Shown: piece by piece, positions 1-64,000 of the stretch
How positions within the stretch are numbered: the stretch's first letter is position 1
Layout of the letters: each line of letters begins with the position of its first letter
Position numbers and translations under genes: made by a program
The notes under the pieces: model-generated
Told to the model about the DNA's origin: nothing
Databases searched by the model: none
Seen by the model: the letters and a program-made list of their open reading frames with translations, nothing else
DNA from: Octopus vulgaris
Taxonomy: Eukaryota
Reading direction: 5' to 3'
Length of the DNA stretch: 64,000 bases
Assembly (NCBI GenBank): GCA_951406725.2
Contig: OX597832.1
Location: 60,140,001 to 60,204,000, forward strand

Positions 1-73
1 AGAGAGAGTGAGAGAGAGAGAGATCGTTTTTGGATGTTTGCAAGATTCTTTATGTGAGTTCGTGTGTTGAGGC

Positions 74-330
74 ATATTCTGTTGCGTCTGGGCAGAGTCA
101 TTCTCTTTTAGTGCCTTATAATTTAACACACTCACCGTAAAATTTCCACTTATTTCTTTTCTATTTTTCTAAAATTGTCAATAGCTTTGACTCAAAAGTA
201 TTGAAAAGGTTGCAAGACGCAACGAAAATTTAGAAAAATAAAGACGGAAATGAGTGGAAATTTCACCGGTGAGTGTGTTAAATTATAAGGCCCTAAAAGA
301 GAATGACTCTCCCCAGGCACAAGAGTATAT
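74..330 (+). mobile_element. Foldback element (imperfect arms ~74-175 / ~224-330) with HHR-like centre; Penelope-like pseudo-LTR remnant
   Basis: agagtcattctcttttagtgccttataatttaacacactcaccg is reverse-complemented in cggtgagtgtgttaaattataaggccctaaaagagaatgactct; centre TTGAAAA-G-GTTGC-aagac-GCAAC-GAAA; abuts (TA/CA)n. Confidence 0.6.
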
Positions 331-696
331 ACATATACGTACATACACACACACACACATATATATATATATACACATACACACATATATATATATATAT
401 ATATTTCTGTATTTATATATATATATATATATATATATAAAAGCATATACATATGTATATATATATATACATATACACACACGCGCACACCCACGCATAT
501 ACACACCTATACATATATAGGGGCACTACCTCATACATATGTATTTATGCTGTTCAGCGGTGGTAATTAATTTGTCCGATTCCAATGACTTAACCTGGCT
601 GAGTATCTCGCACATATACACTTATATACGCATATAAACACAGACGCATTCAATGTGAAACTCATATGCACTCGGAGAAACATATAGATACATACA

Positions 697-945
697 TCAC
701 CGCTGGTCACAATGCGCTTCGTATCGTTTTAGCATTCGAATGACGCCACCGTGCAGGCCAGACGGGCAGGCAAACATTTTCCCCCGATTGGAAAAGTGTT
801 TGGTCAGAGGGTTAGCACCCATTGACAGCAGAGTGGACTGGTGCCACGTGAAATGAAGGGTTTTGCTCAAGTACACAACCCTAACCCTAACCCACGGTCT
901 CGCGATCGTGAGTGCGATAACCTAAACACTAGGACTCGCGCCTTC
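697..945 (-). mobile_element. tRNA-derived SINE, family C (V-domain-like), degenerate
   Basis: Similar to 38209-38510 (acatc(a)ccgctggtc.caatgcgcttc.gtatcgtttt.gcattcgaatga.gcca; gtggactgg.gc.ac.tgaaatgaag.gttttgct). Confidence 0.6.
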
Positions 946-1784
946 ACACATACATTCGTTCATACATACATGCTTACATACATTATGCATAAGAATACAT
1001 ACATAGAACAAAACACAAATTCGCAGGTGTATACACTGTGGGAATTCCACTGAAGAAGCCTTGGATCTAGGTTAGAAACCAGCTCTTTCTCTATTGGCAA
1101 GAGATCTTGAAATAGAACTGAATAATGACATACATACATACATACATACATACATACATACATACATACATACATACATACATGCATACATACATGCATA
1201 TACTTATACACATACCCACACATACAAAGCTGAGTCACTCCGAGTGCTAACAGTAATATATCTCAACAGCGGATTGACAGTTGATTATAGACGGGAGACA
1301 ATGACACGGGGGTGACATACGCAAGTATAACCCATAGCTAAGTCCTGACTATCAACCTTGATATAGTCACCGCCACAGAGTAGTTAATTAATTAAGATTC
1401 CACCTGGAATAAGGAGGAAGAAACAAATTTACAAACATAATTAGTTCTACACGTCAACAGATTTCATTATTAAAACTCTACGACAAAAACAAAATAACTC
1501 AAGAGCGACAATTAATGTTTGTAAAACAGACGAGAATGTATCGGTGGTAATTTGATAATTGTATTTCCTCTCTGTATTATTTTCTTGAACCTAACACATT
1601 GTTCTTTTATTCCAGCCCCGTTATTCAACCTCTCAATAGTACAGTCAGGCAGTTAGTGTATTGCGGTCGCGTTAAAAAAAACAAATGGTGTCAGAGACAA
1701 AAGAATACTTCGTCTCTATGAAGTACGACCCTTATTGACAGCGGCCATATTAATTCTTTTGTTGAGTCCTTTGTGCGTGCGTGC

Positions 1785-2233
<449 letters not shown>

Positions 2234-2501
2234 TTAAATTACGTTGTGTTTTTTGTTGCATTGATTTTGATTGTCTGAATTCGCGATGGGGCTAGAGTTG
2301 GTACTGGGCTAAGAGTGGGGCTGTCCGGGTGGTGTGGGTTGGGGGTATGTGATGGGTAAAGCTCTATTCATATCAGGCAGTATCCCCTTCACCTACTTCT
2401 GTACATAGTGACACTTCAGTCCATATATTCCAGATACGCGTACTAAATGTACATTGTATATATGCATATATGTATGTAAATGTATATATAATTTAAATAT
2501 T

Positions 2502-2541
<40 letters not shown>

Positions 2542-2679
2542 CGTGTGTGTGTGTATATATATACATATATTTGTACGTAATATATTATACATACGTATGT
2601 GTATAACGTGTCTTTATATATATATATATAAAACAAGTATATGTATATATAAATATATATATATACATATATATATACA

Positions 2680-2749
<70 letters not shown>

Positions 2750-2829
2750 TACATATGCATATATAAATAATTAAACTCTGAGACATGCACCAAAGCTATT
2801 CCTCTCTATTATGAAACACAAAATCATAT

Positions 2830-2925
<96 letters not shown>

Positions 2926-3317
2926 ATATATTTATGTGTGTGTGACATAGCAAAGGCACCCATGCACAATATAATACCGAAAAGGAAAAATTCAGTTGTC
3001 CTTAATTCTGCCTAAGGGTGCAGGGTAGTACCTATATTGCTAGAAATGAGAGTTAAAAACCTTTAGAGCTGCAAGAAAGCACATTTTTATATTCTGACAG
3101 GGGAGATAACTGCCCCTCAGCGAGCGAGATCTTTATACTGGTCTAGTTTCCCTTGAAATTACAAGCTGGCTTGGCTTGGCTAAATGGTGATAGTCAGTAC
3201 ATATATTTGCCATACGAATCTATGGCTGACTCAGCAAAATGCTGTTGTAGAAATTGGAAGAAAATTATATATATATATATATACTACATACATACACACA
3301 CATATATATATATATAC

Positions 3318-3377
<60 letters not shown>

Positions 3378-3380
<3 letters not shown>

Positions 3381-3584
3381 GAGTAAACAAGAGACAGAAA
3401 CAGGCAGAAAGAAGGAGAATGCCACTTGCATTTGAATACCATGCAAATATTCTTTTAAGAAAACTTTCTTTTAATTTTTTTCAAAATTTAATTGTTTCCA
3501 TACTTACAGTTGAAAAATTATCAATGACTGAAACCGGAACTGAAATTTTTTTTATAAAATTACTTTAGCATTATCTACCTTTTT

Positions 3585-3587
<3 letters not shown>
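3378..3587 (+). mobile_element. (TA)n-flanked insert of the same family as 37610-37790, with decayed HHR-like core
   Basis: cagTTGAAAAattatcaatgactGAAAccggaactgaaat..ttttataaaatta.tttagcatt.tcta matches 37700-37770. Confidence 0.65.
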
Positions 3588-3625
<38 letters not shown>

Positions 3626-3770
3626 GTGGTAAGTAGCTTGCTAACCAGCCACATGGTTCCGGGTTCAGTCCCACTGCGTGGCATCTTGGGTAAGTGTCTT
3701 CTGCTATAGGCCCTGGGCCGACCAATGCCTTGTGAGTGGATTGGTAGACGGAAACTGAAAGAAGCCTGTC

Positions 3771-3842
<72 letters not shown>

Positions 3843-4045
3843 GTTTGTGTGTCTGTGTTTGTCCCCCTAGCGTTGCTTGACAACCGATGCTGGTGTGTTT
3901 ACGTCCCCGTCACTTAGCGGTTCGGCAAAAGAGAACGATAGAATAAGTACTGGGCTTACAAAGAATAAGTCCCGGGGTTGATTTGCTGGACTAAAGGCGG
4001 TGCTCCAGCATGGCCGCAGTCAAATGACTGAAACAAGTAAAAGAG
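3626..4045 (+). mobile_element. tRNA-derived SINE, family B (CORE-like segment, internal microsatellite)
   Basis: gtggtaag...ccgggttcagtccc (B-box-like), ggcatcttggg.aagtgtcttc, internal (TA)n, tail gactgaaacaagtaaaagag; multiple copies in window. Confidence 0.85.
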
Positions 4046-4055
4046 TATATATATA

Positions 4056-4291
4056 TTCTTTTATTCTTTTACTTGTCTCAGGGAATGGACTGCAGCCATG
4101 CTGGTACACCATCTTTAGTCGAACAAATCGTCTCCGGAAATTATTTTTTTGTAAGCCAAATACTTATTTTATCGATATCTTTTGCCGAACCGCTAAGTTA
4201 AGGGAACGTAAACACACTAACATCGGTTGTCAAGCGATGGTGAGGGACAAACACAAATGCATACGCACACACACAAATACATACACACACG

Positions 4292-4342
<51 letters not shown>

Positions 4343-4480
4343 CAATATACGACAGGCTTCTTTCAGTTTCCATCTACCAAATCCACTCACAAGGCATTGC
4401 TCGGCCCGAGGCTATGGTAGAAAACACTTGCCGAAGGTGCTACGCAGTGGGACTGAACGTGGAACCACACAGCCACTTCT
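4056..4480 (-). mobile_element. SINE family B, inverted tail-to-tail with the previous copy
   Basis: Reverse complement of the family B consensus with internal (CA)(TA) tract. Confidence 0.85.
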
Positions 4481-4498
4481 GCGCCTTATATACATATA

Positions 4499-4568
<70 letters not shown>

Positions 4569-5595
4569 TGTGTATTGACGAGTTCTGCGCATAAAAACAT
4601 TGGTTGCCTTGTTAACTCACAAATAAGGAATATTCCTGCACCAATGCGTTGTTGATAACTTATTCTCATTGTTTGGCTTAAGCGTATGTAAAACATAACT
4701 CCATCTTTTCGTACAAAGGCAAAAGATGATCCACCGCATCATCATGTATAGTATTTCAAAAATCAGAATATTTACTAGTCTATAACGAAGTTCATCCCCG
4801 CGATCACTGCTCGTTTAAATTGATGTTGTGTCTGCAGTTGTCTACAGAATAACGTATATATTAAAATGACAGTCAGAGCTAATCTCAGTATGACGACACG
4901 AGAAACTTTACTAAATTGCTAATTTTCACATAGCTTTTAGACTCGATTGAATATAAGCAGCCGAGCAATCGGGAGCCTGTTGATAGTGATCATGAATGGA
5001 AGACTAGTCGGAAATCAGAAAAGTAATTTGAGAGGTTTTCGTTGTATAATACCATTTTTATGATTTACAATCGACAAGGATATGAAACTTTCCAGTAACG
5101 AAATTATGTAAACTAGAAGTGTACACAACTACACAACTACGCAACTACGCAATCACATAGTTACATATATATCATCTTTATATCTATTTATCTGCCAATC
5201 TATCGCTCTGATTGCTATCTATCTATCCTTCTATCTACCTACATTTCTTTCTTTTTATCTCTTTATCTGTCTAACTGTCTGTCTATCTACATGCATGCAT
5301 GTATGTATATCTATTCGTATAGACATAAACTCATATGTGTATGTGTGTGTGTGTGTGTGTGTGTAAATCAGTTACCTATATATCATCTTTCTGTCTTTTT
5401 AGCTATCTATCTATCGATCATCTATCTATCAATTTATCTATTTATCCATCTACCTGCCTATCCATCTATATATCTATCTATCTATCTGTCTATCTCTCTA
5501 TCTATCTATCTATCCATCCATCTATATATCCATATATTTATCAGTCTATCTATCTACCTATCTATTTATCTATCTATCTGTCTCTCTGTCTGTCC

Positions 5596-5668
<73 letters not shown>

Positions 5669-5704
5669 AACAGACATATATGTATGTTTATATGTATGTG
5701 TATC

Positions 5705-5749
<45 letters not shown>

Positions 5750-6585
5750 ATACATTCCTATAAAATAACTGAAATAAGATAGATCCATAGAATGCTTATA
5801 TAGGAAGACAGTTAATGTTATAACCAGAAAAATGGACGGACAGAGAAAAAGAGACAGACATACAGACTCATAGGTTGGTAGGTAGGTAGGTAGGTAGGTA
5901 GGTAGGTAGGTAGGTAGATATGCGTCTCCATGTTAGTACGCATAGATTATATCTGCTCGTATTCATGTATGGCCGTATGCGAATGAACGGGAATATATGT
6001 GTGTGTATGTGTGTGGGTGTGTGGGTGTGTGTTTGTGTCTGTATGTGTTATTACACATACAGACACAAACACATATTGATAGATGTGCACGTATACTTTT
6101 GCGTGTGTGTGTGTGCGTGCGTACACTTATGCGTATATACCAATGCGTGTGTGACTGCCATAGGTAATGTCTTGTGGCATTGTTATCATAACTTAACCAT
6201 TTTACAAACTATTTCTGCTGTCAGAGATATCTCACTCGGATGACATTTGCCGTGTAACCTGCACCGAACTTTCTCTGACATATTCAAATGTTGCTAAAAT
6301 TGTCAAGTAAATATACAAATCTCTCGCCCACTTCTTGCTCACTCTCTCGCTCCCAACCTCTCTTTCTATCTCTCTCTCTCTCTCTCTCTCACTCACTCCC
6401 TAACTCTCTCTTTCTCTCTCTCTCTCTCTCAACTTTTTTTATTCAATCTCTTTCTTTTGTGTATCTCTGCTTTACTTTGTGTATGTGTGCGTGTGTTTTC
6501 TCATTTTTCTCCTTCTCTCTTTATATACCTACATACCTACATGCATACACACACACACACACAAAGTTTTTCCCTCGCTTTCTCT

Positions 6586-6619
<34 letters not shown>

Positions 6620-6651
6620 TGAGAGAGAGGGGGAGATAGAGAGAGAAAGTG

Positions 6652-6685
<34 letters not shown>

Positions 6686-6752
6686 CATTGAATGATGTAG
6701 ATAGGTATAGAGATTGATAGATAGACAGAGAGAGAGAGACATTGATAGATAG

Positions 6753-6785
<33 letters not shown>

Positions 6786-7078
6786 TATAATGTATGTGTG
6801 TGTTAATAATGCATATAAGGACAATTATTTTGTAGATAACATTTGTGTTGTGTGTGCGGATGTATTTGGCTAAATGAAAATAATTCCGTGATTTCAAGCT
6901 AACAAACGTTACAATCAGTGTAAATCACTCGAAATTGCAGTTGTAGCGTTCATTTTTTTCCCAAGTGGAGAGGAAGAAGCGGGGCTGCAATCCGGAATAC
7001 GCCCTACGTCACAAATTACTACATTCCTCTTAGTAATCACTCTCCAAAACATACTCTGTTCTTATTATAAATCTAGGT

Positions 7079-7125
7079 GGATATAGGCATAGATGAGTGT
7101 CTACCACTCATCTATGCCTATATCC
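7079..7125. repeat. Perfect 21-bp hairpin, 5-nt loop
   Basis: ggatataggcatagatgagtg-tctac-cactcatctatgcctatatcc. Confidence 0.9.
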
Positions 7126-7321
7126 GCTGTCATGTCTTCCCTTAATGTTATTTTCATATCGACTCAACGTGACACCAATACGTGACAATTAAAGATGCAA
7201 TAGGCGTAAATATATATACATATGATATATATATATATATATATATATATACATTCACATTCTCACAAATACATTCATACTCACACACATACACATACAC
7301 ACGCGCACATACACAAACATC

Positions 7322-7366
<45 letters not shown>

Positions 7367-7557
7367 AGTACATGTTTATATATCACTGTTTATCTATGGA
7401 CCTAGCCACGTACTTAAATATTTCATCTGTTTATTTATTCATACATATACACACGTACGCGCACGCACACACATACACACGCACCTTTGTATATGTATAT
7501 GTATATATATATGCATACATACACACTTACATACGTATGTATATCTGTATATATGTA

Positions 7558-7600
<43 letters not shown>

Positions 7601-8080
7601 ATATATATATATATATACATACATACATACATACATACATACATACATACATACATACATACATACACGTGTACATATAAATCTCTGTCCATATAATTTG
7701 ATCGATTCTCGATCAACTCATTTATTGATTAAGCTATTTATCAACCTATCATACAGCTAATCCTCTAATCTGTCCATATACTTTGTACATATCCAACATA
7801 TATGTACCCTTATCTCCATGTATCTGATACCCGCTTCCTACCCCTACAGTCCACCCTTTCTTCATTTTCCTGTCCTCATTTGTAATCTGTCAGGAGATAT
7901 GCAGGAGAAAATATTATGAACCTGTGGGTAGCAACAGAAATTATTGATTGGATATTGAACCACTTGATCCTCTCTTGACAAATAACCAAGTTGGTCTCCT
8001 TTGAGAGAGAGAAAAGCGTTACACAAGCAGAATCGGTGGAGCGTAGGTAAAAATACGTTGTGATGTTTCTTTACGTCTCT

Positions 8081-8290
8081 TAAGGCGACGAGCTTGACGG
8101 AATCGTTAGTATGACGGGCAAAATGCATTTCATCTGCCATCACGTTCCGAGTTCAAATTTCGCCGAGGTCGACTTAGCCTTCAGCTTTTCGGGGTCGATG
8201 AAATACGTACCAGTAGTATGCTAGGATCGATATAATCGACTTACACTCTTCTCTGAAATTGCTGCCCTCGCGCCAAAATGTGAAATCTAT
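8081..8290 (+). mobile_element. tRNA-derived SINE, family A (alternative tail)
   Basis: aaggcgacgagc...gagttcaaatt (B box)...gaggtcgac...cggggtcgat...gtaccag. Confidence 0.75.
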
Positions 8291-8786
8291 ATTACTTTTC
8301 GTCTCTTCACGATTTACGCTAAAATGCCGTCCAGATAAGCGCAAGGAAAGGTTGTTAGGGAAACTCCTGATAAAAAAAAACTCTGCCTAAATTTAAAATT
8401 CCAATAATTCTCATGTTATTACACCCAAAGCCCAAACCCGCGTACACCGATAGAAGTCAAGACAGCGCAGGACAGACAGCGCCACCAATATGTTTCTGGG
8501 ATATTACAGGCCTCCAATCAATTCAACCCAGCTGTCCTGGATACAGGAGGGTTTGAAAACGCAACACTGGATGGATATAGGGAGAGGGTGGTCGATTTCG
8601 CAACTCTCCGCATTGACCAAACGCACTAGAGAAAGGCCCCTCTTTTACAAACCTTGGAATATCCAAGATTCCAACGAAACCTTAACGATGACCATGACCA
8701 TGGCTATCTTGGAAGATCAGAGGATTAAGACAAAGTACGGACGGCGGAAGAGAGGAGAGAGAAACGTTCCTGCTGAGACGTACGTG

Positions 8787-9012
8787 GAGGTGGCAGAATC
8801 GTTAGGACGGTGGGCGAAATGCTTAGCGGTATTTCGTCTGCTGTTATGTTGTGAGTTCAAATCCCGCCGAGGTCGACTTTGCCTTTCATCCTTTCGGGGT
8901 CGATAAATTAAGTACCAGTTACGCACTGGGGTCGATGTAATCGACTTTTTACCTATGTCTGTCCTTGTTTGTCCCCTCTATGTTTAGCCCCTTGTGGGTA
9001 ATAAAGAAATAG
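8787..9012 (+). mobile_element. tRNA-derived SINE, family A (Tx1-like tail)
   Basis: A-box-like tggcagaatcgttagg, B box gagttcaaatcc, central gcctttcatcctttcggggtcgataaattaagtaccag, tail ...ttgtgggtaataaagaaata. Confidence 0.85.
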
Positions 9013-9398
9013 GTATGGAAAATCCTTGTTCTGACGGGTGGAGGCCGTTGAATTAGCGGCCAAAGTAACGCAATGGGTAGAGAATGTTTCTAGGTGTGAA
9101 GACGGCCTCTTTTATCTCTTACCTATAAATGAAATTTGAAGAAGAACATTCCTTATCTGGGTTGGGTAAATAGAGAAAATCATTTCACCGAGGCAGGTTT
9201 GTTTCTAACTTTCTAACACTGCTAATCCTCTGTGTGCGTGTGAGTGTGTGTGTGTGTGTGCGTTGCCTTGTCTGTATGATTCACTAAATATCTCGTATTT
9301 TAGTAAGCTTCCCTCATACACAGGAGCGGCTAAGATTGATATAAATAAACAAAAAAGTTGCTACACACAGAACCATATGTATATGGATATAAGTGTTT

Positions 9399-9535
<137 letters not shown>

Positions 9536-9897
9536 TGTAAGTATTTGCAATATATATTTTTATAACTAGAAAGTTATGTATGTATCTCGGTATGCGTATG
9601 TGTGTAGACATACATATACATGACTGCGTTTATGTTTTTTTATACAAGTTTTGGTGCTTGTGTGTCTATTTTTTTCTTTTTATCTCATGCCAAATGATGC
9701 GTCTAATTTCTTAAACTCTTCGGGTCCATCACTTCAGATAAGGAATTTGGATATTGTCTGGATCTTGTCTCCTTTCTTTGAGTGCGCTGTCACGTTGACT
9801 AATCGCCAATAATAGACACAAACGCACTCACACACGTAGAACACATTATATTATATATACATATACATACATACATACATATATATATGTATATATA

Positions 9898-9939
<42 letters not shown>

Positions 9940-10216
9940 TGTGTATCTGTGTGCACACATCTATACATACATATGCTTACACATATATACATATATGTGA
10001 ATGTGTATGTGTGTGTATGTATGTATGTATGTATGTATGTATGTATGTATGTATAAAGATATTTATCGCAGTTTCTGTAAGTAAATATAAAACAACAAAA
10101 GAGCACGAAAAAAAGGGCAAAACAAACAAAAAATGAAATTATAGAATGCGATTCTATATTTCCGACGATAACAAGTGTAAAGAGAAGCGAAGAGTGAATT
10201 GTGTGATAACAAAACA

Positions 10217-10314
<98 letters not shown>

Positions 10315-10969
10315 CAACAACAACAACAATAATAATAAGAAATAAGAAAAAACAAAGGGAAAAGGAAAACAACATTGGACCACTTAAGTTGAACGCGGGT
10401 GGCGTCCTACAAAATGGCGAAGAAACAATAAGAATAAGAATAATGATGATGATGATGATGATGATGATGAGAGTCAGGGAGAGAGATAAATGTAAGATTT
10501 GGTCGCGATATCTTTGTTGGTGTAGCGTCTATCTTTATAATAGAAAGATAGTCACCAATTAGCGATATGGTGACAAGATTTACGAGATTAAAATGAAAGA
10601 GGTGAGTTCTGTGATTTTTATTTATTTAATTATTTATTTATTCATATATTTATTTATCTATTTATTTATTTATCTATTTATTTATTTATCTATTTATTTA
10701 TTTATTTATTTATTTATTTATATATTTGTTTATGAAAGTGTCTCGTTGAACTTTGTTCGTATAAGATTCAAGAAAGAAGACAGTGGTGAATACTGAATCT
10801 TGTTAAAGGGCTTCTCCCACCTTAAACTAGATGGACAAATCAATGACTACCTCCTTCCCTGTGTGAGGTGACTGAATCTGCTAGAAAAAGCAGCCAATTA
10901 TCCATTGAACCCAACTCTATTGTTTTCAAGACGGAAAAGGCACATTGATATAGTTCGTCTTTAATCTTT

Positions 10970-11187
10970 TATTTTTGTATCGTTTGCTTGTTTCAGTCAT
11001 TAGACTGCAGCCCTCCTGGGGCACCGCTTTGAAGAATGTTTAGTCGAATGAATCGACCCCAGTACTTATTTTTTTGTTAAGGCTGGTACTTACTCTTTCA
11101 TTCATTTTTGCCTAACCGCTAAGTTACAGGGTCTTAAACACACCCACACCGGTCGTCAAGTGCTGATAGAGGTCAAACACAGACACA

Positions 11188-11190
<3 letters not shown>
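10970..11190 (-). mobile_element. SINE family B, 3' half
   Basis: ttgtttcagtcattagactgcagcc...tagtcgaatgaatcgaccccagtactt...aaccgctaagttac. Confidence 0.7.
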
Positions 11191-11230
<40 letters not shown>

Positions 11231-11289
11231 GTACGTATGTATGTATGTATGTATATATATGCATATATATATGTATATATATGCATAAA

Positions 11290-11372
<83 letters not shown>

Positions 11373-11481
11373 TGAGTGGACAAACGAAAGCACGAGGCAC
11401 TCAACACATTTAATAGGCGTTACATGTATTGTTTAAAACAGTTTGATTCGGTTCCTTGCTACATCAAGGTTCGCAGGCCCT

Positions 11482-11537
11482 CAACAGGAACCCGACTCTT
11501 TCAGGTTTCTAAGCTTGGCCTAGTCGTCAGGATGTTG
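11482..11537 (-). ncRNA. Near-intact type I hammerhead ribozyme candidate
   Basis: Minus strand CAACA-TC-CTGACGA-C-TAGGC-caa-GCTTA-GAAA-CCT-gaa-AG-A-GTC^GG-gttcc-TGTTG; canonical core, GUC triplet; in a ~330-nt insert between (TA)n and (GT)n. Confidence 0.55.
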
Positions 11538-11693
11538 CAAGATCGTAGTTTCAATACCAATCTGAGGGAATGAGTCAGCTAATGTACAGTAGAAACATTT
11601 GGTCACTATAAAACACAAAATAATTCGAGCAGGTTATAAAGTAGCAAATTGCACAACCGTCCTTCTTCTAAGGACTACGAAAGACTACTTCCA

Positions 11694-11802
<109 letters not shown>

Positions 11803-11981
11803 TTTATGTAGTTCTGTGGATTTTGCGTCAAGTAAATTTAAACCTCAATGCATTGGCCAAGTCGCAGTCATAACGGAAACACTTCTCCAAAGTAGCTGTG
11901 TTGAGAGACCAAACACGCAACCTACAAATATAGAAAATTGCAATGTCAATTAAAAATAAAGCTGTAATACGAGATATTGTT

Positions 11982-12041
<60 letters not shown>

Positions 12042-13494
12042 CATACATACATACATACATACATAAATACATACATACATACGTATATGTTCATATATAT
12101 ATATATAAATGTGAAGTCATGTACAGCTGAGTCAAAGTGTTATTAAAATGTGTTAAGACACTTTCTTCATTTGTTCATGTGTGTGTGTATCTGTGTGTGT
12201 ATGTGTGTGTGTGTGTGTGTGCGTGTGTGTGACTATAACCTACATACATATACATATAAATATATACGTACTTACATACCTGTACACGTGCATACAGAGC
12301 AGGAGAATGTAATGAAGCCGTCATAGAAATTATGTTATAGATAATGTACCATATAAATATTATTATATAAATGAAAGCTGTAAATATTATAACTATAGCT
12401 GGAACTGTTTATCTGTGTTGAAAAACACGGTAGAAGGAAAAAATAAATTAAGAAAATTAATTTACATAGATGTCGGTCTAAATTGGAACGTGTTTTAATT
12501 ATCACGAAATAACTTCAGCGAACAAAAAATTTATAATAATATAACTAATTAATATAACTAATTACTATTTTAATATCTTTGCCGCTAAACTGTGTTGATA
12601 TATTGATTATGTTAGAATATTCGCAATAGTTAAATATGAACACTATTCATTTTTTTTTTTTGATGATTCAAAATACTGCACTATTTATCAATAACAGTAT
12701 CAAATGGGACTCTTTAACAAATGAAAGGAAGGCAGTCACACACAAAGACAGGTTCTGTGGTTAATAAAGGGCACTGCGCATATACTTAGTTTGGCATTCG
12801 ATACCCTACATGGCATCTCAGACAAGTGGCATCTGTTGTATTCTCCAGTTGATGAATATCTTGTTGAGTTTTTTTTGTTTTTCCTTTAATAGAGCATACA
12901 CCCTGTTTCTATTGCGAATATTGCGAAACAACATGTATGTTGTGTGAATCTTACTTTAAACGTTCTACTTGTTATTCTGGTGTAGTTTTTATCAGTTTGA
13001 CAGTCGTGCACTACTATTTACATGTGTATTCCTTTCGTTTTCAGCAACCCAGGAGTTTGGTTGCTGAATCATGGTTTGATTCATTGCAAACATATTTCTT
13101 TTCCGATGTGGGGAGCCGCTTTCCTTACAGCTTTTACAAAATGGTAAACCTTTTACAGACGTGTGTGATTTGAACTTTCACCACATCTGTCACTACTGAT
13201 AGATAAATGGTAGGTTGAATCTGATGTTTCTTCTCTTGATTTTGTGTAGCTTAATGTATGTGACCAAATTTAGTGTACACACATGCATAGACACATGTAT
13301 ACATAGATTCATGCTTATATACATGCAACATATATACATACATTAATTACTCTGCTGATGTTATTTAAATTTCGACCGAAGGCGTATTAGTATGTATACA
13401 CAGACACAGACACAGACACACGCATATATATATATACACACACACTCACCCACACATACTTACATACATATATGCATGTATATACACACACACA

Positions 13495-13568
<74 letters not shown>

Positions 13569-13723
13569 AACATCTATATATATGTGTGCAGCCACATTTC
13601 TATAAATATAAGAGAATTTCGAAAAGTAAAACCATTAAAATTTGCATACATATATACATACACTCTACATGCATATATGTACACCAATGTCCACACATGC
13701 ACATATACTATTTTGTCCATCAA

Positions 13724-13769
<46 letters not shown>

Positions 13770-13824
13770 GATATAAATATATATGTATATATACACACAC
13801 ACACACATACACATACACACACAT

Positions 13825-13935
<111 letters not shown>

Positions 13936-14470
13936 CGTACATATGTATGATTTTGTATATCATTCTCTCTGCGATGAAAAACTAAATACTTTGAATGAAA
14001 AGAAATTTTGAAAAGAAGGGAAAAAAGGGATAATTTACAGATCACACTAACATCGGAAACACATTATTGCAAAAACAATTTTTGATAACTAAAATCTCAT
14101 TAAACACGTTTTAATTATTACGACCAAAAAAAAAAAAAAGCACAGCGAATTGAAAACTTTAAGCGTTTTTTTTTTTAAATTATCACCAAAGATTATTTTC
14201 AAAAAAATAACCCAGAAAATATTATAAGCAAACAAAATTTATAATGATATAATTAATTAGAATTTTAATATGTTTCGCCAGGTAATTAAGTTGACATTTT
14301 GATTCGGCTTGATTGTTTTTAATTGTATAAACGGTGACTCAATTTCGCGACTGGAGTCATCATAGTACGGCATCACGTTTGAAACATCAGCAAAATATTG
14401 AAGCATTTGTTATGAAGTGTCCAGGGATCAAGCCCCATATTCGGTAACAAAAGTACTTTTTGTATTTTAC

Positions 14471-14618
14471 ATGTGAGCAATTTGTGAGCATTAAGAGGAT
14501 ATTTTAACAAATACACTGTCAATGATATGTGTGCGCTTGTGTGTGTAATACACAAACACACACATATTGAGAGTGTTTGTGCTAAAATATCCCCTTAATG
14601 TTCACAAATTGCTCACAT
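14471..14618. repeat. Imperfect foldback (~65-bp arms)
   Basis: atgtgagcaatttgtgagcattaagaggatatttta vs taaaatatccccttaatgttcacaaattgctcacat; ORF track shows LKYPLN.HKLLT on both strands. Confidence 0.8.
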
Positions 14619-14631
14619 ATAATATATATAT

Positions 14632-14840
14632 ATCTATTTACTACCCACAAGGGGCTAAACATAGAGGGGACAAACAAGGACAGACAAACGGATTAAATCG
14701 ATTACATCGACCCCAGTGCGAAACTGGTACTTATTTAATCGACCCCGAAAGGATGAAAGGCAAAGTCGACCTCGGCGGAATTTGAACTCAGAATGTAACC
14801 GCAGACGAAATACTGCTAAGCATTTCGCCCGGCGCGCGAA
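14632..14840 (-). mobile_element. SINE family A
   Basis: Reverse complement of family A, 5'-truncated. Confidence 0.85.
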
Positions 14841-14863
14841 ATATAATATATATAGACAGACAT

Positions 14864-15046
14864 AGGAGTGGCTGTGTGGTAAGTAGCTTGCTAACCAACC
14901 ACATGGTTCCGGGTTCAGTCCCACTGCGTGGCATCTTGGGCAAGTGTCTTCTGCTATAGCCCCGGGCCGACCAATGCCTTGTGAGTGGATTTGGTAGACG
15001 GAAACTGAAAGAAGCCTGTCGTATATATGTATATGTATGTATATAT

Positions 15047-15107
<61 letters not shown>

Positions 15108-15300
15108 TCCCCCTAGCATTGCATGACAACCGATGCTGGTGTGTTTACGTCCCCGTCACATAGCGGTTCGGCAAAAGAGACCGATAGAATAAGTAGTGGG
15201 CTTACAAAAAGAATAAGTCCCGGGGTCGATTTCCTCGACTAAAGGCGGTGCTCCAGCATGGCCGCAGTCAAATGACTGAAACAAGTAAAAGAGTAAAAGA

Positions 15301-15301
<1 letters not shown>
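14864..15301 (+). mobile_element. SINE family B, near full length
   Basis: ggagtggctgtgtggtaag head, internal (TG)n, tail (gtaaaaga)2. Confidence 0.88.
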
Positions 15302-15342
<41 letters not shown>

Positions 15343-15346
<4 letters not shown>

Positions 15347-16083
15347 TAAGCAATTAAGGGTTTAGCAACGAATTGCCTTACCGCACACCGAATTTAGAAA
15401 TAGCAGTCAAAGAGATTATAGCTATTTCTTCTACTAAAAGGGAGATCTCAGTAAAAACACAGCATTTGAAAGGCAAACACAAACAGGTAAGAGAGAATGA
15501 ATTAACGGCAATCTATCATACAGTTTTAAGTCACCTACGGACGTACGTTTCGAGATCAAGTCTTAGGAAAGCATAAGAATTAGATAATTCTACCTTACCC
15601 ATACTTCTTCTCTCATCAGCGCAGGATACAAACAATCATGAATGATTGTATATTGAATTTTGAGATACTAGAAGGCACCAACTCAACTCAGTATCAGAGC
15701 GAGCTAGAAGCCACAGCTAGTATCACCAAATTCAAAGTGTGAATGAAAGTTTGTGTCACCAGTCTTTTCCCACCCGCGTGTAGCCAAGACAAAGTGCTGT
15801 GGTCATTTACTGGGATGAATATGGTTATCAGTAACAATGAAGGGTGAAATTAATTAATTTGGAATAATTATCAATTACACCAAGTAGTCTTCGGCATGTA
15901 AAAGCCTCATTCGAGGAAAATTTAAGTAATACTAAGCAATTAAGGGTTTAGCAACGAATTGCCTTACCGCACACCGAATTTAGAAATAGCAGTCAAAGAG
16001 ATTATAGCTATTTCTTCTACTAAAAGGGAGATCTCAGTAAAAACACAGCATTTGAAAGGCAAACACAAACAGGTAAGAGAGAA

Positions 16084-16088
<5 letters not shown>
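15343..16088 (-). mobile_element. Retrozyme / Penelope-pLTR-like non-coding element: 586-nt unit with 160-bp direct terminal redundancy, inserted in (TA)n
   Basis: 15343-15502 appears identical to 15929-16088 (ORF track repeats MPYRTPNL... at 15373 and 15959); (TA)n on both flanks; contains canonical HHR. Confidence 0.8.
15534..15625 (-). ncRNA. Canonical type I hammerhead ribozyme with long stem II
   Basis: Minus strand CCTGCG-CTGATGA-GAGA...(extended hairpin)...TCTC-GAAA-C-GTAC-G-TC^CGTAGG; stem I 6 bp (one G.U), palindromic loop III, GUC cleavage between 15540/15539. Confidence 0.9.
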
Positions 16089-16130
<42 letters not shown>

Positions 16131-16133
<3 letters not shown>

Positions 16134-16405
16134 TTTTGTTTGTTCCTTCTCGAGCACCGCCTGGCTCATAGGGCCACTTTCCCGGTTTCCTTGGCGTATA
16201 GGTTCCCCACCTGGACGGGAGGCAAGTCTGTCGCAGGTGAGCCGCAAGATGCAGGAGGAAAGAGTGAGAGAAAGTTGTGGCGAAAGAGTCAGCAGAAGTT
16301 CGCCATTACCTTCTATCGGAGCCGCGTGGAAATTAGGTGTTTCGCTCATAAACACACACATCGCCCGGTCTGAGATTCGAACCCGCGATCCCTCTAGGCC
16401 ATGTG

Positions 16406-16408
<3 letters not shown>
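16131..16408 (-). mobile_element. SINE family C variant (V-domain-like 3' part)
   Basis: B box gggttcgaatctc; body shared with 18595 and 32647 copies; cctgcgacagacttgcctcccgtccagg segment. Confidence 0.75.
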
Positions 16409-16472
<64 letters not shown>

Positions 16473-16491
16473 GATATATATATATATATAT

Positions 16492-17123
16492 ATACATGCC
16501 TCACGCTAAGAGGGACATCAGTCATTTCTACCAAAAAATCATACCCAATGCAATTTTTCAAAGCAAGACATTTAAAAAAATGAATTTAGTCTTGTATCAC
16601 CTGTGATTTCGCACTTACCGCAGAGTTGCGACCATGCTCATCAGCAAGACTGATTCTGAACATATCATAAATAAACGACCAGTACCGTCAAAGTCGAACA
16701 GCCATCTGCTCTATTCCAACGAAGCACATGGAGAAGCTTACATATCATACATCCGGTAAATGGCGGGCTTCTTCGAATTGCATTTCGGGTAGGAAAAGTT
16801 TTTTCGGAATAAATTTAACAATTAAGGATAACTTCTTAATAAGGAATCTTAACAAGAAATTATCAGGTAGATAGCGTGAAAGACCTCATAAGAGAAAAAT
16901 TTCGAAAATAATTCTTTCTTATTGAACATATTAATTTATATATAGAGGGCATTATTATACATACATGCCTCATGTATGTATAATAATGCCCTCTATATAT
17001 AAATTAATATGTTCAATAAGAAAGAATTATTTTCGAAATTTTTCTCTTATGAGGTCTTTCACGCTATCTACCTGATAATTTCTTGTTAAGATTCCTTATT
17101 AAGAAGTTATCCTTAATTGTTAA

Positions 17124-17129
<6 letters not shown>
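16492..17129 (-). mobile_element. Retrozyme / Penelope-pLTR-like element: 469-nt unit, 12-nt redundancy, 159-bp perfect inverted repeat, inserted in (TA)n
   Basis: atacatgcctca at 16492 and 16961; arms 16809-16967 and 16971-17129 with 3-nt spacer; (TA)n on both flanks; canonical HHR inside. Confidence 0.8.
16588..16651 (-). ncRNA. Canonical type I hammerhead ribozyme
   Basis: Minus strand AGTCTTG-CTGATGA-GCAT-ggtcgcaactctgcggtaa-GTGC-GAAA-TCA-cagg-TGA-TA^CAAGACT; stem I 7 bp perfect; AUA triplet, cleavage between 16595/16594. Confidence 0.9.
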
Positions 17130-17173
<44 letters not shown>

Positions 17174-17484
17174 TTTATAAAACATACAATTGTTTCGGCA
17201 AACAGCCAGCATTATATAAATGCTGCTTGAAACATTATATAATCTTTTTAAAACTCCTCATCAGTGTTCACCAAAGAAGAGAATCAATAGTCTTAAAAGC
17301 TATATATATTCCTGTTATGCAAATTATCAACAACATCGCTGACGATACAAGTAGTAAGAGATAAACAAACAAATCACAGAAATTCAAAGCAATGCCTTCC
17401 TCCAAATCGAAGTAGGCCGATACTAACCATTTATTTCAGCCCCGCACTATTGCCAACATATACAATAGAGAGGAGGGAAGGGGA

Positions 17485-17530
<46 letters not shown>

Positions 17531-17624
17531 GAGAGAGAGAGAGAAATAAAAGAAGGGGAAGCAAGAAGTTTGTAACGAATGTCAGGTCTCTCTTATATCA
17601 TATTCACTATTTGAATCACTCAAA

Positions 17625-17770
17625 AAGGCGGCGAACTGGCAGAAACGTTAGCACGCAGTTCTGAGTTCAAATTCCGCCGAGGTCGATTTTGCGCACTGGG
17701 GTCGATCTAATCGACTGGCTCGGCTCCCTCCCTAAAAGTTTCGGGTCTTGTGCCTAGAGTAGAAAAGAAT
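17625..17770 (+). mobile_element. SINE family A, internally deleted (alternative tail)
   Basis: aaggcggcgaactggcagaaacgttagcacg...gagttcaaattccgccgaggtcga...gtgcctagagtagaaaag. Confidence 0.75.
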
Positions 17771-17889
17771 ATTTTAACCCCTAAATAAAAGAAATACGTT
17801 TGTGTCTATACGTTGCTTGATCTTGAGGTTTGAAGTGTCAAATGCTTTAATACTTCAGGCCTTGGTTATAAACTTCATGCTTACCCTCA

Positions 17890-18310
17890 CAAACACTACA
17901 ACTACCACTATACCACTACTACTGCTACTACAACCATTAAAAACACCACTACCACCACCATCACTATCACCATCACCACTACGACCATCACCACTATCAC
18001 TATTACTACCACCACCATCACTACCACCACCATCACTACCACCATCACCACTACCACCATCATCACCGCTACCACCATCACCACTACCACCACCACTAAC
18101 ACTACTACTACTACTACTAAAACCATTGCAATCACCACTGCCACTACCACAAGCACTGCCAATACTACCCCAAACGCAACTAACAGCATTAGTACTACCA
18201 CCACTACTACCACTACTACTAACACCGCTACCACCACAATCACCACCGTTCCCTTCACCATAACTATCACCAACACCACCAACACCACCACTATCACCGC
18301 TATTACCAAT
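17890..18310. repeat. Degenerate (ACC/ACT/ATC)n trinucleotide tract
   Basis: Direct reading; explains Pro-, Gly/Ser- and Val-rich ORFs. Confidence 0.85.
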
Positions 18311-18594
18311 TCTTTCTAAATCGGAGAACTTCGAAACATGGAACAATTTATAATTAGAAACGAGAAAATAATTCTTCACATTAATTAGATATTCCAACAT
18401 CAAAGCAAAATATATATTCAGCCGACTAACCGTTACCAAATATCGAACACACTGACGAGACAACACCTGGATAAGGCTAGGTTAGAAATAGCAGGTAAAT
18501 AATCGCTTCTACAGCAACACCTTACTGGTTTTATGGAACTTCTGTAGACATGTTCAGTGGTTGTACATCAACAACAACAACAACAGCAGCAGCG

Positions 18595-18785
18595 AAGGCG
18601 CAATGGCCCAGTGGTTAGGGCAGCGGACTCGCGGTCGTAAGAACGCGGTTTCAATTCCCAGACCGGCCATTGTGAGTGTTTATTGAGCAAAAACACCTAA
18701 GCTCCACGAGGCTTCGGCGGGGAGGGGTGGTGAACCCCGCTCTACTCTTTCACCACAACTTTCTCTCACTCTTTTTTCCTACTTC
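18595..18785 (+). mobile_element. SINE family C, 5' half
   Basis: aaggcgcaatggcccagtggttagggcagcggactcgcgg (tRNA-like A box), ggtttcaattcc B-box-like; matches 32650. Confidence 0.8.
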
Positions 18786-19084
18786 TGCCACAAAGCAGAG
18801 GAACCATGGTGTAACCTACTATGGTGTGGTAAACTTTCAGATCCCAGTCTAGATTGCGAATCCTCTGTACCCCAGGAGGGTTCAGCTCTCCACCCGTTAA
18901 AAGTCACCGTTTACGGAATGAGGATAACAACGTAGCTTTCGCGCCAGTGCAACCGCCAGTCTATCGCGTGTGGTAGAAGAAGAAGAAGAAGAAGAAGAAG
19001 AAGAAGAAGAAGAAGACAGCAGTTGCAACCACAACAAGAAGATTCGTTAATCTAGCGAAATGACATCGAATGAGTATAACAAAC

Positions 19085-19480
19085 CTTTATATTATAGGCA
19101 CACGGCCTGATATTTGAGGGGTGGGGCTAGTCAACTACATCCACCTCAGTATTCAACTGGTACTTAATTTATCGACCCCGAAAGGATAAAAGGCAAAGTT
19201 GACTTCGGCGGAATTTGAACTCGGAACGTAGCGACGGGCGAAATACCTATTTCTTTATTACCCACAAGGGGCTAAACACAGAAGGGACAAACAAGGATAG
19301 ACAAAGCGATTAAGTCGATTATATCGACCCCAGTGCGTAACTGGTACTTATTTAATCGACCCCGAAAGGATAAAAGGCAAAGTTGACTTCGGCGGAATTT
19401 GAACTCAGAACGTAGCGACGGGCGAAATACCGCTAAGCATTTCGTCCAGCGTGCTAACGATCCTCACAGCTTACCACCTT
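19085..19480 (-). mobile_element. SINE family A dimer with internally duplicated core and two different tails
   Basis: Core aactggtac...gaaatacc at ~19154-19247 and ~19338-19431. Confidence 0.85.
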
Positions 19481-19773
19481 GTTTGGATAAGTATAATAAT
19501 GGAAGTCAGGCAGGGTGCGTTTCTTGCTTCTGTGTAATATGTCTAGCATCTTGAGGTTTTCTGATGAGGTTATTTGTAGGCGTGGACGATATGTGCTGAC
19601 GCTCATAAGCATATCCACTTGTAAACTAGCCTGCGCATCTACAAGCATACACACACAGTCATGCATACACTCACACACACACATACACACACGCATCCAC
19701 ACGCAAGCAAACACACACACACAAACATATGCATGTTTGTTATACATGTATGTAAGGGAAAACAACTATATGG

Positions 19774-19819
<46 letters not shown>

Positions 19820-20357
19820 ATAACATACTTAATGTGTGTACACTGGCAGGCTTTTTTCGCCCCTTGTAGCACGTGTTCAGTGTCACCACCCACGCTAACA
19901 CACGCCTTCATTCCATCCTGGAATGCTTCATTGTGATTTTGCTTTTTTAAAAGGCTGCGCCCATCCTTAGTATGGAAGCACATAATAGAACTGCTAAAAA
20001 TCGGGTGATGCTTGTAGCTGAAGTTTTTCAAGGCGAGAAAAGGCCTTACACGGGACCATTCTCGCTCTCTCAACAACGAAATCTTTCCCCCTAACCGAAG
20101 AACTAGGCTCTACCATTGGACGGAAATGGAATCTAAGGTTTCTCACCAGACCTTTTCTAAACAAAGACTCAGGATGTTTCACTCCAAACTGCTTGTGACC
20201 GTTCACTCTGATAAGTTAATTCAACCGCTGATAGCCTTTGTTTTTCGATTTGCAGGGCGTTCAATGAAAACCACCCTTATTATCTATCAAGCAGGTTTCA
20301 TATAGTTGCCGATTTAGACGTTGACAAGCGGACAATGCGACTGGTTGTTATATTACT

Positions 20358-20590
20358 TATTTCTTTACTACCCACAAGGGGCTGAACATAGAGGGGACAA
20401 ACAAGGACAGACAAAGGGATTAAGTCGATTATATCGACCCCATTTCGTAACTGGTACTTAATTTATCGGCCCCGAAAGGATGAAAGGCAAAGTCGACCTC
20501 GGCGGAATTTGAACTCAGAACGTAACGGCAGACGATATACTGCTAAGCATTTCGCCCGGCATGCTAACGTTTCTGCCAGCTTGCCACCTT
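20358..20590 (-). mobile_element. SINE family A, full length with 16-bp TSD
   Basis: TSD tggttgttatattact at 20342-20357 and 20591-20606. Confidence 0.92.
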
Positions 20591-21126
20591 TGGTTGTTAT
20601 ATTACTGGCTTACATATTACCAGTAGCACTACCAGTAAACATAATAAACATCACTAGCTAGAGGCAAATACCGAAATGTATTCTAAGCGAAATAAACGAG
20701 AAGGAGATTAATTAACGAGGTACATTTTTGGCAACGCACTCGACCGTGCGCATCTGCACATGAAAAAGCACATCAACTATCTGTACAGAATCTCATCCAC
20801 CAGGGACCGATGCATGATGGGTCGAAACGATCGTAGTGATTAATAAAGAATCGCGTGAATTCTATTTTCTTGATCTTTCTTGCATACATATGTGTACGTA
20901 AGTGCGTCAGTGCGACAAAGTTCGCGTTTGCCGATGTAAACCGATACGGCCTGTATTTATATAAGAGTTTGCTTTGTAATATATTAAATAGGAATCGATT
21001 AGATAAATAGAAATGTCAATTGTTTCCTGGTTTTGCGAAGATCAATAAAAAAAAATCTCTCGAAAATGATTCCACCAATATGGCTGCTGTCCAATGACTG
21101 AAGGTTCTAAAAGGAGAAAAGCATAA

Positions 21127-21175
<49 letters not shown>

Positions 21176-22027
21176 GTTATGTAAATATATATATGTGTGT
21201 GTATGTATATATGTGCGTGTATGTGTATGTGTATATATATATATGTATATATGTAGTTGTGTGTATGTGTGGTAGTGTGTGTACTGAGTAACCTATGAAA
21301 GGTTATTGATCAGAATGTAAATCGTTAAAAACAATTTCCTTGTCTGAAAGAGAAAGAGAGAGAGAGAAAGAGAGAGAGAGAAAGAGAGAGAGAGAGAGTG
21401 GAAAAAAATATTTTTTCCAAAGATGGAAAATGTTCGTCTGACAAAAACAGTTCCTGCGAGACCAATTATATATATGGAACTTTGTAGGGTATTGTTAGTT
21501 TATGTGCGCGCGCGCGTACGTGCGTGCACACACGTATTTATATATGTGTGTGTGTGTGTACGCATATATATAGATGTATGAATACATGTATATATGTGAA
21601 TGTATATATATATATATACACATATATATACACGCACACACGCATGTATGTACACACATACATTCATATGTAAACGTATATGCACATATACATATAAATG
21701 TGTGTATGGTGTGTGTGTACGTGCATGTGTGTGTACGTGTGTGTGCGTGTGTAAAACATTGAAGTGTTGTAAAATTATGTACAAGTTTGTATATAAACAT
21801 GTCACAATTATTTTAAATATTTTGATATAGAGCTCAATGCTTAGTTAATAGTGAACCGATAAATTCTATCAAACAAAAATTAAAGTTGATTCCAGTTTCG
21901 CTTGACGGCTGGTTGGCCACGATAAACGGTATCAGTCAGCCGTCAGGCAAAACTCGATCTTACTGCTATTTTCTAAATTTAATAATCACAATATGTATAT
22001 ATGTATGTGTGTATCCTTGTGAATATA

Positions 22028-22742
22028 CGAGGGGAAGTCAAAAGTTATCTGCTCTTTTGCCTCAGCATATTTTTGTTATTGTCCCACTGCCTTCTGCGCA
22101 TGCGTGCTTATAGTTGGTACTGTTGTTGTCATGTGATAGAAGTTTGAGCCTAATCGCGCCATTTTTCTTTCTGGCTTCACAGTGTAAGTATGGCCGCTCC
22201 ACTAGCAATGTGCATCAAAGTAGAACAAAGAGCAGTGATCTCATTTCTCTGGAAAATGGGTCAACGATCAACAATGCAAGATACAGTTCTTTGCTGGCCA
22301 ACAAACTGAAGCCAGTAATTTGCAACAAAAGCCGAAGCCTATTGTCGAAGAAAGCTTTGTTGTTGCATGACAATGTACGCCCATACACGACCGTCCAGAC
22401 CGTTGAAACCATTAACCAATTGGGTTTTGAGATGCTGGTGCATCCTGTCCACGGCCCAGATCTCGCCCATTCAGACTATCATATCTTTGGATCGCTCAAA
22501 GATAGTTTACGAGGTCATCGATTTCCTATGGATGAAGATGTGAAGGAAGCGGTGCATAAATAGTTGTGTGACTGACCAAATACCTTCTTCTTGGAGGGAA
22601 TACGCAAGCTTGTGGACCCCTGGACCAAGTGCATCGAAAAGGAAGGAGACTGTATAGAAAAATGAGGTACTTGTTTATCCCCGGCTTTTGGGGGAATACA
22701 TTAAAAAAAACAAGAGTGAGTATAATTTTTGACTCGCCCTCG
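22028..22742 (+). mobile_element. Internally deleted mariner (DD34D) transposon with TIRs and TA TSD
   Basis: TA|cgaggggaagtcaaaagttat ... ataatttttgactcgccctcg|TA; translation LLLHDNVRPY...HPVHGPDLAHSDYHIF with 34 residues between the two D; stops and deletion present. Confidence 0.92.
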
Positions 22743-22796
22743 TATATCTACGCACACATGGAAGTTTATATGTAGGTTCGATAAGTACCGGAACAT

Positions 22797-23212
22797 GATC
22801 TTTTGCTGGTTTCAATCATTAGACTGTGGCCATGCTGGGGCGCTGCCTTGAAGAATTTTTAGTCAAATGAATCAACACCAGTACATTCTGTGTAAACCTG
22901 GAACTAATTCTATTGATTTCTTTTGCCGAACAGCTGTTTTACGGCGACGTAAACGCACAAACACCGACTGCCAATCGTTGGGAAGATAAACACAGACAAA
23001 ATCACATATACGTATATATTTATGTGTGTGTGTATGAATGGTTGTGTGTGTGTGTGTTTACGACGGATTTCTTTCAGTTTCGTCTACCAAAACCACTCGG
23101 CCCGGGGCTATAATAGAGGCCACTTGCCCAAGGAGGTGCCACGCAGTGGAACTGAACCTGGAACCATGTTGCTAAGAAGTAAGTTTCTTACTACACAGCC
23201 ATGCCTGCGCCT
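22797..23212 (-). mobile_element. SINE family B, older copy
   Basis: ggtgccacgcagtggaactgaacctggaaccatg...cacagccatgcctgcgcc; internal (TG)n. Confidence 0.8.
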
Positions 23213-23691
23213 ATCTGTATGTTCACATATTACAATTTTGTTGACTGTAACATCGAAAAATAATTTAGTATCATCTGTGATTTAAAACCTGTTTAAGTTC
23301 CGGATATGAAACATTGGGTTCTAGAAAGACAACATAGGTTTTATCAAAAATAACAGTTGTTCCAGCGTCACCCTGTATTGAATACTAATTTTTCTAGTTT
23401 GTTGCTAACGTATGAATCGAAGTTATGAGACCTTGCACTGGCACTGATCTCTCGGAGCACAGTTCCGGGTAGCCGAAACAACTGGGGTCGATTCGCTCGA
23501 CTAAGTTTGTGTAAGTTGGTACCCCAACATGGCTGCCGGCCAGTGACTGAACGAATAAAAGATACATACATATGAATGTGTGTGCGTGTGTGTATACATA
23601 TATGCTTGTATAATTGGTTTCAACACAGTTTTCATTTACCAAATCCCATTCACAAAGTATTAAGTCTTTGGTCTTGATATAATACAGATAT

Positions 23692-24076
23692 AGGATGAAA
23701 GGCAAAGACGACCTCAGCGGAATTTGAACTCAGAACATAAAGAGAGACGAAATGCCGCCAGGCTAACGAGTCCTCCAGCTTGCCGCCTTAAAGAATTTTT
23801 TTTCCACTCTAGACCCGAAATTTGGTGGGAAGGGGCCAGTCGATTAGATCGATCCAGTACACAACTGGTATTTAATTTATCGACCCCGCAATGATGACAA
23901 ACGGATTAAATCGATTATATCGACCCCAGTGCGTAACTGGTACTTAATTTATCGACCCCGAAAGGATGAAAGGCAAAGTCGACCTCGGTGAAATTTGAAC
24001 TCAGAAAGTAACGGCAGACGAAATGCCGCTAAGAATTTCGCCCGGCGTGCTAACGTTTCTGCCCGCTCGCCGCCTT
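23692..24076 (-). mobile_element. Cluster of SINE family A pieces (three partial cores)
   Basis: aggatgaaaggcaaag...gaatttgaactcag at ~23692 and ~23963; aactggta.ttaatttatcgacccc twice. Confidence 0.8.
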
Positions 24077-25069
24077 CCTTCAATATGGTTAACTGGACCA
24101 AATATCGTCCTAAGAGTTCCGAGTTAATTTAGATGAACGGAAACAGTAAGGAATCCTCGTCTTTTGATTGTAAACTTAATCTTTTTAATCGATTTAACAC
24201 TTCTATAGACACCTGTGTTACCCTTAATAAAGTCCTCTCCCCTCTGTTTCAAAAACCCAAGCCACTTTCCAGATCAGAGAAAGACACAGCATAATATGAT
24301 ACGGATTATCTCCCTTCTTCTCCTACTAGGTCGTACTACCTTCCTTCTGTTCCACTATCATAAAGTTTTGGTGGCTCTACACAGAGCAAAGTCGGGGGTC
24401 AAGGACCGTGTCTTTCTATCTCTGATGATGCTAAATATAAACTGAAACTAACAATAACACTTTATCAGACGCCATGTTATATGTTTTTTTCTTGTTGCCG
24501 CCATATCTTGTGTTTCTTTTCTGTTTTTTGGGGGGGTTTTTTTCTTATTTATTTGTTGTGTTTTTTTTTTTCTGAAAAAATAGTTTCCAGATAAATGTTA
24601 CGCCAAAAAAAAAAGAAGTAGCGCTTTTGTATCCGGATGTTTACCAACAACAACAACAACAATAGCAACAACAACTGCTGAAACAATCACCACAATCACA
24701 GCAACATCTCTATCACCAACACCACCGCCGTCACCACCACAACCACCACAACCGCCACAACACCACCAGCACCAACACCAACAACAACTCTTTTGTATTC
24801 ACGTTCCAATGTTGTTTATTTTTTTGTGTGTATATTTAAACTTTATTTATTTATAATATTTGATTTATTTACTTTTCTTTATATTTATTTATTGTTTATT
24901 ATTTTAACCAGAAATTCTGCTTGTTGCGGCAGCTACTGCGTTACGATAAGAAGAGAGTTGTTGTTGCTGTTGTTGTTGTTGTTGCTGCTGCTGCTAAATG
25001 TTCTTTTGTTCTTGTGACTGTGTCTGTGTTGGTATTGTTGTTGTTGCTGCTGTTTTTTGCTCTTAATTG

Positions 25070-25865
25070 CAATGATCGTGGTGGTGGTGGTGGTGGTGGT
25101 GGTGGTGGTGACGGCGGTGGCGGCGGTGGTGGTGGTGGTGGTGAGCGTAATAATGATGATAATAATGATGATGGTGATAATAGTGAAGATGGTGGTGTTG
25201 GTGGTGATAGTCATGGTTGTAGAGCTGGTCGGTAATGGTGGTCATTGTGGTCATGGTGGCGCTGGTGACGACGACGACGACGATGATGATGATGATGATG
25301 GTTGTGGTGGTGGTGATGGTGGTGGTGGGGGTTTTGGTGGTGGTGGTGAGCGTAATGATAAGGATGACGATAATGATGGTGGTGGTGGTGGTGGTGATGG
25401 TGATAATCATAATTAATTTGTAGAGTTGGTCATGGTAGTAGTGGTGTTTAATGTTGGTCAAGGTGGCGCTAGTGACAATGATGATGATGATGGTTGTGGT
25501 AGTCATGGTGGTAGTGGTGGTGGTGGTGGTAGTGGTGGTTGTGGAGGTGGTGGTGGTAGTGGTGGTGGTTGTAGTGGTGGTGGTGGTGGTGGTGGTGGTG
25601 GTGATAACAGTGGACCTGGTGCCGTTGATGATAGTGGTAATGATGATAACGATAGTGTTGCTGCTGCTGCTGCTGCTGCTGAAAATGAAGCTGAATATGA
25701 TGAGAAGGAGGAGGATAAGGCTGATGATGAGGATGGTGGTGATGATGATGATGATGACGACGACGACAACGACGACGACGACAATGACGACGACGATGAT
25801 CATCATCATCACTGTCATCATCATGGTCATGGTGTCGGTAGGGATGATGGTCGTGATGGCGAGGA
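25070..25865. repeat. Degenerate (GGT/GAT/GAC)n tract with higher-order duplication
   Basis: Linkers gagcgtaat.at.a.gat and gtagag.tggtc...ggtggcgct.gtgac recur twice, about 180-200 bp apart. Confidence 0.8.
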
Positions 25866-26572
25866 GAAGCATCTATTATATATATATTAGTTTGGTTTAG
25901 GTGAGATATTTAATTTTTTTTCCCTAGAGAAAATAAAATATAAAATTAATACCCAAAGGAAACAAACATTTTCAACAAAAACAACAAAGCATCTATTTAA
26001 CAACAACCTCAACAATACATAATTAATAAACGAAAACGTTTGAAATTTTGTAAACATTTAGCTGGTATTTCTATTTCTGATAATTTCCGGTCGATACCGG
26101 AAGCTGGTGTTGTATATTCGGCAGCCATATTACATTTGCACAACGAAATGCATTTTCCTTTTGCAAGCATCATTCTTTGTTTTCCGTTGTTGTTGTTGCT
26201 GCTGGTGCTGATGCTATTGTTGTTGTTGCTGCGGTTGTTGTTCTTGTTGTTGTGTTGTTGTTGCTGCTGCTGCTGTTGTTACTGCTGCTGCCACTGGTGT
26301 TGCATTTACATAGCTATTGCAGCTGAAGTAAACAAGATTAGCGATTTCAGAAATGGTTGAATAAGTTGGAGGCGATAAAGAGCCCAAGAGAGTTGAAATA
26401 TCTGGCAACTTTTTGGTGTAGCTGGCACCGCCGTTTACTGCCGTATGGAGAATATTCACTTTGAACGAATGAGAGAAGAATATAGCCAGTTACTATGCTA
26501 ACTATTCGAACAAACAATGATACACACTTTCTTCCTTTCCAATCTTTCTCTTTACACACACACATGCATACA

Positions 26573-26798
<226 letters not shown>

Positions 26799-27054
26799 AA
26801 AAACTTTTAAACTATTTCTATATGAATGTATATACTTATATATATTTATATATATATATATATAAAATATATATAAAAATACGTACCGGGACAAGAACTC
26901 AAAACACTCAGAGACGACACAATGTATGTATATGAATGTATATGTATATGACTGTATATATATATACAGAAAGAGAGAGATGCAAATGAATCTATACATA
27001 CACAGATACATACACAGACACATACACACACATACCTATATATACGTATATCCT

Positions 27055-27090
<36 letters not shown>

Positions 27091-27792
27091 GGCTGTTCTT
27101 TGTTTCTTAATTCATTCACTAGATTGCGCCCATGCTGGAGTGCACACGCATGATATCGTATTAATGACAATGTCGACCTCATTATGTAATTTCTTGTTGT
27201 GGGAAAATATAGATTCATACATATGTATGCGTGTGGGTGGCTGGGTGTGTTAATAAATAACAGAAAAAAAAGTGTTTCGAAATCGCCTTCATTAAATTAC
27301 AGCCGTTTCGACTATAATGAGCTGTGGATGCAAAGCTGAGTGCCAATGTGACACCCTAAAGCTCCCTCTTTGGTTTATATTGACGAAGAAAGTTTTTAAG
27401 TGTACAATTGTGCAACTGTTTTAACATTTCATGTAAAGGCTCCGTCAAAGTTAAAGGATATGACACAGGCATTCATTTCCGGATAGACAGTGCTTTATAA
27501 CCGAAACAGCTGTAACGTAATGACGGCAATTAACTTCTCATCGATTGTCACTCAATAATATATATATATATATGTGTGTGAGAGTGAGTTGAGTGTGTGT
27601 AGGTATCGAAAGATGTGTATATGAATAATAGGTAAACACGTGTATGTTCTTGTATATTATAGACAGAAATAGATAAATCTATATATAAGTATGTACATAC
27701 ATACGCGCCTATTCAGTTATTATGTATGTGTGCCTATATATATATGTGTGTGTGTGTGTATGTGCGCGCGCGTGCTTTCAGAATACTTAGAT

Positions 27793-28486
27793 CGATAGAT
27801 AGATTTCTTTATTGGCCACGTAGGGTTGAACACAGAAGGGACAAAATACAAAGTAGATCTTTTCGTTTGGGGAAGAAGAGAAGGAAAAAAGTCTAATTCC
27901 GATCAAAAGGGATCGTGAGAAATAATAAAAGTGGGGCCGATCAATAGGGATCGTGTATCAGAGAAATGTCAATGTAAAAAGGGAAAACAGATTAGGCATG
28001 TCCATGGATAGAAAAGCCTAAGGAAAAGACCACATGAACCTTGGGCAATAGTGTCATGCAAAAAGAAAACACGTAACAGTAAGTGGCTCTCTTTTATCCT
28101 TTCGTTTCTCCTTTCTTTTTTAGTTCATAGGATTATGCTCAAGCTGGCTCCGTCATTCACACGTGCCGTCCTTGCTACATTCACCCATCTTTTTTTGAAA
28201 CAGTCACTGGACAAAATTTCCCTCTCTACACTCACCTTTGTCCTCGAGTGTTACTTGAAGAAGTTGATGAGAGATTGACAAGAGAAGAAAGTGTTTGTCT
28301 GTAGACATTTCAGACGCGTCCACCATACACATTCTTTCGCCATAGCCGCAAGTACGATGAAAATGGCTCCTCCTTCCCATTTCAAGGAACGAGGCGCGAC
28401 AATATTCACGATAGACTCGGTTGATAAACTGACTCGTCCCACACGCGATAGTAGTCGTTCGACATAGGCCCACAGGTCGGAAATGG

Positions 28487-28487
<1 letters not shown>
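27793..28487 (-). mobile_element. Tx1/L1-like LINE 3' end, 5'-truncated, in (GATA)n
   Basis: Homologous to 63300-64000 (GRVSLSTESIVNIV...AMAKECVWWTRLK...SLINFFK); tail gtggccaataaagaaatctatc; GATA repeats on both sides. Confidence 0.8.
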
Positions 28488-28573
<86 letters not shown>

Positions 28574-28746
28574 GTAGGTAGGTAGGTAGGTAGGTAGGTA
28601 GGTAGGTAGGTAGGTAGGTATGTAGGTAGGTAGGTAGTAGGTAGGTAGGTAGGTAGGTAGGTAGGTAGGTAGGTAGGTAGGTAGGCAGGCAGGTAGGTAG
28701 GTAGGTAGGTAGGTAGGTAGGTAGAAAGAAAGAAAGAAAGAAAGGA

Positions 28747-28778
<32 letters not shown>

Positions 28779-28870
28779 GATGGAGAGAAAGAAAGAAAGA
28801 AAGAAAAAGAAAGAAAGAAAGAGAGAAAGAAAGAAAGAAAGAAAGAAAGAGAGAAAGAAAGAAAGATAGA
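28488..28870. repeat. Compound (GATA)n-(GGTA)n-(GAAA)n microsatellite
   Basis: Direct reading. Confidence 0.95.
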
Positions 28871-29606
28871 GAAACAGGAAGGCAAGCAGCTAGAGATAGA
28901 GAATTAGATTGTATATATGGGTGTATATATATATGTCTACAGATGAGTGTGCGTTTTGAAGAAATCTTATCAACGTTATATATTTTCGCTTAAACTTTTG
29001 CGTTTATTTCTAAACATTTTTTTATAAACTCAATTCTTTATTCTTTAATTCTTTTTGTTTCGCTCTTTTTTCTTTTCTTTTTTTTCTCTATATTTTAATA
29101 AATCTTTCCGACATCACTAGACGATACAATGATCTTATTCATGTTATATCTTATGTGTATATCTTTCCTTGTCGTTATATTTTTAATTCGGTTTCTTTTT
29201 ATTTCAGATATTGTGCATATTTTTCAAAATATCAAATTAAATGAAAGAATGCAGAATATTAAGAAAACAAAAATAATAACAGAAGCATGAAATAAAGAAC
29301 AGTAACAATAAGATGATGAATAAATTTGTAACCGTCAGAGAGAATGGCTATACGATGTATATACGTGTGTCGCGCACGCGTGTGTGTATGTGTGTGTGTG
29401 TGTGAGGGTATGTATCTGAGTTTGTTGTGTATGTGTAAGTTAATATATGTGGGTGTGTTTATGTTTATATGTATATGTTTGCGTCTGTATACATGTATAT
29501 GTATACACGTATATATACGTATGCATACGCGTGTACATGTGTGTGTATGTATGTGTGCATACATGTGTATATGTACGTATACGTCTGTCTATAATATGTA
29601 TGTGTA

Positions 29607-29645
<39 letters not shown>

Positions 29646-30123
29646 CTACCTACATACATATATACATACATGCATATATAGACATATATATATATACATA
29701 TATACAAACATACACATATACACATATATATATATACATGCATACAGACACTAATATATTTATACAAAAGCTACATACATATGCATGAGCTTGTAACTAT
29801 ATACATGTGGGTATATATATATGTGTGTGTGTGTATGTATGTATATACGTATATATAAAATATATATTATATATATGTATATATAATACGTGTATATATA
29901 CATTCATATACACATATATATGCATGAATGTACATACGTAGGTTTGTATTTATGTATGTATGTATGTGTATGCGTGTGTTTATGTGTATGTATGAAGGTA
30001 GGTCGGTAGGTATGTATATACACATATATATTAATTTTTTAGAAATGTCATGTTTTTATTTTGTTGAAGTTCCACATATTACTACCTTATGAATCTCTCT
30101 TAAAAGTACTACCTACCAACCTA

Positions 30124-30310
30124 CGAGGGAATGTTGAAAATCTATTAGTTTTAATGGTATCGCAAAACTCTGGAGGCCCAAACTTCAGAGTTTCTTTTAC
30201 AGGGCATAGAAAAGCCGAAGGACCGCTGCAATAAGTGCAGGAATCTCAAAGGGAAATATTTTGAATAAAATTTACTGGTCTTCCTGTATTTTCTTTTCAG
30301 CACATCCCCA
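30124..30310 (+). mobile_element. Miniature mariner derivative
   Basis: TA|cgagggaatgttgaaaa ... ttttcagcacatcccca|TA; retains a transposase C-terminus-like FLLQGIEKPKDRCNKCRNLKGKYFE*. Confidence 0.7.
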
Positions 30311-30372
<62 letters not shown>

Positions 30373-30373
<1 letters not shown>

Positions 30374-30630
30374 TGATCTATTTCTTTTCCTCTTCCCCTT
30401 TTCCCCCCCTTTTTCTTCTTTCTTCATTTCTCTTTTCTTTTGTCCCTTTTCCTTTTTTTTATTTTTTCTTCTTTTTTCCCTTTTACGATCCCTTTTGATC
30501 AAAAACCTACGCTACCTTTTTTTGTTTCTTTTGTTTTTTGTTTTTTGTTTTTTTCATGCCCCAAAAGAAAAGCTCTACCTTGTAACTTGTCCCATCTGTG
30601 TGCAGCCCTGTGTGGCCAATAAAGAAACTT
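30373..30630 (+). mobile_element. Tx1/L1-like LINE 3' UTR in (TATC)n
   Basis: cccaaaagaaaagctctaccttgtaacttgtcccatctgtgtgcagccctgtgtggccaataaagaaac matches the reverse complement of 63300-63368; (TATC)n on both flanks. Confidence 0.85.
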
Positions 30631-30711
30631 ATCTATCTATCTATCTATCTACCCAATTATCCATCCCTCTATCTATTTATCTATCTATATATCTATCTCT
30701 CTGCCTGTCTG

Positions 30712-30782
<71 letters not shown>

Positions 30783-31189
30783 GTGAAGCCACCTAAGTGT
30801 CTATCCTTCTGACAGTCTATCTATCAACCCGACTTCCGGGAAATGGCGCTGATAGCTAAACCTAAGATAGATGTATCATTCAATTATTGTTCATAAGAAA
30901 TATCTCACTTAATTTTTTAACTCGTGCATGTTCTGAGGCTGACCGCTCAACATGTGATACGTTCCTATATTGAATTTTTTAGTAGTTATAACCTATTCTG
31001 CTCTGCTAGTGTTAAAGTATGAGCCACCGATCTGTAATACAGGCGGGTGATTGAGACGATCAAAAAGTTACGTTAAATTTTTGTAAAAGTTTATATTTAA
31101 GAGAAAATAGAAGTGTCTATCGAAGACTATCTTCATTACATTTTCTGACTGGATGCCAAAATGTGACCAATTAAGAATATGGATATTAT

Positions 31190-31360
31190 CCAACCATTTC
31201 ATTTGTGGTCTAGCTTTGGATCTCCTACCAGTGACTTGTCTTGCGATTCTTCCCAGCAGAGTTCTAGTCACAAGTTCTCAAGGCAAACAAGTAACGGCTC
31301 AGTCTGGTGACGTTGCCTGATTCCCAGTCTATATATTCTGTCGTGTAACGTCACTCCAGA
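31190..31360 (-). mobile_element. RTE-like LINE C-terminal remnant
   Basis: VTGRRSKARPQMKWLDNI resembles the RTE G.R.RGRP...W.D.I motif. Confidence 0.5.
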
Positions 31361-31384
31361 GATGATGATGATGGTGACGATGAT

Positions 31385-31695
<311 letters not shown>

Positions 31696-32646
31696 AAGAA
31701 GAAGAAGAAGAAGAAAAAAGAAGGGGTGGAGCAGGTGGAGGAGGAGAGGAGCAGGAGGAACAAGAACAGGAGCAGGAGCAGGAGGAACAGGAGCAGGAGC
31801 AGGAGTAGGAGGAGGTCCAATTCTTGACTATTACTTTATTTATTGACCCTAAAAGGAAGAAAATCGCAGTCGGATTTGAACTCGAGTTGCTGATAGCCGG
31901 AACTTATATCACAAAGCTTTCTCTCTGATGTAGTAACGCCTGCGAGTTCGCTGCCTTGGATGTGGGGCGAACCATTATTAAGATCATTAGGCAATGCTTC
32001 CTGCGTCTGGAACAGAAATGGGACGATCTGGTGCAGCTGCTTGGGCATTCATCATTTGATGATAGTACTTTTTTGCCACTGGAGGCAGTCAGACACACAC
32101 ACACACATGTACGCACACGCGCACACAAATATACACATACAAATAGAAGTGAATGAGAGTGTTAGAGAGAGGGGAGAGTGATGGTGAGAGAGAAACATTA
32201 CATTTTAGCATGACTGACATAAGACTTTCCCTCTCTTCGTACATATAATGTAAAAAATATTCACACGAGCATAGACAGATAGACAAACAAATAAATGGAA
32301 AGGGGAAGGAGAGAACGGGAGAAAAAGTAAAATTTTTGATGTCAAAGAAGTCAGCGTCGAATCAGAGACGCCAAATAAGTGGCGCCAAAACAGCTGTGCC
32401 AAAACGTTTTACTCATCTGTGAGGCAAGTTGACTTGGAGCCAAGTTGTTTCTTCATTACTTAGTTATCGTCTGTTTTCGCTTGCTTCTTCATCATTAAGT
32501 TATCGTCTGTTATCACTAAACCCAGTTGAGATAAGTTCCTTTTCTCTAAACCCGGCGTTAAGTTCCTTAAAGTTCCTTAAAAATCGTCAACTTGCGCTTA
32601 AAAAGCTACTCTTATTTTCATTAAATATTATTGCTTTACTAAACTC

Positions 32647-33035
32647 CTGTGGAGGCGCAATGGCACAGTGGTTAGGGCAGCGGACTCGCGATCGTAGGAT
32701 CGCGGTTTCGATTCCCAGACCGGGTATTGTGAGTGTTTATTGAGTGAAAACACTTAGAGTCCTACAAGGCTCTGACAGTGGGTGGTGGTGAACCCTGCTG
32801 CACTCTTTCACCACAAATTTCTCTCATTCTTTCTTCCTGTTTCTGTTGTACCTGTATTTCAAAGGGCCAGTCTTGTCACACTCTGTGTCACGCTAAATCT
32901 CCCCGAGAACTACGTTAAGGATACATGTGTCTGTGAAAAGCTCAGCCAATTGCACGTTAATTTCACGAGCAGGCTGTTCCGTTGATCGGATCAACTGGAA
33001 CCCTCATCGTCGTAACCGACGGAGTGCCACGATAG
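32647..33035 (+). mobile_element. SINE family C, full length with 9-bp TSD
   Basis: tRNA-like head ggcgcaatggcacagtggttagggcagcggactcgcgatcg...ggtttcgattccc; TSD actaaactc at 32638-32646 and 33036-33044. Confidence 0.88.
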
Positions 33036-33838
33036 ACTAAACTCATATTCGCTCTACAGTCAAGCAGATATGCTTGTAAGGAGAATTGTATAAAGACTGG
33101 TTTTTCGATAAAATATGAAGAATTAACCTCATTAATATTGAGGTATTTAGTTTATATTTTTCACCTTTTGTATTTTATTTCAATATTTTGTCTCGATATT
33201 AACTAATCGGCAGATATTAAATAATCGATAGATACCGCATAATCAATATTTAATTTGATTTTAAAGACGTATAAAGTCTGTCTATATTTTTCCCCTACTC
33301 GTGGCTGTTAATATTATAGTGTTAATTTACGGCTGCGACTATATATGATAAATATTAATTTGTATTCAAGCATACACCTTAGGTTGAGATATTTAATAAA
33401 TTGTTTTTTAAAAAATAATAATAACGAGCATTTCAAGATCAAAAACATAACGGCCATTATGTCTTTATTAACATATATATGTATTGTATTACATTAATTA
33501 ATATACTTTAATATACGTATTGTATGTTTAAAAATCAATATTTTTTTATTATTTTGACCAGTTGTATCTTCTACCACTTTCATGCAGCACCGAGTCTGAT
33601 TTGATTAATAAAATCTTCGCTGTTCATGGTCTTCAACCAAATTCTTTGATTCTGTTGTATGGTAAAATATTGAAGTGAATGTTGTTTTGAACTGACAGCT
33701 CAAAGGGCATACGTTCAAATTTCTAACTGATATTTCGTTGGGTGTGTATTAGAAAATTGCCATTCTCTCAGCCGGTTACAAGTTTATTCGTCATCTTATT
33801 GTTACTGTTATTTATTTTATGTTTCCTTTTATCATTTT

Positions 33839-34050
33839 CAGCGTGGAAGGTGTTTATAAGCTATTTAAAACACACACAAAAATCGTTAGATTCACTTCAA
33901 CATTTAAATTTAATTTGCCAAAATATTTTCGTCTGTGAACAAGTCGCGGTCTCAAAGCGACGAAAATATTTTGGCAAATTAAATTTAAATGTTGAAGTGA
34001 ATCTAACGATTTTTGTGTTTTTAAATGGCTTATAAACACCTTCCACGCTG
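33839..34050 (+). mobile_element. Foldback element (~93-bp arms) with G3-C8 HHR-like centre
   Basis: Arms 33839-33933 / 33959-34050; centre gtct-GTGAACA-A-GTCGC-ggtctcaaa-GCGAC-GAAA-ATAT-TT-tggc. Confidence 0.7.
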
Positions 34051-35758
34051 CAATTGTTTTTGTTCTAGCACACGATCTCAGATCATGTCACTTGCTGTGC
34101 AAGTGCATCTCCATTATCATTTTCGTTTTCTTTATATTCTGTTTTCTTTCATTTAATTTGATATTTTGAAAACTATGCGGAATATTTGAACTTGAAAGAA
34201 AACGAATTAAAAATATAACGACTATGTAAGATATACATACGATATACACTTTTATATTTTTCTTAGTTCATCCACTAAATTCATTTGCGAATGTTATCCG
34301 TCTCTGTTTAACATACTTTTCTGGAAATAAACTTCTTCCCATCTATTTAATACAATAAAACTGGAATTAAGTTCTTTAACTTAGGAAACCGTTTTCTGAT
34401 AGAGATTTGATTAAACACCACCATCACAGCATTGTTTTCGCATCCAAATAAAAGAGTCCTTCTTTTGCGGGGCTGTTTTAATTGGACATGATACTCGCCG
34501 TTATCTTCTATCCAGGGTCAGAGTTATTTCACGTCTTGTAGCACAGGCATGGACAAAATGCTTCAGAATTTTAATTCGCGATAATAAAGCAGTCTGTCAT
34601 TTTGGGTAAATGCTTTCTAAAATAAATTCAGAATCATCCTCGAGTCTTGCGAGTGAAAATTATTTGACAGAAACTGTGTTGAAGCCCATCAGGTAGATTG
34701 GACATGTAATTCAAAAGGCTCAGTTTTGTGATATATAAAATCACGCTAATTCTATCTCAGAATGTTTCCTTTTTAATTAGTAATGAAACAGAAATATGAG
34801 AAATTATTCCAAATCAAAATAATATAAAAATTTCTGGGAGTCCAAAAAGAATTTGACCTTCTTTTCCTCGACTGTAAAAAAAAAAGGGTGTTGTTTAAGT
34901 TATCGTCTGTTAAATGTATTGTAATAACATCTGCTAAAAATAATAGAGATAGGAGTAAGAGAATCGAAGTAATTCTTATTAGAGATCATGCAAATGGAGC
35001 CAAATGATAAGAAATATGTCTACGGAATACACAACCACTTTAACGTAAATTTAACGAATTGTTATATTAACTTGTTCACTAGACCCAATAACGAAAGACT
35101 CATCGTCGAAACCGACGGAGAACCCATCAAATTTCACATCTGTTTATGACTTCTGAGACATCCACTGTAAAAGAACCAACGGCCATTTGGAATCTTCCAG
35201 AGAAAAGAGGAAGGAGAAAAAAAACATTTAAAAAAAACAAACTAAAGGATTAGCGCATCTTGACAAGAGACAAACTGCAGTACTTGCTGACAGAACACAA
35301 ACCGCAGCAAGTCATTTAATACGAACCTGTGACCCTTCAGTTAATAGGCTGACCCTCTTAGCAACTCGACCAGCTGCGACGCTGCTTTCCATGTCATATA
35401 GAAAGAATATTCAAAACAATGGTAATTACGTGTCGTACAAGAGTTTTATATCGTAGTTCTTCAAGGTATAGCGTTGTTCTCTATGACAAACTTATATGGC
35501 TGCCTTGACTGTTTGATGACGGACATTTTTATTCCTTTTGTTTTTTAGCATATATCTTTTATACAATCTATTGATATGTAAGGTTGCGTATACATATGTC
35601 TGTGTGTGTGTGTGTATGTGTGTATGTATACATATGTAAAATGCATGCGTGTGTACGCACGCTCACGCGCACACATATGCATGCGCACATACACACACAC
35701 ATATGTACTTGTCAATGTTGATGTGTGCATATGGGGCGTTTCTTCTACAAAGTTGTTT

Positions 35759-35822
<64 letters not shown>

Positions 35823-36034
35823 TATATAAGTATATATATGCATGTGAATATATAGGTATATATATATATGAGTATATTTACACACACACATATATACATG
35901 TACGTATGAATATATTTATGTATATATGTATATGTGTATATATATATGTGTGTATATATATGTGTGTATATATATATACATATATATATGTATACATATA
36001 TATATGTATGTATATATATAAGTATATATATGTG

Positions 36035-36099
<65 letters not shown>

Positions 36100-36791
36100 T
36101 CCATCCAGGTACATTCATAGGTGCGTGTGTGTGTTTTTATTGTGATTTTTTATACAATTTTTTCCCATTTATTTTCCAATGTTTGTCTCATATTTTGTTG
36201 TCAGTTTATGCATGTTCGAATGGATGCGTCCATGCGTCCATATGTGTGAGTGCGCGTGTGTGAATGTATGTATGTATGTATGTATGCATGTATGTATGTA
36301 TGTATGTATGTATGTATGTATGTATGTATGTATGTATGCGCAGAGGATGTTGTTTGTTTGTTTTAGTTGAATTTTTCTTTGTTTGTTTTCTAAATCTACC
36401 CCGGGGGCATTGCTGTAGAAAAGTGAGGGATAAAAAATAATTGAAAGCGTCAGATGGTTTAGAACTTGAAGTATAACGTTGTTGTCATCGTCGTAATCAT
36501 CGTCGTCACCATCATCCTCATTATCATTGCCAGCATCGTCGTTGTCGCCGCTGTCATCATCATCATCAACAGCAACATCATCATCATCATCATCATTTTT
36601 TTCATCGACAACAGCAGCAATAGTGATAATAACAATATAAATATGTAAATGAATGAGAGAGAAAGAGAGACAGAGAAAGACTGAGAGAGAGAGAGAGAGA
36701 AGGGGAGAGGCTGAACAATGAGAAGGTAAGAGGAGTAAAAAAACAGAAAAGAAATTGCGTAAGAACATTGATCTCTGAAGTGGACGGGTGA

Positions 36792-36826
<35 letters not shown>

Positions 36827-37223
36827 CGATGATGATGATGAATTGAAGAGGGGGAGGGGAAAGAAGGATGAGGAGGGGAAGAGGGGAGGATGAGAGGGAA
36901 TAGGTTGTGGAAGAGAATTGTGCTGGTTATAGTGGTGGTGGTTGTAGTGGTGGTGGTGGTGGTGGTGGTGATGGTGGTGACGGTGATGTTGATGATGATG
37001 ATGATGATGACGATGATGACGACTACGACGACAATGGAGTGAAGATAGTTGATGAAAATGAAGAGTAGGAGGAAACTGGTGGAAGTGGGGAGGAGGGGAG
37101 GAGGAAGAGAATAGTAGTGGTGGTGAGGATGAAGAGGAGATCGACGTCGACAACAGTAACGTGACGAAAGGTGGCGGCGGTGGCTGTGATGACAAAAATG
37201 ATAATTATCAATATTATCATAAT

Positions 37224-37385
37224 TTAAGGCGACGAGATGGCAGAATCGTTAGCACGCAGGGCTTAATGCTTAGCAGTATTTCGTCTGCCGCTACGATCTG
37301 AGTTCAAATTCCGTTGAGTCGTCGATAAATTAAGCACCACTTGTGTGCTGGGGTCGATCTAATCGACTGTCCCCCTCCTCGAAAT
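37224..37385 (+). mobile_element. SINE family A, deleted
   Basis: aaggcgacgagatggcagaatcgttagcacg...gagttcaaattcc. Confidence 0.75.
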
Positions 37386-37543
37386 TGCAAAGATAATCTG
37401 GAACTCGACTGAGAAAAGAAAACCCCGAATGACCCACCCTTGTTTCCTTTGTATCGTGTATCTGGATGTTTTGTTCTCCCTTTTTTGCATCACCTAACTG
37501 TCTGGATGTTTTGCGTTCTTGTCTTATTTTGTATTATGTGTAT

Positions 37544-37582
<39 letters not shown>

Positions 37583-37609
37583 AGGTTGAAAAGGAGCGCA
37601 TGAGTTGAT

Positions 37610-37786
37610 ATATATGGAAAAGAAAGTCAAGGTAGAAAATGCTGAAATAATTTTATAAAAACCATTTCACTACCGGTTTCGGTTATTGAGACATTTATAC
37701 AGTTGAAAAAGTCCCAATGACTGAAACCGGTACTGAAATGTTTTTTATAAAATTATTTTAGCATTTTCTATCCTGACTTGTTTTTC

Positions 37787-37790
<4 letters not shown>
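37610..37790 (+). mobile_element. Foldback element (~80-bp arms) with U3-A8 minimal HHR-like centre, in (TA)n
   Basis: CATTT-ata-CAG-TTGAAAA-AGTC-ccaat-GACT-GAAA-CCGG-TA^CTG-AAATG at 37692-37740; arms tagaaaatgctgaaataattttataaaaa / tttttataaaattattttagcattttcta. Confidence 0.75.
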
Positions 37791-37846
<56 letters not shown>

Positions 37847-37847
<1 letters not shown>

Positions 37848-38041
37848 TGTTTTACTATTTTACTGGTTTCAGTCATTTGACTGTGGCTATGCTGGAGCTC
37901 AGCTTTTTAGTCGAAGAAATTGACCCCTGAACTTATTATATCAGACTCCTCAGCCAAACTGCTAAGTTACGAAGAGGTAAACACACCAACATTGATTGTC
38001 AAGCGATGGTGGGGACAAACCCAGACACAAACACACACACA

Positions 38042-38075
<34 letters not shown>

Positions 38076-38195
38076 TACGACGGGCGTCTTTCAGTTTCCG
38101 TCTACCAAATCCACTCACAAGAAAACACTTACCCAAGGTGCCACGCAGTGGGACTGAACCCGGAACCATGTGGTTGGTAAGCAAGCTCCTTACCA
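37847..38195 (-). mobile_element. SINE family B
   Basis: gtttcagtcatttgactgtgg...ggtgccacgcagtgggactgaacccggaaccatgtggttgg. Confidence 0.8.
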
Positions 38196-38208
38196 TAATC
38201 AGGTGATC

Positions 38209-38510
38209 ACGTGATCGGCTAGACTATAGGGTGGTGTTATACATCCGCTGGTCCCAATGCGCTTCTGTATCGTTTTCGCATTCGAATGATGCCATCCCGT
38301 TGGCTAGGCGAGCAGACCAACGAACCTCCACGACCCCCGATCGGGCGGTTAGTCCACCGCAGTGTCACCCAGTTACGGACTAGTGGACTGGAGCAACATG
38401 AAATGAAGTGTTTTGCTAAAGAAAACACAACAGACCATTCGATCCGAGAATAGAACCCATGTACGTTATATTGTGGGTGTAACACTCTAACCACTAGACC
38501 ATGTGCCTTC
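38209..38510 (-). mobile_element. SINE family C variant (V-domain-like)
   Basis: Minus head aaggcacatggtctagtggttagag; ttgctccagtccac...ctgcggtggactaaccgcccg. Confidence 0.65.
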
Positions 38511-38575
38511 ACACACACACATATACATAAATATATGTATACTTACATATGTATGTCTATATATATCTATGTATG

Positions 38576-38658
<83 letters not shown>

Positions 38659-38947
38659 GTATATATGTATGCATGTATGCATGTATGTATATATGTATGT
38701 ATGTACGTACGTATATGTATGATGTATATAGATATATTTTATTATGTAATATATAAAACATGCTATACCATGATAATAGCGATTTCTTTTTTGCGCGTGT
38801 TTCTCAAGACAAAAAACCCACAGAATTAAAGAAGGGAGAAAAATAAATAAAAACAGCATTAAATCCGACACTCCTCCGCTCGCCTCACACCTATACCCAC
38901 TTTCTTTCCTTCTTACCAGAGAGAAAAAAAAAATAAATAAATGAATA

Positions 38948-39144
<197 letters not shown>

Positions 39145-39149
39145 GAATA

Positions 39150-39237
<88 letters not shown>

Positions 39238-39629
39238 GAATAAATAAATAAATAAATAAATAATGTGGTATGAAATATAATAAAGAAATTTCTTGGAGAA
39301 ATCTGACGGCAAAATGAAGTAGCTTGAGAGTTAAAGAGCCTAAAAATGGTTTCGTTTTAAAGAAAAACCAGCGTCGACGCAGAAACACAACAACAACAAC
39401 AACAATAAGAAGAAGAATACTAATGACAGCAACACCAACAATAACAACAACAACAATAACAACAACAATAACATCGACAACGACGACGACGACAATCTTA
39501 TGGCCGTCAACAAATTGAAGAAAAGCGAAGAAAATCTTGCCTTTGGAAAGAGAAGAGAAAGAGGAGACAATGAGATTGCAGCAGGCGATAAAATGGAAAG
39601 ACTTAGGAAGGATAAAAATATTGCATGGA

Positions 39630-40203
39630 GTGGTTAGCGTGTTGGTTGGTTGGTCGGTCGGTTGGTCGGTCGGTCGGTCGGTTGGTTGGCTGGTTGGTTG
39701 TTTGGTTTGTCTGGCGGCTGGTTTGCTCGTTGGTTGGCTGGTTACTTGCATGCTTGCTTGTTTTGTTGGTTGTTTGCTTGGTTGTTTGCTTGTTGATTGG
39801 CTGGTTGGTTGCTAACTTGCTTGCTTGACTGCCTGCCTGATTGCTTGATTTATTAGTTGGTTGGTTGGTTGCTGGCTTGCTGGCTTGCCTGTCTGCTTGC
39901 TTGCCTGATTGCCTGCTTACTTGCATGTTTCGTTGGTTGCTTGCTTCGTTGGTGGTTACTTGCTCGCTTGCTTGCTCTCTTGGTTGGTTGCTTGCTTGCT
40001 TCGTTGGTGGTTGGTTGGTTGGTTGCCTGCTTGCTCTGTTGGTCGGCAAATTGGTTGGTTAGATGGTTGGTTAGTTGGTTGGTTAGTTAGTTGGCTGGTT
40101 GGCCGGCTGGCTGGCTGGTTGGTTGGTTGGTATGTCGGTCGGTTGGTTGGCTGCTTGCTTGCTTGCTTCGTTGGTTGGTCGGTCATTTGGTTGGTTGGTT
40201 GTT
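39630..40203. repeat. Degenerate (GGTT/GCTT)n tetranucleotide tract
   Basis: Direct reading. Confidence 0.9.
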
Positions 40204-41013
40204 GATGTTACTGTTGTTTTCGCTTAACTCATAAGTCAAGCTTGATTGAACAGATATCTGATGAAAAATATTCCAGCCATGACCATCTAGCTTATTTTCG
40301 TTTCAGGGTTTTTATGTCTGAGAAAAAAACAATGTTCCATGCTTTTCTTTAGGGAAAGGAACATTGAATTTGAGGGCAACTTGGCTTCTTTTTCTTGCAG
40401 GTCGAGGGACCACGTTGATGGACCGTCATTTACACGTTGTTGTGTGAATTTTCGTGCTCTGTATTTGATGGTGGTGGTGGTGATTAGGTGGCTGTGGTGG
40501 CGGCAGTGGTAGAGGAGGAAAAGAAGTAGAAGGTGAGGAGGAGGAAGAGGAAGAGGTAAAGAAACAAAGGGAGAGAAAGAGAAAGAGATGAAGAACGAAA
40601 AAGAAGGTAAGAATGGAGAGAGAGGTGGGGTTGTAGGAGACATTAATAAAGCAAGTTGGAAGTGACAGCTTCCATCAGCTTTTACCGAGAGAGAATTTTT
40701 GGTTTTGTAAAACAAGTTTTTCCTTATAAAACTGGGAAGATTAAAAAGTTACAATGAAAATTGGCTCACATTAGGATTAAGTGTGAGTGTGTGTGTGTGT
40801 GTGTATGTGTGTTTTGGTGTAGGTGTATGTGTGTGTATCTCTGTCTGTATGTGTGTACTTGTACGCGTAAGGGGTTGAGCATGTGTGTGTATTTGCGCGT
40901 GTGTGTGTGTATGTGTCTGTCTGTCTCTGCCTGTGTGTATGTATGTGTGCGTTGTGTACTTTTGAGCCTGTATATATATATATATGTGTGTGTGTGTTTA
41001 TATGTATGTAAGC

Positions 41014-41058
<45 letters not shown>

Positions 41059-41073
41059 TATATATATACATAT

Positions 41074-41120
<47 letters not shown>

Positions 41121-41263
41121 CATCTATGTATATGTATGTATGTATGTATGTGTGTATATGTATATATGTATGTGCCTCTTTGGATGTATCGTTGTAGGTG
41201 TATGTAAAGAGCTGACAGTTGTGTGTCTATATGTGTATATATGTATCTGCGTGTGTGCGCGTT

Positions 41264-41310
<47 letters not shown>

Positions 41311-42121
41311 GTGTGTGCATTTGTGTATACGCATGTGTACATATATTAGTACCTGCGCATATGTGTATGTGAGTGAGTTCACGTGTGCGTGAGTAGACTT
41401 GTGGCCCTATGGCTGTGTGTGTGTGCGCGCACGCGCGACTGTACGTGAGGGCTGAGAGAATTTTTTTCTCATTGGGTTTGGGTTTTGCGTATGTACATGC
41501 ATGTGTGTGTGCGTGTGTGTGTGTGTATGTAACTGTGTATTTGTGCGTATGGGTATGTAATGAGTATATGTACGCTGGTGTATGTATGTATATGTATTTG
41601 TGTATGTGTGTGTTTGTGTAAGGCCGTGTATATGCTGTGGTAGAGAGTTTGTGAGTGTGTATGTGAATGTGGTTGCGTGTGTGAATGTGGTTGTGTGTGT
41701 GAATATGTGAATGTGTGTGTGTGTGTGTGTGTGTGCCATAGTGTGACTTTGTGGCTTAGTGAGTATGAGTATGACTTTGCGAGGAGGTGAAAGTTTGCCA
41801 GTGTGTATGTGTATGTATGTGGGTGTAAGAATGTATGTGCGCGTGTGTGTGTGTACGTGTGTGTGTGAGAGAGAGAGACTGTTTTCGTGTGTATGTGAGA
41901 GAGAGATAATGTGTGTCAGAGAGAGAGAGAGTATGTGTGTGTCTTCATGTGTGTCTTCGTGTATCCGTGTGTGTGTGTGCGTGTGTGCGTGGTGCGTGTG
42001 TGTATGTGTGTGTGTATTGCAAATACAACTTGAAGCCCTGAAGGGCAGTAAAAAAAATTGAAAGCAGGTGTCGTTGGGTGGTTGGGAAGCTGGAATAAAA
42101 GTGAAGTTTGAAATCACAAGT

Positions 42122-42360
42122 ACCATCATCATCATCATCATCATCATCATCGACATCATCATCTCCGTTATCGTCATCATCTTCATCATCATCATCATCA
42201 TCATCATCACAACGATCTGCTCGCCCATATCTCAATCTCGCCCTCCGCCTCCTCCTCCTCCTCATCATCATCATCATCATCGTCATCGTGTAAATTATTT
42301 TCTATTTGTTGTGACTGTTATCGCTGTCGACACCGATTCTGTCGATGCTACAGCGGCTTG

Positions 42361-42407
<47 letters not shown>

Positions 42408-42420
42408 GTGATGGTGGTGG

Positions 42421-42452
<32 letters not shown>

Positions 42453-42459
42453 GTGGTGG

Positions 42460-42491
<32 letters not shown>

Positions 42492-42557
42492 GTGATGGTG
42501 GTGGTGGTGGTGGTGGTGATGATGCTGGTGATGATGATGGTGACGATGGTGATGATA

Positions 42558-42590
<33 letters not shown>

Positions 42591-42925
42591 GTGGTGATGA
42601 TGATGATGATGACAGTGATGATGGTCAATATGATGACAATGATAATGACGGTGATGATGATGATAACGGTGGTGATGATGATGATGATGATGATGAGGAG
42701 GAGGAGGAGGAGGAGGAGGAGGGGATCATGTTCATGTTGGAGAACAGATTCATGTAAAGTTGGGGTGAAAAAAAGACTTCAGTGGATGACTACAACAACA
42801 ACGACACCAATAACAGCATCAGCAGCAACAGCATCACCAACGGCGACAACAACATCCGCAACAACAGCAACAACAACAACAGCAACAACATCCACAAGAA
42901 CAACAACAACACCAACAGCCAAAGC
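42122..42925. repeat. Compound (CAT)n,(GAT/GGT)n,(GAG)n,(ACA)n trinucleotide tracts
   Basis: Direct reading; explains poly-D and poly-M ORFs. Confidence 0.9.
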
Positions 42926-44516
42926 AAGTAAAACCAAGAACAGCGAAGACGAACAACGTTGCGAATACGACAATAACGTCACGTGACAGTGATGTGAGGT
43001 GATTAAGGGAAATGATTGACAGGAAGGTGTGGTGAGGAGTGTCGGCGGGAGGGGAGGTGTTGAAAGCGGATCAGCTTTGTCAGTGATGATAGAGCAAATA
43101 CTGATTATGAGCAAAGGTTGACATCTATGACGAGCAGGGATGAATGTGGCGAGGATGTAGGATGGGACGAGGAACGTAGTATGCACGATGGCCAAAAGTA
43201 AGTGGAACCGTGTAGGGTAAATGTCACACGGGAGAAGGCCAAAGGTTACGCGGCGAGGTCGGAGTAAGAAGTAGTGAGAGTTTTGGCGGAGGTCACACAT
43301 GAAAGGACGGTATTCATACAGTTTAGGAGGAAAATTATGGAAACGTTTAGCAAAGCAGTGGTCACGGAAGGGTGGGTTAAATGTAACGAAGATACGACAA
43401 AATAAGGTGCTTCTTTTGAATGGGGAAGGTCAGATGTGAAAGGATCAACGATAAAGAGACAGGGAGAAAAATAAGGAAATATTTTGAAGGGCAAAGGTCA
43501 CAGAGCGGAGGAGCAAAAGTTTGGAGCACTTCGCAAAGCAGTGGTCGCACGAGGACCAAACTAAGGTGTCCTTTTGAATAAGAAATGTCATATGTGAAAG
43601 GGTCAACAAGAGAAGGGAGGGGCAAATGTCATATGAGAAAGGGTTAACAAGAGACAGGGGTAAAAATAAGGAAACATTGTGCAGGGCAAAGATCAAATGC
43701 GAGAGGTAGAATAGGTACTCAGGTAAGGAGTCTTTTAGTAAGGTAGAAATCTCAGGAGACAAGGATGGGTTAAAAATGTCCCAGCTATGGCCATCACGTC
43801 CATTTTAGTGATATTATGTATCTAAGAATATATTTTCCATTATGGGAGTGTCTTATAAACACCAGATGAGTCCTGATAGAGCTAAAGTACCTCTCGTCAA
43901 AGATGCTCTAATCGGGTACACATCAACGTCCAAGCGGCATTGTGCATCGAGGAATATACTAACTATCCATGATAAGATCAGTTGAGTATTTCAGTCGTTC
44001 CATAGCAGAAGTGCTTAGAAAGTTGTAACTACAAAGTAATTCCCCAGGCAGAATCAGCGTTATAGTGGTTTCAAATTTTGGCACAAAGCCAGAAACTTCG
44101 GTGAAGGGGAAATTCGATTGACCCCGAAGGGATGAAAGGCGAAGTTCGACCTCGGTGGAATTTCAACTCAGAACATAAAGACGGACGAATGCCGCTAAGA
44201 ATCTTGCCCGGCGCACTAACGATTCTGCCAGCTCGAATCAGCGTAATATTATTTGAGACAAGGTTAGGTCTTTTGAAGCGTGGCTATAGTCCATCTGACG
44301 AGCTTCCATACAGTTTCCGCTGGCTCAATTTTATTCACAAAACCTCAACTCAGCAGAAAACACGTAAAGAGATTCTTGCTCCAATTACTTTGTGTGAAGT
44401 GAGATCGAAACAGATTTTATGACTGCTGCGAACCTCTTTAACTATTCAGACATCGCAGATATAAAGCCACACACAGACACGCGCGCGCAAAGACACACAC
44501 ATATACGAAGAAAAAT

Positions 44517-44559
<43 letters not shown>

Positions 44560-44803
44560 CACATACACGTACACACATACAACAGTGATTATTGGACAGT
44601 CTGAAATAGAAATCATATAATTAAACACTCTATTCCTTATTAACCGCATTTCAGGTCTGATTAATCAACGTGTCATGTGTCTAGGTATGTACACGTGCAT
44701 GGGTGTACGTATATATGTGTGTGTAAGTGTTTGTGAGTGTGTGTGTGTATGTGTAAGTGTTTGTGAGTGAACGTGTGTGTGTTTTTGTGCACATATGTAT
44801 GCA

Positions 44804-44845
<42 letters not shown>

Positions 44846-44956
44846 CATATGTGTGTATGTATGTGTGTGTATATATATATTTGTATATATGTATGCATAT
44901 ATGTACGTATATATGTGTGTGTGTGTGCATTTGTATGCATATATATCTACAATATA

Positions 44957-45180
44957 TAATTTCTTTACCATCCACAAGGGGATAAACACAAAAGGGACAA
45001 ACAAGGACAGACACACGGATTAAGTCGATTATATCGACCCCAGTGCGTAACTGGTACTTACTTAATCGACCCCGAAAGGATGAAGGCAAAGTCGATCTCG
45101 GCGGAATTTGAACTCAGAACGTAACGGCAGACGAAATACTGCAAAGCATTTCGCCCGGCGTGCTAACGGTTCTGCCATCT
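44957..45180 (-). mobile_element. SINE family A
   Basis: Reverse complement of family A with Tx1-like tail. Confidence 0.85.
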
Positions 45181-45367
45181 ATATACACAAGCTTAAATGC
45201 ATGCAGATCTTAAATATATGCATGCACTGTATATATACGAATATGTATGTGTGTGTATGCATGTAAGTATATATGTGTGTGTGTGTATGTGAGTATATAT
45301 GTATGTATGTGGGTATATATGTGTGTGTGTCAATATATGTATGTATATGTATATATACATGTGTGTA

Positions 45368-45400
<33 letters not shown>

Positions 45401-45924
45401 TCAAAATATGCTTTAAGCGTGTCTTGAAATCTTTCACAGGCTTTCTTCGTTGTTTTTCTTCACTGGTTGGTGAGTGCCAAAGTTTACAATGGTTCAAATA
45501 AGCAAAGATTATTTTTATTTTTAAACCAGACACACATTCCATTTAACCATACCGTTAGTCAAACATTACAACACTTAATTCGTTACAGTGTGTAAAACTC
45601 ATATTTAACTGTCTACAGACGGCTAAATTTTATATTTAACTCGCCAAGCAGACACGTTTGTATAAGTTTTTAAGACAAATGTCATTTGGTGAGTGACCGA
45701 ACAAGATGTCTACTTAACTGAATTGACCAGGTGAAGAGAAAAATATTTCTTTTCTTTTTTCTTTTTTTTTTTTTTTAGTTTGGCCGATCACATGATCAGA
45801 TATATCTTTAACCTTTTTGTCTTTCATTTATTATCTCGTACTTGTTTCAGTCATTGTTGAACTGTGGCCATGCTGGGGCATGTACTTAAACGAACAAATC
45901 AATACCCTCTTTACTTTTCTCTTT

Positions 45925-46153
45925 TCTCTATTGCCCACAAGGGGCTAAACATAGAGGGGACAAACAAGGACAGACAAACGGATTAAGTTGATAACACCGA
46001 CCCCGGTGCGTAACTGGTACTTAATTTATCGACCCCAAAAGGATGAAAGCCAAAGTCGACCTCGGCGGAATTTGAACTCAGAACGTAACGGCAGACGAAA
46101 TACGGCTACGCATTTCGCCCGGCGTGCTAACGTTTCTGACAGCTCGCCGCCTT
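45925..46153 (-). mobile_element. SINE family A nested in an older family B copy (45825-46300)
   Basis: Family B pieces cttgtttcagtcattg... to the left and tcggtctcttttgcagaatcgctaa... to the right. Confidence 0.8.
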
Positions 46154-46337
46154 CAAAAGTTATTTGCATCAACCGGGAAACGATCCCGGGTCTGATTCAT
46201 ATTCTGTCGGTCTCTTTTGCAGAATCGCTAATTTACAAGGACGTAAATAAAGTAGTTCCGGCTGTCGAACGGGTGGGCGGACAAACACAAACACTAACTC
46301 AATGACACTCACATATACACACACACACACACACAGA

Positions 46338-46374
<37 letters not shown>

Positions 46375-46754
46375 GCGCGCCAATTTTTGTCTTGGAGGCT
46401 TTGTATCAAACTCCAGTTTAATTCATGTACAATTCTATGAAAATCACCAAGGCAAACTCGTAACCCTAACCCTAACCCTATCCCTATCGGTTGGAAATGG
46501 CAGCAATCGAGGTTTGCCTCGATGACTCGCTATTCTATTTTGATAACTAAAACAGACAGAATTACCAAATGAAACCAAGCAAGTGTAGTGGATTTTTGAA
46601 TCGGTCGAAATATTCGCATCGCCATCGCTGCCTATCACAATAACAACTAACAATTAGACAAAACTATTGATTATACAAAAATATCTTAAAACCAGCCTGA
46701 AATGACAAGTGGCTTCTAATGAATACAATACTACTACTACTAATAATAATGATG

Positions 46755-46839
<85 letters not shown>

Positions 46840-46858
46840 CAACAACAACAACAACAAT

Positions 46859-46899
<41 letters not shown>

Positions 46900-46921
46900 C
46901 AACAACAACAACAATAATAAA

Positions 46922-46998
<77 letters not shown>

Positions 46999-47535
46999 TA
47001 ATAATAAAGCTTGCTATTTTCGATTATTTAAGGCAAACTCAGACCATCGTGTGGTAGGTGGGTGGGTGGATGGTCGGACGAGCGGACGAGCGGATGGAAA
47101 GGCGGGCGGAGGTGGCCAGTGTTGTTATAGGTTTCTTCAAAGAGTAACCTATTATTAGTGGTCAAGGTTCGTTGGTCAGTAATCAGTGAAACGACAAAAT
47201 GTTCTTCCTAGCATTCTCATGTCAGGATAGCACTTAATGTATATGATCATCAGAATACAAATTTCGTTTGTCAGCTCTGATAATTATATATCTTTTGCTT
47301 GTAGGAGAGTTTAAATATAAATTTTAGGTCAGTTCAGTTAATATATAATAACTTTTGATTGCACAGTCACTTTAAACTGTAGCGTTTATTTGAATATAAA
47401 TTTTATTAGGATGGTCTCATGAATATTCGCTTTATTGACTTGATCAGCTTAATAAAACATTTGCGTGATCACTTGTTAAATATGTCGTTTGTCGGCCAAG
47501 TTAGCTTGTTTGCAAAATAAGTTAATAATAATAAT

Positions 47536-47872
<337 letters not shown>

Positions 47873-47891
47873 TAATGATGATGATGATAAT

Positions 47892-48410
47892 ACTGTTCTT
47901 AACTGATTGGAAGTGTTATCATGTACATTGTTTTGTCTTGGTATAAAAGATGGGTTACAGCAAATATTCTACTCAGTACCACAGAGTTGCTTGTCAGTTG
48001 TTTGACCATTACCTGTTGAGCATGTCCCTTAGTGCCTGACGATATGTCCATCTCTGATCACGAGCAGAAGTAGCGGGGAAGCATCATAGCCATGTGTTGA
48101 GTGGAATTCTTTGGGATTTGGATAATTCACCTTCGGAAACATGAGTGTTTCGTTCAACATCCTTAAACAACCCTTATTCAGGGACCTTTTGAACGGGGTG
48201 GGTTACTCCACCTGAAGAAAATTCTAACTGGGCCCCACCTGCAAGGTCATGCACTGTTTATCTTGATATGAGATAACCATGTCGCGCACATATGGTTGTG
48301 ATGCAAGCGGCTAGTGTACCCTTATCAGACGGGTAGTCATGATGGGTATACTGGGCTTCGTATATCTTAACCCAGTGTCACTTTCATGGCATGCACTGCC
48401 CTCTCACTCA
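47892..48410 (+). mobile_element. (TAA)-tailed retroposon 3' fragment, copy 1
   Basis: Collinear with 51036-51502; ends gcatgcactgc.ctctcactcaat followed by (GAT)(AAT)n. Confidence 0.7.
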
Positions 48411-48422
48411 ATGATGATGATG

Positions 48423-48521
<99 letters not shown>

Positions 48522-48539
48522 TTAAGGAATAACAACAGA

Positions 48540-49056
48540 AAAAGATGGTATAGGCACACACCAGAAAAGGTCACAGAAAACGAGAAAGCAACCATACTCT
48601 GGGATATGCCAATACACACAGATAGAGAAATTAAGGCCAACAGACCAGATATAGTTGTCAGAGATCATGAAGAAAAAAATGCTTTCTAATTGATGTATCA
48701 ATACCAGCAGATGACAACGTGTCTCTAAAAGAAATGGAGAAACTTTCAAAATACAAAGACCTGGGAATAGAGGTAACCAGAATGTGGAATCTAAAAACAG
48801 AAACAATTCCTATCATAGTAGGTGCATTAGGCATGATAAAAAAATATTCAGACAAATACATAACAAAAACACCAGGACTTACAAACACATATAACATACA
48901 GAAAATTGCACTACTAGGCACTGCACACATCCTACGCAGAACACTTTCCATACAATAACCATCAGAGCATCACAACAAATCACAGCACATTCCCAAGGCA
49001 CACAGAGCTGCGCTCTGTAGTGAAGTGAAAGCACGGTATAAAAATAAAACTACGGA
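48540..49056 (+). mobile_element. R4/Dong-clade non-LTR retrotransposon 3' end (restriction-like endonuclease domain)
   Basis: WYRHTPEKVTENEKATILWDMPIHTDREIKANRPDIVV...(frameshift)LIDVSIP...KEMEKLSKYKDL...IPIIVGALG...IQKIALLGTAHILRRTL; PD..D..K..KY motif; (TAA)n on both sides. Confidence 0.88.
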
Positions 49057-49114
49057 ATAATAATAATGATAATAATAATATTTTAAAAAATAATGATAAC
49101 AATAATAATAATTA

Positions 49115-50893
49115 ATTGGCAACAAAAAATAAGTCATTTATTTTATATGGATGACTTAAAACTATGGCAAAGACGATGAGCTTGGAAGACTACTACATAC
49201 TGTGAAAGCATTCAGTGGTATCATCGGGATGGAATTTGGTCTTGTAAATGTACCAGGGTCACTTTCCAGAAAGGGAAATTGAGGACTTCACTTTCAATGG
49301 CGCTGGATGTTGACCACAGTCATAAAAGAACTCGAGCAGGAACAAACTTACAAATATCTCGGAATAAATAACGGCTCTGGCATGTAACATGCAAGTATGA
49401 AAGAGATCAGGAGACAATGTTACAGAAGAGTTTGAGCAGTCTGAAAATCCGAGTTAAATGTACGTAACAAGGTGTTCACTATAAATCCCTTAGCAGTTCC
49501 GGTTGTTATTTATAGTTTGAATGCGTTGAACTGGAATATGAGCAAAATAAATAAGATTGACAGGAAAATCCGTAAGCTGCTGGCTTGCAATGAGATGCAG
49601 ATCGTCTTTACCTACCCAGAGCTCAAGGAGATCGAGGCTTGATGCAGTTTGAAATCTCTTACAAAACCACCACAATCGGACTGGCAAAATATCTTGAAAC
49701 ATCTAACGACTGGATCCTAAAACCCGTTGAAAACCACGTAAAAGTAAAAAAAAAGCTTCATTCTGTTATGAAGGAGAGCAAAAAATTTTCAAGTGAGTTT
49801 ATGCACAATATCCAGGTTGAACAACATGATGGAAGTGCGGCAACTGCAGCTGCAAAGCAGGTGAAATCAATATCAAAGCAAACTGCGTTTGAACAATTTG
49901 AACAATTAGCTGATACGTGGGAACAAAAATCTCTGTATGGCAAATATGTGGCCCGTAGCAAACAAGCTCAATGTAAACTAGAAGCAAACCCTTCAGTGAC
50001 CACGGCGCTCAGTGCTAAAGGCAGAGAGTGAAGGCTTTATCTTGGCTGCCCAAGATCAGAGCATATTGATCAGGAACTATCAAGCCATGTGCTAAAAAAT
50101 GGTGTAGACCCAAAGTGCCAATACTGCAACGATGGGATTGAAACAGTGGATCGCCTAATCTCTAGGTTTAAGGTTTTAGCACCTGTAGAGTACAAATCAA
50201 GACATGACAGGGTTGACCAATATCTACGTTGGATAATGTGTCAGCATTATAAAATCAAAACTGCTGACAAATGGGACAATCACAACCCTCAGGCGAGGGA
50301 GAAAAGGTGACGATTCTTTGAGACTTCCCAGTATTTACAGGCCGGACCATCAAAGCAAATAAACCAGATTTTGGTGTGAAAGACCAAAACAATACAGTCT
50401 GTTTATTGATTGACATGAATATACACTGTGACCATAATATCTCGGAAAAAAAGAATTTCATAAGCTCAGAAAATATAACGATTTGCTAATCAAAAAGATG
50501 TGGCATCTCAAGGGGGTTACAATACCAGTGATTGTAGTTGCACTTGGAATGAACAAAAAAGGAACTGGAAATTATTTAAGAATGATCCCTGGTTTACCAT
50601 CCATGCAGGAAATGCAAAAGATTGTCTTAACTGGTATGTCACGTGTACTGAGAAGAGCATCGTCGAGGTGAATTTTCTTTTCTTTCTCCCCATTTACTTT
50701 CTTTATTCACTTTTTTACTTTTTAGTTTTTCCTTTTTCTCTCTGTCTTTCACCCCCTTTTTCTCTATCAGACGAATTTGTAAATGAACAATCCGGTGTGT
50801 TTAGTTTAAGGCTTACCAATGTATACAGTACGTTTCTCTGCCCTAGGTATCAGGAAGACACTCAGCAAGAAATGAAGACAGAATCGAAAGAAG
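49115..50893 (+). mobile_element. Decayed R4/Dong-clade element (RT C-half, CCHC remnant, REL)
   Basis: ISHLFYMDDLKL (YMDD at 49144-49155), YKYLGI, EGFILAAQDQS, CQYCNDGIETVD...YKSRHDRV, ANKPD, TIPVIVVALG, MQKIVLTGMSRVLRR; many stops and frameshifts; (TAA/GAT)n flanks. Confidence 0.88.
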
Positions 50894-50956
50894 ATGATGA
50901 TGATGATGATGATGATGATGATAATAATAATAATAAATATTAAAAATAAAAATAAA

Positions 50957-51009
<53 letters not shown>

Positions 51010-51035
51010 GATAAATAAATAAAAGGGCTACAGTG

Positions 51036-51515
51036 GTGTAAAAGATGGGTTACAGCAAATATTCTGCTCAGTACCACAGATTTATTTGCTTGTCAGTTTC
51101 TTGACATTAACCAGTTGAGCTTATCTGATGGTATGCGCATCTCTAATCACGAACAGAAGTAGTGGGGGCGGGCATCATAGCCTTGCTTTGAGAGGAATTC
51201 TTTGGGGTTTGAATAATTCACCTTTCGAAACATGAGTGTTTCGTTCAACATCTTTAAACAAACCTTATTCAGGGACCATTTGAACGGGATCGGCTACTCG
51301 ACCTGAAGAAAATTATAACTGGGCCCCACCTGCAAAGTTATGTGCTGTTTATCTTGATATGAGATCACCATGTCGCACACATATGGTTGTGATGCATGTG
51401 CCTGGTGTACCCTTATCAGACTGGTAATCATGATGGGTATAATGGGCTTTGTATATTTGTACCCAAGTCTCACTTTGATGGCATGCACTGCTCTCTCACT
51501 CAATAGTAATAATAA
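51036..51515 (+). mobile_element. (TAA)-tailed retroposon 3' fragment, copy 2
   Basis: Collinear with 47940-48410. Confidence 0.7.
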
Positions 51516-51941
51516 TGTGTTTAAATTGCTTGTCTCATTTAGATGTAAGATATATTAACCAGTTCGTTTCCATAGATGTTAGCACATACTTTGTTTTGTT
51601 TTCTTTTTCGTGTTGTTTTATGTTTTATCTTTTTCTATCGATCAAGGGCTTGTCTATCGTATTGTTTGTTGTGTGTCATCTGTCTGGCCAGTTAATTTTT
51701 AGATTTTTGTTTTGTAGGTCATTACATATGAAATAGATATTAAATATACGAGCTATGAAATGGAAATCACTAGACTTTCATTTAAACATTGAGGTGTTTT
51801 GTTTACTCACTTCGATATAAATATTGATTTCTAATGTAAAGCTCAAATATTTATTATCACTGTCGACTACATCAGCGTCACTATTGGACTGTTAATTATC
51901 TTATTTAGCCCGGAAACAGGAAGGGTGAATGAGAGAGAGAG

Positions 51942-51986
<45 letters not shown>

Positions 51987-52143
51987 GAGATACAGGATAC
52001 CTGCGGACTAGAGCTGAAGCGTGTCTGTTAAGGATAAAATTCCAATTAGTTGAGACGCCCTTCTCTGGAGAGAGAAGAAAGATGTGAGAGAGAAAGAGTG
52101 AGAGAGACAGAGTGAGAAAGTGACAGAGACAGATAGACAGAGA

Positions 52144-52193
<50 letters not shown>

Positions 52194-52427
52194 CAGAGAG
52201 ATAGACACAGACAGTCAGATAGACAGACAGACAGATAGACAGACATACAGAAACAGAGAAAATACAAAAAGCCAACCTGCGTGTGATTTGAACTCGGGAA
52301 GGAAAGGGACGGAAGTGAACGTTGTATAGAATTGCAGCAATTTAATTTATATATATATATATATATATCTGTGTGTGTGTATGTGTGTGTATGTATATAT
52401 ATGTATATATATATATATATTTGTATG

Positions 52428-52489
<62 letters not shown>

Positions 52490-52756
52490 GAGGACCACTC
52501 CACATTTACTAACTTAGCCTCATCGCTTCTGATGTAGCTTAGGCCTTCGACTATTTTCTCCACTCTTCTCTTGAGGGTTGTAGGTCAGTATTTGGGGATC
52601 AAACGCAGAATGTCAGTTTCCTTAGGGTGAAACCTATACATACCCCATTGCGCTTCAGGATCTATTTTTCATATGTTTCCCCGAGGAAAGGCTTTACTCG
52701 TCCATGTATTGCTACTTTTGAATTGTCATCGGAAGTTCTTTAATATTGCTTAGTCT

Positions 52757-52949
52757 CAAGGCAGCGAGCCGGGCGAAATTCTTAGCGATATTTCGTCAGT
52801 CTTTACATTCTGAGTTCAAATTCCACCGAGGTCGACTTTGCCTTTCAGCCTTTCGAGGTCGATAAATTAAGTACCAGTTGCGTACTGGATCGATCTAATC
52901 TATTGGCATCCTCCCCAAAATTTCGGACCTTGTGCCTAGAGTAGAACAG
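52757..52949 (+). mobile_element. SINE family A (alternative tail)
   Basis: B box gagttcaaattcc; flanking direct repeat aatattgctt at 52742 and 52950. Confidence 0.8.
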
Positions 52950-53689
52950 AATATTGCTTCTTCCTATCTTCTAAGATGGAGTGTTTGCTCTAGGTAAACT
53001 CATTTTACCTCTGAGAAGGGCGGTTCAATCCTTTGACCTGTCCAGCATGAGAGAGCCTGCGAAGAGTGCGCTCTGTTGGCACGGCTCTCAGGGTCATTGA
53101 GGCACACAAACCAAAACACCACAACAAGGACCGGACCTTGTGGCAGCTCCCAACATTTATGGTCGTATAAATAATGCTATCCAACCTAGACACAATGTCA
53201 CAAATGACTGAGAAAAAAGAATATTGTCGAATATATCATCATCATCATCAACAACATTATCATCATCATCGTTATCATCTTCATCATCATCATCATCAAC
53301 CCAATGGACATTATTGTCTCGTACCCTAGGTCTCTTTGGGCTGGTCACCCGATTCTCATGGCGTTTAATTGACCGAGATCATAGCATTCAGCCTGAACGA
53401 GGCGCCAGCTGGTATCAGGGTGACTCATTTTCAGCTGATTGGACTGGAGCAGCGTGAAATAAAGTGTTTTACTCAAGAACTTAAGCACAACCAAGTCCAG
53501 GAATCGAAATCACGATCTTATTTGTATCAGCACTGGAAAAAAAAACCATCTCCGGTGGGATTCCAGCTCACGACATAAAGAGTAGCAACGAACTGTCACC
53601 ATAGTAACTCCATACATCCATCCACAGTCCTATCGATTGACTGAAATCCATTAGCTTGCTCACCGCTTATAATCATATCACTATTTATT

Positions 53690-54120
53690 TATTTATTGCC
53701 CACAGAGGGCTAAACATATAGGGGACAAACGAAGATAAACAAAGGGAGTAAGTCGATTACATCAACCTCAGTTGATTACATCAACCTCAGTGCGTAACTG
53801 GTACTTATTTAATCGACCCTGAAAGGATGAAATGTAAAGTCAACCTTGGCGGAATTTGAATTCAGAACGTAATGGTAGACGAAATACCTATTTCTTTACT
53901 ACCCACAAGAGGATAAACACAGAGAGGGAAAACAAGGACAGACAAATGGATTAAGTCGATTATATCGACCCCAGTGCGTAACTGGTACTTAATTTATCGA
54001 CCCCGAAAGGATGAAAGGCAAAGTCGACCTCGGCGGAATTTGAACTCAGAACGTAGCGACAGACGAAATACCGTTAAGCATTTCGCCCGGCGTGCTAATG
54101 ATTCTGCCAGCTCACCGCCC
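53690..54120 (-). mobile_element. SINE family A head-to-tail dimer
   Basis: Two cores and two Tx1-like tails; junction gaaatacc|tatttcttta at ~53888; flanking atatcact(a/g)tttatt direct repeat. Confidence 0.85.
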
Positions 54121-54403
54121 TATATAATATCACTGTTTATTGCAATCCGTATTTGATATCTCTTGTCAGTTTAAAACAAACTTCCTTGGCGTCGACCACC
54201 GCCACCAGCAACGCTGATCGTCATCTCACTGGCAACTTGAAATATTAATTAACAACCACATAGTTTTGGGTTCAGCCCCACAGTACGGCATCTGGACCGA
54301 GTACCTTCCGCTATAGCCTCAAGGCCGACCAATTTGTGCGTGTATTTGATAGGCGAAAATTATGTGGAATAAGTTTCATATATATATATACATATATATA
54401 TAT

Positions 54404-54502
54404 GAGGCTATGGTAGAAGACACTTGCGCAAGGTGCCACGCAGTGGGACTGAACCCAGAACTATGTGGTTGGTAAGCAAGCTTCTTACCACACAGCCACT
54501 CA
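54404..54502 (-). mobile_element. SINE family B, 5' part
   Basis: gaagacacttgcgcaaggtgccacgcagtgggactgaaccc...cacacagccactc. Confidence 0.75.
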
Positions 54503-54920
54503 TGTATGTATGTATATATGTATGCATGTATGTATGTGTATATGTATGTGTATTATTTATTCATGTAATTCATATCTAATATAAGATACAAACATGAGAC
54601 ACTCGCATTTAATACTCGGAGTTTCCCAGTAGCAGCAGATATGGCAATCTGAAATCAACACTGCCAAGGAACACATACATATATATTTGTGTGTGAGTTA
54701 CTATATGTTTTCGATGTGTTCAACATGCCAGACATCTTCAAAATGTCTGATAACTGCTAGTAAGCCAAATTTCAGAGTTACTGTCATTGTAAGTATTATT
54801 AAATATGTTTTTCTCCTAGAAAGCAAAGACTGAGTCTACAAATGAATGTAAAATTACATATACATAAAACTTTGCAGGAAATAAACATTAATATGTCTAT
54901 GTAAATAGAGGTATACACAT

Positions 54921-54963
<43 letters not shown>

Positions 54964-55604
54964 AAAAGTTGTAAACAGCGAAAGCGCATAATATACTGTG
55001 AAAACTTCCTTCCAAAAATTTCGTAATTCCGTCGATTTTTTAAAAACTCTTTTATATAGTTAATTTCTAATTTCAGGGAATATTTCTTCAAATATTGTAG
55101 CTGTATCAAGAAATCTTTTCAAAAATATATATTCATAATGCATCAGTTCTCGCTGGATGCCGATCTCCCTACTAACAACACCATCTGATCCACATTGATC
55201 AATAGCAGCCCTCATTTTTCAGCAGCCATTATTAACTTCCTGTACTTCTGAGCTTGAACGAGTTAGATTTCTGTCAGAAGCCTGCGAAACTTTAAGTCGC
55301 TTGGAACTGAATCACACCGTTTAAAATAATAATCTATGTAGCTCCTACTAAAGGTGTTGAGCACGTTTTCATTTGCTTGTCCTCTCGTGTGTGTGTGTGT
55401 ATATATATATGCATGTGTGCGTGCGTGTGTGAGGGTGAAAAGTTAAGATCCTAGGATCAAGGCGTAGGAAGTTAGTAAGCTTCAAGTAATCCGCATAAGA
55501 TATAAAAGACAACTTTCAGGAATAATACTGGATTATTGGCGCAGAAGGTTGTGAATTTTTCCCGTATCGAGGTACGATAAGCTGAAAAAAAGGGGTTGCT
55601 GTAT

Positions 55605-55770
55605 ATACTCTCTTTACTTGTTTTACTGTAGCCATGCTGGAGCACCGCCTTTAGTCGGGCAAATCGACCCCAGGACTTATTCTTTGTAACCCTAGTACTT
55701 ATTTTATCGGTCTCTTTTGCCGAACTGCTAAGTTACGGGGACGTAAACGCACCAGCATCGGTTGTCAAAT
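55605..55770 (-). mobile_element. SINE family B, 3' part
   Basis: gccatgctggagcaccgcctttagtcg...ccagcatcggttgtcaa. Confidence 0.8.
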
Positions 55771-56374
55771 TTCTTTTCCTTGGTTACAAGAAATATTAGT
55801 CCTCGTGCTGCTCTTCTGGATATTTCTTATAGACTCAAGCTAAATTTTACCGTTTCTTCGTTCCAACTATGACCTACCCGCCTTAACGAATTTCCTACAA
55901 TATTTTCCACAATATTTAAATGTTTTTCAAGTAATACTCTTATTGTAGAATAACCCGCACATATTTTTTTTTCTTTTTTCTTTATATATTTTTCTCTCGT
56001 TTTCTTCTGGATTTAGGTGATTTTTTCTCCTTTTTATTTTTCGCATTTTATAGACAGAACTAAATTTTTTTCTCAAAATATGCTGAAAAGTTCTTTGAGT
56101 ATTTCTTCCTTCCATAAAATGTATTTTTTTCTTGCTTTTATTCGCTCCTTGTTTAACTTCCTGCACTGTTTTTCTTTTTTCTTTTCATTATCGTTATGGA
56201 ATTCTTTATCTTTGATTTTTCTCTTCCTTTCTTTTATACTTTATGTTTTTATCATTATCATTATTATTATCATTATTATTATTATTATTATTATCATTAT
56301 TATTATTATTATCATTATTATTATTATTATTATCATTATTATTATTATTATTATCATTAATATTATTATTATTA

Positions 56375-56429
<55 letters not shown>

Positions 56430-56661
56430 CATTATTATTATTATCATTATTATTATTATCATTATTATTTTCCTCTCTTCAAACCATTTTATTTTGGTGC
56501 TTTTTTTTTTCAAATTCTTGTATATGTTTTTATTTCACATTTATTACCATTATTCTTTTCTTTTTAGCTTTTTTGGTTTCAGTTATTTGATCTTTTCAGT
56601 GTTAAAAAAATTTCTTAAACTTCATTTTCTTCAGTAATATTCTATATTTTTATGGCGTTAA

Positions 56662-56720
<59 letters not shown>

Positions 56721-56735
56721 ATTATTATTATTATG

Positions 56736-56866
<131 letters not shown>

Positions 56867-56932
56867 GAAAACATTATCCTTATTCATATTATTATTTGTA
56901 GTTGAAATATGTTTATTGTTATTTGGAATCGC

Positions 56933-56987
<55 letters not shown>

Positions 56988-57259
56988 AAGAGAGAGAGAG
57001 AGAGATACATTCATGCATATATATATATATAATTATATGTATGTATGTATGTATGTATGTATATACATATTTACATATATTTTTACAAGTATATGTAGAG
57101 GCACACAGACGTATATATGTGTATATAAGTATATGTATCTATGCATGCATGCATGTATGTATGTACATATATCATTGCCGCAACTTTTCGTCTTTAATTA
57201 TAGCGAGAGTTTTTTGTTGTTTTTTTATCATTTCGTCTGGGTCTCTCCTCTCTCCCTTC

Positions 57260-57299
<40 letters not shown>

Positions 57300-58559
57300 T
57301 CCCTCTTTCCATCCACTCTTTCTACCCTTTTCCTCACCCTTTTCCTTCTCCAGACTCGTTATATTGCTTGTTTCCTATGATTGATTCAATGCCGGATTCT
57401 TCAGATATTAAACGGTCTGTTGCGTAAATTAGGCGATTTACATCTGTTTTAGTTATTTCATTTTGTTTCCTCACTATTTCACATACAGTTTTTATTTTCT
57501 CTTTCATTCCGTTCTGTTAATGTGTCGTCAGATTATTTCACTAATGTTATAGAATATTTTTTCTCTTCTCTTTATTTTTAATTTTCAATGCTATCTTGCC
57601 TATTTGTGCTTTATCTAAATTTTATTTCTTCAACTTTTATTTTAATAATTCCTAGTATATTCATAAGAACCATAAATCGTTGTGAAGTGATAGAAACTGG
57701 ATTATAAAAAACTTGACTTGTTCTATTTGAGTTACGTCCCTTTGCATTCTAACATTTAACAAAAAAAATTTAAATCTCACCAAGATTAACGTTTTATTTT
57801 AATCCTTAAAGATAATTCAATAGATTACACTTGCACCTTTTCCCTCGCTCCCCCCTCTCTCTCTCTCTCCTTTTCTCTCACATTTTCTTTCTCTTTCTCG
57901 CCTTCTTCCTTTCTCTTCACCCCAATTTATCTCCAGTATATTTTTTTCAATATTGAAAAAAATAAGGAAAGCATTTTAAGTCATTTGCCAATGTCTCTCT
58001 ATCTGAAATGTCTATATTCTTAAAATGCTGAATTTAGCTTAATATATTTGTCTCAGGTGATGCTGTAATGACGATTTCGCAAAAGGATGAAATACCGCTA
58101 TACATGGCTACAATAGACTAGAAACTTTTAGACCCCTATAATGAAGAGGAAAACAACTACTGAATATGTGTAGTCTGTATGTACACCTTCTATACTCTTT
58201 TTTATAAACTCTAAACTTTCATATCTGGCTTAACTTAATCGAGGAGAAATTGTCTCCTCTACTCTCGTAAATCACCAAAAACGTACCACATAGCACTTAC
58301 AACAATGAAATCAAACAGCATTTCGTCTTTTGTCAGTAACAAAAAACGAAATACTTCACAAAAGTATTTTGTGAGTTCATACAGTTATAAGAGTCAGTGG
58401 ATTAGTAGAGTCACTAGTGAGTCAGACAAATGTCTTGTGATAATTGTTATGGTATTCTAGTCACTGGATTCAAACCTCGCTGGGGTCAACTTTACTTATC
58501 ATCAAACTGGACAATATTGAGGTCTCTTTCTTTCTTTTGTTATCTTACCGTTTTTACCA

Positions 58560-58638
<79 letters not shown>

Positions 58639-58657
58639 TGTGTGTATGTGTGTGTGT

Positions 58658-58701
<44 letters not shown>

Positions 58702-58719
58702 TTGTGTATGTATTTGTGT

Positions 58720-58872
58720 ATACGACGGGCTTCTTTCAGTTCCAGTCTCTCAAATCCACTGATGAGTATTGGGTCTCCCGGAGTCTATAGTAAAAGCCTA
58801 AGGTGCCATGCAGCGGGATCGAACCCGGAACATTGTGGTTGGGAAGCAAGCATCTTACCACACAGCCACGCC
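58720..58872 (-). mobile_element. SINE family B, 5' part
   Basis: tacgacgggcttctttcagtt...gaacccggaac...cacacagccacgcc. Confidence 0.75.
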
Positions 58873-58917
58873 ATATTGTATACATACACACACCTACACA
58901 CACACACACACACACAC

Positions 58918-58963
<46 letters not shown>

Positions 58964-58977
58964 CATATATATATATG

Positions 58978-59057
<80 letters not shown>

Positions 59058-59096
59058 ATGGAATAATTACTGTCAAGCATTGTGTAGGGTATATCA

Positions 59097-59315
59097 TATA
59101 AAAGATCGTGGATAGGGCGAAACAATGCGAAATAAACGCAAGGTAAAAAATCACACGCACATCGGTAACATTCGTCAATTTCTTGAGGATGGGGTCATAA
59201 CCCCGAAATATTGAATACAAGGTAAATCTGCATTCATTCATATATTTGTTTTTTTTTTTGTGATTTACCTTGCATTTACTTCGCATTGTTTTGGCCTTAT
59301 CCACGATCATTTATA
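59097..59315 (+). mobile_element. Foldback element with minimal HHR-like centre, in (TA)n
   Basis: Arms gatcgtggatagggcgaaacaatgcgaaataaacgcaaggtaaa / tttaccttgcatttacttcgcattgttttggccttatccacgatc; TTC-TTGAGGA-T-GGGGT-cata-ACCCC-GAAA-TA-TT-GAA at 59180-59215. Confidence 0.7.
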
Positions 59316-59840
59316 CAATATACATATATATATATATAAGACTGTGTGTTTATATGTTATATATATATATATATAGTATCTCCTGTATACACGAACGTGT
59401 TATGCTGTTGCAATTTTCTCGATAATCAATCCATAAACATGTTTAAACCTTTTCTTTCTTTCAATGCATATTTTAAATGAGTTTTCCCTTGTTGTTTTCG
59501 ATATCGCCATTTCTTTTTTTTCTTTCCGGTAACTGCTTGGGTTATCAAAAGCCGCGCTGTTATTTGCAGCAACATATATCCACACCTGATAGTTTTTTCT
59601 ACTCTCTCAGCCATAATAATATTATCTTTTAGATGAGTAACTAAACTGTTGGAGACATACACACACATACACATGCATACACATACACACATATATGCAC
59701 CCACATACATACACGCACAAATATATACACCCACATGCACATATATATACTCACCTACATACACACATGCACACACACAGACATACACACACGCACACGC
59801 AAAGAAGCACTCGTATTATATAAATATATTATATATAAAT

Positions 59841-59875
<35 letters not shown>

Positions 59876-60042
59876 ATGTATATATGTATACATATATATA
59901 TATATATAGATATATATATGTATACACACACACACACACATATATATATATTCATGCATGTACATGTATATACATATATACCTATCAATGTCTTTGTGTG
60001 TGTAGGTATGTACGTATACATCCATACACACATACATATATA

Positions 60043-60148
<106 letters not shown>

Positions 60149-60339
60149 GAAATGAAGAAAATGCTGACAAAATAATTTAAGTAATTTAAGTAATTTAATT
60201 AGGTGAAAGTTCTATATACATACATACACACAGAAACACGCATAATTTTTTATTCTTTTATACGTTTCGGCCCTAAGGCTTTGGCCATGATGGGGTACCG
60301 CCGGTACAACCACCTTTCTAATGGCCAATCTTATGTGAT

Positions 60340-60730
60340 CGGCTTTTCAAAAAGAAGAGAATTCGACACTGCTGCCCCCTTTTGGGTTTCCTGCCTTGTT
60401 ATTATTGGTTCAGCTAGAACCTTGGCTAACAGGAGGTCAATTTGTTTTTTGGAAACATCTACCCACCCCCTCACTCCATGAAGATCTCTCAGATGGTTTG
60501 GTAAGGCGTTAAATAGTTGCGGGCCCTCGAATATCCGTCATTGCAGTACTTTGTCTTCACTCTACATGGGACAGCTGGGACCTTTCGAACAGTGCAGTGA
60601 CGTCCAATTCGGGGTTCTGGTATAGCTCTCGATTACAAAGTTGGTGCCAAGCTCTCCAGTATATTCCACACATATATCACTGCATACCTCTCCCGTCCTA
60701 GCTCTTTCAGTCTCTCCCAGTAGCTCAGCT
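60340..60730 (-). mobile_element. CR1/L2-group LINE 3' coding remnant
   Basis: Joined frames [21 protein letters not shown]...NFVIESY..RIGRHC....KTKYCN..GPQLFNALPNHLRDLHG; typical post-RT tail. Confidence 0.65.
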
Positions 60731-60764
60731 GTTCCATTGATGTATATATATATATATATATATA

Positions 60765-60920
60765 AGAGTGGCTGTGCGGTAAGTGGCTTGCTTAACAACC
60801 ACATGGTCCCGGGTTCAGTCCCACTGCGTGACACCTTGGGCAAGTGTCTTCTACTATAACCGCGGGCCGACCAAAGCCTTGTGAGTGGATTTGGCATACG
60901 AAAACTGAAAGAAGCCCGTC

Positions 60921-60990
<70 letters not shown>

Positions 60991-61305
60991 GTATGAATGT
61001 ATGTATGTATGTATGAATGTATGTATGTATGTATGTATGTATGTATGTATGTATGTATGTGTGTATGTATGTATATATGTATGTGTGTGTGTGCGTTTGT
61101 GTGTCTGTGTTTGTTCCCCAGCATCGCTTGACAACTGATGCTGGTGTGTTCACGCCCCCGTAACTTAGCGGTTTGGTGAGAGTACCAACAGAAAAGTACT
61201 AGGCTTACAAAGAATAAGTCCGGAGGTCGATTTGCTCTACTAAAGGCGGTGCTCCAGCATAGCTACAGTCAAGTGACTTAAACAAGTAAAAGAATAAAAG
61301 AACAA
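60765..61305 (+). mobile_element. SINE family B, full length with long internal microsatellite
   Basis: gagtggctgtgcggtaag head; (TA)n(TATG)n centre; tail aaacaagtaaaagaataaaag. Confidence 0.88.
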
Positions 61306-61639
61306 AAAATATATATATATATTGAGAGAGAGTACATGGAACCTGAAAAAGGTTTGGGTACTGCATTTAATGCCTACGTCCTAAACCTTAATTCTTTAAT
61401 TATAAATACACACATACATTTGTATGTATTCATTTTCAAGGTGGACAGTGAATTCGAAGTTTCAGTTTGCTTGCTTTCATCAGGCTGTGTATTCTTCGAA
61501 TTCTAAAAGGTATTGAGTATTTCTTCAGTTTTATTTTTATTTGTCTTTATATATGACTTGACATAAAACGTACACATACACACACACATACATGCATTTA
61601 CTACTACTACAACTACTACTACTACTGTTACTGCTGCTG

Positions 61640-61963
61640 CTGCTAAAGAGGTTACCGATCTGTAGTTTCGGGTTCCCCAGTGTTTTCAATGAAGGATATT
61701 CAAAATGTTATCGTTATTTTCATATTTTATTAACCAACTGGATGTTGATTCTGGTCTCTTTAGTATTTCGCTGCAAATGGCTACCACAGCTTCCTGTAAA
61801 CTGGCTCAGAAATATTTTAACCAGAAATTGGAGGACTTTATCGATTCTCGAAGACTTCCACTAGCTAATTATCTTGATTACGTTGGTGAATTCTTCACCG
61901 TTTATGCTACGTCAGTTCCAGGATGTTATCTCTGTTAGTTTTTATCATCACCGTTAACATCGA

Positions 61964-62035
<72 letters not shown>

Positions 62036-63030
62036 CATCATTATTATCATTATTATTACTATTATTATCATCATCATCACCATCATCATCACAACCATCA
62101 CCATCATATTTTCTTCCTGCTATTCTAATCTTATTATTCACCTTTATCATGTTATATACTCTGCTTACGATGTTCTCTCATGATCCAATATGATTGGATT
62201 ACCGGCATTCCTGCTGTTTTTGTTGCTAGTGTATCTTCTGCTCTGCTCTTCCTTTATTGATATCCCGTTAGACTATTTTCCTATTTGTTTCAAAATACAT
62301 CATCGTTTTTTTCTGTTTTTTTTTTCTACGCTCTTCGTTTTGTTCTTTACAATATCCGATCCCTTCCAATTTTATTTCACTGACAAAGCATGCATCCATC
62401 GTACACTTTCTTTTTTGTTGATTTTCTATAATATATTTTCTCTCAGCTGCCTTTTTTTATTGCTGTTGTTTCGCGGTGGTCATGGGTAAGGAGTGACTTA
62501 GTTTCTTATGATCAAACTCAGTTTCCCTGGATAATACCGCGGTAGAACTCTGTAAATTAGGTTATATATCGTACTGATGTTCCAGTTGGTTTTGCTGGAA
62601 AAATATTATATGGAACCTGGTTATATTTGGTGATAATTTCCCCGGTTCCTTCTTTTTTTTTTCCATTTTCTTAGCTTTTGCTTCAGGAAGAAGCGCTAAT
62701 GTTCGTCCATATTTATTGATTGTGTTATGGACAGTTCCACTGTTTTGCTTAGTATTTCTGCAATATTTTTTTTTCTGTAATGTGTGGTATTATCTGCAGG
62801 ACGGACAGTGTTCGAACGGTTCTCTCATTTAGGTCTTATGAAGCCAGCATTCTTATATGCTGATATTCATACATTCGCTTAATCGATTTTAGTGACAGGA
62901 TTGAAGCCATGCCTGCGGAGCCTTAGATTATTATATGAATTTCAGTCTTTATTTTAACTTTCGCTATTTTAAACGAGGGATTATTAGAAGCAGGTATTGG
63001 TGTCCGGAAAAGTATTTGTAAATAATGTAT
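61640..63030 (-). mobile_element. Heavily decayed R4/Dong-like element, N-terminal region and RT start, split by (ATT)n
   Basis: Minus-strand pieces YFETNRKIV*RDIN, WKSSRIDK, NFWLKYF, EILKRPESTSSWLI and RNYRSVTSL match the WKSPG.D...FW.K...P.WL...NYRPIT.L pattern. Confidence 0.6.
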
Positions 63031-63057
63031 TTGTCTATCTATCTATCTATCTATCTA

Positions 63058-63147
<90 letters not shown>

Positions 63148-63161
63148 CAGACAGAAGGACA

Positions 63162-63194
<33 letters not shown>

Positions 63195-63224
63195 ACAGAC
63201 AGCCAGACAGACAGACAGACAGAC

Positions 63225-63297
<73 letters not shown>

Positions 63298-63299
63298 TG

Positions 63300-64000
63300 T
63301 TTCTTTATTAGCCACACAGGGCTGCACACAGATAGAACAAATTACAAGGTAGAGCTTTTCTTTTGGGGGTAAAAAAAAGGGGGGGGCGATCAAAAGGTAT
63401 CGTAAAAGGAAATTGATCAATAGGGATCGTTATCACAGAAATGTCAATATGAAGTGTAAAGGGGAGGACAGGTGAGGTTTACCCGTGGAAAGAAAAGCCT
63501 ACGGAAAAGACCACGGTAACCTCGGTCAATAAAGTCACATGTTATATTTCTTTTTTTTTTTTTTTTTTGCAAATAAGCAACTCTCTGTATTAATTTTTAC
63601 GGTTCATAGAATCATAGTCAAGGTGGCTTCGTCATTCATACGTGCCATTCTTGCTACATTCACCCATCTTTTTTTAAAACATTCACTAGACAAAACCTGC
63701 CTCTCTACTCTCACTTTCCTCTTCAAGTGATACTTGAAGAAGTTGATGAGAGATTGACCAGAGAGGAAAGTGTTTGTCTCTAATCCTTTCAGGCGCGTCC
63801 ACCAGATACATTCTTTCGCCATAGCCACAAGTATGATAAAAATAGCTCTTCCTTCCCGTTTGAAGGAAGGAGGCGTGACGATATTAACGATAGACTCGGC
63901 TGATAAACCGACACGTCCCACACGTGACAGCAGTCGTTCGAGACAAGCCCACAGGTCGGAGATTGTTGGACACTGCACGATTGCGTGCAGAACGGTTTCG
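63300..64000 (-). mobile_element. Tx1/L1-like LINE 3' end (ORF2 C-terminus open 63604-64000, runs off window)
   Basis: ETVLHAIVQCP..SDLW (end of CCHC knuckle) ...AMAKECIWWTRLK...FKKRW; 3' UTR ends aataaagaaac followed by (TATC)n. Confidence 0.85.

Follow-up and report, generated by a model that had tools for sequence, protein, structure and literature searches.

The analysis bears on two questions, how animal retrozymes move and what purpose the hammerhead ribozyme (HHR) of Penelope-like elements (PLEs) serves. Animal non-LTR retrozymes, as described in two reports (Cervera and de la Pena 2020, PMC7229834; 10.64898/2026.07.22.740005), are low-GC tandem repeats that encode no protein, carry a type I HHR, are present as monomers to multimers and co-occur with PLEs. 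Li, Clavereau and Pollet 2026 (10.64898/2026.07.22.740005) argued for the identity of retrozymes with PLEs and left the mechanism open. The EN+ PLEs (Neptune/Nematis; Poseidon PAc, PMC11167929; PMC8557442) are characterized by partial tandems, an inverted truncated partner, an optional tail, an HHR located upstream of the reverse transcription (RT) starts, AT-rich or (TA)n targets and no discernible target-site duplication. In vitro work on a lizard PLE demonstrated two internal RT starts separated by a 'tail' (PMC11167929), and PLE inverted partners with the tail at one end have likewise been described (PMC8557442). Finally, the non-autonomous Chlamys PLEs, e.g., MRC1, are ORF-less, multicopy and arranged head-to-tail with pLTR-like redundancy; their 3' ends are in general similar to those of autonomous partners, and a canonical HHR is missing from most Chlamys elements (PMC8557442).

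An element combining many of these features lies at 15343-16088 of the window, i.e., the whole 64,000-nt stretch of Octopus vulgaris DNA analysed here (Table 1). The first-pass annotation had described a 746-bp insert in (TA)n with redundant 160-bp ends and a period of 586, and this description holds in full: the first 160 bp (15343-15502) and the last 160 bp (15929-16088) are 100% identical at a spacing of 586, and a (TA)22 tract is found on either side, both boundaries being ambiguous by a few bases due to TA microhomology. The absence of a credible ORF stands as well, since the longest ATG ORF of the 586-nt unit, read as a circle, has 34 aa. The GC content of the element is 37%, and no target-site duplication of the 4-bp type was detected. 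The two TA tracts (15302-15345 and 16087-16130) are of equal length with 22 repeats each, which may be chance or a duplicated target.

Table 1. Features of the insertion and its flanks, in window positions
Feature	Positions	Strand	Remark
(TA)n target, left flank	15302..15344	.	
Fixed end, site 1, inferred first RT start; conserved ACCCU ~12 nt inside	15341..15364	-	
Family A insertion, 1.27 units (q1-586 then q1-158)	15345..16088	-	RNA sense is the minus strand
Single complete 586-nt unit, non-coding, strong predicted fold	15345..15930	-	Folding z about -6.4 as a circle, -7.0 linear
Type I hammerhead; core intact, stem I of 6 bp, stem II of 61 nt, stem III palindromic	15534..15625	-	
CACG-containing motif; candidate internal promoter element (inferred)	15770..15781	-	Kept in 7 of 7 unit representatives
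Site 2, q475-490, fixed end in other copies; second ACCCU motif after conserved hairpin	15819..15849	-	
PLE-type 'tail', 105 nt separating the two start sites; internal in the window copy	15826..15930	-	
Predicted 9-bp long-range helix, 15970-15978 with 15890-15898	15890..15978	-	Conserved, 14 aligned copies, several families
Partial second unit (terminal redundancy); far end is the variable, truncated end	15931..16088	-	
(TA)n target, right flank	16087..16130	.	

Searching the genome (2.8 Gb, 227 contigs) with the 586-nt unit returned 1,965 first-look candidates, a figure not equal to the copy number, and scoring of 40 of these gave 110 matches, the full-length ones being 97-99% identical. 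An exact 28-mer spanning the HHR cut site occurs 406 times genome-wide, and (TA)n is joined to site 1 in 161 reverse-strand matches (589 on the forward strand, redundantly counted). Judged from the 406 cut-site 28-mers and the 161 reverse-strand joins, the family to which the insertion belongs, here family A, is one of several hundred young and dispersed insertions, in agreement with the initial description of a retrozyme-like, ORF-less element. Multimer arrays of two to five units, reaching up to 5.2 turns, are present at other loci, while the window locus contains one HHR. Family A is part of a larger clade: a motif common to its sister families has 12,355 genome matches against one for a control, and closed units were obtained in 41 distinct forms, from which seven representatives of 553-588 nt (one deleted unit has 539) are collinear throughout at 52-90% identity. 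Sister units at 55-59% identity are likewise closed and without ORF. Among the sister families (L327-L356 and the motif listing), tandem periods of ~547-594 nt were observed, and the HHR cut and the conserved end motif lie 130-135 nt apart in every copy in which both were found.

The ribozyme on the minus strand consists of stem I (15625-15620 / 15539-15534), the core CTGATGA (15619-15613) and GAAA (15551-15548), stem III (15547-15542) and C17 at 15540, with the predicted cut between 15540 and 15539. It had been annotated as a canonical type I HHR, of which topology and core are confirmed; stem II, instead of ~4 bp, is a hairpin of 61 nt. A structure descriptor found three HHRs in the window versus two matches in total across 20 simulated 64-kb sequences. 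Rfam returned no match for the window at gathering threshold and 51 matches in 15300-17500 at E<=10, none of which is a hammerhead at the 15534-15625 element. According to the folding model, the active monomer fold lies ~3 kcal/mol above the minimum fold, and a modelled dimer pairing via the palindromic stem III in active topology is 8 kcal/mol better than two monomers, so that the modelling is consistent with the earlier proposal that stem III favours dimers. Stem I shows differing yet complementary sequences across four lineages (compensatory changes), stem III is palindromic in most lineages compared, and one sister family has a variant HHR core. Within family A, variation amounts to 0.3-1.1% in the core and stems I and III versus 1.0-3.3% in the remaining unit; this low variation and the covariation across families are the reasons why the ribozyme appears to be kept. 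At the first position of stem II (unit position 268) A replaces G in 30 out of 93 family A units, e.g., at L059 and L295, which breaks the usual G10.1-C11.1 pair, and activity may differ between subfamilies.

The insertion ends were examined in 60 distinct insertions (overlapping loci removed) comprising 87 arms, from loci picked by best match and therefore biased towards young, long copies. Arms start at q1-4 (site 1) in 54 cases, with two more at 9 and 13, at q475-490 (site 2) in 22 cases and elsewhere in nine, these being mostly short inverted pieces, whereas the opposite, variable ends are scattered from 23 to 586. A (TA)n target flanks 48 of the 60 insertions on both sides, 11 on one side and one on neither. 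The circularly permuted endpoints anticipated by the first-pass annotation were not borne out: 76 of 87 arms start at the two fixed sites, and TA junctions occur at site 1 but genome-wide at none for the one internal control site, which rules out random circular permutation as far as this single control goes. Its other suggestion, that a length of more than one unit arises by reverse transcription across the unit junction, is supported. In all 19 head-to-head insertions, site 1 and site 2 occupy opposite outer ends (two of the site-1 ends being eroded, to q13 and q43), and the 41 remaining insertions start at site 1 in 36 cases, at site 2 in three and at neither in two. The same one-tail rule applies to 14 of 16 inverted pairs from three coding PLE families (one pair has both tails, one was called as having neither) and to eight of eight inverted pairs of family B, an element neighbouring the insertion. 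This strict assignment of a separate start site to each target strand goes further than the formulation that the tail is often at one end only. Judged by the copies themselves, the two-start tail anatomy of family A is a PLE signature, and the element is classed here as a non-autonomous PLE, i.e., an animal retrozyme; the insertion anatomy thus ties a retrozyme to the two-start mechanism of PLEs.

Compared with the systems described above, family A has one HHR per unit, tandem monomers to multimers, no coding capacity and no LTR features, as animal non-LTR retrozymes do, and at the same time the fixed 3' end, optional tail, 5' truncation, inverted partner and microsatellite or AT-rich target without clear target-site duplication that define non-autonomous PLEs. 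A plant LTR retrozyme, with type III HHRs in its LTRs and a 4-bp duplication, was considered and rejected, as family A has a single HHR of type I and no duplication. At 586 nt the unit is longer than the coral, mussel and axolotl retrozymes (220-400 nt), but the earlier view that its length is unusual is not supported, since published non-LTR retrozyme consensuses span 51-972 bp. The 61-nt stem II distinguishes it from the animal retrozymes as far as these are described in the sources compared, and the PLE two-start anatomy and (TA)n targeting, evident in family A, are absent from the portions of retrozyme text compared. Moreover, family A lacks pLTR homology to the examined coding PLEs, while 24 out of 57 Xenopus families match known TEs, nearly all of them PLEs (10.64898/2026.07.22.740005). 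It shares the listed features of EN+ PLEs but is without ORF, and its tail measures 105 nt versus 30-40 nt in the literature and ~37-55 nt in the coding PLE families described below; additionally, its HHR core is canonical, in contrast to the variant core of two of the three coding PLE families found in this genome. Likewise, it resembles the Chlamys elements in its ORF-less, redundant head-to-tail organization but carries an HHR and, within the scope of that comparison, shows no 3' resemblance to an autonomous partner.

Family A narrows the template question to a circle versus an uncut multimer. A single copy genome-wide ends exactly at the HHR cut and two more within 12 nt, as against the 406 sites that are read through, on which basis cut linear RNA is, for the genomic copies considered, not the usual template. 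A pile-up of ends at the cut was also ruled out, with two of 87 arms within 10 nt where ~3 are expected. Unit divergence is 0.96% (direct) and 1.2% (inverted) within an insertion and 2.6% between insertions. Within L281 (five units), L282 and three of the four L295 units, full units are separated by 0-2 substitutions, and those of L296 by 1-4, versus 6-26 differences between units of different arrays; the fourth L295 unit has 11 changes from its neighbours. Inverted insertions have private variants common to both arms. These array-specific variants, with mostly 0-2 differences within and 6-26 between arrays, fit the copying of each array, in different subfamilies, from a single monomer. The simplest account of such homogeneous arrays would be a monomer that is ligated and then copied by rolling, so that a circular template is favoured. 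Rolling of this kind was already proposed for PLEs and retrozymes (PMC4209133 and PMC7229834). Contigs of four presumed-RNA runs cover the unit at low summed depth, although contigs cannot reveal strand, ends or circles.

The RNA itself may contribute to where copying begins. The unit folds more stably than its shuffles (z of -6.4 as a circle and -7.0 linear), and a hairpin plus an ACCCU motif precede each start site. The predicted long-range helix pairs the sequence before site 1 with the tail after site 1 in 14 aligned copies from several families and, because its strands flank site 1, would form only across the unit junction. Most pairs of the junction structure are invariant, with a double change in 4 of 25 and a covariation term of -0.28, so the modelled junction-spanning structure is plausible, though not proven. 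Pol III A and B boxes were not found in the unit, and its RNA strand contains four T4-5 runs.

Taken together, we consider it rather probable that family A is a young, ORF-less HHR repeat in (TA)n that is mobilised in trans by a PLE RT/GIY-YIG protein, with a circular monomer RNA as the probable template. A donor with at least two ribozymes would be transcribed, the ribozymes would cut as a dimer via the palindromic stem III and free a 586-nt monomer, and ligation would close this monomer into a circle. The PLE protein would then bind the structured domain spanning the junction and nick the (TA)n tract, and reverse transcription would start internally at site 1 and roll for a variable length, which is 1.27 turns in the window copy and reaches 5.2 in other copies. 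Where the other target strand primes as well, it would use site 2, and the resulting head-to-head copies would carry a tail on just one side. The window copy has one ribozyme and no 3' tail, and its sole head-to-tail junction is separated from the truncated end by 158 nt; it would for these reasons release no circle and, as linear RNA, give short copies only, making it a likely dead end.

The strongest competing explanation, which we regard as rather unlikely although it deserves serious weight, is a non-autonomous PLE copied from uncut linear multimers, with no circle, a dispensable ribozyme, and arrays arising via re-priming, self-insertion or local expansion. It draws on in vitro work on a PLE in which HHR cleavage was unneeded for insertion, HHR mutants inserted normally and uncut RNA was the dominant template (PMC11167929); similarly, eight of nine Xenopus retrozyme dimers showed no cleavage (10.64898/2026.07.22.740005). 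Read-through of the cut site is what it would lead one to expect, possible donors exist in the form of tail-bearing multimers, the odd L295 unit fits an insertion into an older copy, and homogeneous arrays could come from local expansion or assembly polishing. However, each array, across subfamilies, has its own shared variant set together with the anatomy of a fresh insertion, linear copying alone would only shorten copies, and the HHR core with stems I and III is less variable than the remaining unit and covaries across families.

A further question is whether the unit is in fact part of a coding PLE. A GIY-YIG search and its follow-ups yielded three young PLE families, whose ORFs are intact and have 781, 811 and 1312 aa, so that autonomous PLEs co-occur with family A in this genome; the 781-aa family has RT and GIY-YIG domains by Pfam, and all three have the CxxxxCxxC linker of the Neptune/Nematis type, (TA)n ends and optional tails of ~37-55 nt. 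Many intact ORFs of these families were seen (L111-L126, L177-L193 and L254-L265, respectively), each family has a variant or minimal hammerhead-like motif near its 3' end, and the reading frame of the 1312-aa family starts in the pLTR end and continues through the tail. Blastn of the element against the loci of these three and of older GIY-YIG families, as well as a covariance model of its end domain (66 sources), found it there as separate neighbouring insertions only, and tblastn of L001-L080, L214-L253 and L327-L356, which took in 39 of the 60 family A insertions, detected PLE ORF pieces only on the other strand or past the TA tract. A unit joined to an RT and GIY-YIG ORF was thus not seen at the loci examined, nor was 3' similarity to an autonomous partner among the three young and several older PLE families compared. 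At L226/L254, a sister family seemed to be connected with the 1312-aa PLE but is an insertion of its own, lying beyond the TA tracts.

That the insertion is an ordinary pseudo-LTR fragment of an autonomous PLE outside the families searched is therefore judged improbable, given these tblastn results, the exact 586-nt period, the sequence past the tail that re-enters the unit and contains no ORF, and the closed, ORF-less sister units; its anatomy is nevertheless that of a PLE pLTR plus tail, and the partner search took in three young and several older families, whereas 31 recently active PLE families are reported for one octopus (PMC13282606). An assembly duplication, or a satellite that expanded locally and resembles a ribozyme by chance, suggested by the fully identical ends and the microsatellite-rich region, is very improbable and already at odds with the family-level data, as copies with varied lengths and inversions are dispersed over many contigs, the HHR covaries, and four out of four other sequencing runs (three labelled as other organisms) have contigs containing the 586-nt junction.

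Going beyond mobilisation in trans from a circle, we tentatively put forward, at somewhat less than even confidence, that the clade has long lived as a viroid-like circular RNA that parasitizes PLE enzymes, has lost its sequence kinship to current coding PLEs but keeps its own structured RT-loading domain at the junction, and that one PLE dimer primes both strands at two sites of the circle. If true, rolling-circle reverse transcription of animal retrozymes would for the first time be directly recorded in a genome, and a 586-nt substrate would be defined together with three intact candidate enzymes. For such work, the genome supplies intact ORFs of three PLEs, and the element a short RNA with two mapped start sites and a predicted helix at the junction. 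Literature on hammerhead ribozymes or Penelope in octopus and cephalopods yielded no paper on family A, and the word 'ribozyme' is absent from the accessible portion of a 2026 octopus repeat annotation (PMC13282606). Family A may be new, as a family within an established type of element (animal retrozyme), though it may be catalogued already as an unnamed repeat.

In the window, three distinct HHR elements, all on one strand, are located within 1.8 kb. Family B (16497-17129) is the second and is unrelated to family A; with a unit of ~480 nt, 2,154 candidates and a minus-strand HHR at 16644-16595 with a 4-bp stem III, it displays a two-start anatomy like that of family A, and its inverted arm, which bears the tail, constitutes the perfect 159-bp inverted repeat at 16809-17129. 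The third HHR, also of type I and on the minus strand (17264-17185), has a palindromic stem III and belongs to an older element at 17172-17400, the relatives of which are 70-86% identical and had no PLE ORF in 15 loci. Elsewhere in the window, ORF fragments at 22114-22563 and 48315-50031 resemble a transposase of the Tc1/mariner type and the remnant of a non-LTR reverse transcriptase, respectively.

Follow-up and report, generated by a model that had tools for sequence, protein, structure and literature searches.

The insert at 16492-17129 of the window, which is the whole 64-kb stretch of DNA analysed here, is probably (we put it at roughly 0.78) a monomer copy of a high-copy non-coding hammerhead retroelement with a 469-nt period, that is, of a non-LTR retrozyme, regarded as a non-autonomous Penelope-like element (PLE). 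The observed parts of this explanation are the anatomy of the insert, the ribozyme motif on its minus strand, the repeated family to which its unit belongs and the head-to-tail continuity of that unit in other copies.

Anatomy of the insert

A 12-mer on the minus strand occurs in two identical copies (16492-16503 and 16961-16972) at an offset of 469 nt, and the second copy contains the centre of a palindrome whose arms, 16809-16967 and 16971-17129, are complementary at 159 of 159 positions around a 3-nt spacer (16968-16970). The insert is bordered by (TA)n on the left (16466-16494) and on the right (17127-17171). All of these elements had been reported in a first-pass annotation and are confirmed here, with a correction at the centre of the palindrome. 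The inverted copy had been placed directly after the 12-mer; it is indeed present, but the final 2 nt of the second 12-mer already belong to its arm, and the spacer sits within that 12-mer. At both outer junctions 3 nt can be read equally as (TA)n letters or as insert, on the left at the start of the 12-mer and on the right at the end of the right arm; the surely duplicated sequence therefore amounts to 7-12 nt and the arm to 156-159 nt. The left target tract proper (16466-16491) forms the last part of a (CT)n(CA)n(TA)n compound microsatellite, and the right one has 22.5 copies of the dinucleotide; no strand is assigned to either tract, to the left arm or to the spacer.

As the hammerhead lies on the minus strand, the RNA's 3' end maps to 16492, and the palindrome forms a head-to-head inversion at the 5' end of the element. 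The unit occupies 16492-16960 of the minus strand, has a GC content of 35%, and its period is backed by the head-to-tail joints described below. The left arm is the 5' part of the unit copy, the second 12-mer is an overlap into the next period, and the right arm, on the plus strand, is the inverted 16809-16967, head-to-head with the unit. The spacer forms a 3-nt loop closed by a 2-nt pairing (16966-67 with 16971-72), which is the putative fold-back point.

The unit contains no reading frame of at least 90 aa, and its one complex frame (67 aa) has no Pfam match. A second copy of the 469-nt unit was not found within the 64-kb window. Plant LTR retrozymes have type III hammerheads in two LTRs and a 4-bp target duplication, whereas the insert has a single hammerhead of type I and no long direct repeats. 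A MITE was considered and rejected, since the inverted repeat is found at one end of the insert only, without terminal inverted repeats at both ends. Exact-pattern scans of viral, metagenome and prokaryote contigs gave no match to the insert, as expected for an animal repeat, and a tRNA scan was likewise negative; a bacterial promoter scan, which is not applicable here, stayed below the shuffle level.

The hammerhead motif

The motif at 16588-16651 is a type I hammerhead on the minus strand, a strand that the first-pass annotation had left unstated while placing the motif itself correctly. The 7-bp stem I and the AUA triplet (16597-16595) that it had named are both there, and the descriptor scan finds the full catalytic core, together with a 4-bp stem II, which carries a 5-bp extension hairpin, and a near-palindromic stem III. 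Self-cleavage is predicted between 16595 and 16594; this bond is intact in the copy and lies 103 nt from its left end. Two hammerheads in the window pass the strict descriptor, compared with none in 100 of 100 dinucleotide shuffles. The Rfam hammerhead search that had been recommended as a check fails as such: although the motif is present, none of the Rfam hammerhead families reaches its gathering score in the window, and none is among the 48 matches at E<=10 in 14500-18500. Sub-threshold Rfam matches of miRNA type on the palindrome were set aside as generic hairpins.

The active hammerhead fold is predicted to be less stable than the best fold, by 2.1 kcal/mol for the core and by 3.2 kcal/mol for the circle, in which stem I has a predicted probability of 0.05. 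Folded as a circle on the ribozyme strand, the 469-nt unit is 69% paired (z -4.1 against 60 shuffles), and the linear unit on the same strand folds at z -4.9, values to be read against a background in which 3 of 28 strand-tiles also reach z <= -3.5. Six family substitutions are listed inside the ribozyme. They spare the core; three fall in the loop of the stem II extension, and the other three fall in stems, where the pair is kept in 3 of 3 cases. Taken by itself this is weak evidence (p about 0.16 for transitions), and it refers to the listed substitutions, with 6 further rows outside the listing. One low-depth contig of a sequencing run (X8, see below) jumps from 16623 to 16766, with a loss of 142 nt including half of the ribozyme; its short side has 23 letters, and the jump is uncertain.

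Copies of the family in public sequencing runs

A search of public sequencing runs listed 24 runs (20 with part of the unit; 10 studies). No run with the unit is listed as RNA, though one of those aligned below (X8) may be. Four of the 24 were aligned, as assembled contigs, on 16492-16990, a stretch that takes in the unit and the beginning of the right arm but neither microsatellite flank; they come from 4 studies with 3 organism labels, and one of them may be the source of the window. In these four runs, 910, 1020, 679 and 73 contigs align to the unit, figures that are not a copy number. The aligned contigs are mostly 90-99% alike, and 83% of those in run X1 are less than 99% alike. The 469-nt unit belongs to a large, varied, high-copy family, and the existence of related copies, which had been anticipated, is thereby borne out in the contigs of all four runs.

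Head-to-tail joints are present in each of the four runs. Five of six joint rows leave the unit at 16963 or 16969 and re-enter it at 16502 or 16520; in the four rows at 16969 the intervening letters resemble, by eye, 16501-16519 of the window; a loose end at 16972 in X8 also returns head-to-tail. The rows are given without side lengths, which makes a 31-letter bridging rule uncheckable, and they are good but not fully checked bridges. These joints, which cross the 12-mer in other copies, indicate that 469 nt is a real period and that the 12-mer is a template overlap. A target-site duplication was rejected as the origin of the 12-mer, because other copies continue straight through it.

One X1 contig departs from the plus strand at 16913 and continues with letters that include an exact 18-mer of the minus strand (16680-16663), which is likely a head-to-head inversion in another copy, with other breakpoints. 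In the window, both arms carry letters at 16882 and 16914 that are in the minority among the aligned contigs, which appears to point to one template. Loose ends at 16969 (8 contigs in X3 and 9 in X4, with a mixed consensus at an agreement of 0.78-0.8) hint that other copies end just past there, and this is compatible with a circular template and with a fixed 5' end alike. Cover at 16985-16990 is 24.2 in X3 and 3.05 in X4, with none in X1 and X8, and reflects either a loop-spanning contig or a misplaced piece of the left arm. The summed contig depth has steps near 16810-16845 and at the ribozyme; contig depth cannot rank the parts of the unit.

Proposed origin of the copy

The Penelope-type insertion anatomy that had been recognised from the outset matches the descriptions in PMC8557442 and PMC3846280. 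Of the (TA)n-like tracts among the 469 positions of the unit, the one at the left junction ranks first (11 nt, with rG-dT wobble allowed). When the unit is read as a circle, this tract is found on the plus strand at 16956-16966, which is equivalent to the left junction and is the putative priming site. The copy crosses the ribozyme cut site intact and stops 7-12 nt past one period, and the loop-closing 2-nt pairing is already in the template.

In the mechanism that we propose, a reverse transcriptase (RT)/endonuclease of the PLE type, acting in trans, would nick a (TA)n tract, and the nicked DNA end would pair with the (UA)n-like RNA tract at 16956-16966 and start target-primed reverse transcription. 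The RT would copy 103 nt, pass the uncut ribozyme site and continue for one whole period plus 7-12 nt; the new strand would then fold back on the 2-nt pairing, copy 156-159 nt of itself and join the other (TA)n end via 3 nt of microhomology. Twin priming, in which one RNA molecule carries two primers, would yield an identical product and is indistinguishable here, whereas two unrelated templates for the arms are unlikely because the family varies. As it has only one ribozyme, the copy probably represents a dead end from which no circles arise. The earlier statement that the family uses the same machinery is an inference. An autonomous partner was not found in the window: of 184 complex frames of at least 55 aa, 150 were scanned, and as all of them stayed below the Pfam cut-offs, neither an RT or endonuclease nor a host exon was seen. 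Three sub-threshold Pfam matches all lie outside the element.

A copy of one period plus 7-12 nt through an uncut site implies that the template was a circle or an uncut multimer, or that the RT jumped between templates, and we would split these at about 40/45/15. A more specific reading, which we offer tentatively and consider doubtful, is that the copy is the footprint of an RT on a circular ribozyme RNA, with a (TA)n-paired start, passage over a religated cut site, exactly one turn, a stall 7-12 nt into its own start and a fold-back. An end within 12 nt of its own start has a chance of 3-5% on a linear multimer with uniform stops, which favours the circle; this copy is accounted for just as well by a fixed 5' end, with transcription starting near 16503-16508.

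The insert might instead be a 5'-truncated piece (pseudo-LTR, tail and inverted pseudo-LTR) of an autonomous, ORF-bearing PLE. Such a piece would show the typical Penelope structure, in which a direct pLTR is followed by an adjacent inverted pLTR with a short overlap (15 bp in PMC3846280); truncated copies are also described as more numerous than full ones (PMC4209133), and retrozymes as related to pLTRs (10.64898/2026.07.22.740005). However, the head-to-tail joint rows close the 469-nt period without an ORF in between, and the unit itself has only the 67-aa frame mentioned above, so that we regard a truncated autonomous element as unlikely. It is distinctly improbable that the unit is real and its 159-bp palindrome an assembly or library artefact, that is, a fold-back chimera. 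The complete identity of the arms would fit such a chimera, structures of this kind are known to trouble assemblies (PMC8557442), and a strand-change joint for the palindrome of the window is listed in none of the four runs. Yet at position 16737 all aligned depth in the four runs carries a letter different from that of the window, and the locus is thus probably not represented in these contigs, whose silence on the palindrome therefore says little. Moreover, the mirror symmetry ends after 159 nt at the (TA)n junction with unrelated sequence beyond it, the centre of the palindrome falls exactly at the end of the overlap, another copy has the likely inversion joint seen in X1, and diverged fold-backs, of which five are listed, occur elsewhere in the window (74-87% over 160-300 nt).

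Fold-backs on 2 nt and end joins over 3 nt are left by repair in general, and (TA)n tracts are fragile. The palindrome could have been made at the DNA level after insertion, by a break in the right (TA)n or a replication template switch with hairpin capping and fill-in, and would then be unrelated to reverse transcription. We give this very little weight, as the fold-back point coincides with the 5' end of the element and as palindromes at head-to-head junctions are recurrent in PLEs (PMC3846280), and we retain the monomer copy of a non-coding hammerhead retroelement as the preferred explanation.

Neighbouring elements and the rest of the window

The window is eukaryotic DNA, rich in microsatellites, and contains many dispersed SINE-like repeats. 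A second (TA)n-flanked hammerhead element is located 1 kb to the left on the minus strand (15346-16088) and consists of a 586-nt unit plus an identical direct overlap of 157 nt; its hammerhead (15534-15625) has a long stem II, and its circular fold reaches z -7.2. The view that the two elements represent distinct families stands: the 586-nt and 469-nt units have no exact word of more than 9 nt in common, and their likeness is weak and limited to an AT-rich hairpin region of about 100 nt (15830-15945 against 16815-16915; score 38, 1 of 500 shuffles). They appear to be different families that are perhaps remotely related, and the AT-rich region may be a shared enzyme-recognition region or chance. 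The end of the left element maps to about 16912 of the 469-nt unit, one base from the X1 inversion joint. The outer end of the arm at 16809 had been considered as the usual RT start of the family, on the basis of a 9-mer that lies close both to this point and to the end of the neighbouring element; this idea is weakened, as the end of that element matches the unit better at about 16912 (score 30) than at 16809 (score 24; 25 of 3000 shuffles).

A candidate for a decayed third hammerhead (17180-17269) directly follows the right (TA)n on the same strand. It has an intact core, a palindromic stem III and a weak stem II, and it passes the loose descriptor only, as do 6 of 100 shuffles. All hammerhead motifs of the window lie within 1.75 kb (15534-17269) on one strand, while 57 (TA)n tracts are spread over the 64 kb. 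The probability of such clustering by chance is 0.03 for the two good motifs and 0.002-0.006 for three, and the cluster is possibly an insertion hot spot or the result of serial insertion.

Between the two hammerhead elements lies a SINE-like, non-microsatellite piece of 277 nt (16131-16407), whose right half recurs at 18641-18786 and 32697-32839 (76-78%). Two dispersed repeat pairs, 47939-48412 with 51034-51504 (85%) and 27788-28484 with 63284-63963 (75%), gave neither a hammerhead motif nor a Pfam match. The older, diverged fold-backs are found at 74-330, 14463-14626, 33833-34056, 37608-37795 and 59817-60118; they are 74-87% self-complementary, several are placed beside microsatellites, and they are MITE-like or decayed inversions.

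Age, dsRNA potential and significance

The insertion had been called young on account of its identical arms. These do limit the arm-to-arm divergence to less than 1.9% (95%), or to less than about 2.6 million years by the clock of PMC13282606 provided that the host is an octopus and that there was no conversion, but identity would also fit self-copying, conversion or an artefact, and youth is therefore only loosely bounded. Of the proposal that a transcript would both self-cleave and form dsRNA, the second part applies to either strand, for which a read-through hairpin is predicted at -245 kcal/mol, whereas self-cleavage is predicted only for the minus-strand RNA. If the locus is transcribed through both arms, it would give a perfect dsRNA of 159 bp, a substrate for editing or small-RNA pathways, as is common for inverted repeats.

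The family would be an abundant, apparently undescribed retrozyme-type repeat in what appears, from its SINEs and microsatellites, to be an octopus genome; judged by titles and the beginnings of abstracts in the open-licence literature, no published report of it was found, which is no proof of absence. For Octopus vulgaris, PMC13282606 counts 31 PLE families with recent activity; the word ribozyme does not appear in its available text. For the giant squid genome, 235 hammerhead matches are reported in PMC6962438. The locus is a clean, unmutated integration product, of which both junctions and the loop can be read base by base, and with many copies the alternatives of circular versus linear templates and of self-priming versus twin priming become testable for PLEs. 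The circular-template model is put forward as a hypothesis in PMC7229834 and PMC4209133. If copies of the family generally end one period past their own start, wherever that start is, they would be direct sequence evidence for circular-template integration of retrozymes and Penelope elements, and the junction palindromes of PLEs would be tied to stalling on the circle.

Comparison with known element classes

Metazoan non-LTR retrozymes were defined by Cervera and de la Pena 2020 (PMC7229834), who describe circles in coral, mussel and axolotl and propose a PLE-driven reverse transcription of these circles. Li et al. 2026 (10.64898/2026.07.22.740005) tie retrozymes to the pLTRs of PLEs, report units of 51-972 bp and treat monomers as a class. 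Like these retrozymes, the insert combines a type I hammerhead with a unit that is non-coding, low in GC and a few hundred bases long, a head-to-tail period, a high copy number and a self-paired predicted circle, and dispersed monomers are a recognised class among them. The 469-nt unit is slightly above the 150-450 nt given in PMC7229834 and within the 51-972 of 10.64898/2026.07.22.740005. The sequence features of a non-LTR retrozyme monomer that were tested, namely a hammerhead core, a head-to-tail unit, absence of coding capacity, a GC content below 50%, a repeated family and a self-paired predicted circle, are all found in the insert. An 'active' retrozyme source, in contrast, has at least 2 consecutive units, each with a whole hammerhead (Li 2026), whereas the insert comprises a single unit, extended by 12 nt, and a single ribozyme. 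Its 5' fold-back is not described for retrozymes in the available text of PMC7229834 or 10.64898/2026.07.22.740005. In contrast to retrozymes with demonstrated circles, its circularity and cleavage are predictions from the sequence; among nine predicted retrozymes, Li et al. 2026 report in vitro cleavage for only one.

The non-autonomous PLEs of Chlamys, for example MRC1, resemble the insert in being non-coding, arranged head-to-tail and PLE-driven, with a microsatellite bias in their clade; they differ in that they are green-algal and that canonical hammerheads are missing in most of the clade (PMC8557442). For PLEs more generally, PMC8557442 describes partial tandems, adjacent inverted 5' copies, tails and a (TA)n bias, and PMC3846280 palindromes at head-to-head inverted junctions, for which self-priming was proposed. 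In PMC11167929 the RT is described as starting internally, about 100 nt beyond a hammerhead left uncut, and circular templates were proposed for copies of more than unit length in PMC4209133. The EN+ PLEs (Penelope/Poseidon and Neptune) have in common with the insert a hammerhead in the repeat and a more-than-unit length (PMC3846280, PMC8557442, PMC11167929, PMC4209133). They also have a head-to-head inverted 5' copy with a junction palindrome and an AT-rich or (TA)n target, and a target duplication is not visible. The insert differs from them in that it has no RT or GIY-YIG ORF, in that its overlap is 7-12 nt and not a tail of 30-40 nt, and in that the outer end of its inverted arm falls inside the unit. 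In the anole PLE, as in the insert, the 3' end lies about 100 nt downstream of where the ribozyme cuts; the start site of the anole element, however, is described as not homologous to the cut DNA, whereas priming of the insert seems to be homology-guided.

The 5' inversions that arise by twin priming in L1 are head-to-head and joined by microhomology as well, but their two parts do not overlap, while the insert carries 159 nt in duplicate, a result that requires either self-copying or a periodic template. All parts of the anatomy have already been published for PLEs, and the insert, which falls outside the classes of active dimer loci, autonomous PLEs, LTR retrozymes and MITEs, is a clean example of such an integration product and not a new kind.

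Follow-up and report, generated by a model that had tools for sequence, protein, structure and literature searches.

A G3-C8 form of the minimal type I hammerhead motif in the pseudo-LTRs of an octopus Penelope-like element

The DNA analysed here, the window, is a 64,000-nucleotide stretch of the Octopus vulgaris genome in which positions 33839-34112 are an inverted pair of 5'-truncated pLTRs (pseudo-LTRs) from a Penelope-like element (PLE). We call the PLE family of this insertion family A and its sisters families B and C; the family A consensus lacks the canonical C3 and G8 of the minimal type I hammerhead and has G3 and C8 instead. We are highly confident of the element's identity and of a conserved hammerhead fold taken jointly. 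The fuller reading, in which this inverted-pLTR insertion belongs to a family whose G3-C8 minimal type I hammerhead would be a slow, dimer- and protein-dependent self-cutter in intact elements, we consider likely, with appreciable doubt; measurable cleavage by the intact G3-C8 motif is predicted at only a little better than even. Neither the element nor the ribozyme is of a new kind, and the window hairpin is a short, folded-back PLE scrap that is probably inactive. The features concerned are as follows.

33829-33839, forward strand: left copy of the 11-bp target-site duplication, its last base common to the arm
33839-33933, reverse strand: inverted 5'-truncated pLTR, a short arm without tail that starts in stem II, lacks the 5' half of the core and has the end common to the family
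33935-33941, forward strand: hammerhead core, positions 3-9, with G3 and C8, from the letters and the family consensus
33942, forward strand: unpaired base 9/10.1, A here and G in 114 of 121 retrieved copies
33943-33961, forward strand: stem II of 5 bp (G10.1-C11.1) with a 9-nt loop, the part varying most among subfamilies
33962-33971, forward strand: GAAA, palindromic spacer, U16.1 and U17; predicted cut 33971/33972, stem III being possible only between two copies
33972-33978, forward strand: 3' strand of stem I; the inversion junction has removed the 5' strand that natively pairs with it
33979-34050, forward strand: remaining forward pLTR, which pairs with the left arm
34025-34112, forward strand: PLE ORF start codon and first ~29 codons, in the frame that enters the RT-GIY-YIG ORF in locus L218
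34051-34112, forward strand: forward-arm extension including the PLE tail, ~57 nt past the usual short-arm end
34114-34124, forward strand: right copy of the target-site duplication, matching 33829-33839
74-330, no strand assigned: foldback of sister family C, with a U3-A8 core at 201-207; stems I and III have decayed in this copy
37608-37795, no strand assigned: foldback from a different repeat family, whose U3-A8 minimal hammerhead lies at 37703; no ORF link in the sequence retrieved

Direct reading of the letters places the core GTGAACA at 33935-33941, corresponding to hammerhead positions 3-9 with G3 and C8, followed by A 33942 as the unpaired base between A9 and G10.1, by a stem II in which 33943-33947 pairs with 33957-33961, and by GAAA (33962-33965), ATAT, T16.1 (33970) and T17 (33971). 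A sequence-only reading of the window had described this swapped core, stem II, GAAA, ATAT and U-U, and each was confirmed letter by letter. It had also set the motif exactly between arms of ~93 bp; the arms do measure 95 nt on the left (33839-33933) and 92 nt on the right (33959-34050), with one mismatch and one 3-nt indel, but the 3' half of the motif (the end of stem II, GAAA, the cut site and the 3' strand of stem I) is itself the start of the right arm, which lies in stem II, and it pairs with the left arm, its reverse complement. The short stem I proposed there, GTC/GGC with a U.U mismatch, is a junction artefact, since its 5' strand derives from the inverted arm. Nor does the element end at 34050: the insertion extends as a tail to 34112, and an 11-bp target duplication (33829-33839 / 34114-34124) frames it. 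Folding of 33839-34112 gave probabilities of at most 0.02 for stem II, 0.0 for the proposed stem I and 0.82-1.0 for the arm pairs, and the window copy is predicted to be sequestered in its own hairpin rather than folded as a hammerhead.

Further repeats were noticed in the window. A second, decayed copy of the 37703 family occupies 3505-3595. On the reverse strand at 15619 stands a canonical C3-G8 type I hammerhead with a 6-bp stem I, a long loop II and an 8-nt palindrome, of which there is one more copy in L079, and 16809-17129 is a near-perfect inverted repeat, 159 bp long around a 3-nt loop, that carries no hammerhead motif. The minimal hammerhead at 59183 belongs to a further repeat family and is U3-G8 there and U3-A8 in L084 and L192, with a weak endonuclease match immediately upstream in L084; a relative of this family in L015 is C3-G8. 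A 3.4-kb tandem in L192, considered as a full PLE, turned out to be a duplication of mixed repeats.

Family A is present in the genome in thousands of short copies. A 20-mer from the element's 3' end has 6,448 exact genome matches (control 20-mer, 0); the window element used as query in the 2.8-Gb genome gave 1,092 candidates, 40 of which were scored, and 1 Mb of unselected DNA held 7 family A segments. Their 3' ends fall at two fixed points, ~57 nt apart, and (TA)n often comes next. Among 50 copies chosen by the tail 20-mer alone, 33 are foldbacks and 17 single, and the starts of their 83 arms spread from -24 to +112 relative to position 3, so that the motif's place at the centre of the foldback, noted in the sequence-only reading, is variable. 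Twenty-nine of the arms begin at -24 to -20 (the reference sequence itself ended at -24), and only 4 begin at 5 nt or less from +37, where the cut is predicted. A duplicated flanking word accompanies 26 of 27 scored foldbacks, a raw count without shuffle control in which nine are simple repeats; the duplications are ~9-14 bp and variable in length. EN+ PLEs are recognized by pLTRs in partial tandem or in inverted, 5'-truncated form, with an optional tail and a target-site duplication of variable length, and family A conforms to this. One copy (L036:1500-1680, read by eye) lies with a ~10-bp duplication inside the apparent RT region of another PLE.

Native upstream DNA is retained in 476 family A copies. 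In these, a TATA-like run stands 30 nt ahead of a common 5' end that looks, with its branch point, pyrimidines and AG, like a 3' splice site as well. An extra G precedes this end in 7 of 13 copies, two of them duplicates (e.g., L390-L397), as fits an RT copying the mRNA cap. On the strength of the TATA spacing and the extra G, we prefer a transcription start over a 3' splice site as the family A 5' boundary. The idea of a short, non-autonomous element having a 5' end of its own was dropped in view of the 476 copies with native upstream sequence and the link to an ORF; upstream DNA of L046, tried as shared sequence, had just 1 match.

ORFs with RT and GIY-YIG were found upstream of family A copies with native 5' DNA, and in 25 larger loci scanned, G3-C8 motifs lie ~1 kb downstream of the RT-GIY-YIG ORF in sense orientation or in an inverted 5' pLTR (L193-L195, L217-L220, L224-L226, L228 and L233-L236). 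Within the same 25 loci the descriptor found no G3-C8 motif in L227 or L229-L232: the B-type pLTR of L227 is a separate insertion, L230 has no pLTR in the stretch retrieved, L231 is G3-G8 in both of its pLTRs, L232 has a deletion at G3, and in L229, as in L332, a family C hammerhead is tied to that family's own ORF. The pLTR, tail and ORF are contiguous in L218, where the reading frame begins at a Met within the pLTR (34025 in the window). The 999-aa ORF of L217 has its GIY-YIG domain at residues 890-980, over the Pfam cut-off, together with a CX2-5CxxC linker and the CCHH motif as defined for Neptune/Nematis-type elements in PMC8557442. Pfam gave no RT family match on family A's own ORF, and the RT call draws on direct inspection of its motifs and on similarity to a family whose RVT_1 match is below threshold. 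The host is an EN+ PLE in which RT and GIY-YIG, the latter C-terminal, are linked to the repeat. Because its endonuclease is C-terminal, the N-terminal GIY-YIG of Naiad/Chlamys PLEs being absent, it belongs among the PLE clades known to carry hammerheads and lies outside Naiad/Chlamys, for which hammerheads are reported absent. By domain features it appears Neptune/Nematis-like, the tree comprising only copies from the same genome. No relatives of the family A ORF were found in metagenome contigs.

The swapped core is that of the family and not of the window copy alone. With eight core and bulge places left free, 2,218 exact matches were found; among the 100 listed, counted by eye, 82 equal the consensus, 97 have G3, 93 have C8, 90 have both and none is C3-G8. 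A further 121 copies were retrieved by anchors, a sample biased to intact copies, with G3 in 118, C8 in 110 and G in place of C8 in 5; in this anchor-biased set U4, G5, A6, A9, G12, A13, A14, A15.1, U16.1 and H17 were each kept in 113-121 copies. Intact copies, and not the window copy, possess both stems I and II, with a stem I of 7 bp closed by A2.1-U1.1; one place in this stem is A in 103 and G in 17 of the 121, either of which pairs with U, and loop II takes two main forms. Watson-Crick pairing is possible at 3-8 in family A as in family C and the 37703 family.

Folding of the intact copy in L220 yields a probability of 1.0 for stem II and 0.64-0.89 for stem I, with G3 pairing with U17 at 0.6. 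The stem III palindrome is present; the 6-bp dimer stem is all A-U at -0.2 kcal/mol, and an out-of-register 10-bp duplex that uses core bases is stabler at -3.8 kcal/mol. That standard searches would miss the swap, as the sequence-only reading had supposed, agrees with Rfam results: no hammerhead family appeared in 49 matches at E≤10 for an intact copy or among the 150 listed of 441 matches for the window. The G3-G8 state of both L231 pLTRs and the five G8 copies indicate that a broken 3-8 pair did not block insertion. Four sequencing runs (four organism labels) contained no variant at ≥8% at G3 or C8, a result with no bearing on expression.

To examine positions 3 and 8 across families, we applied a descriptor with both places free to an unselected sample of 100 evenly spaced 10-kb stretches (1,000,000 bases). 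Its 11 matches comprise 4 C-G, 4 U-A, 1 G-C and 2 A-G, the last two lying in ATG repeats and included in the count. Forty local shuffles of the sample averaged 1.4 matches with a maximum of 4; 9 of the 11 real matches have a Watson-Crick pair at 3-8, a number that no shuffle brought above 2, and the pooled shuffles gave 55 matches, 18 of them complementary. The excess over shuffled sequence that the co-variation argument of the sequence-only reading called for is therefore present. In the 1.93 Mb retrieved (overlapping loci included), 145 matches form 14 clusters; all 6 multi-member clusters have a Watson-Crick majority at 3-8, and 4 of 8 singletons are not complementary. These counts support 3-8 complementarity across families beyond chance.

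The sister families extend this comparison. Family B is 55% and family C 54% identical to family A in protein, and B and C are 61-63% identical to each other. Family B is C3-G8, with C at position 9 in 4 of 4 copies seen, which suggests that these cores tolerate change. Family C (window 74-330) is U3-A8 in 94 of the 100 listed among 2,534 matches, counted by eye, and has one stem II pair swapped too; the 37703 family is likewise U3-A8 in 94 of the 100 listed among 625 matches, also by eye, so that the U3-A8 cores noticed at 201 and 37703 are family consensus in both cases. Families A, B and C share A2.1-U1.1, the bulged G, a stem II starting with GU, and U16.1-U17. Three 3-8 states in three families require at least two double changes under any root, and since the sole outgroup in the tree of copies is very distant we claim no order for them. 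Outside the motif, likeness of the pLTRs is not significant between A and B (83/500 shuffles) and modest between A and C (8/500). For a test of conservation we used blastn alone to collect 7 pLTRs from older subfamilies, whose ORF DNA is 74-87% identical to that of L220: identical places number 88/91 in the core, 187/196 in the stems, 726/827 in the other pLTR and 34/56 in loop II, with a nominal p of 0.003 that is overstated because the seven are related, not independent. Based on these comparisons, it is likely that 3-8 pairing has been kept by selection.

Other families with related motifs were encountered in the retrieved loci. A young, distant PLE family of 781 aa (L243-L266, L347 and L349) is U3-A8, its subfamilies differing at position 17 (A or U). 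A very young sister PLE family with C9 in its hammerhead and many identical matches (L222:5803-6500, L221 and L223) has intact ORFs of ~1,310 aa with a long Asn-rich insert. A short repeat family with a U3-A8 hammerhead (L225:7063-7647, L105, L100, L357 and L200) has copies ~360 bp apart on both strands; no ORF link was found for it at these loci, and it is possibly a retrozyme.

In the element the order is pLTR start, motif, start codon, tail and ORF. We propose that the RNA starts ~24 nt upstream of G3, which would place the motif in the 5' UTR between the cap and the start codon. Two motifs, from the 5' and 3' pLTRs of one RNA or from two RNAs, would pair through the palindrome, and a cut after U17 would detach the ORF from its cap, damping the element, or would trim RNA that reads through. 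For most insertions the template would be uncut RNA. A foldback could arise when the two nicked strands of the target each prime cDNA synthesis, with a pair of internal positions close to the beginning of the ORF as start sites. Each cDNA would reach the 5' end of the RNA or extend in its direction, and the two would then be fused in head-to-head orientation, in the window copy possibly by microhomology of a few bases. The mechanism described for the PAc Poseidon element of Anolis (PMC11167929), where RT has two internal start sites and both strands of the target are extended, agrees with the pair of 3' ends, with the head-to-head foldback and with the lack of cut-site ends. A published alternative for pLTR inversion invokes self-priming, with an antisense strand as template (PMC3846280).

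Several observations count against activity: the weak dimer stem, the competing duplex, the G3-U17 pairing, the G3-G8 state of L231, C9 in family B and the small number of arms that start near the predicted cut. A minority reading, which we hold to be fairly unlikely, takes the motif for a hammerhead descendant that has lost its cutting activity, with stems I and II and the 3-8 pair retained because the PLE protein or translation needs them for binding or folding. The weak dimer stem and competing pairings, C9 in sister B and copy ends that are not piled up at the cut site all agree with this, as does PAc, whose insertion in vitro had no need of cleavage and gave no reads ending at the cut site (PMC11167929). 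Yet PAc cuts with its protein though likewise without cut-site reads (PMC11167929), the places kept in family A are the catalytic ones (G5, G12, A13, A14, U16.1 and a non-G 17) while loop II drifts, and the active fold features 3-8 pairing (PMC8495972). That G3-C8 might be two chance substitutions in a dead motif hitch-hiking with an active master element is quite improbable: a single origin would suffice for all copies, G3-G8 copies occur and the conservation test has 7 related pLTRs as its basis, but Watson-Crick pairing at 3-8 prevails in 6 of 6 multi-copy families and the remaining core is intact across subfamilies 13-26% apart in ORF DNA.

As to the foldback itself, its near-perfect 92-bp arms and short copies in thousands would suit a DNA transposon resembling MITEs, or palindromic ribozyme elements forming a class not seen before. 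This is very improbable, as the arms stop at fixed but unequal 3' positions and vary in their inner junctions, single copies make up 17 of 50, the duplications of ~9-14 bp are not of fixed length, and the same sequence is the pLTR of an RT-GIY-YIG ORF, a linkage by which we ruled the candidate out. A non-LTR retrozyme, which consists of head-to-tail tandem hammerhead units, was rejected too, the window locus and the 50 tail-chosen copies being inverted or single. The hidden class of minimal hammerheads in foldbacks that the sequence-only reading had put forward is not supported: the foldbacks are the published inverted-pLTR form (PMC8557442, PMC3846280) and the motifs the published PLE minimal hammerheads (PMC4209133, PMC3088659).

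What distinguishes family A is the state of its 3-8 pair. In the literature G3-C8 is an engineered mutant: the C3G/G8C double mutant of the PAc hammerhead is partly active (PMC11167929), which bears out, in a PLE hammerhead, the partial compensatory rescue cited in the sequence-only reading. A natural G3-C8 was not found in the literature searched, including the alignment in PMC4209133 and section 8 of PMC3088659; the largest survey of PLE hammerhead variants (Lunse et al. 2017) may contain it. In viral contigs a narrow G3-C8 pattern matched 18 times against 37 for a G3-G8 control, and 1 against 2 when stems were included, showing no enrichment. Maintained in a thriving element, a naturally occurring G3-C8 core would stand as the evolutionary counterpart of the classic compensatory mutant, and sister families with C-G, U-A and G-C at 3-8 offer a ready series to test the catalytic needs of PLE hammerheads. 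A definite blind spot of searches is exposed too, as 5 of the 9 complementary matches in the 1-Mb sample are not C3-G8 and the Naiad core search used a fixed 'cuganga' (PMC8557442). A wider proposal, possible but doubtful, is that PLE 5'-UTR hammerheads freely exchange Watson-Crick types at 3-8, G3-C8 included, and remain active as slow, protein-assisted switches severing their own mRNA cap, a large share of which fixed-CUGANGA searches would have missed, perhaps also in PLE clades reported without hammerheads.

The closest relatives of the motif are the minimal type I hammerheads of metazoan PLE pLTRs (reported by Cervera and de la Pena in 2014; PMC4209133), which are slow and cut only as dimers. 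For these, the presence of minimal hammerheads in pLTRs, U17 and opposite-strand pairs is in print (PMC4209133), as are the U3-A8 variant and the 9/10.1 bulge (PMC4209133; PMC3088659). Family A resembles them in its pLTR place, U-rich 5' flank, unpaired base at 9/10.1, G10.1-C11.1 and palindromic stem III, as well as in U17 (~24 of their 56) and nearby opposite-strand motifs, and the U3-A8 variant of family C and the 37703 family is also found among them; family A differs in G3-C8, the 7-bp stem I and a bulge that is mostly G. Their 56 aligned examples comprise 53 C3-G8, 2 U3-A8, 1 U3-G8 and 0 G3-C8. The natural core variants of Perreault et al. 2011 (PMC3088659) likewise display 3-8 co-variation with U3-A8, whereas a natural G3-C8 was not found in the text available.

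At the level of the element, family A is similar to PAc (Frangieh et al. 2024, PMC11167929) in having a hammerhead at the pLTR-ORF junction, two fixed 3' ends (the tail) and AT-rich targets. In PAc the main template is uncut RNA and the hammerhead cuts only with the PLE protein (PMC11167929). PAc is, however, C3-G8 with its ORF start in stem II, while the family A start codon comes ~90 nt after G3, and the family A ORF has the CX2-5CxxC linker that Penelope/Poseidon lack. The layout of an inverted 5'-truncated pLTR, tail and TSD, with the first codons in pLTR and tail, has been described for PLEs (PMC3846280; PMC8557442). Neptune/Nematis-type EN+ PLEs (Craig et al. 2021, PMC8557442; Arkhipova et al. 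2013, PMC3846280) differ from family A in a tail of 30-40 nt against ~57 and in the usual DKG where family A has DKS; with them family A shares the C-terminal GIY-YIG, CCHH, CX2-5CxxC and (TA)n bias, together with the head-to-head inverted 5'-truncated pLTR, the tail, a TSD reported there as 8-10 bp, and TATA and Inr-like motifs.

Follow-up and report, generated by a model that had tools for sequence, protein, structure and literature searches.

The 37.7-kb locus and its hammerhead motif

The window analysed here is a stretch of 64,000 nucleotides from Octopus vulgaris, and is animal DNA rich in repeats: it carries long microsatellites, SINE-like repeats, and the decayed frames of transposons. 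At 37.7 kb it holds two arms of one repeat family joined head to head. The left arm (37608-37692, minus strand) is an inverted, 5′-truncated copy of the element's 3′ end, which starts inside stem II of the hammerhead motif described below and ends in four AT units; it is without core nucleotides 3-9, carries a C at position 11.1, and has one stem I pair broken. An inversion junction of non-family sequence (37693-37697) leads to the right arm (37698-37789, plus strand), where the family match begins at 37698. This right arm is a direct, 5′-truncated 3′ end of the family, probably from the 3′ UTR or pLTR of a Penelope-like element (PLE). Its AT-rich 3′ segment (37736-37789, plus strand) runs from the predicted cut to the element end, and is followed by 56 nt of (TA)n (37790-37845), the putative target microsatellite. 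The motif had originally been described as (TA)n-embedded, which applies to this right side and fails on the left, where only the four AT units (37608-37615) are present. Arms 37608-37692 and 37711-37795 of the foldback differ by 11 mismatches in 85 nt (89 nt at 87% in a second computation), and the fold energy is -97.9 kcal/mol (z -18).

Both a descriptor match and a reading of the sequence place a type I minimal hammerhead pattern at 37700-37735 (plus strand). It is composed of a 3-bp stem I (37700-37702/37733-37735), a core of U3-U4-G5-A6-A7-A8-A9 (37703-37709) that is a U3-A8 variant, and a 4-bp stem II (37710-37713/37719-37722) with a 5-nt loop and an A10.1-U11.1 closing pair, followed on the same strand by GAAA (37723-37726), CCGG (37727-37730), U16.1 (37731), and A17 (37732). 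The predicted cut lies at 37732^37733, after a GUA triplet that conforms to NUH. The pattern has the following traits of a type I minimal hammerhead: a Watson-Crick 3-8 pair (U3-A8), GAAA, an A15.1-U16.1 pair, four stem II pairs with a purine at 10.1 and a pyrimidine at 11.1, and three stem I pairs. In stem III, the six nucleotides from A15.1 to U16.1 (37726-37731) form a palindrome. No extra unpaired nucleotide stands between A9 and 10.1, whereas the published PLE consensus commonly has one. The string given in the original prediction, CAG-TTGAAAA-AGTC/GACT-GAAA-CCGG-UA^CTG, is present exactly at these positions, and its 1-bp stem III with palindromic CCGG and GUA triplet is seen in the sequence. 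It was also proposed that stem I can be lengthened across a 3-nt bulge (CATTT/AAATG), but this does not stand as a family feature: the letters at 37692-37696 belong to the inversion junction, upstream of the family match.

On both strands of the window, with C3-G8 or U3-A8 allowed, the hammerhead descriptor matched three times, and only the match at 37700-37735 has a palindromic stem III. Local Markov shuffles (n = 300) gave a mean of 0.11 descriptor matches, with a palindromic stem III in 0 of 300, and the core pattern was matched by none of 100 dinucleotide shuffles. The motif is a real hammerhead pattern, above chance. No Rfam hammerhead match was obtained in 37680-37760 at E values up to 10, and the short motif (48-56 nt) folds no better than shuffles (z -0.24 and -1.13), both of which are expected because stem III is a single pair. 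The window-wide Rfam scan covers the best 150 of 503 matches, mostly microsatellite-like miRNA.

A second copy and an abundant repeat family

A second, non-inverted copy of the family lies at 3505-3590 (plus strand), is 84% identical, and is followed by (TA)n. As had been noted from the sequence, its hammerhead (3507-3542) is decayed and keeps cagTTGAAAA: U16.1 is changed to A and stem II has two mismatches, while the stem I 5′ strand and the core are kept. Upstream of this hammerhead are at least about 30 nt of family sequence (3476-3504, plus strand) that are missing from the 37.7-kb copy. Two (TA)n tracts, separated by about 210 nt, flank the copy, which may start after the one that ends near 3379. 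A 62-codon open frame (about 3380-3568, plus strand) runs through it; this frame was considered as an ORF remnant and discarded, having no alignment to the PLE ORF of contig L019 (described below), no Pfam match, and one weak 19-residue hit among 1.84 billion proteins.

Public contigs were aligned to 37686-37792 at 80% likeness, and 1,940 contigs matched in run X1, 1,870 in X4, 1,249 in X8, and 190 in X13, under two species labels; these are short contigs, so the counts are not copy numbers. X1, X4, and X8 are DNA-type runs; X13 may be RNA and likewise consists of contigs, in which RNA ends are not visible. The repeat family is clearly abundant. Contig cover begins at 37698, where in four of four runs the loose ends match sequence upstream of the 3.5-kb copy; by eye, their consensus corresponds to 3476-3504. 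At the other end, family members in all four runs extend to about 37783-37785 and a few letters more, roughly 55 nt beyond the predicted cut, and (TA)n follows. The loose ends at these two positions indicate that the right arm is a 5′-truncated 3′ end, and because the family continues directly 5′ of 37698, the foldback is not the rule in the family.

These ends also bear on a different reading of the locus, as a TA-targeting MITE that has a hammerhead-like string in its terminal inverted repeats by accident. A near-perfect inverted repeat of 188 nt flanked by TA is what such an element would look like. However, the copy at 3.5 kb is not inverted, contigs continue non-inverted 5′ of 37698 in four of four runs, the left arm begins midway through the motif, and the contigs as listed show no strand-change joint, the last being a weak point as contigs are short. 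We regard a MITE as very improbable; the foldback is two 5′-truncated 3′ ends placed head to head.

Variation among contigs describes the family motif. Ten variant rows were listed at 3% or more, all of them within 37722-37754, seemingly the stretch where variants were callable. There, variable positions account for none of six in GAAA, U16.1, and A17 against 6 of 19 in the flanks (p 0.28); the anticipated greater conservation of the core is thus seen in direction and falls short of significance, over about 37722-37754 only. The claim that U3-A8 is a family trait, and not a one-off mutation, is borne out at the scope of the contigs: none of the variant rows touches the core, and U3-A8 persists in the consensus of the loose ends of a stem II subfamily. 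A17 is likewise the family state, with no variant row at that position. A C at 11.1 occurs in 40, 69, 8 and 59 contigs (4-16% of depth). Among the rows listed, the loose-end consensus in X1 and X4 (9 and 29 records) has the U3-A8 core, a G at 10.1, and a distinct loop; C11.1 occurs together with the loop variant of this G10.1 consensus in the left arm of the foldback. This points to a swap between A-U and G-C in the stem II closing pair 10.1-11.1, with a linkage that is indirect and not on one molecule. G37735A reaches 6-22% of depth; a second 5′ subfamily, with loose ends at 37701 in a register uncertain by 1-2 nt, may carry a compensating change, and this case is left out of the pairing evidence. 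A family-specific pattern gave no matches in metagenome contigs.

Relation to Penelope-like elements

PLE coding sequence was sought in the window in several ways. Pfam searches of 150 ORFs (148 of 352 complexity-filtered frames plus two added by hand, from a total of 753 frames with at least 45 aa) found no RT or GIY-YIG remnant. A tblastn search with 59 PLE proteins gave one chance-level match in the window, at 667-921, which was not recovered by the profile and resembles a dispersed short repeat; tblastn with the ORFs of contig L023 gave nothing there, and the PLE profile scan of the window reached E 0.07 or worse.

A relaxed pattern, comprising the U3-A8 core, the same palindrome, and two stem I pairs, returned 27 loci, 26 metagenomic and one viral, most of which are without stem II and are chance matches. 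The profile of 59 PLE proteins matches two of the 27, L019 and L023; the other 25 are not PLEs. This profile was seeded from L023, so that the L023 match arises by construction, and the Pfam results are independent. In the metagenome contig L019 (144-2388, minus strand), an apparently intact ORF of 718 aa contains an RT, a CxxC linker, a GIY-YIG domain, and a short C-terminal extension, with Pfam E values of 3.8e-8 for GIY-YIG and 7.3e-6 for RVT_1. Its motif begins 57 nt after the stop codon; stem I has 5 bp, stem II is weak with only 2 bp, and (TC)n comes about 100 nt later. L023 (1-1037) holds the end of a GIY-YIG ORF (E 0.002), and P0001 contains the same end at 100% plus the RT part; here the motif lies 135 nt beyond the stop codon and is a U3-A8 hammerhead of good form, its stem II of 4 bp closed by G-C and its stem I bulged, with 3+7 bp. 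An inverted copy of an upstream part is joined to the 5′ end of L023, with 41 nt common at the junction. A further open frame of 327 aa lies upstream of the L019 PLE ORF.

The proposed architecture, a PLE-type minimal hammerhead with U3-A8, is supported, and the same motif type is present at the 3′ ends of the PLEs in L019 and L023. Judged by sequence, U3-A8 combined with the palindrome is a PLE 3′-end signature. Both PLEs have a CxxC before GIY-YIG and are Neptune-like by the description in the available text of PMC8557442; their likeness to the window motif in U3-A8 core and 6-nt palindrome was imposed by the search pattern. Beyond that, L023 resembles the window motif in the 5′ strand of stem II and the start of the loop and also has an inverted 5′ copy, and L019 shares a microsatellite 3′ end with the window family. 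Both differ from the window motif in having C17, a G10.1-C11.1 pair with an extra nucleotide, and a linked ORF. The layout of the window family is itself PLE-like, with a hammerhead near the 3′ end, 5′ truncation, an inverted 5′-truncated copy, and a microsatellite end. We infer that the family is of PLE origin; no PLE ORF was found for it in the window.

It is also conceivable that the family is a non-autonomous hammerhead repeat, either non-LTR retrozyme-like or a short PLE derivative, that has no ORF itself and is copied by a PLE in trans; the ribozyme would then act in the same manner. An ORF was not found upstream of either copy in the window, the 3.5-kb copy lies between two nearby (TA)n tracts, and retrozymes are described, in the part of 10.64898/2026.07.22.740005 that was available, as PLE pLTR derivatives. 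Non-LTR retrozymes (from the accessible portions of PMC7229834 and 10.64898/2026.07.22.740005) share with the window family a type I hammerhead in a short non-coding PLE-related repeat, but form tandem arrays, whereas tandem units are absent from the window, which has two dispersed loci 34 kb apart. Varied 5′ truncation and head-to-head inversion are moreover typical of autonomous PLE insertions (PMC8557442, available text). We consider copying in trans improbable and retain a PLE family as the source.

Proposed insertion history and predicted activity

On the reading that we favour, with a probability of roughly 0.78, 37608-37795 represents the 3′ end or ends of an abundant PLE family whose parent motif would be a dimer-acting hammerhead, and the hammerhead is a passenger at this locus. 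The region would have arisen by one complex insertion or by two adjacent insertions of the PLE-family 3′ end. Reverse transcription of a PLE transcript would start at a nick in an AT repeat, by target priming at (TA)n, and short cDNAs would leave two truncated 3′ ends: a direct copy cut off 5 nt ahead of the core and, head to head with it, an inverted copy truncated inside stem II, the 3′ ends of both facing outward into AT repeats. Of the 85 sites compared, the arms differ at 11, including some of subfamily type, so the insertion may be one old event or two adjacent ones.

Activity at the 37.7-kb locus is not borne out by folding, as the foldback is predicted to pair away stems II and III. 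In plus-strand RNA that includes the left arm, the predicted stem II pair probability is about 1e-10 and the hammerhead can be forced at a cost of 33 kcal/mol; with the right arm alone, the predicted stem II probability is 0.04. The ribozyme here would thus be a passenger: a plus transcript would form a hairpin through the left arm, the minus strand is without the core, and no intact partner lies close by, the only same-strand partner within the window being the broken copy 34 kb away. Cleavage at this locus, on these models, is highly doubtful.

In the parent RNA, a stem III of one pair would not form within a single unit. When two units are present, as they would be in a tandem PLE transcript, their 6-nt palindromes could pair and their stem I strands could be swapped, yielding a double hammerhead that would cut after A17, slowly, and probably with help from PLE protein. 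Cofolding of a dimer gave an MFE of -17.3 with essentially the double hammerhead topology (ideal -15.1), against -10.6 for two monomers; the cofolded units include the junction-specific stem I extension, and the dimer energy gain was matched by 137 of 300 shuffles. In the dimer ensemble, U3 pairs with A17 at a probability of 0.39, hence low activity is expected. This U3-A17 pairing would be a self-trap, comparable to C3-G17, which the available text of PMC3884650 proposes as a trap in minimal hammerheads. That U3 may take A17 and not A8 as its partner is part of the reason why slow cutting is predicted. We consider it somewhat more likely than not that the family motif cleaves in a dimer. PLE hammerhead variants that cleave as dimers were reportedly described by Lunse et al. 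in 2017, and that work may cover the U3-A8/A17 combination.

Comparison with known hammerheads

The window motif belongs to a class that has been published, and the implied rarity of U3-A8 is not supported. In the text available to us, PMC4209133 (Cervera and de la Pena 2014) finds minimal hammerheads of the U3-A8 kind among Cercyon PLEs, with about 1,300 S. mansoni hits, and natural U3-A8 covariation was reported in 2011 (PMC3088659) and stated there as already shown active. PMC4209133 also describes opposite-strand pairs, a palindromic helix III, and low dimer activity in PLE hammerheads. The core sequence at positions 3-9 is the same in the window motif as in the PLE minimal hammerhead S. 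mansoni(4), and further likenesses to this published set are an unstable palindromic helix III that needs a dimer, a short helix I, AU-rich flanks, and an occurrence mostly as solo or opposite-strand copies from truncated elements. Unlike that set, the window motif is without the extra nucleotide after A9 and has a 4-bp stem II with A10.1-U11.1 (G-C in the subfamily) and a 4-nt palindromic loop. As far as the available motif listing of PMC4209133 extends (56 motifs), two are U3-A8 (with G17 and U17) and none is from a cephalopod; the window motif differs from these two rows in its A17. The extra nucleotide is missing as well in the M. japonicus and S. kowalevskii(2) rows. The Marsupenaeus japonicus PLE hammerhead (PMC4209133, Fig. 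S3, as available) likewise has no extra nucleotide, and has A10.1-U11.1, a 4-bp stem II, a short palindrome, and A17, but it is C3-G8, so there is no 3-17 pairing.

Inverted 5′-truncated PLE copies, 3′ hammerheads, and (TA)n targets are described by Craig et al. 2021 (PMC8557442, in the text available). The Hydra-clade and Neptune PLEs treated there, such as Hydra-1_Obim and Penelope-13_HM, share with the window family a hammerhead near the 3′ end, a (TA)n preference, and an inverted 5′ copy; among them is a Hydra-clade PLE from octopus that carries a C3-G8 hammerhead. In contrast, the hammerheads listed in the accessible part of that source are all C3-G8, and the Hydra ones have a stem III of 3-4 bp. 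Six short family motifs gave no family match and one unrelated 11-nt match in the portion of its supplement that was available, where line breaks can hide matches, and family motifs were not found in the PMC5786205 supplement, in the portion accessible. Literature searches for hammerhead with U3-A8 found only PMC4209133, and those for U3-A17 found nothing; for Octopus with ribozyme, by title only Craig et al. is relevant. O. vulgaris has 190 Penelope-like families covering 6.83% (PMC13282606), with hammerheads unmentioned in the available main text and supplement of that study, and its repeat library (Zenodo) may already include the window family.

These comparisons add one high-copy family to the published class of U3-A8 minimal hammerheads of PLEs, and account for the foldback as an ordinary outcome of PLE insertion. 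The A17 state and the common SINE tail described below are the two points that this explanation leaves over. According to the accessible text of PMC11167929, a PLE hammerhead cleaves in vitro only with protein and is dispensable for insertion there. Catalytic hammerhead mutants left insertion in vitro unaffected in that work, and thousands of natural U3-A8/A17 variants could show whether PLE hammerheads have been selected for cleavage.

SINE-like tails and other repeats in the window

Six SINE-like 3′ tails in the window (4023, 10990, 15271, 22809, 37866, and 45844) have stem II, GAAAC, and GUA in common with the U3-A8 hammerhead. The likeness covers the 3′ half of the ribozyme, positions 10.1-17, and stops at the predicted cut site. 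In five of the six tails, 0-3 of 500 shuffles align as well, and in the sixth 26 of 500. The motif could accordingly be read as a LINE/SINE-type 3′ recognition hairpin, identical with the one at the close of these SINE-like repeats, and not as a ribozyme, with the remaining hammerhead pattern a coincidence or a dead relic. In addition to the tail alignments, which exceed shuffles in five of six, the weak folding of the monomer and the U3-A17 trap would fit a hairpin. The tails, however, are without core 3-9, palindrome, and stem I, whereas the family keeps all three and extends 55 nt beyond the hairpin; core and palindrome stand together as a signature behind PLE ORFs in L019 and L023, and the G-C variant of 10.1-11.1 is the canonical hammerhead pair. 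A recognition hairpin is for these reasons quite unlikely, and a hammerhead remains our reading of the motif.

Two features were overlooked in the original prediction, the potential U3-A17 pairing and the half of the motif that recurs in SINE-like tails. A more speculative reading joins them, U3-A8 with A17 being a built-in off-switch and the SINE-like tails having been taken from the ribozyme's 5′ cleavage product. U3-A17 would then block cleavage until PLE protein or dimer contacts release it. If true, tail capture would explain why the likeness begins at stem II and breaks off precisely at the cut, and the SINE tail would be captured from, or recognised by, a PLE, tying the SINE to PLE and not LINE machinery. 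Cephalopod SINEs are described as RTE-related (PMC5786205, in the part available), and therefore a LINE source of the tails is favoured; we think it quite unlikely that the joint reading holds.

The descriptor matched at two other places in the window. At 16588-16651 (minus strand) is an unrelated type I hammerhead with C3-G8, a 7-bp stem I, a long G-C-closed stem II, and a stem III of 4-5 bp. Its A17 is at 16595, it lies about 100 nt upstream of (TA)n, it scores 13.6 bits for Rfam Hammerhead_1 and 16.8 bits for RAGATH-1 (both below threshold), and it resembles Hydra-clade PLE hammerheads. Directly 5′ of this segment and beside (TA)n is a perfect 159-bp inverted repeat (16809-17129), 100% complementary with a 3-nt spacer, which is either a very young insertion or an assembly artefact; its centre repeats a few letters of the element's 3′ end near 16495. 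The third match, at 54955-54996 (plus strand), is U3-A8 with a non-palindromic stem III and a stem I of AT/GT repeat letters, and is probably due to chance.

A further long AT-rich foldback occurs at 33837-34050, with a MIR8007-like hairpin at 85 bits (below threshold), and is possibly a MITE. Frames at 48315-50307 (plus strand) resemble a decayed non-LTR retrotransposon, and those at 22114-22563 (plus strand) and 42779-43429 (minus strand) resemble mariner-type transposase fragments. Pfam assigned no family to the frames in these three intervals, and one relative protein, at 65%, was found for 49594-50028.
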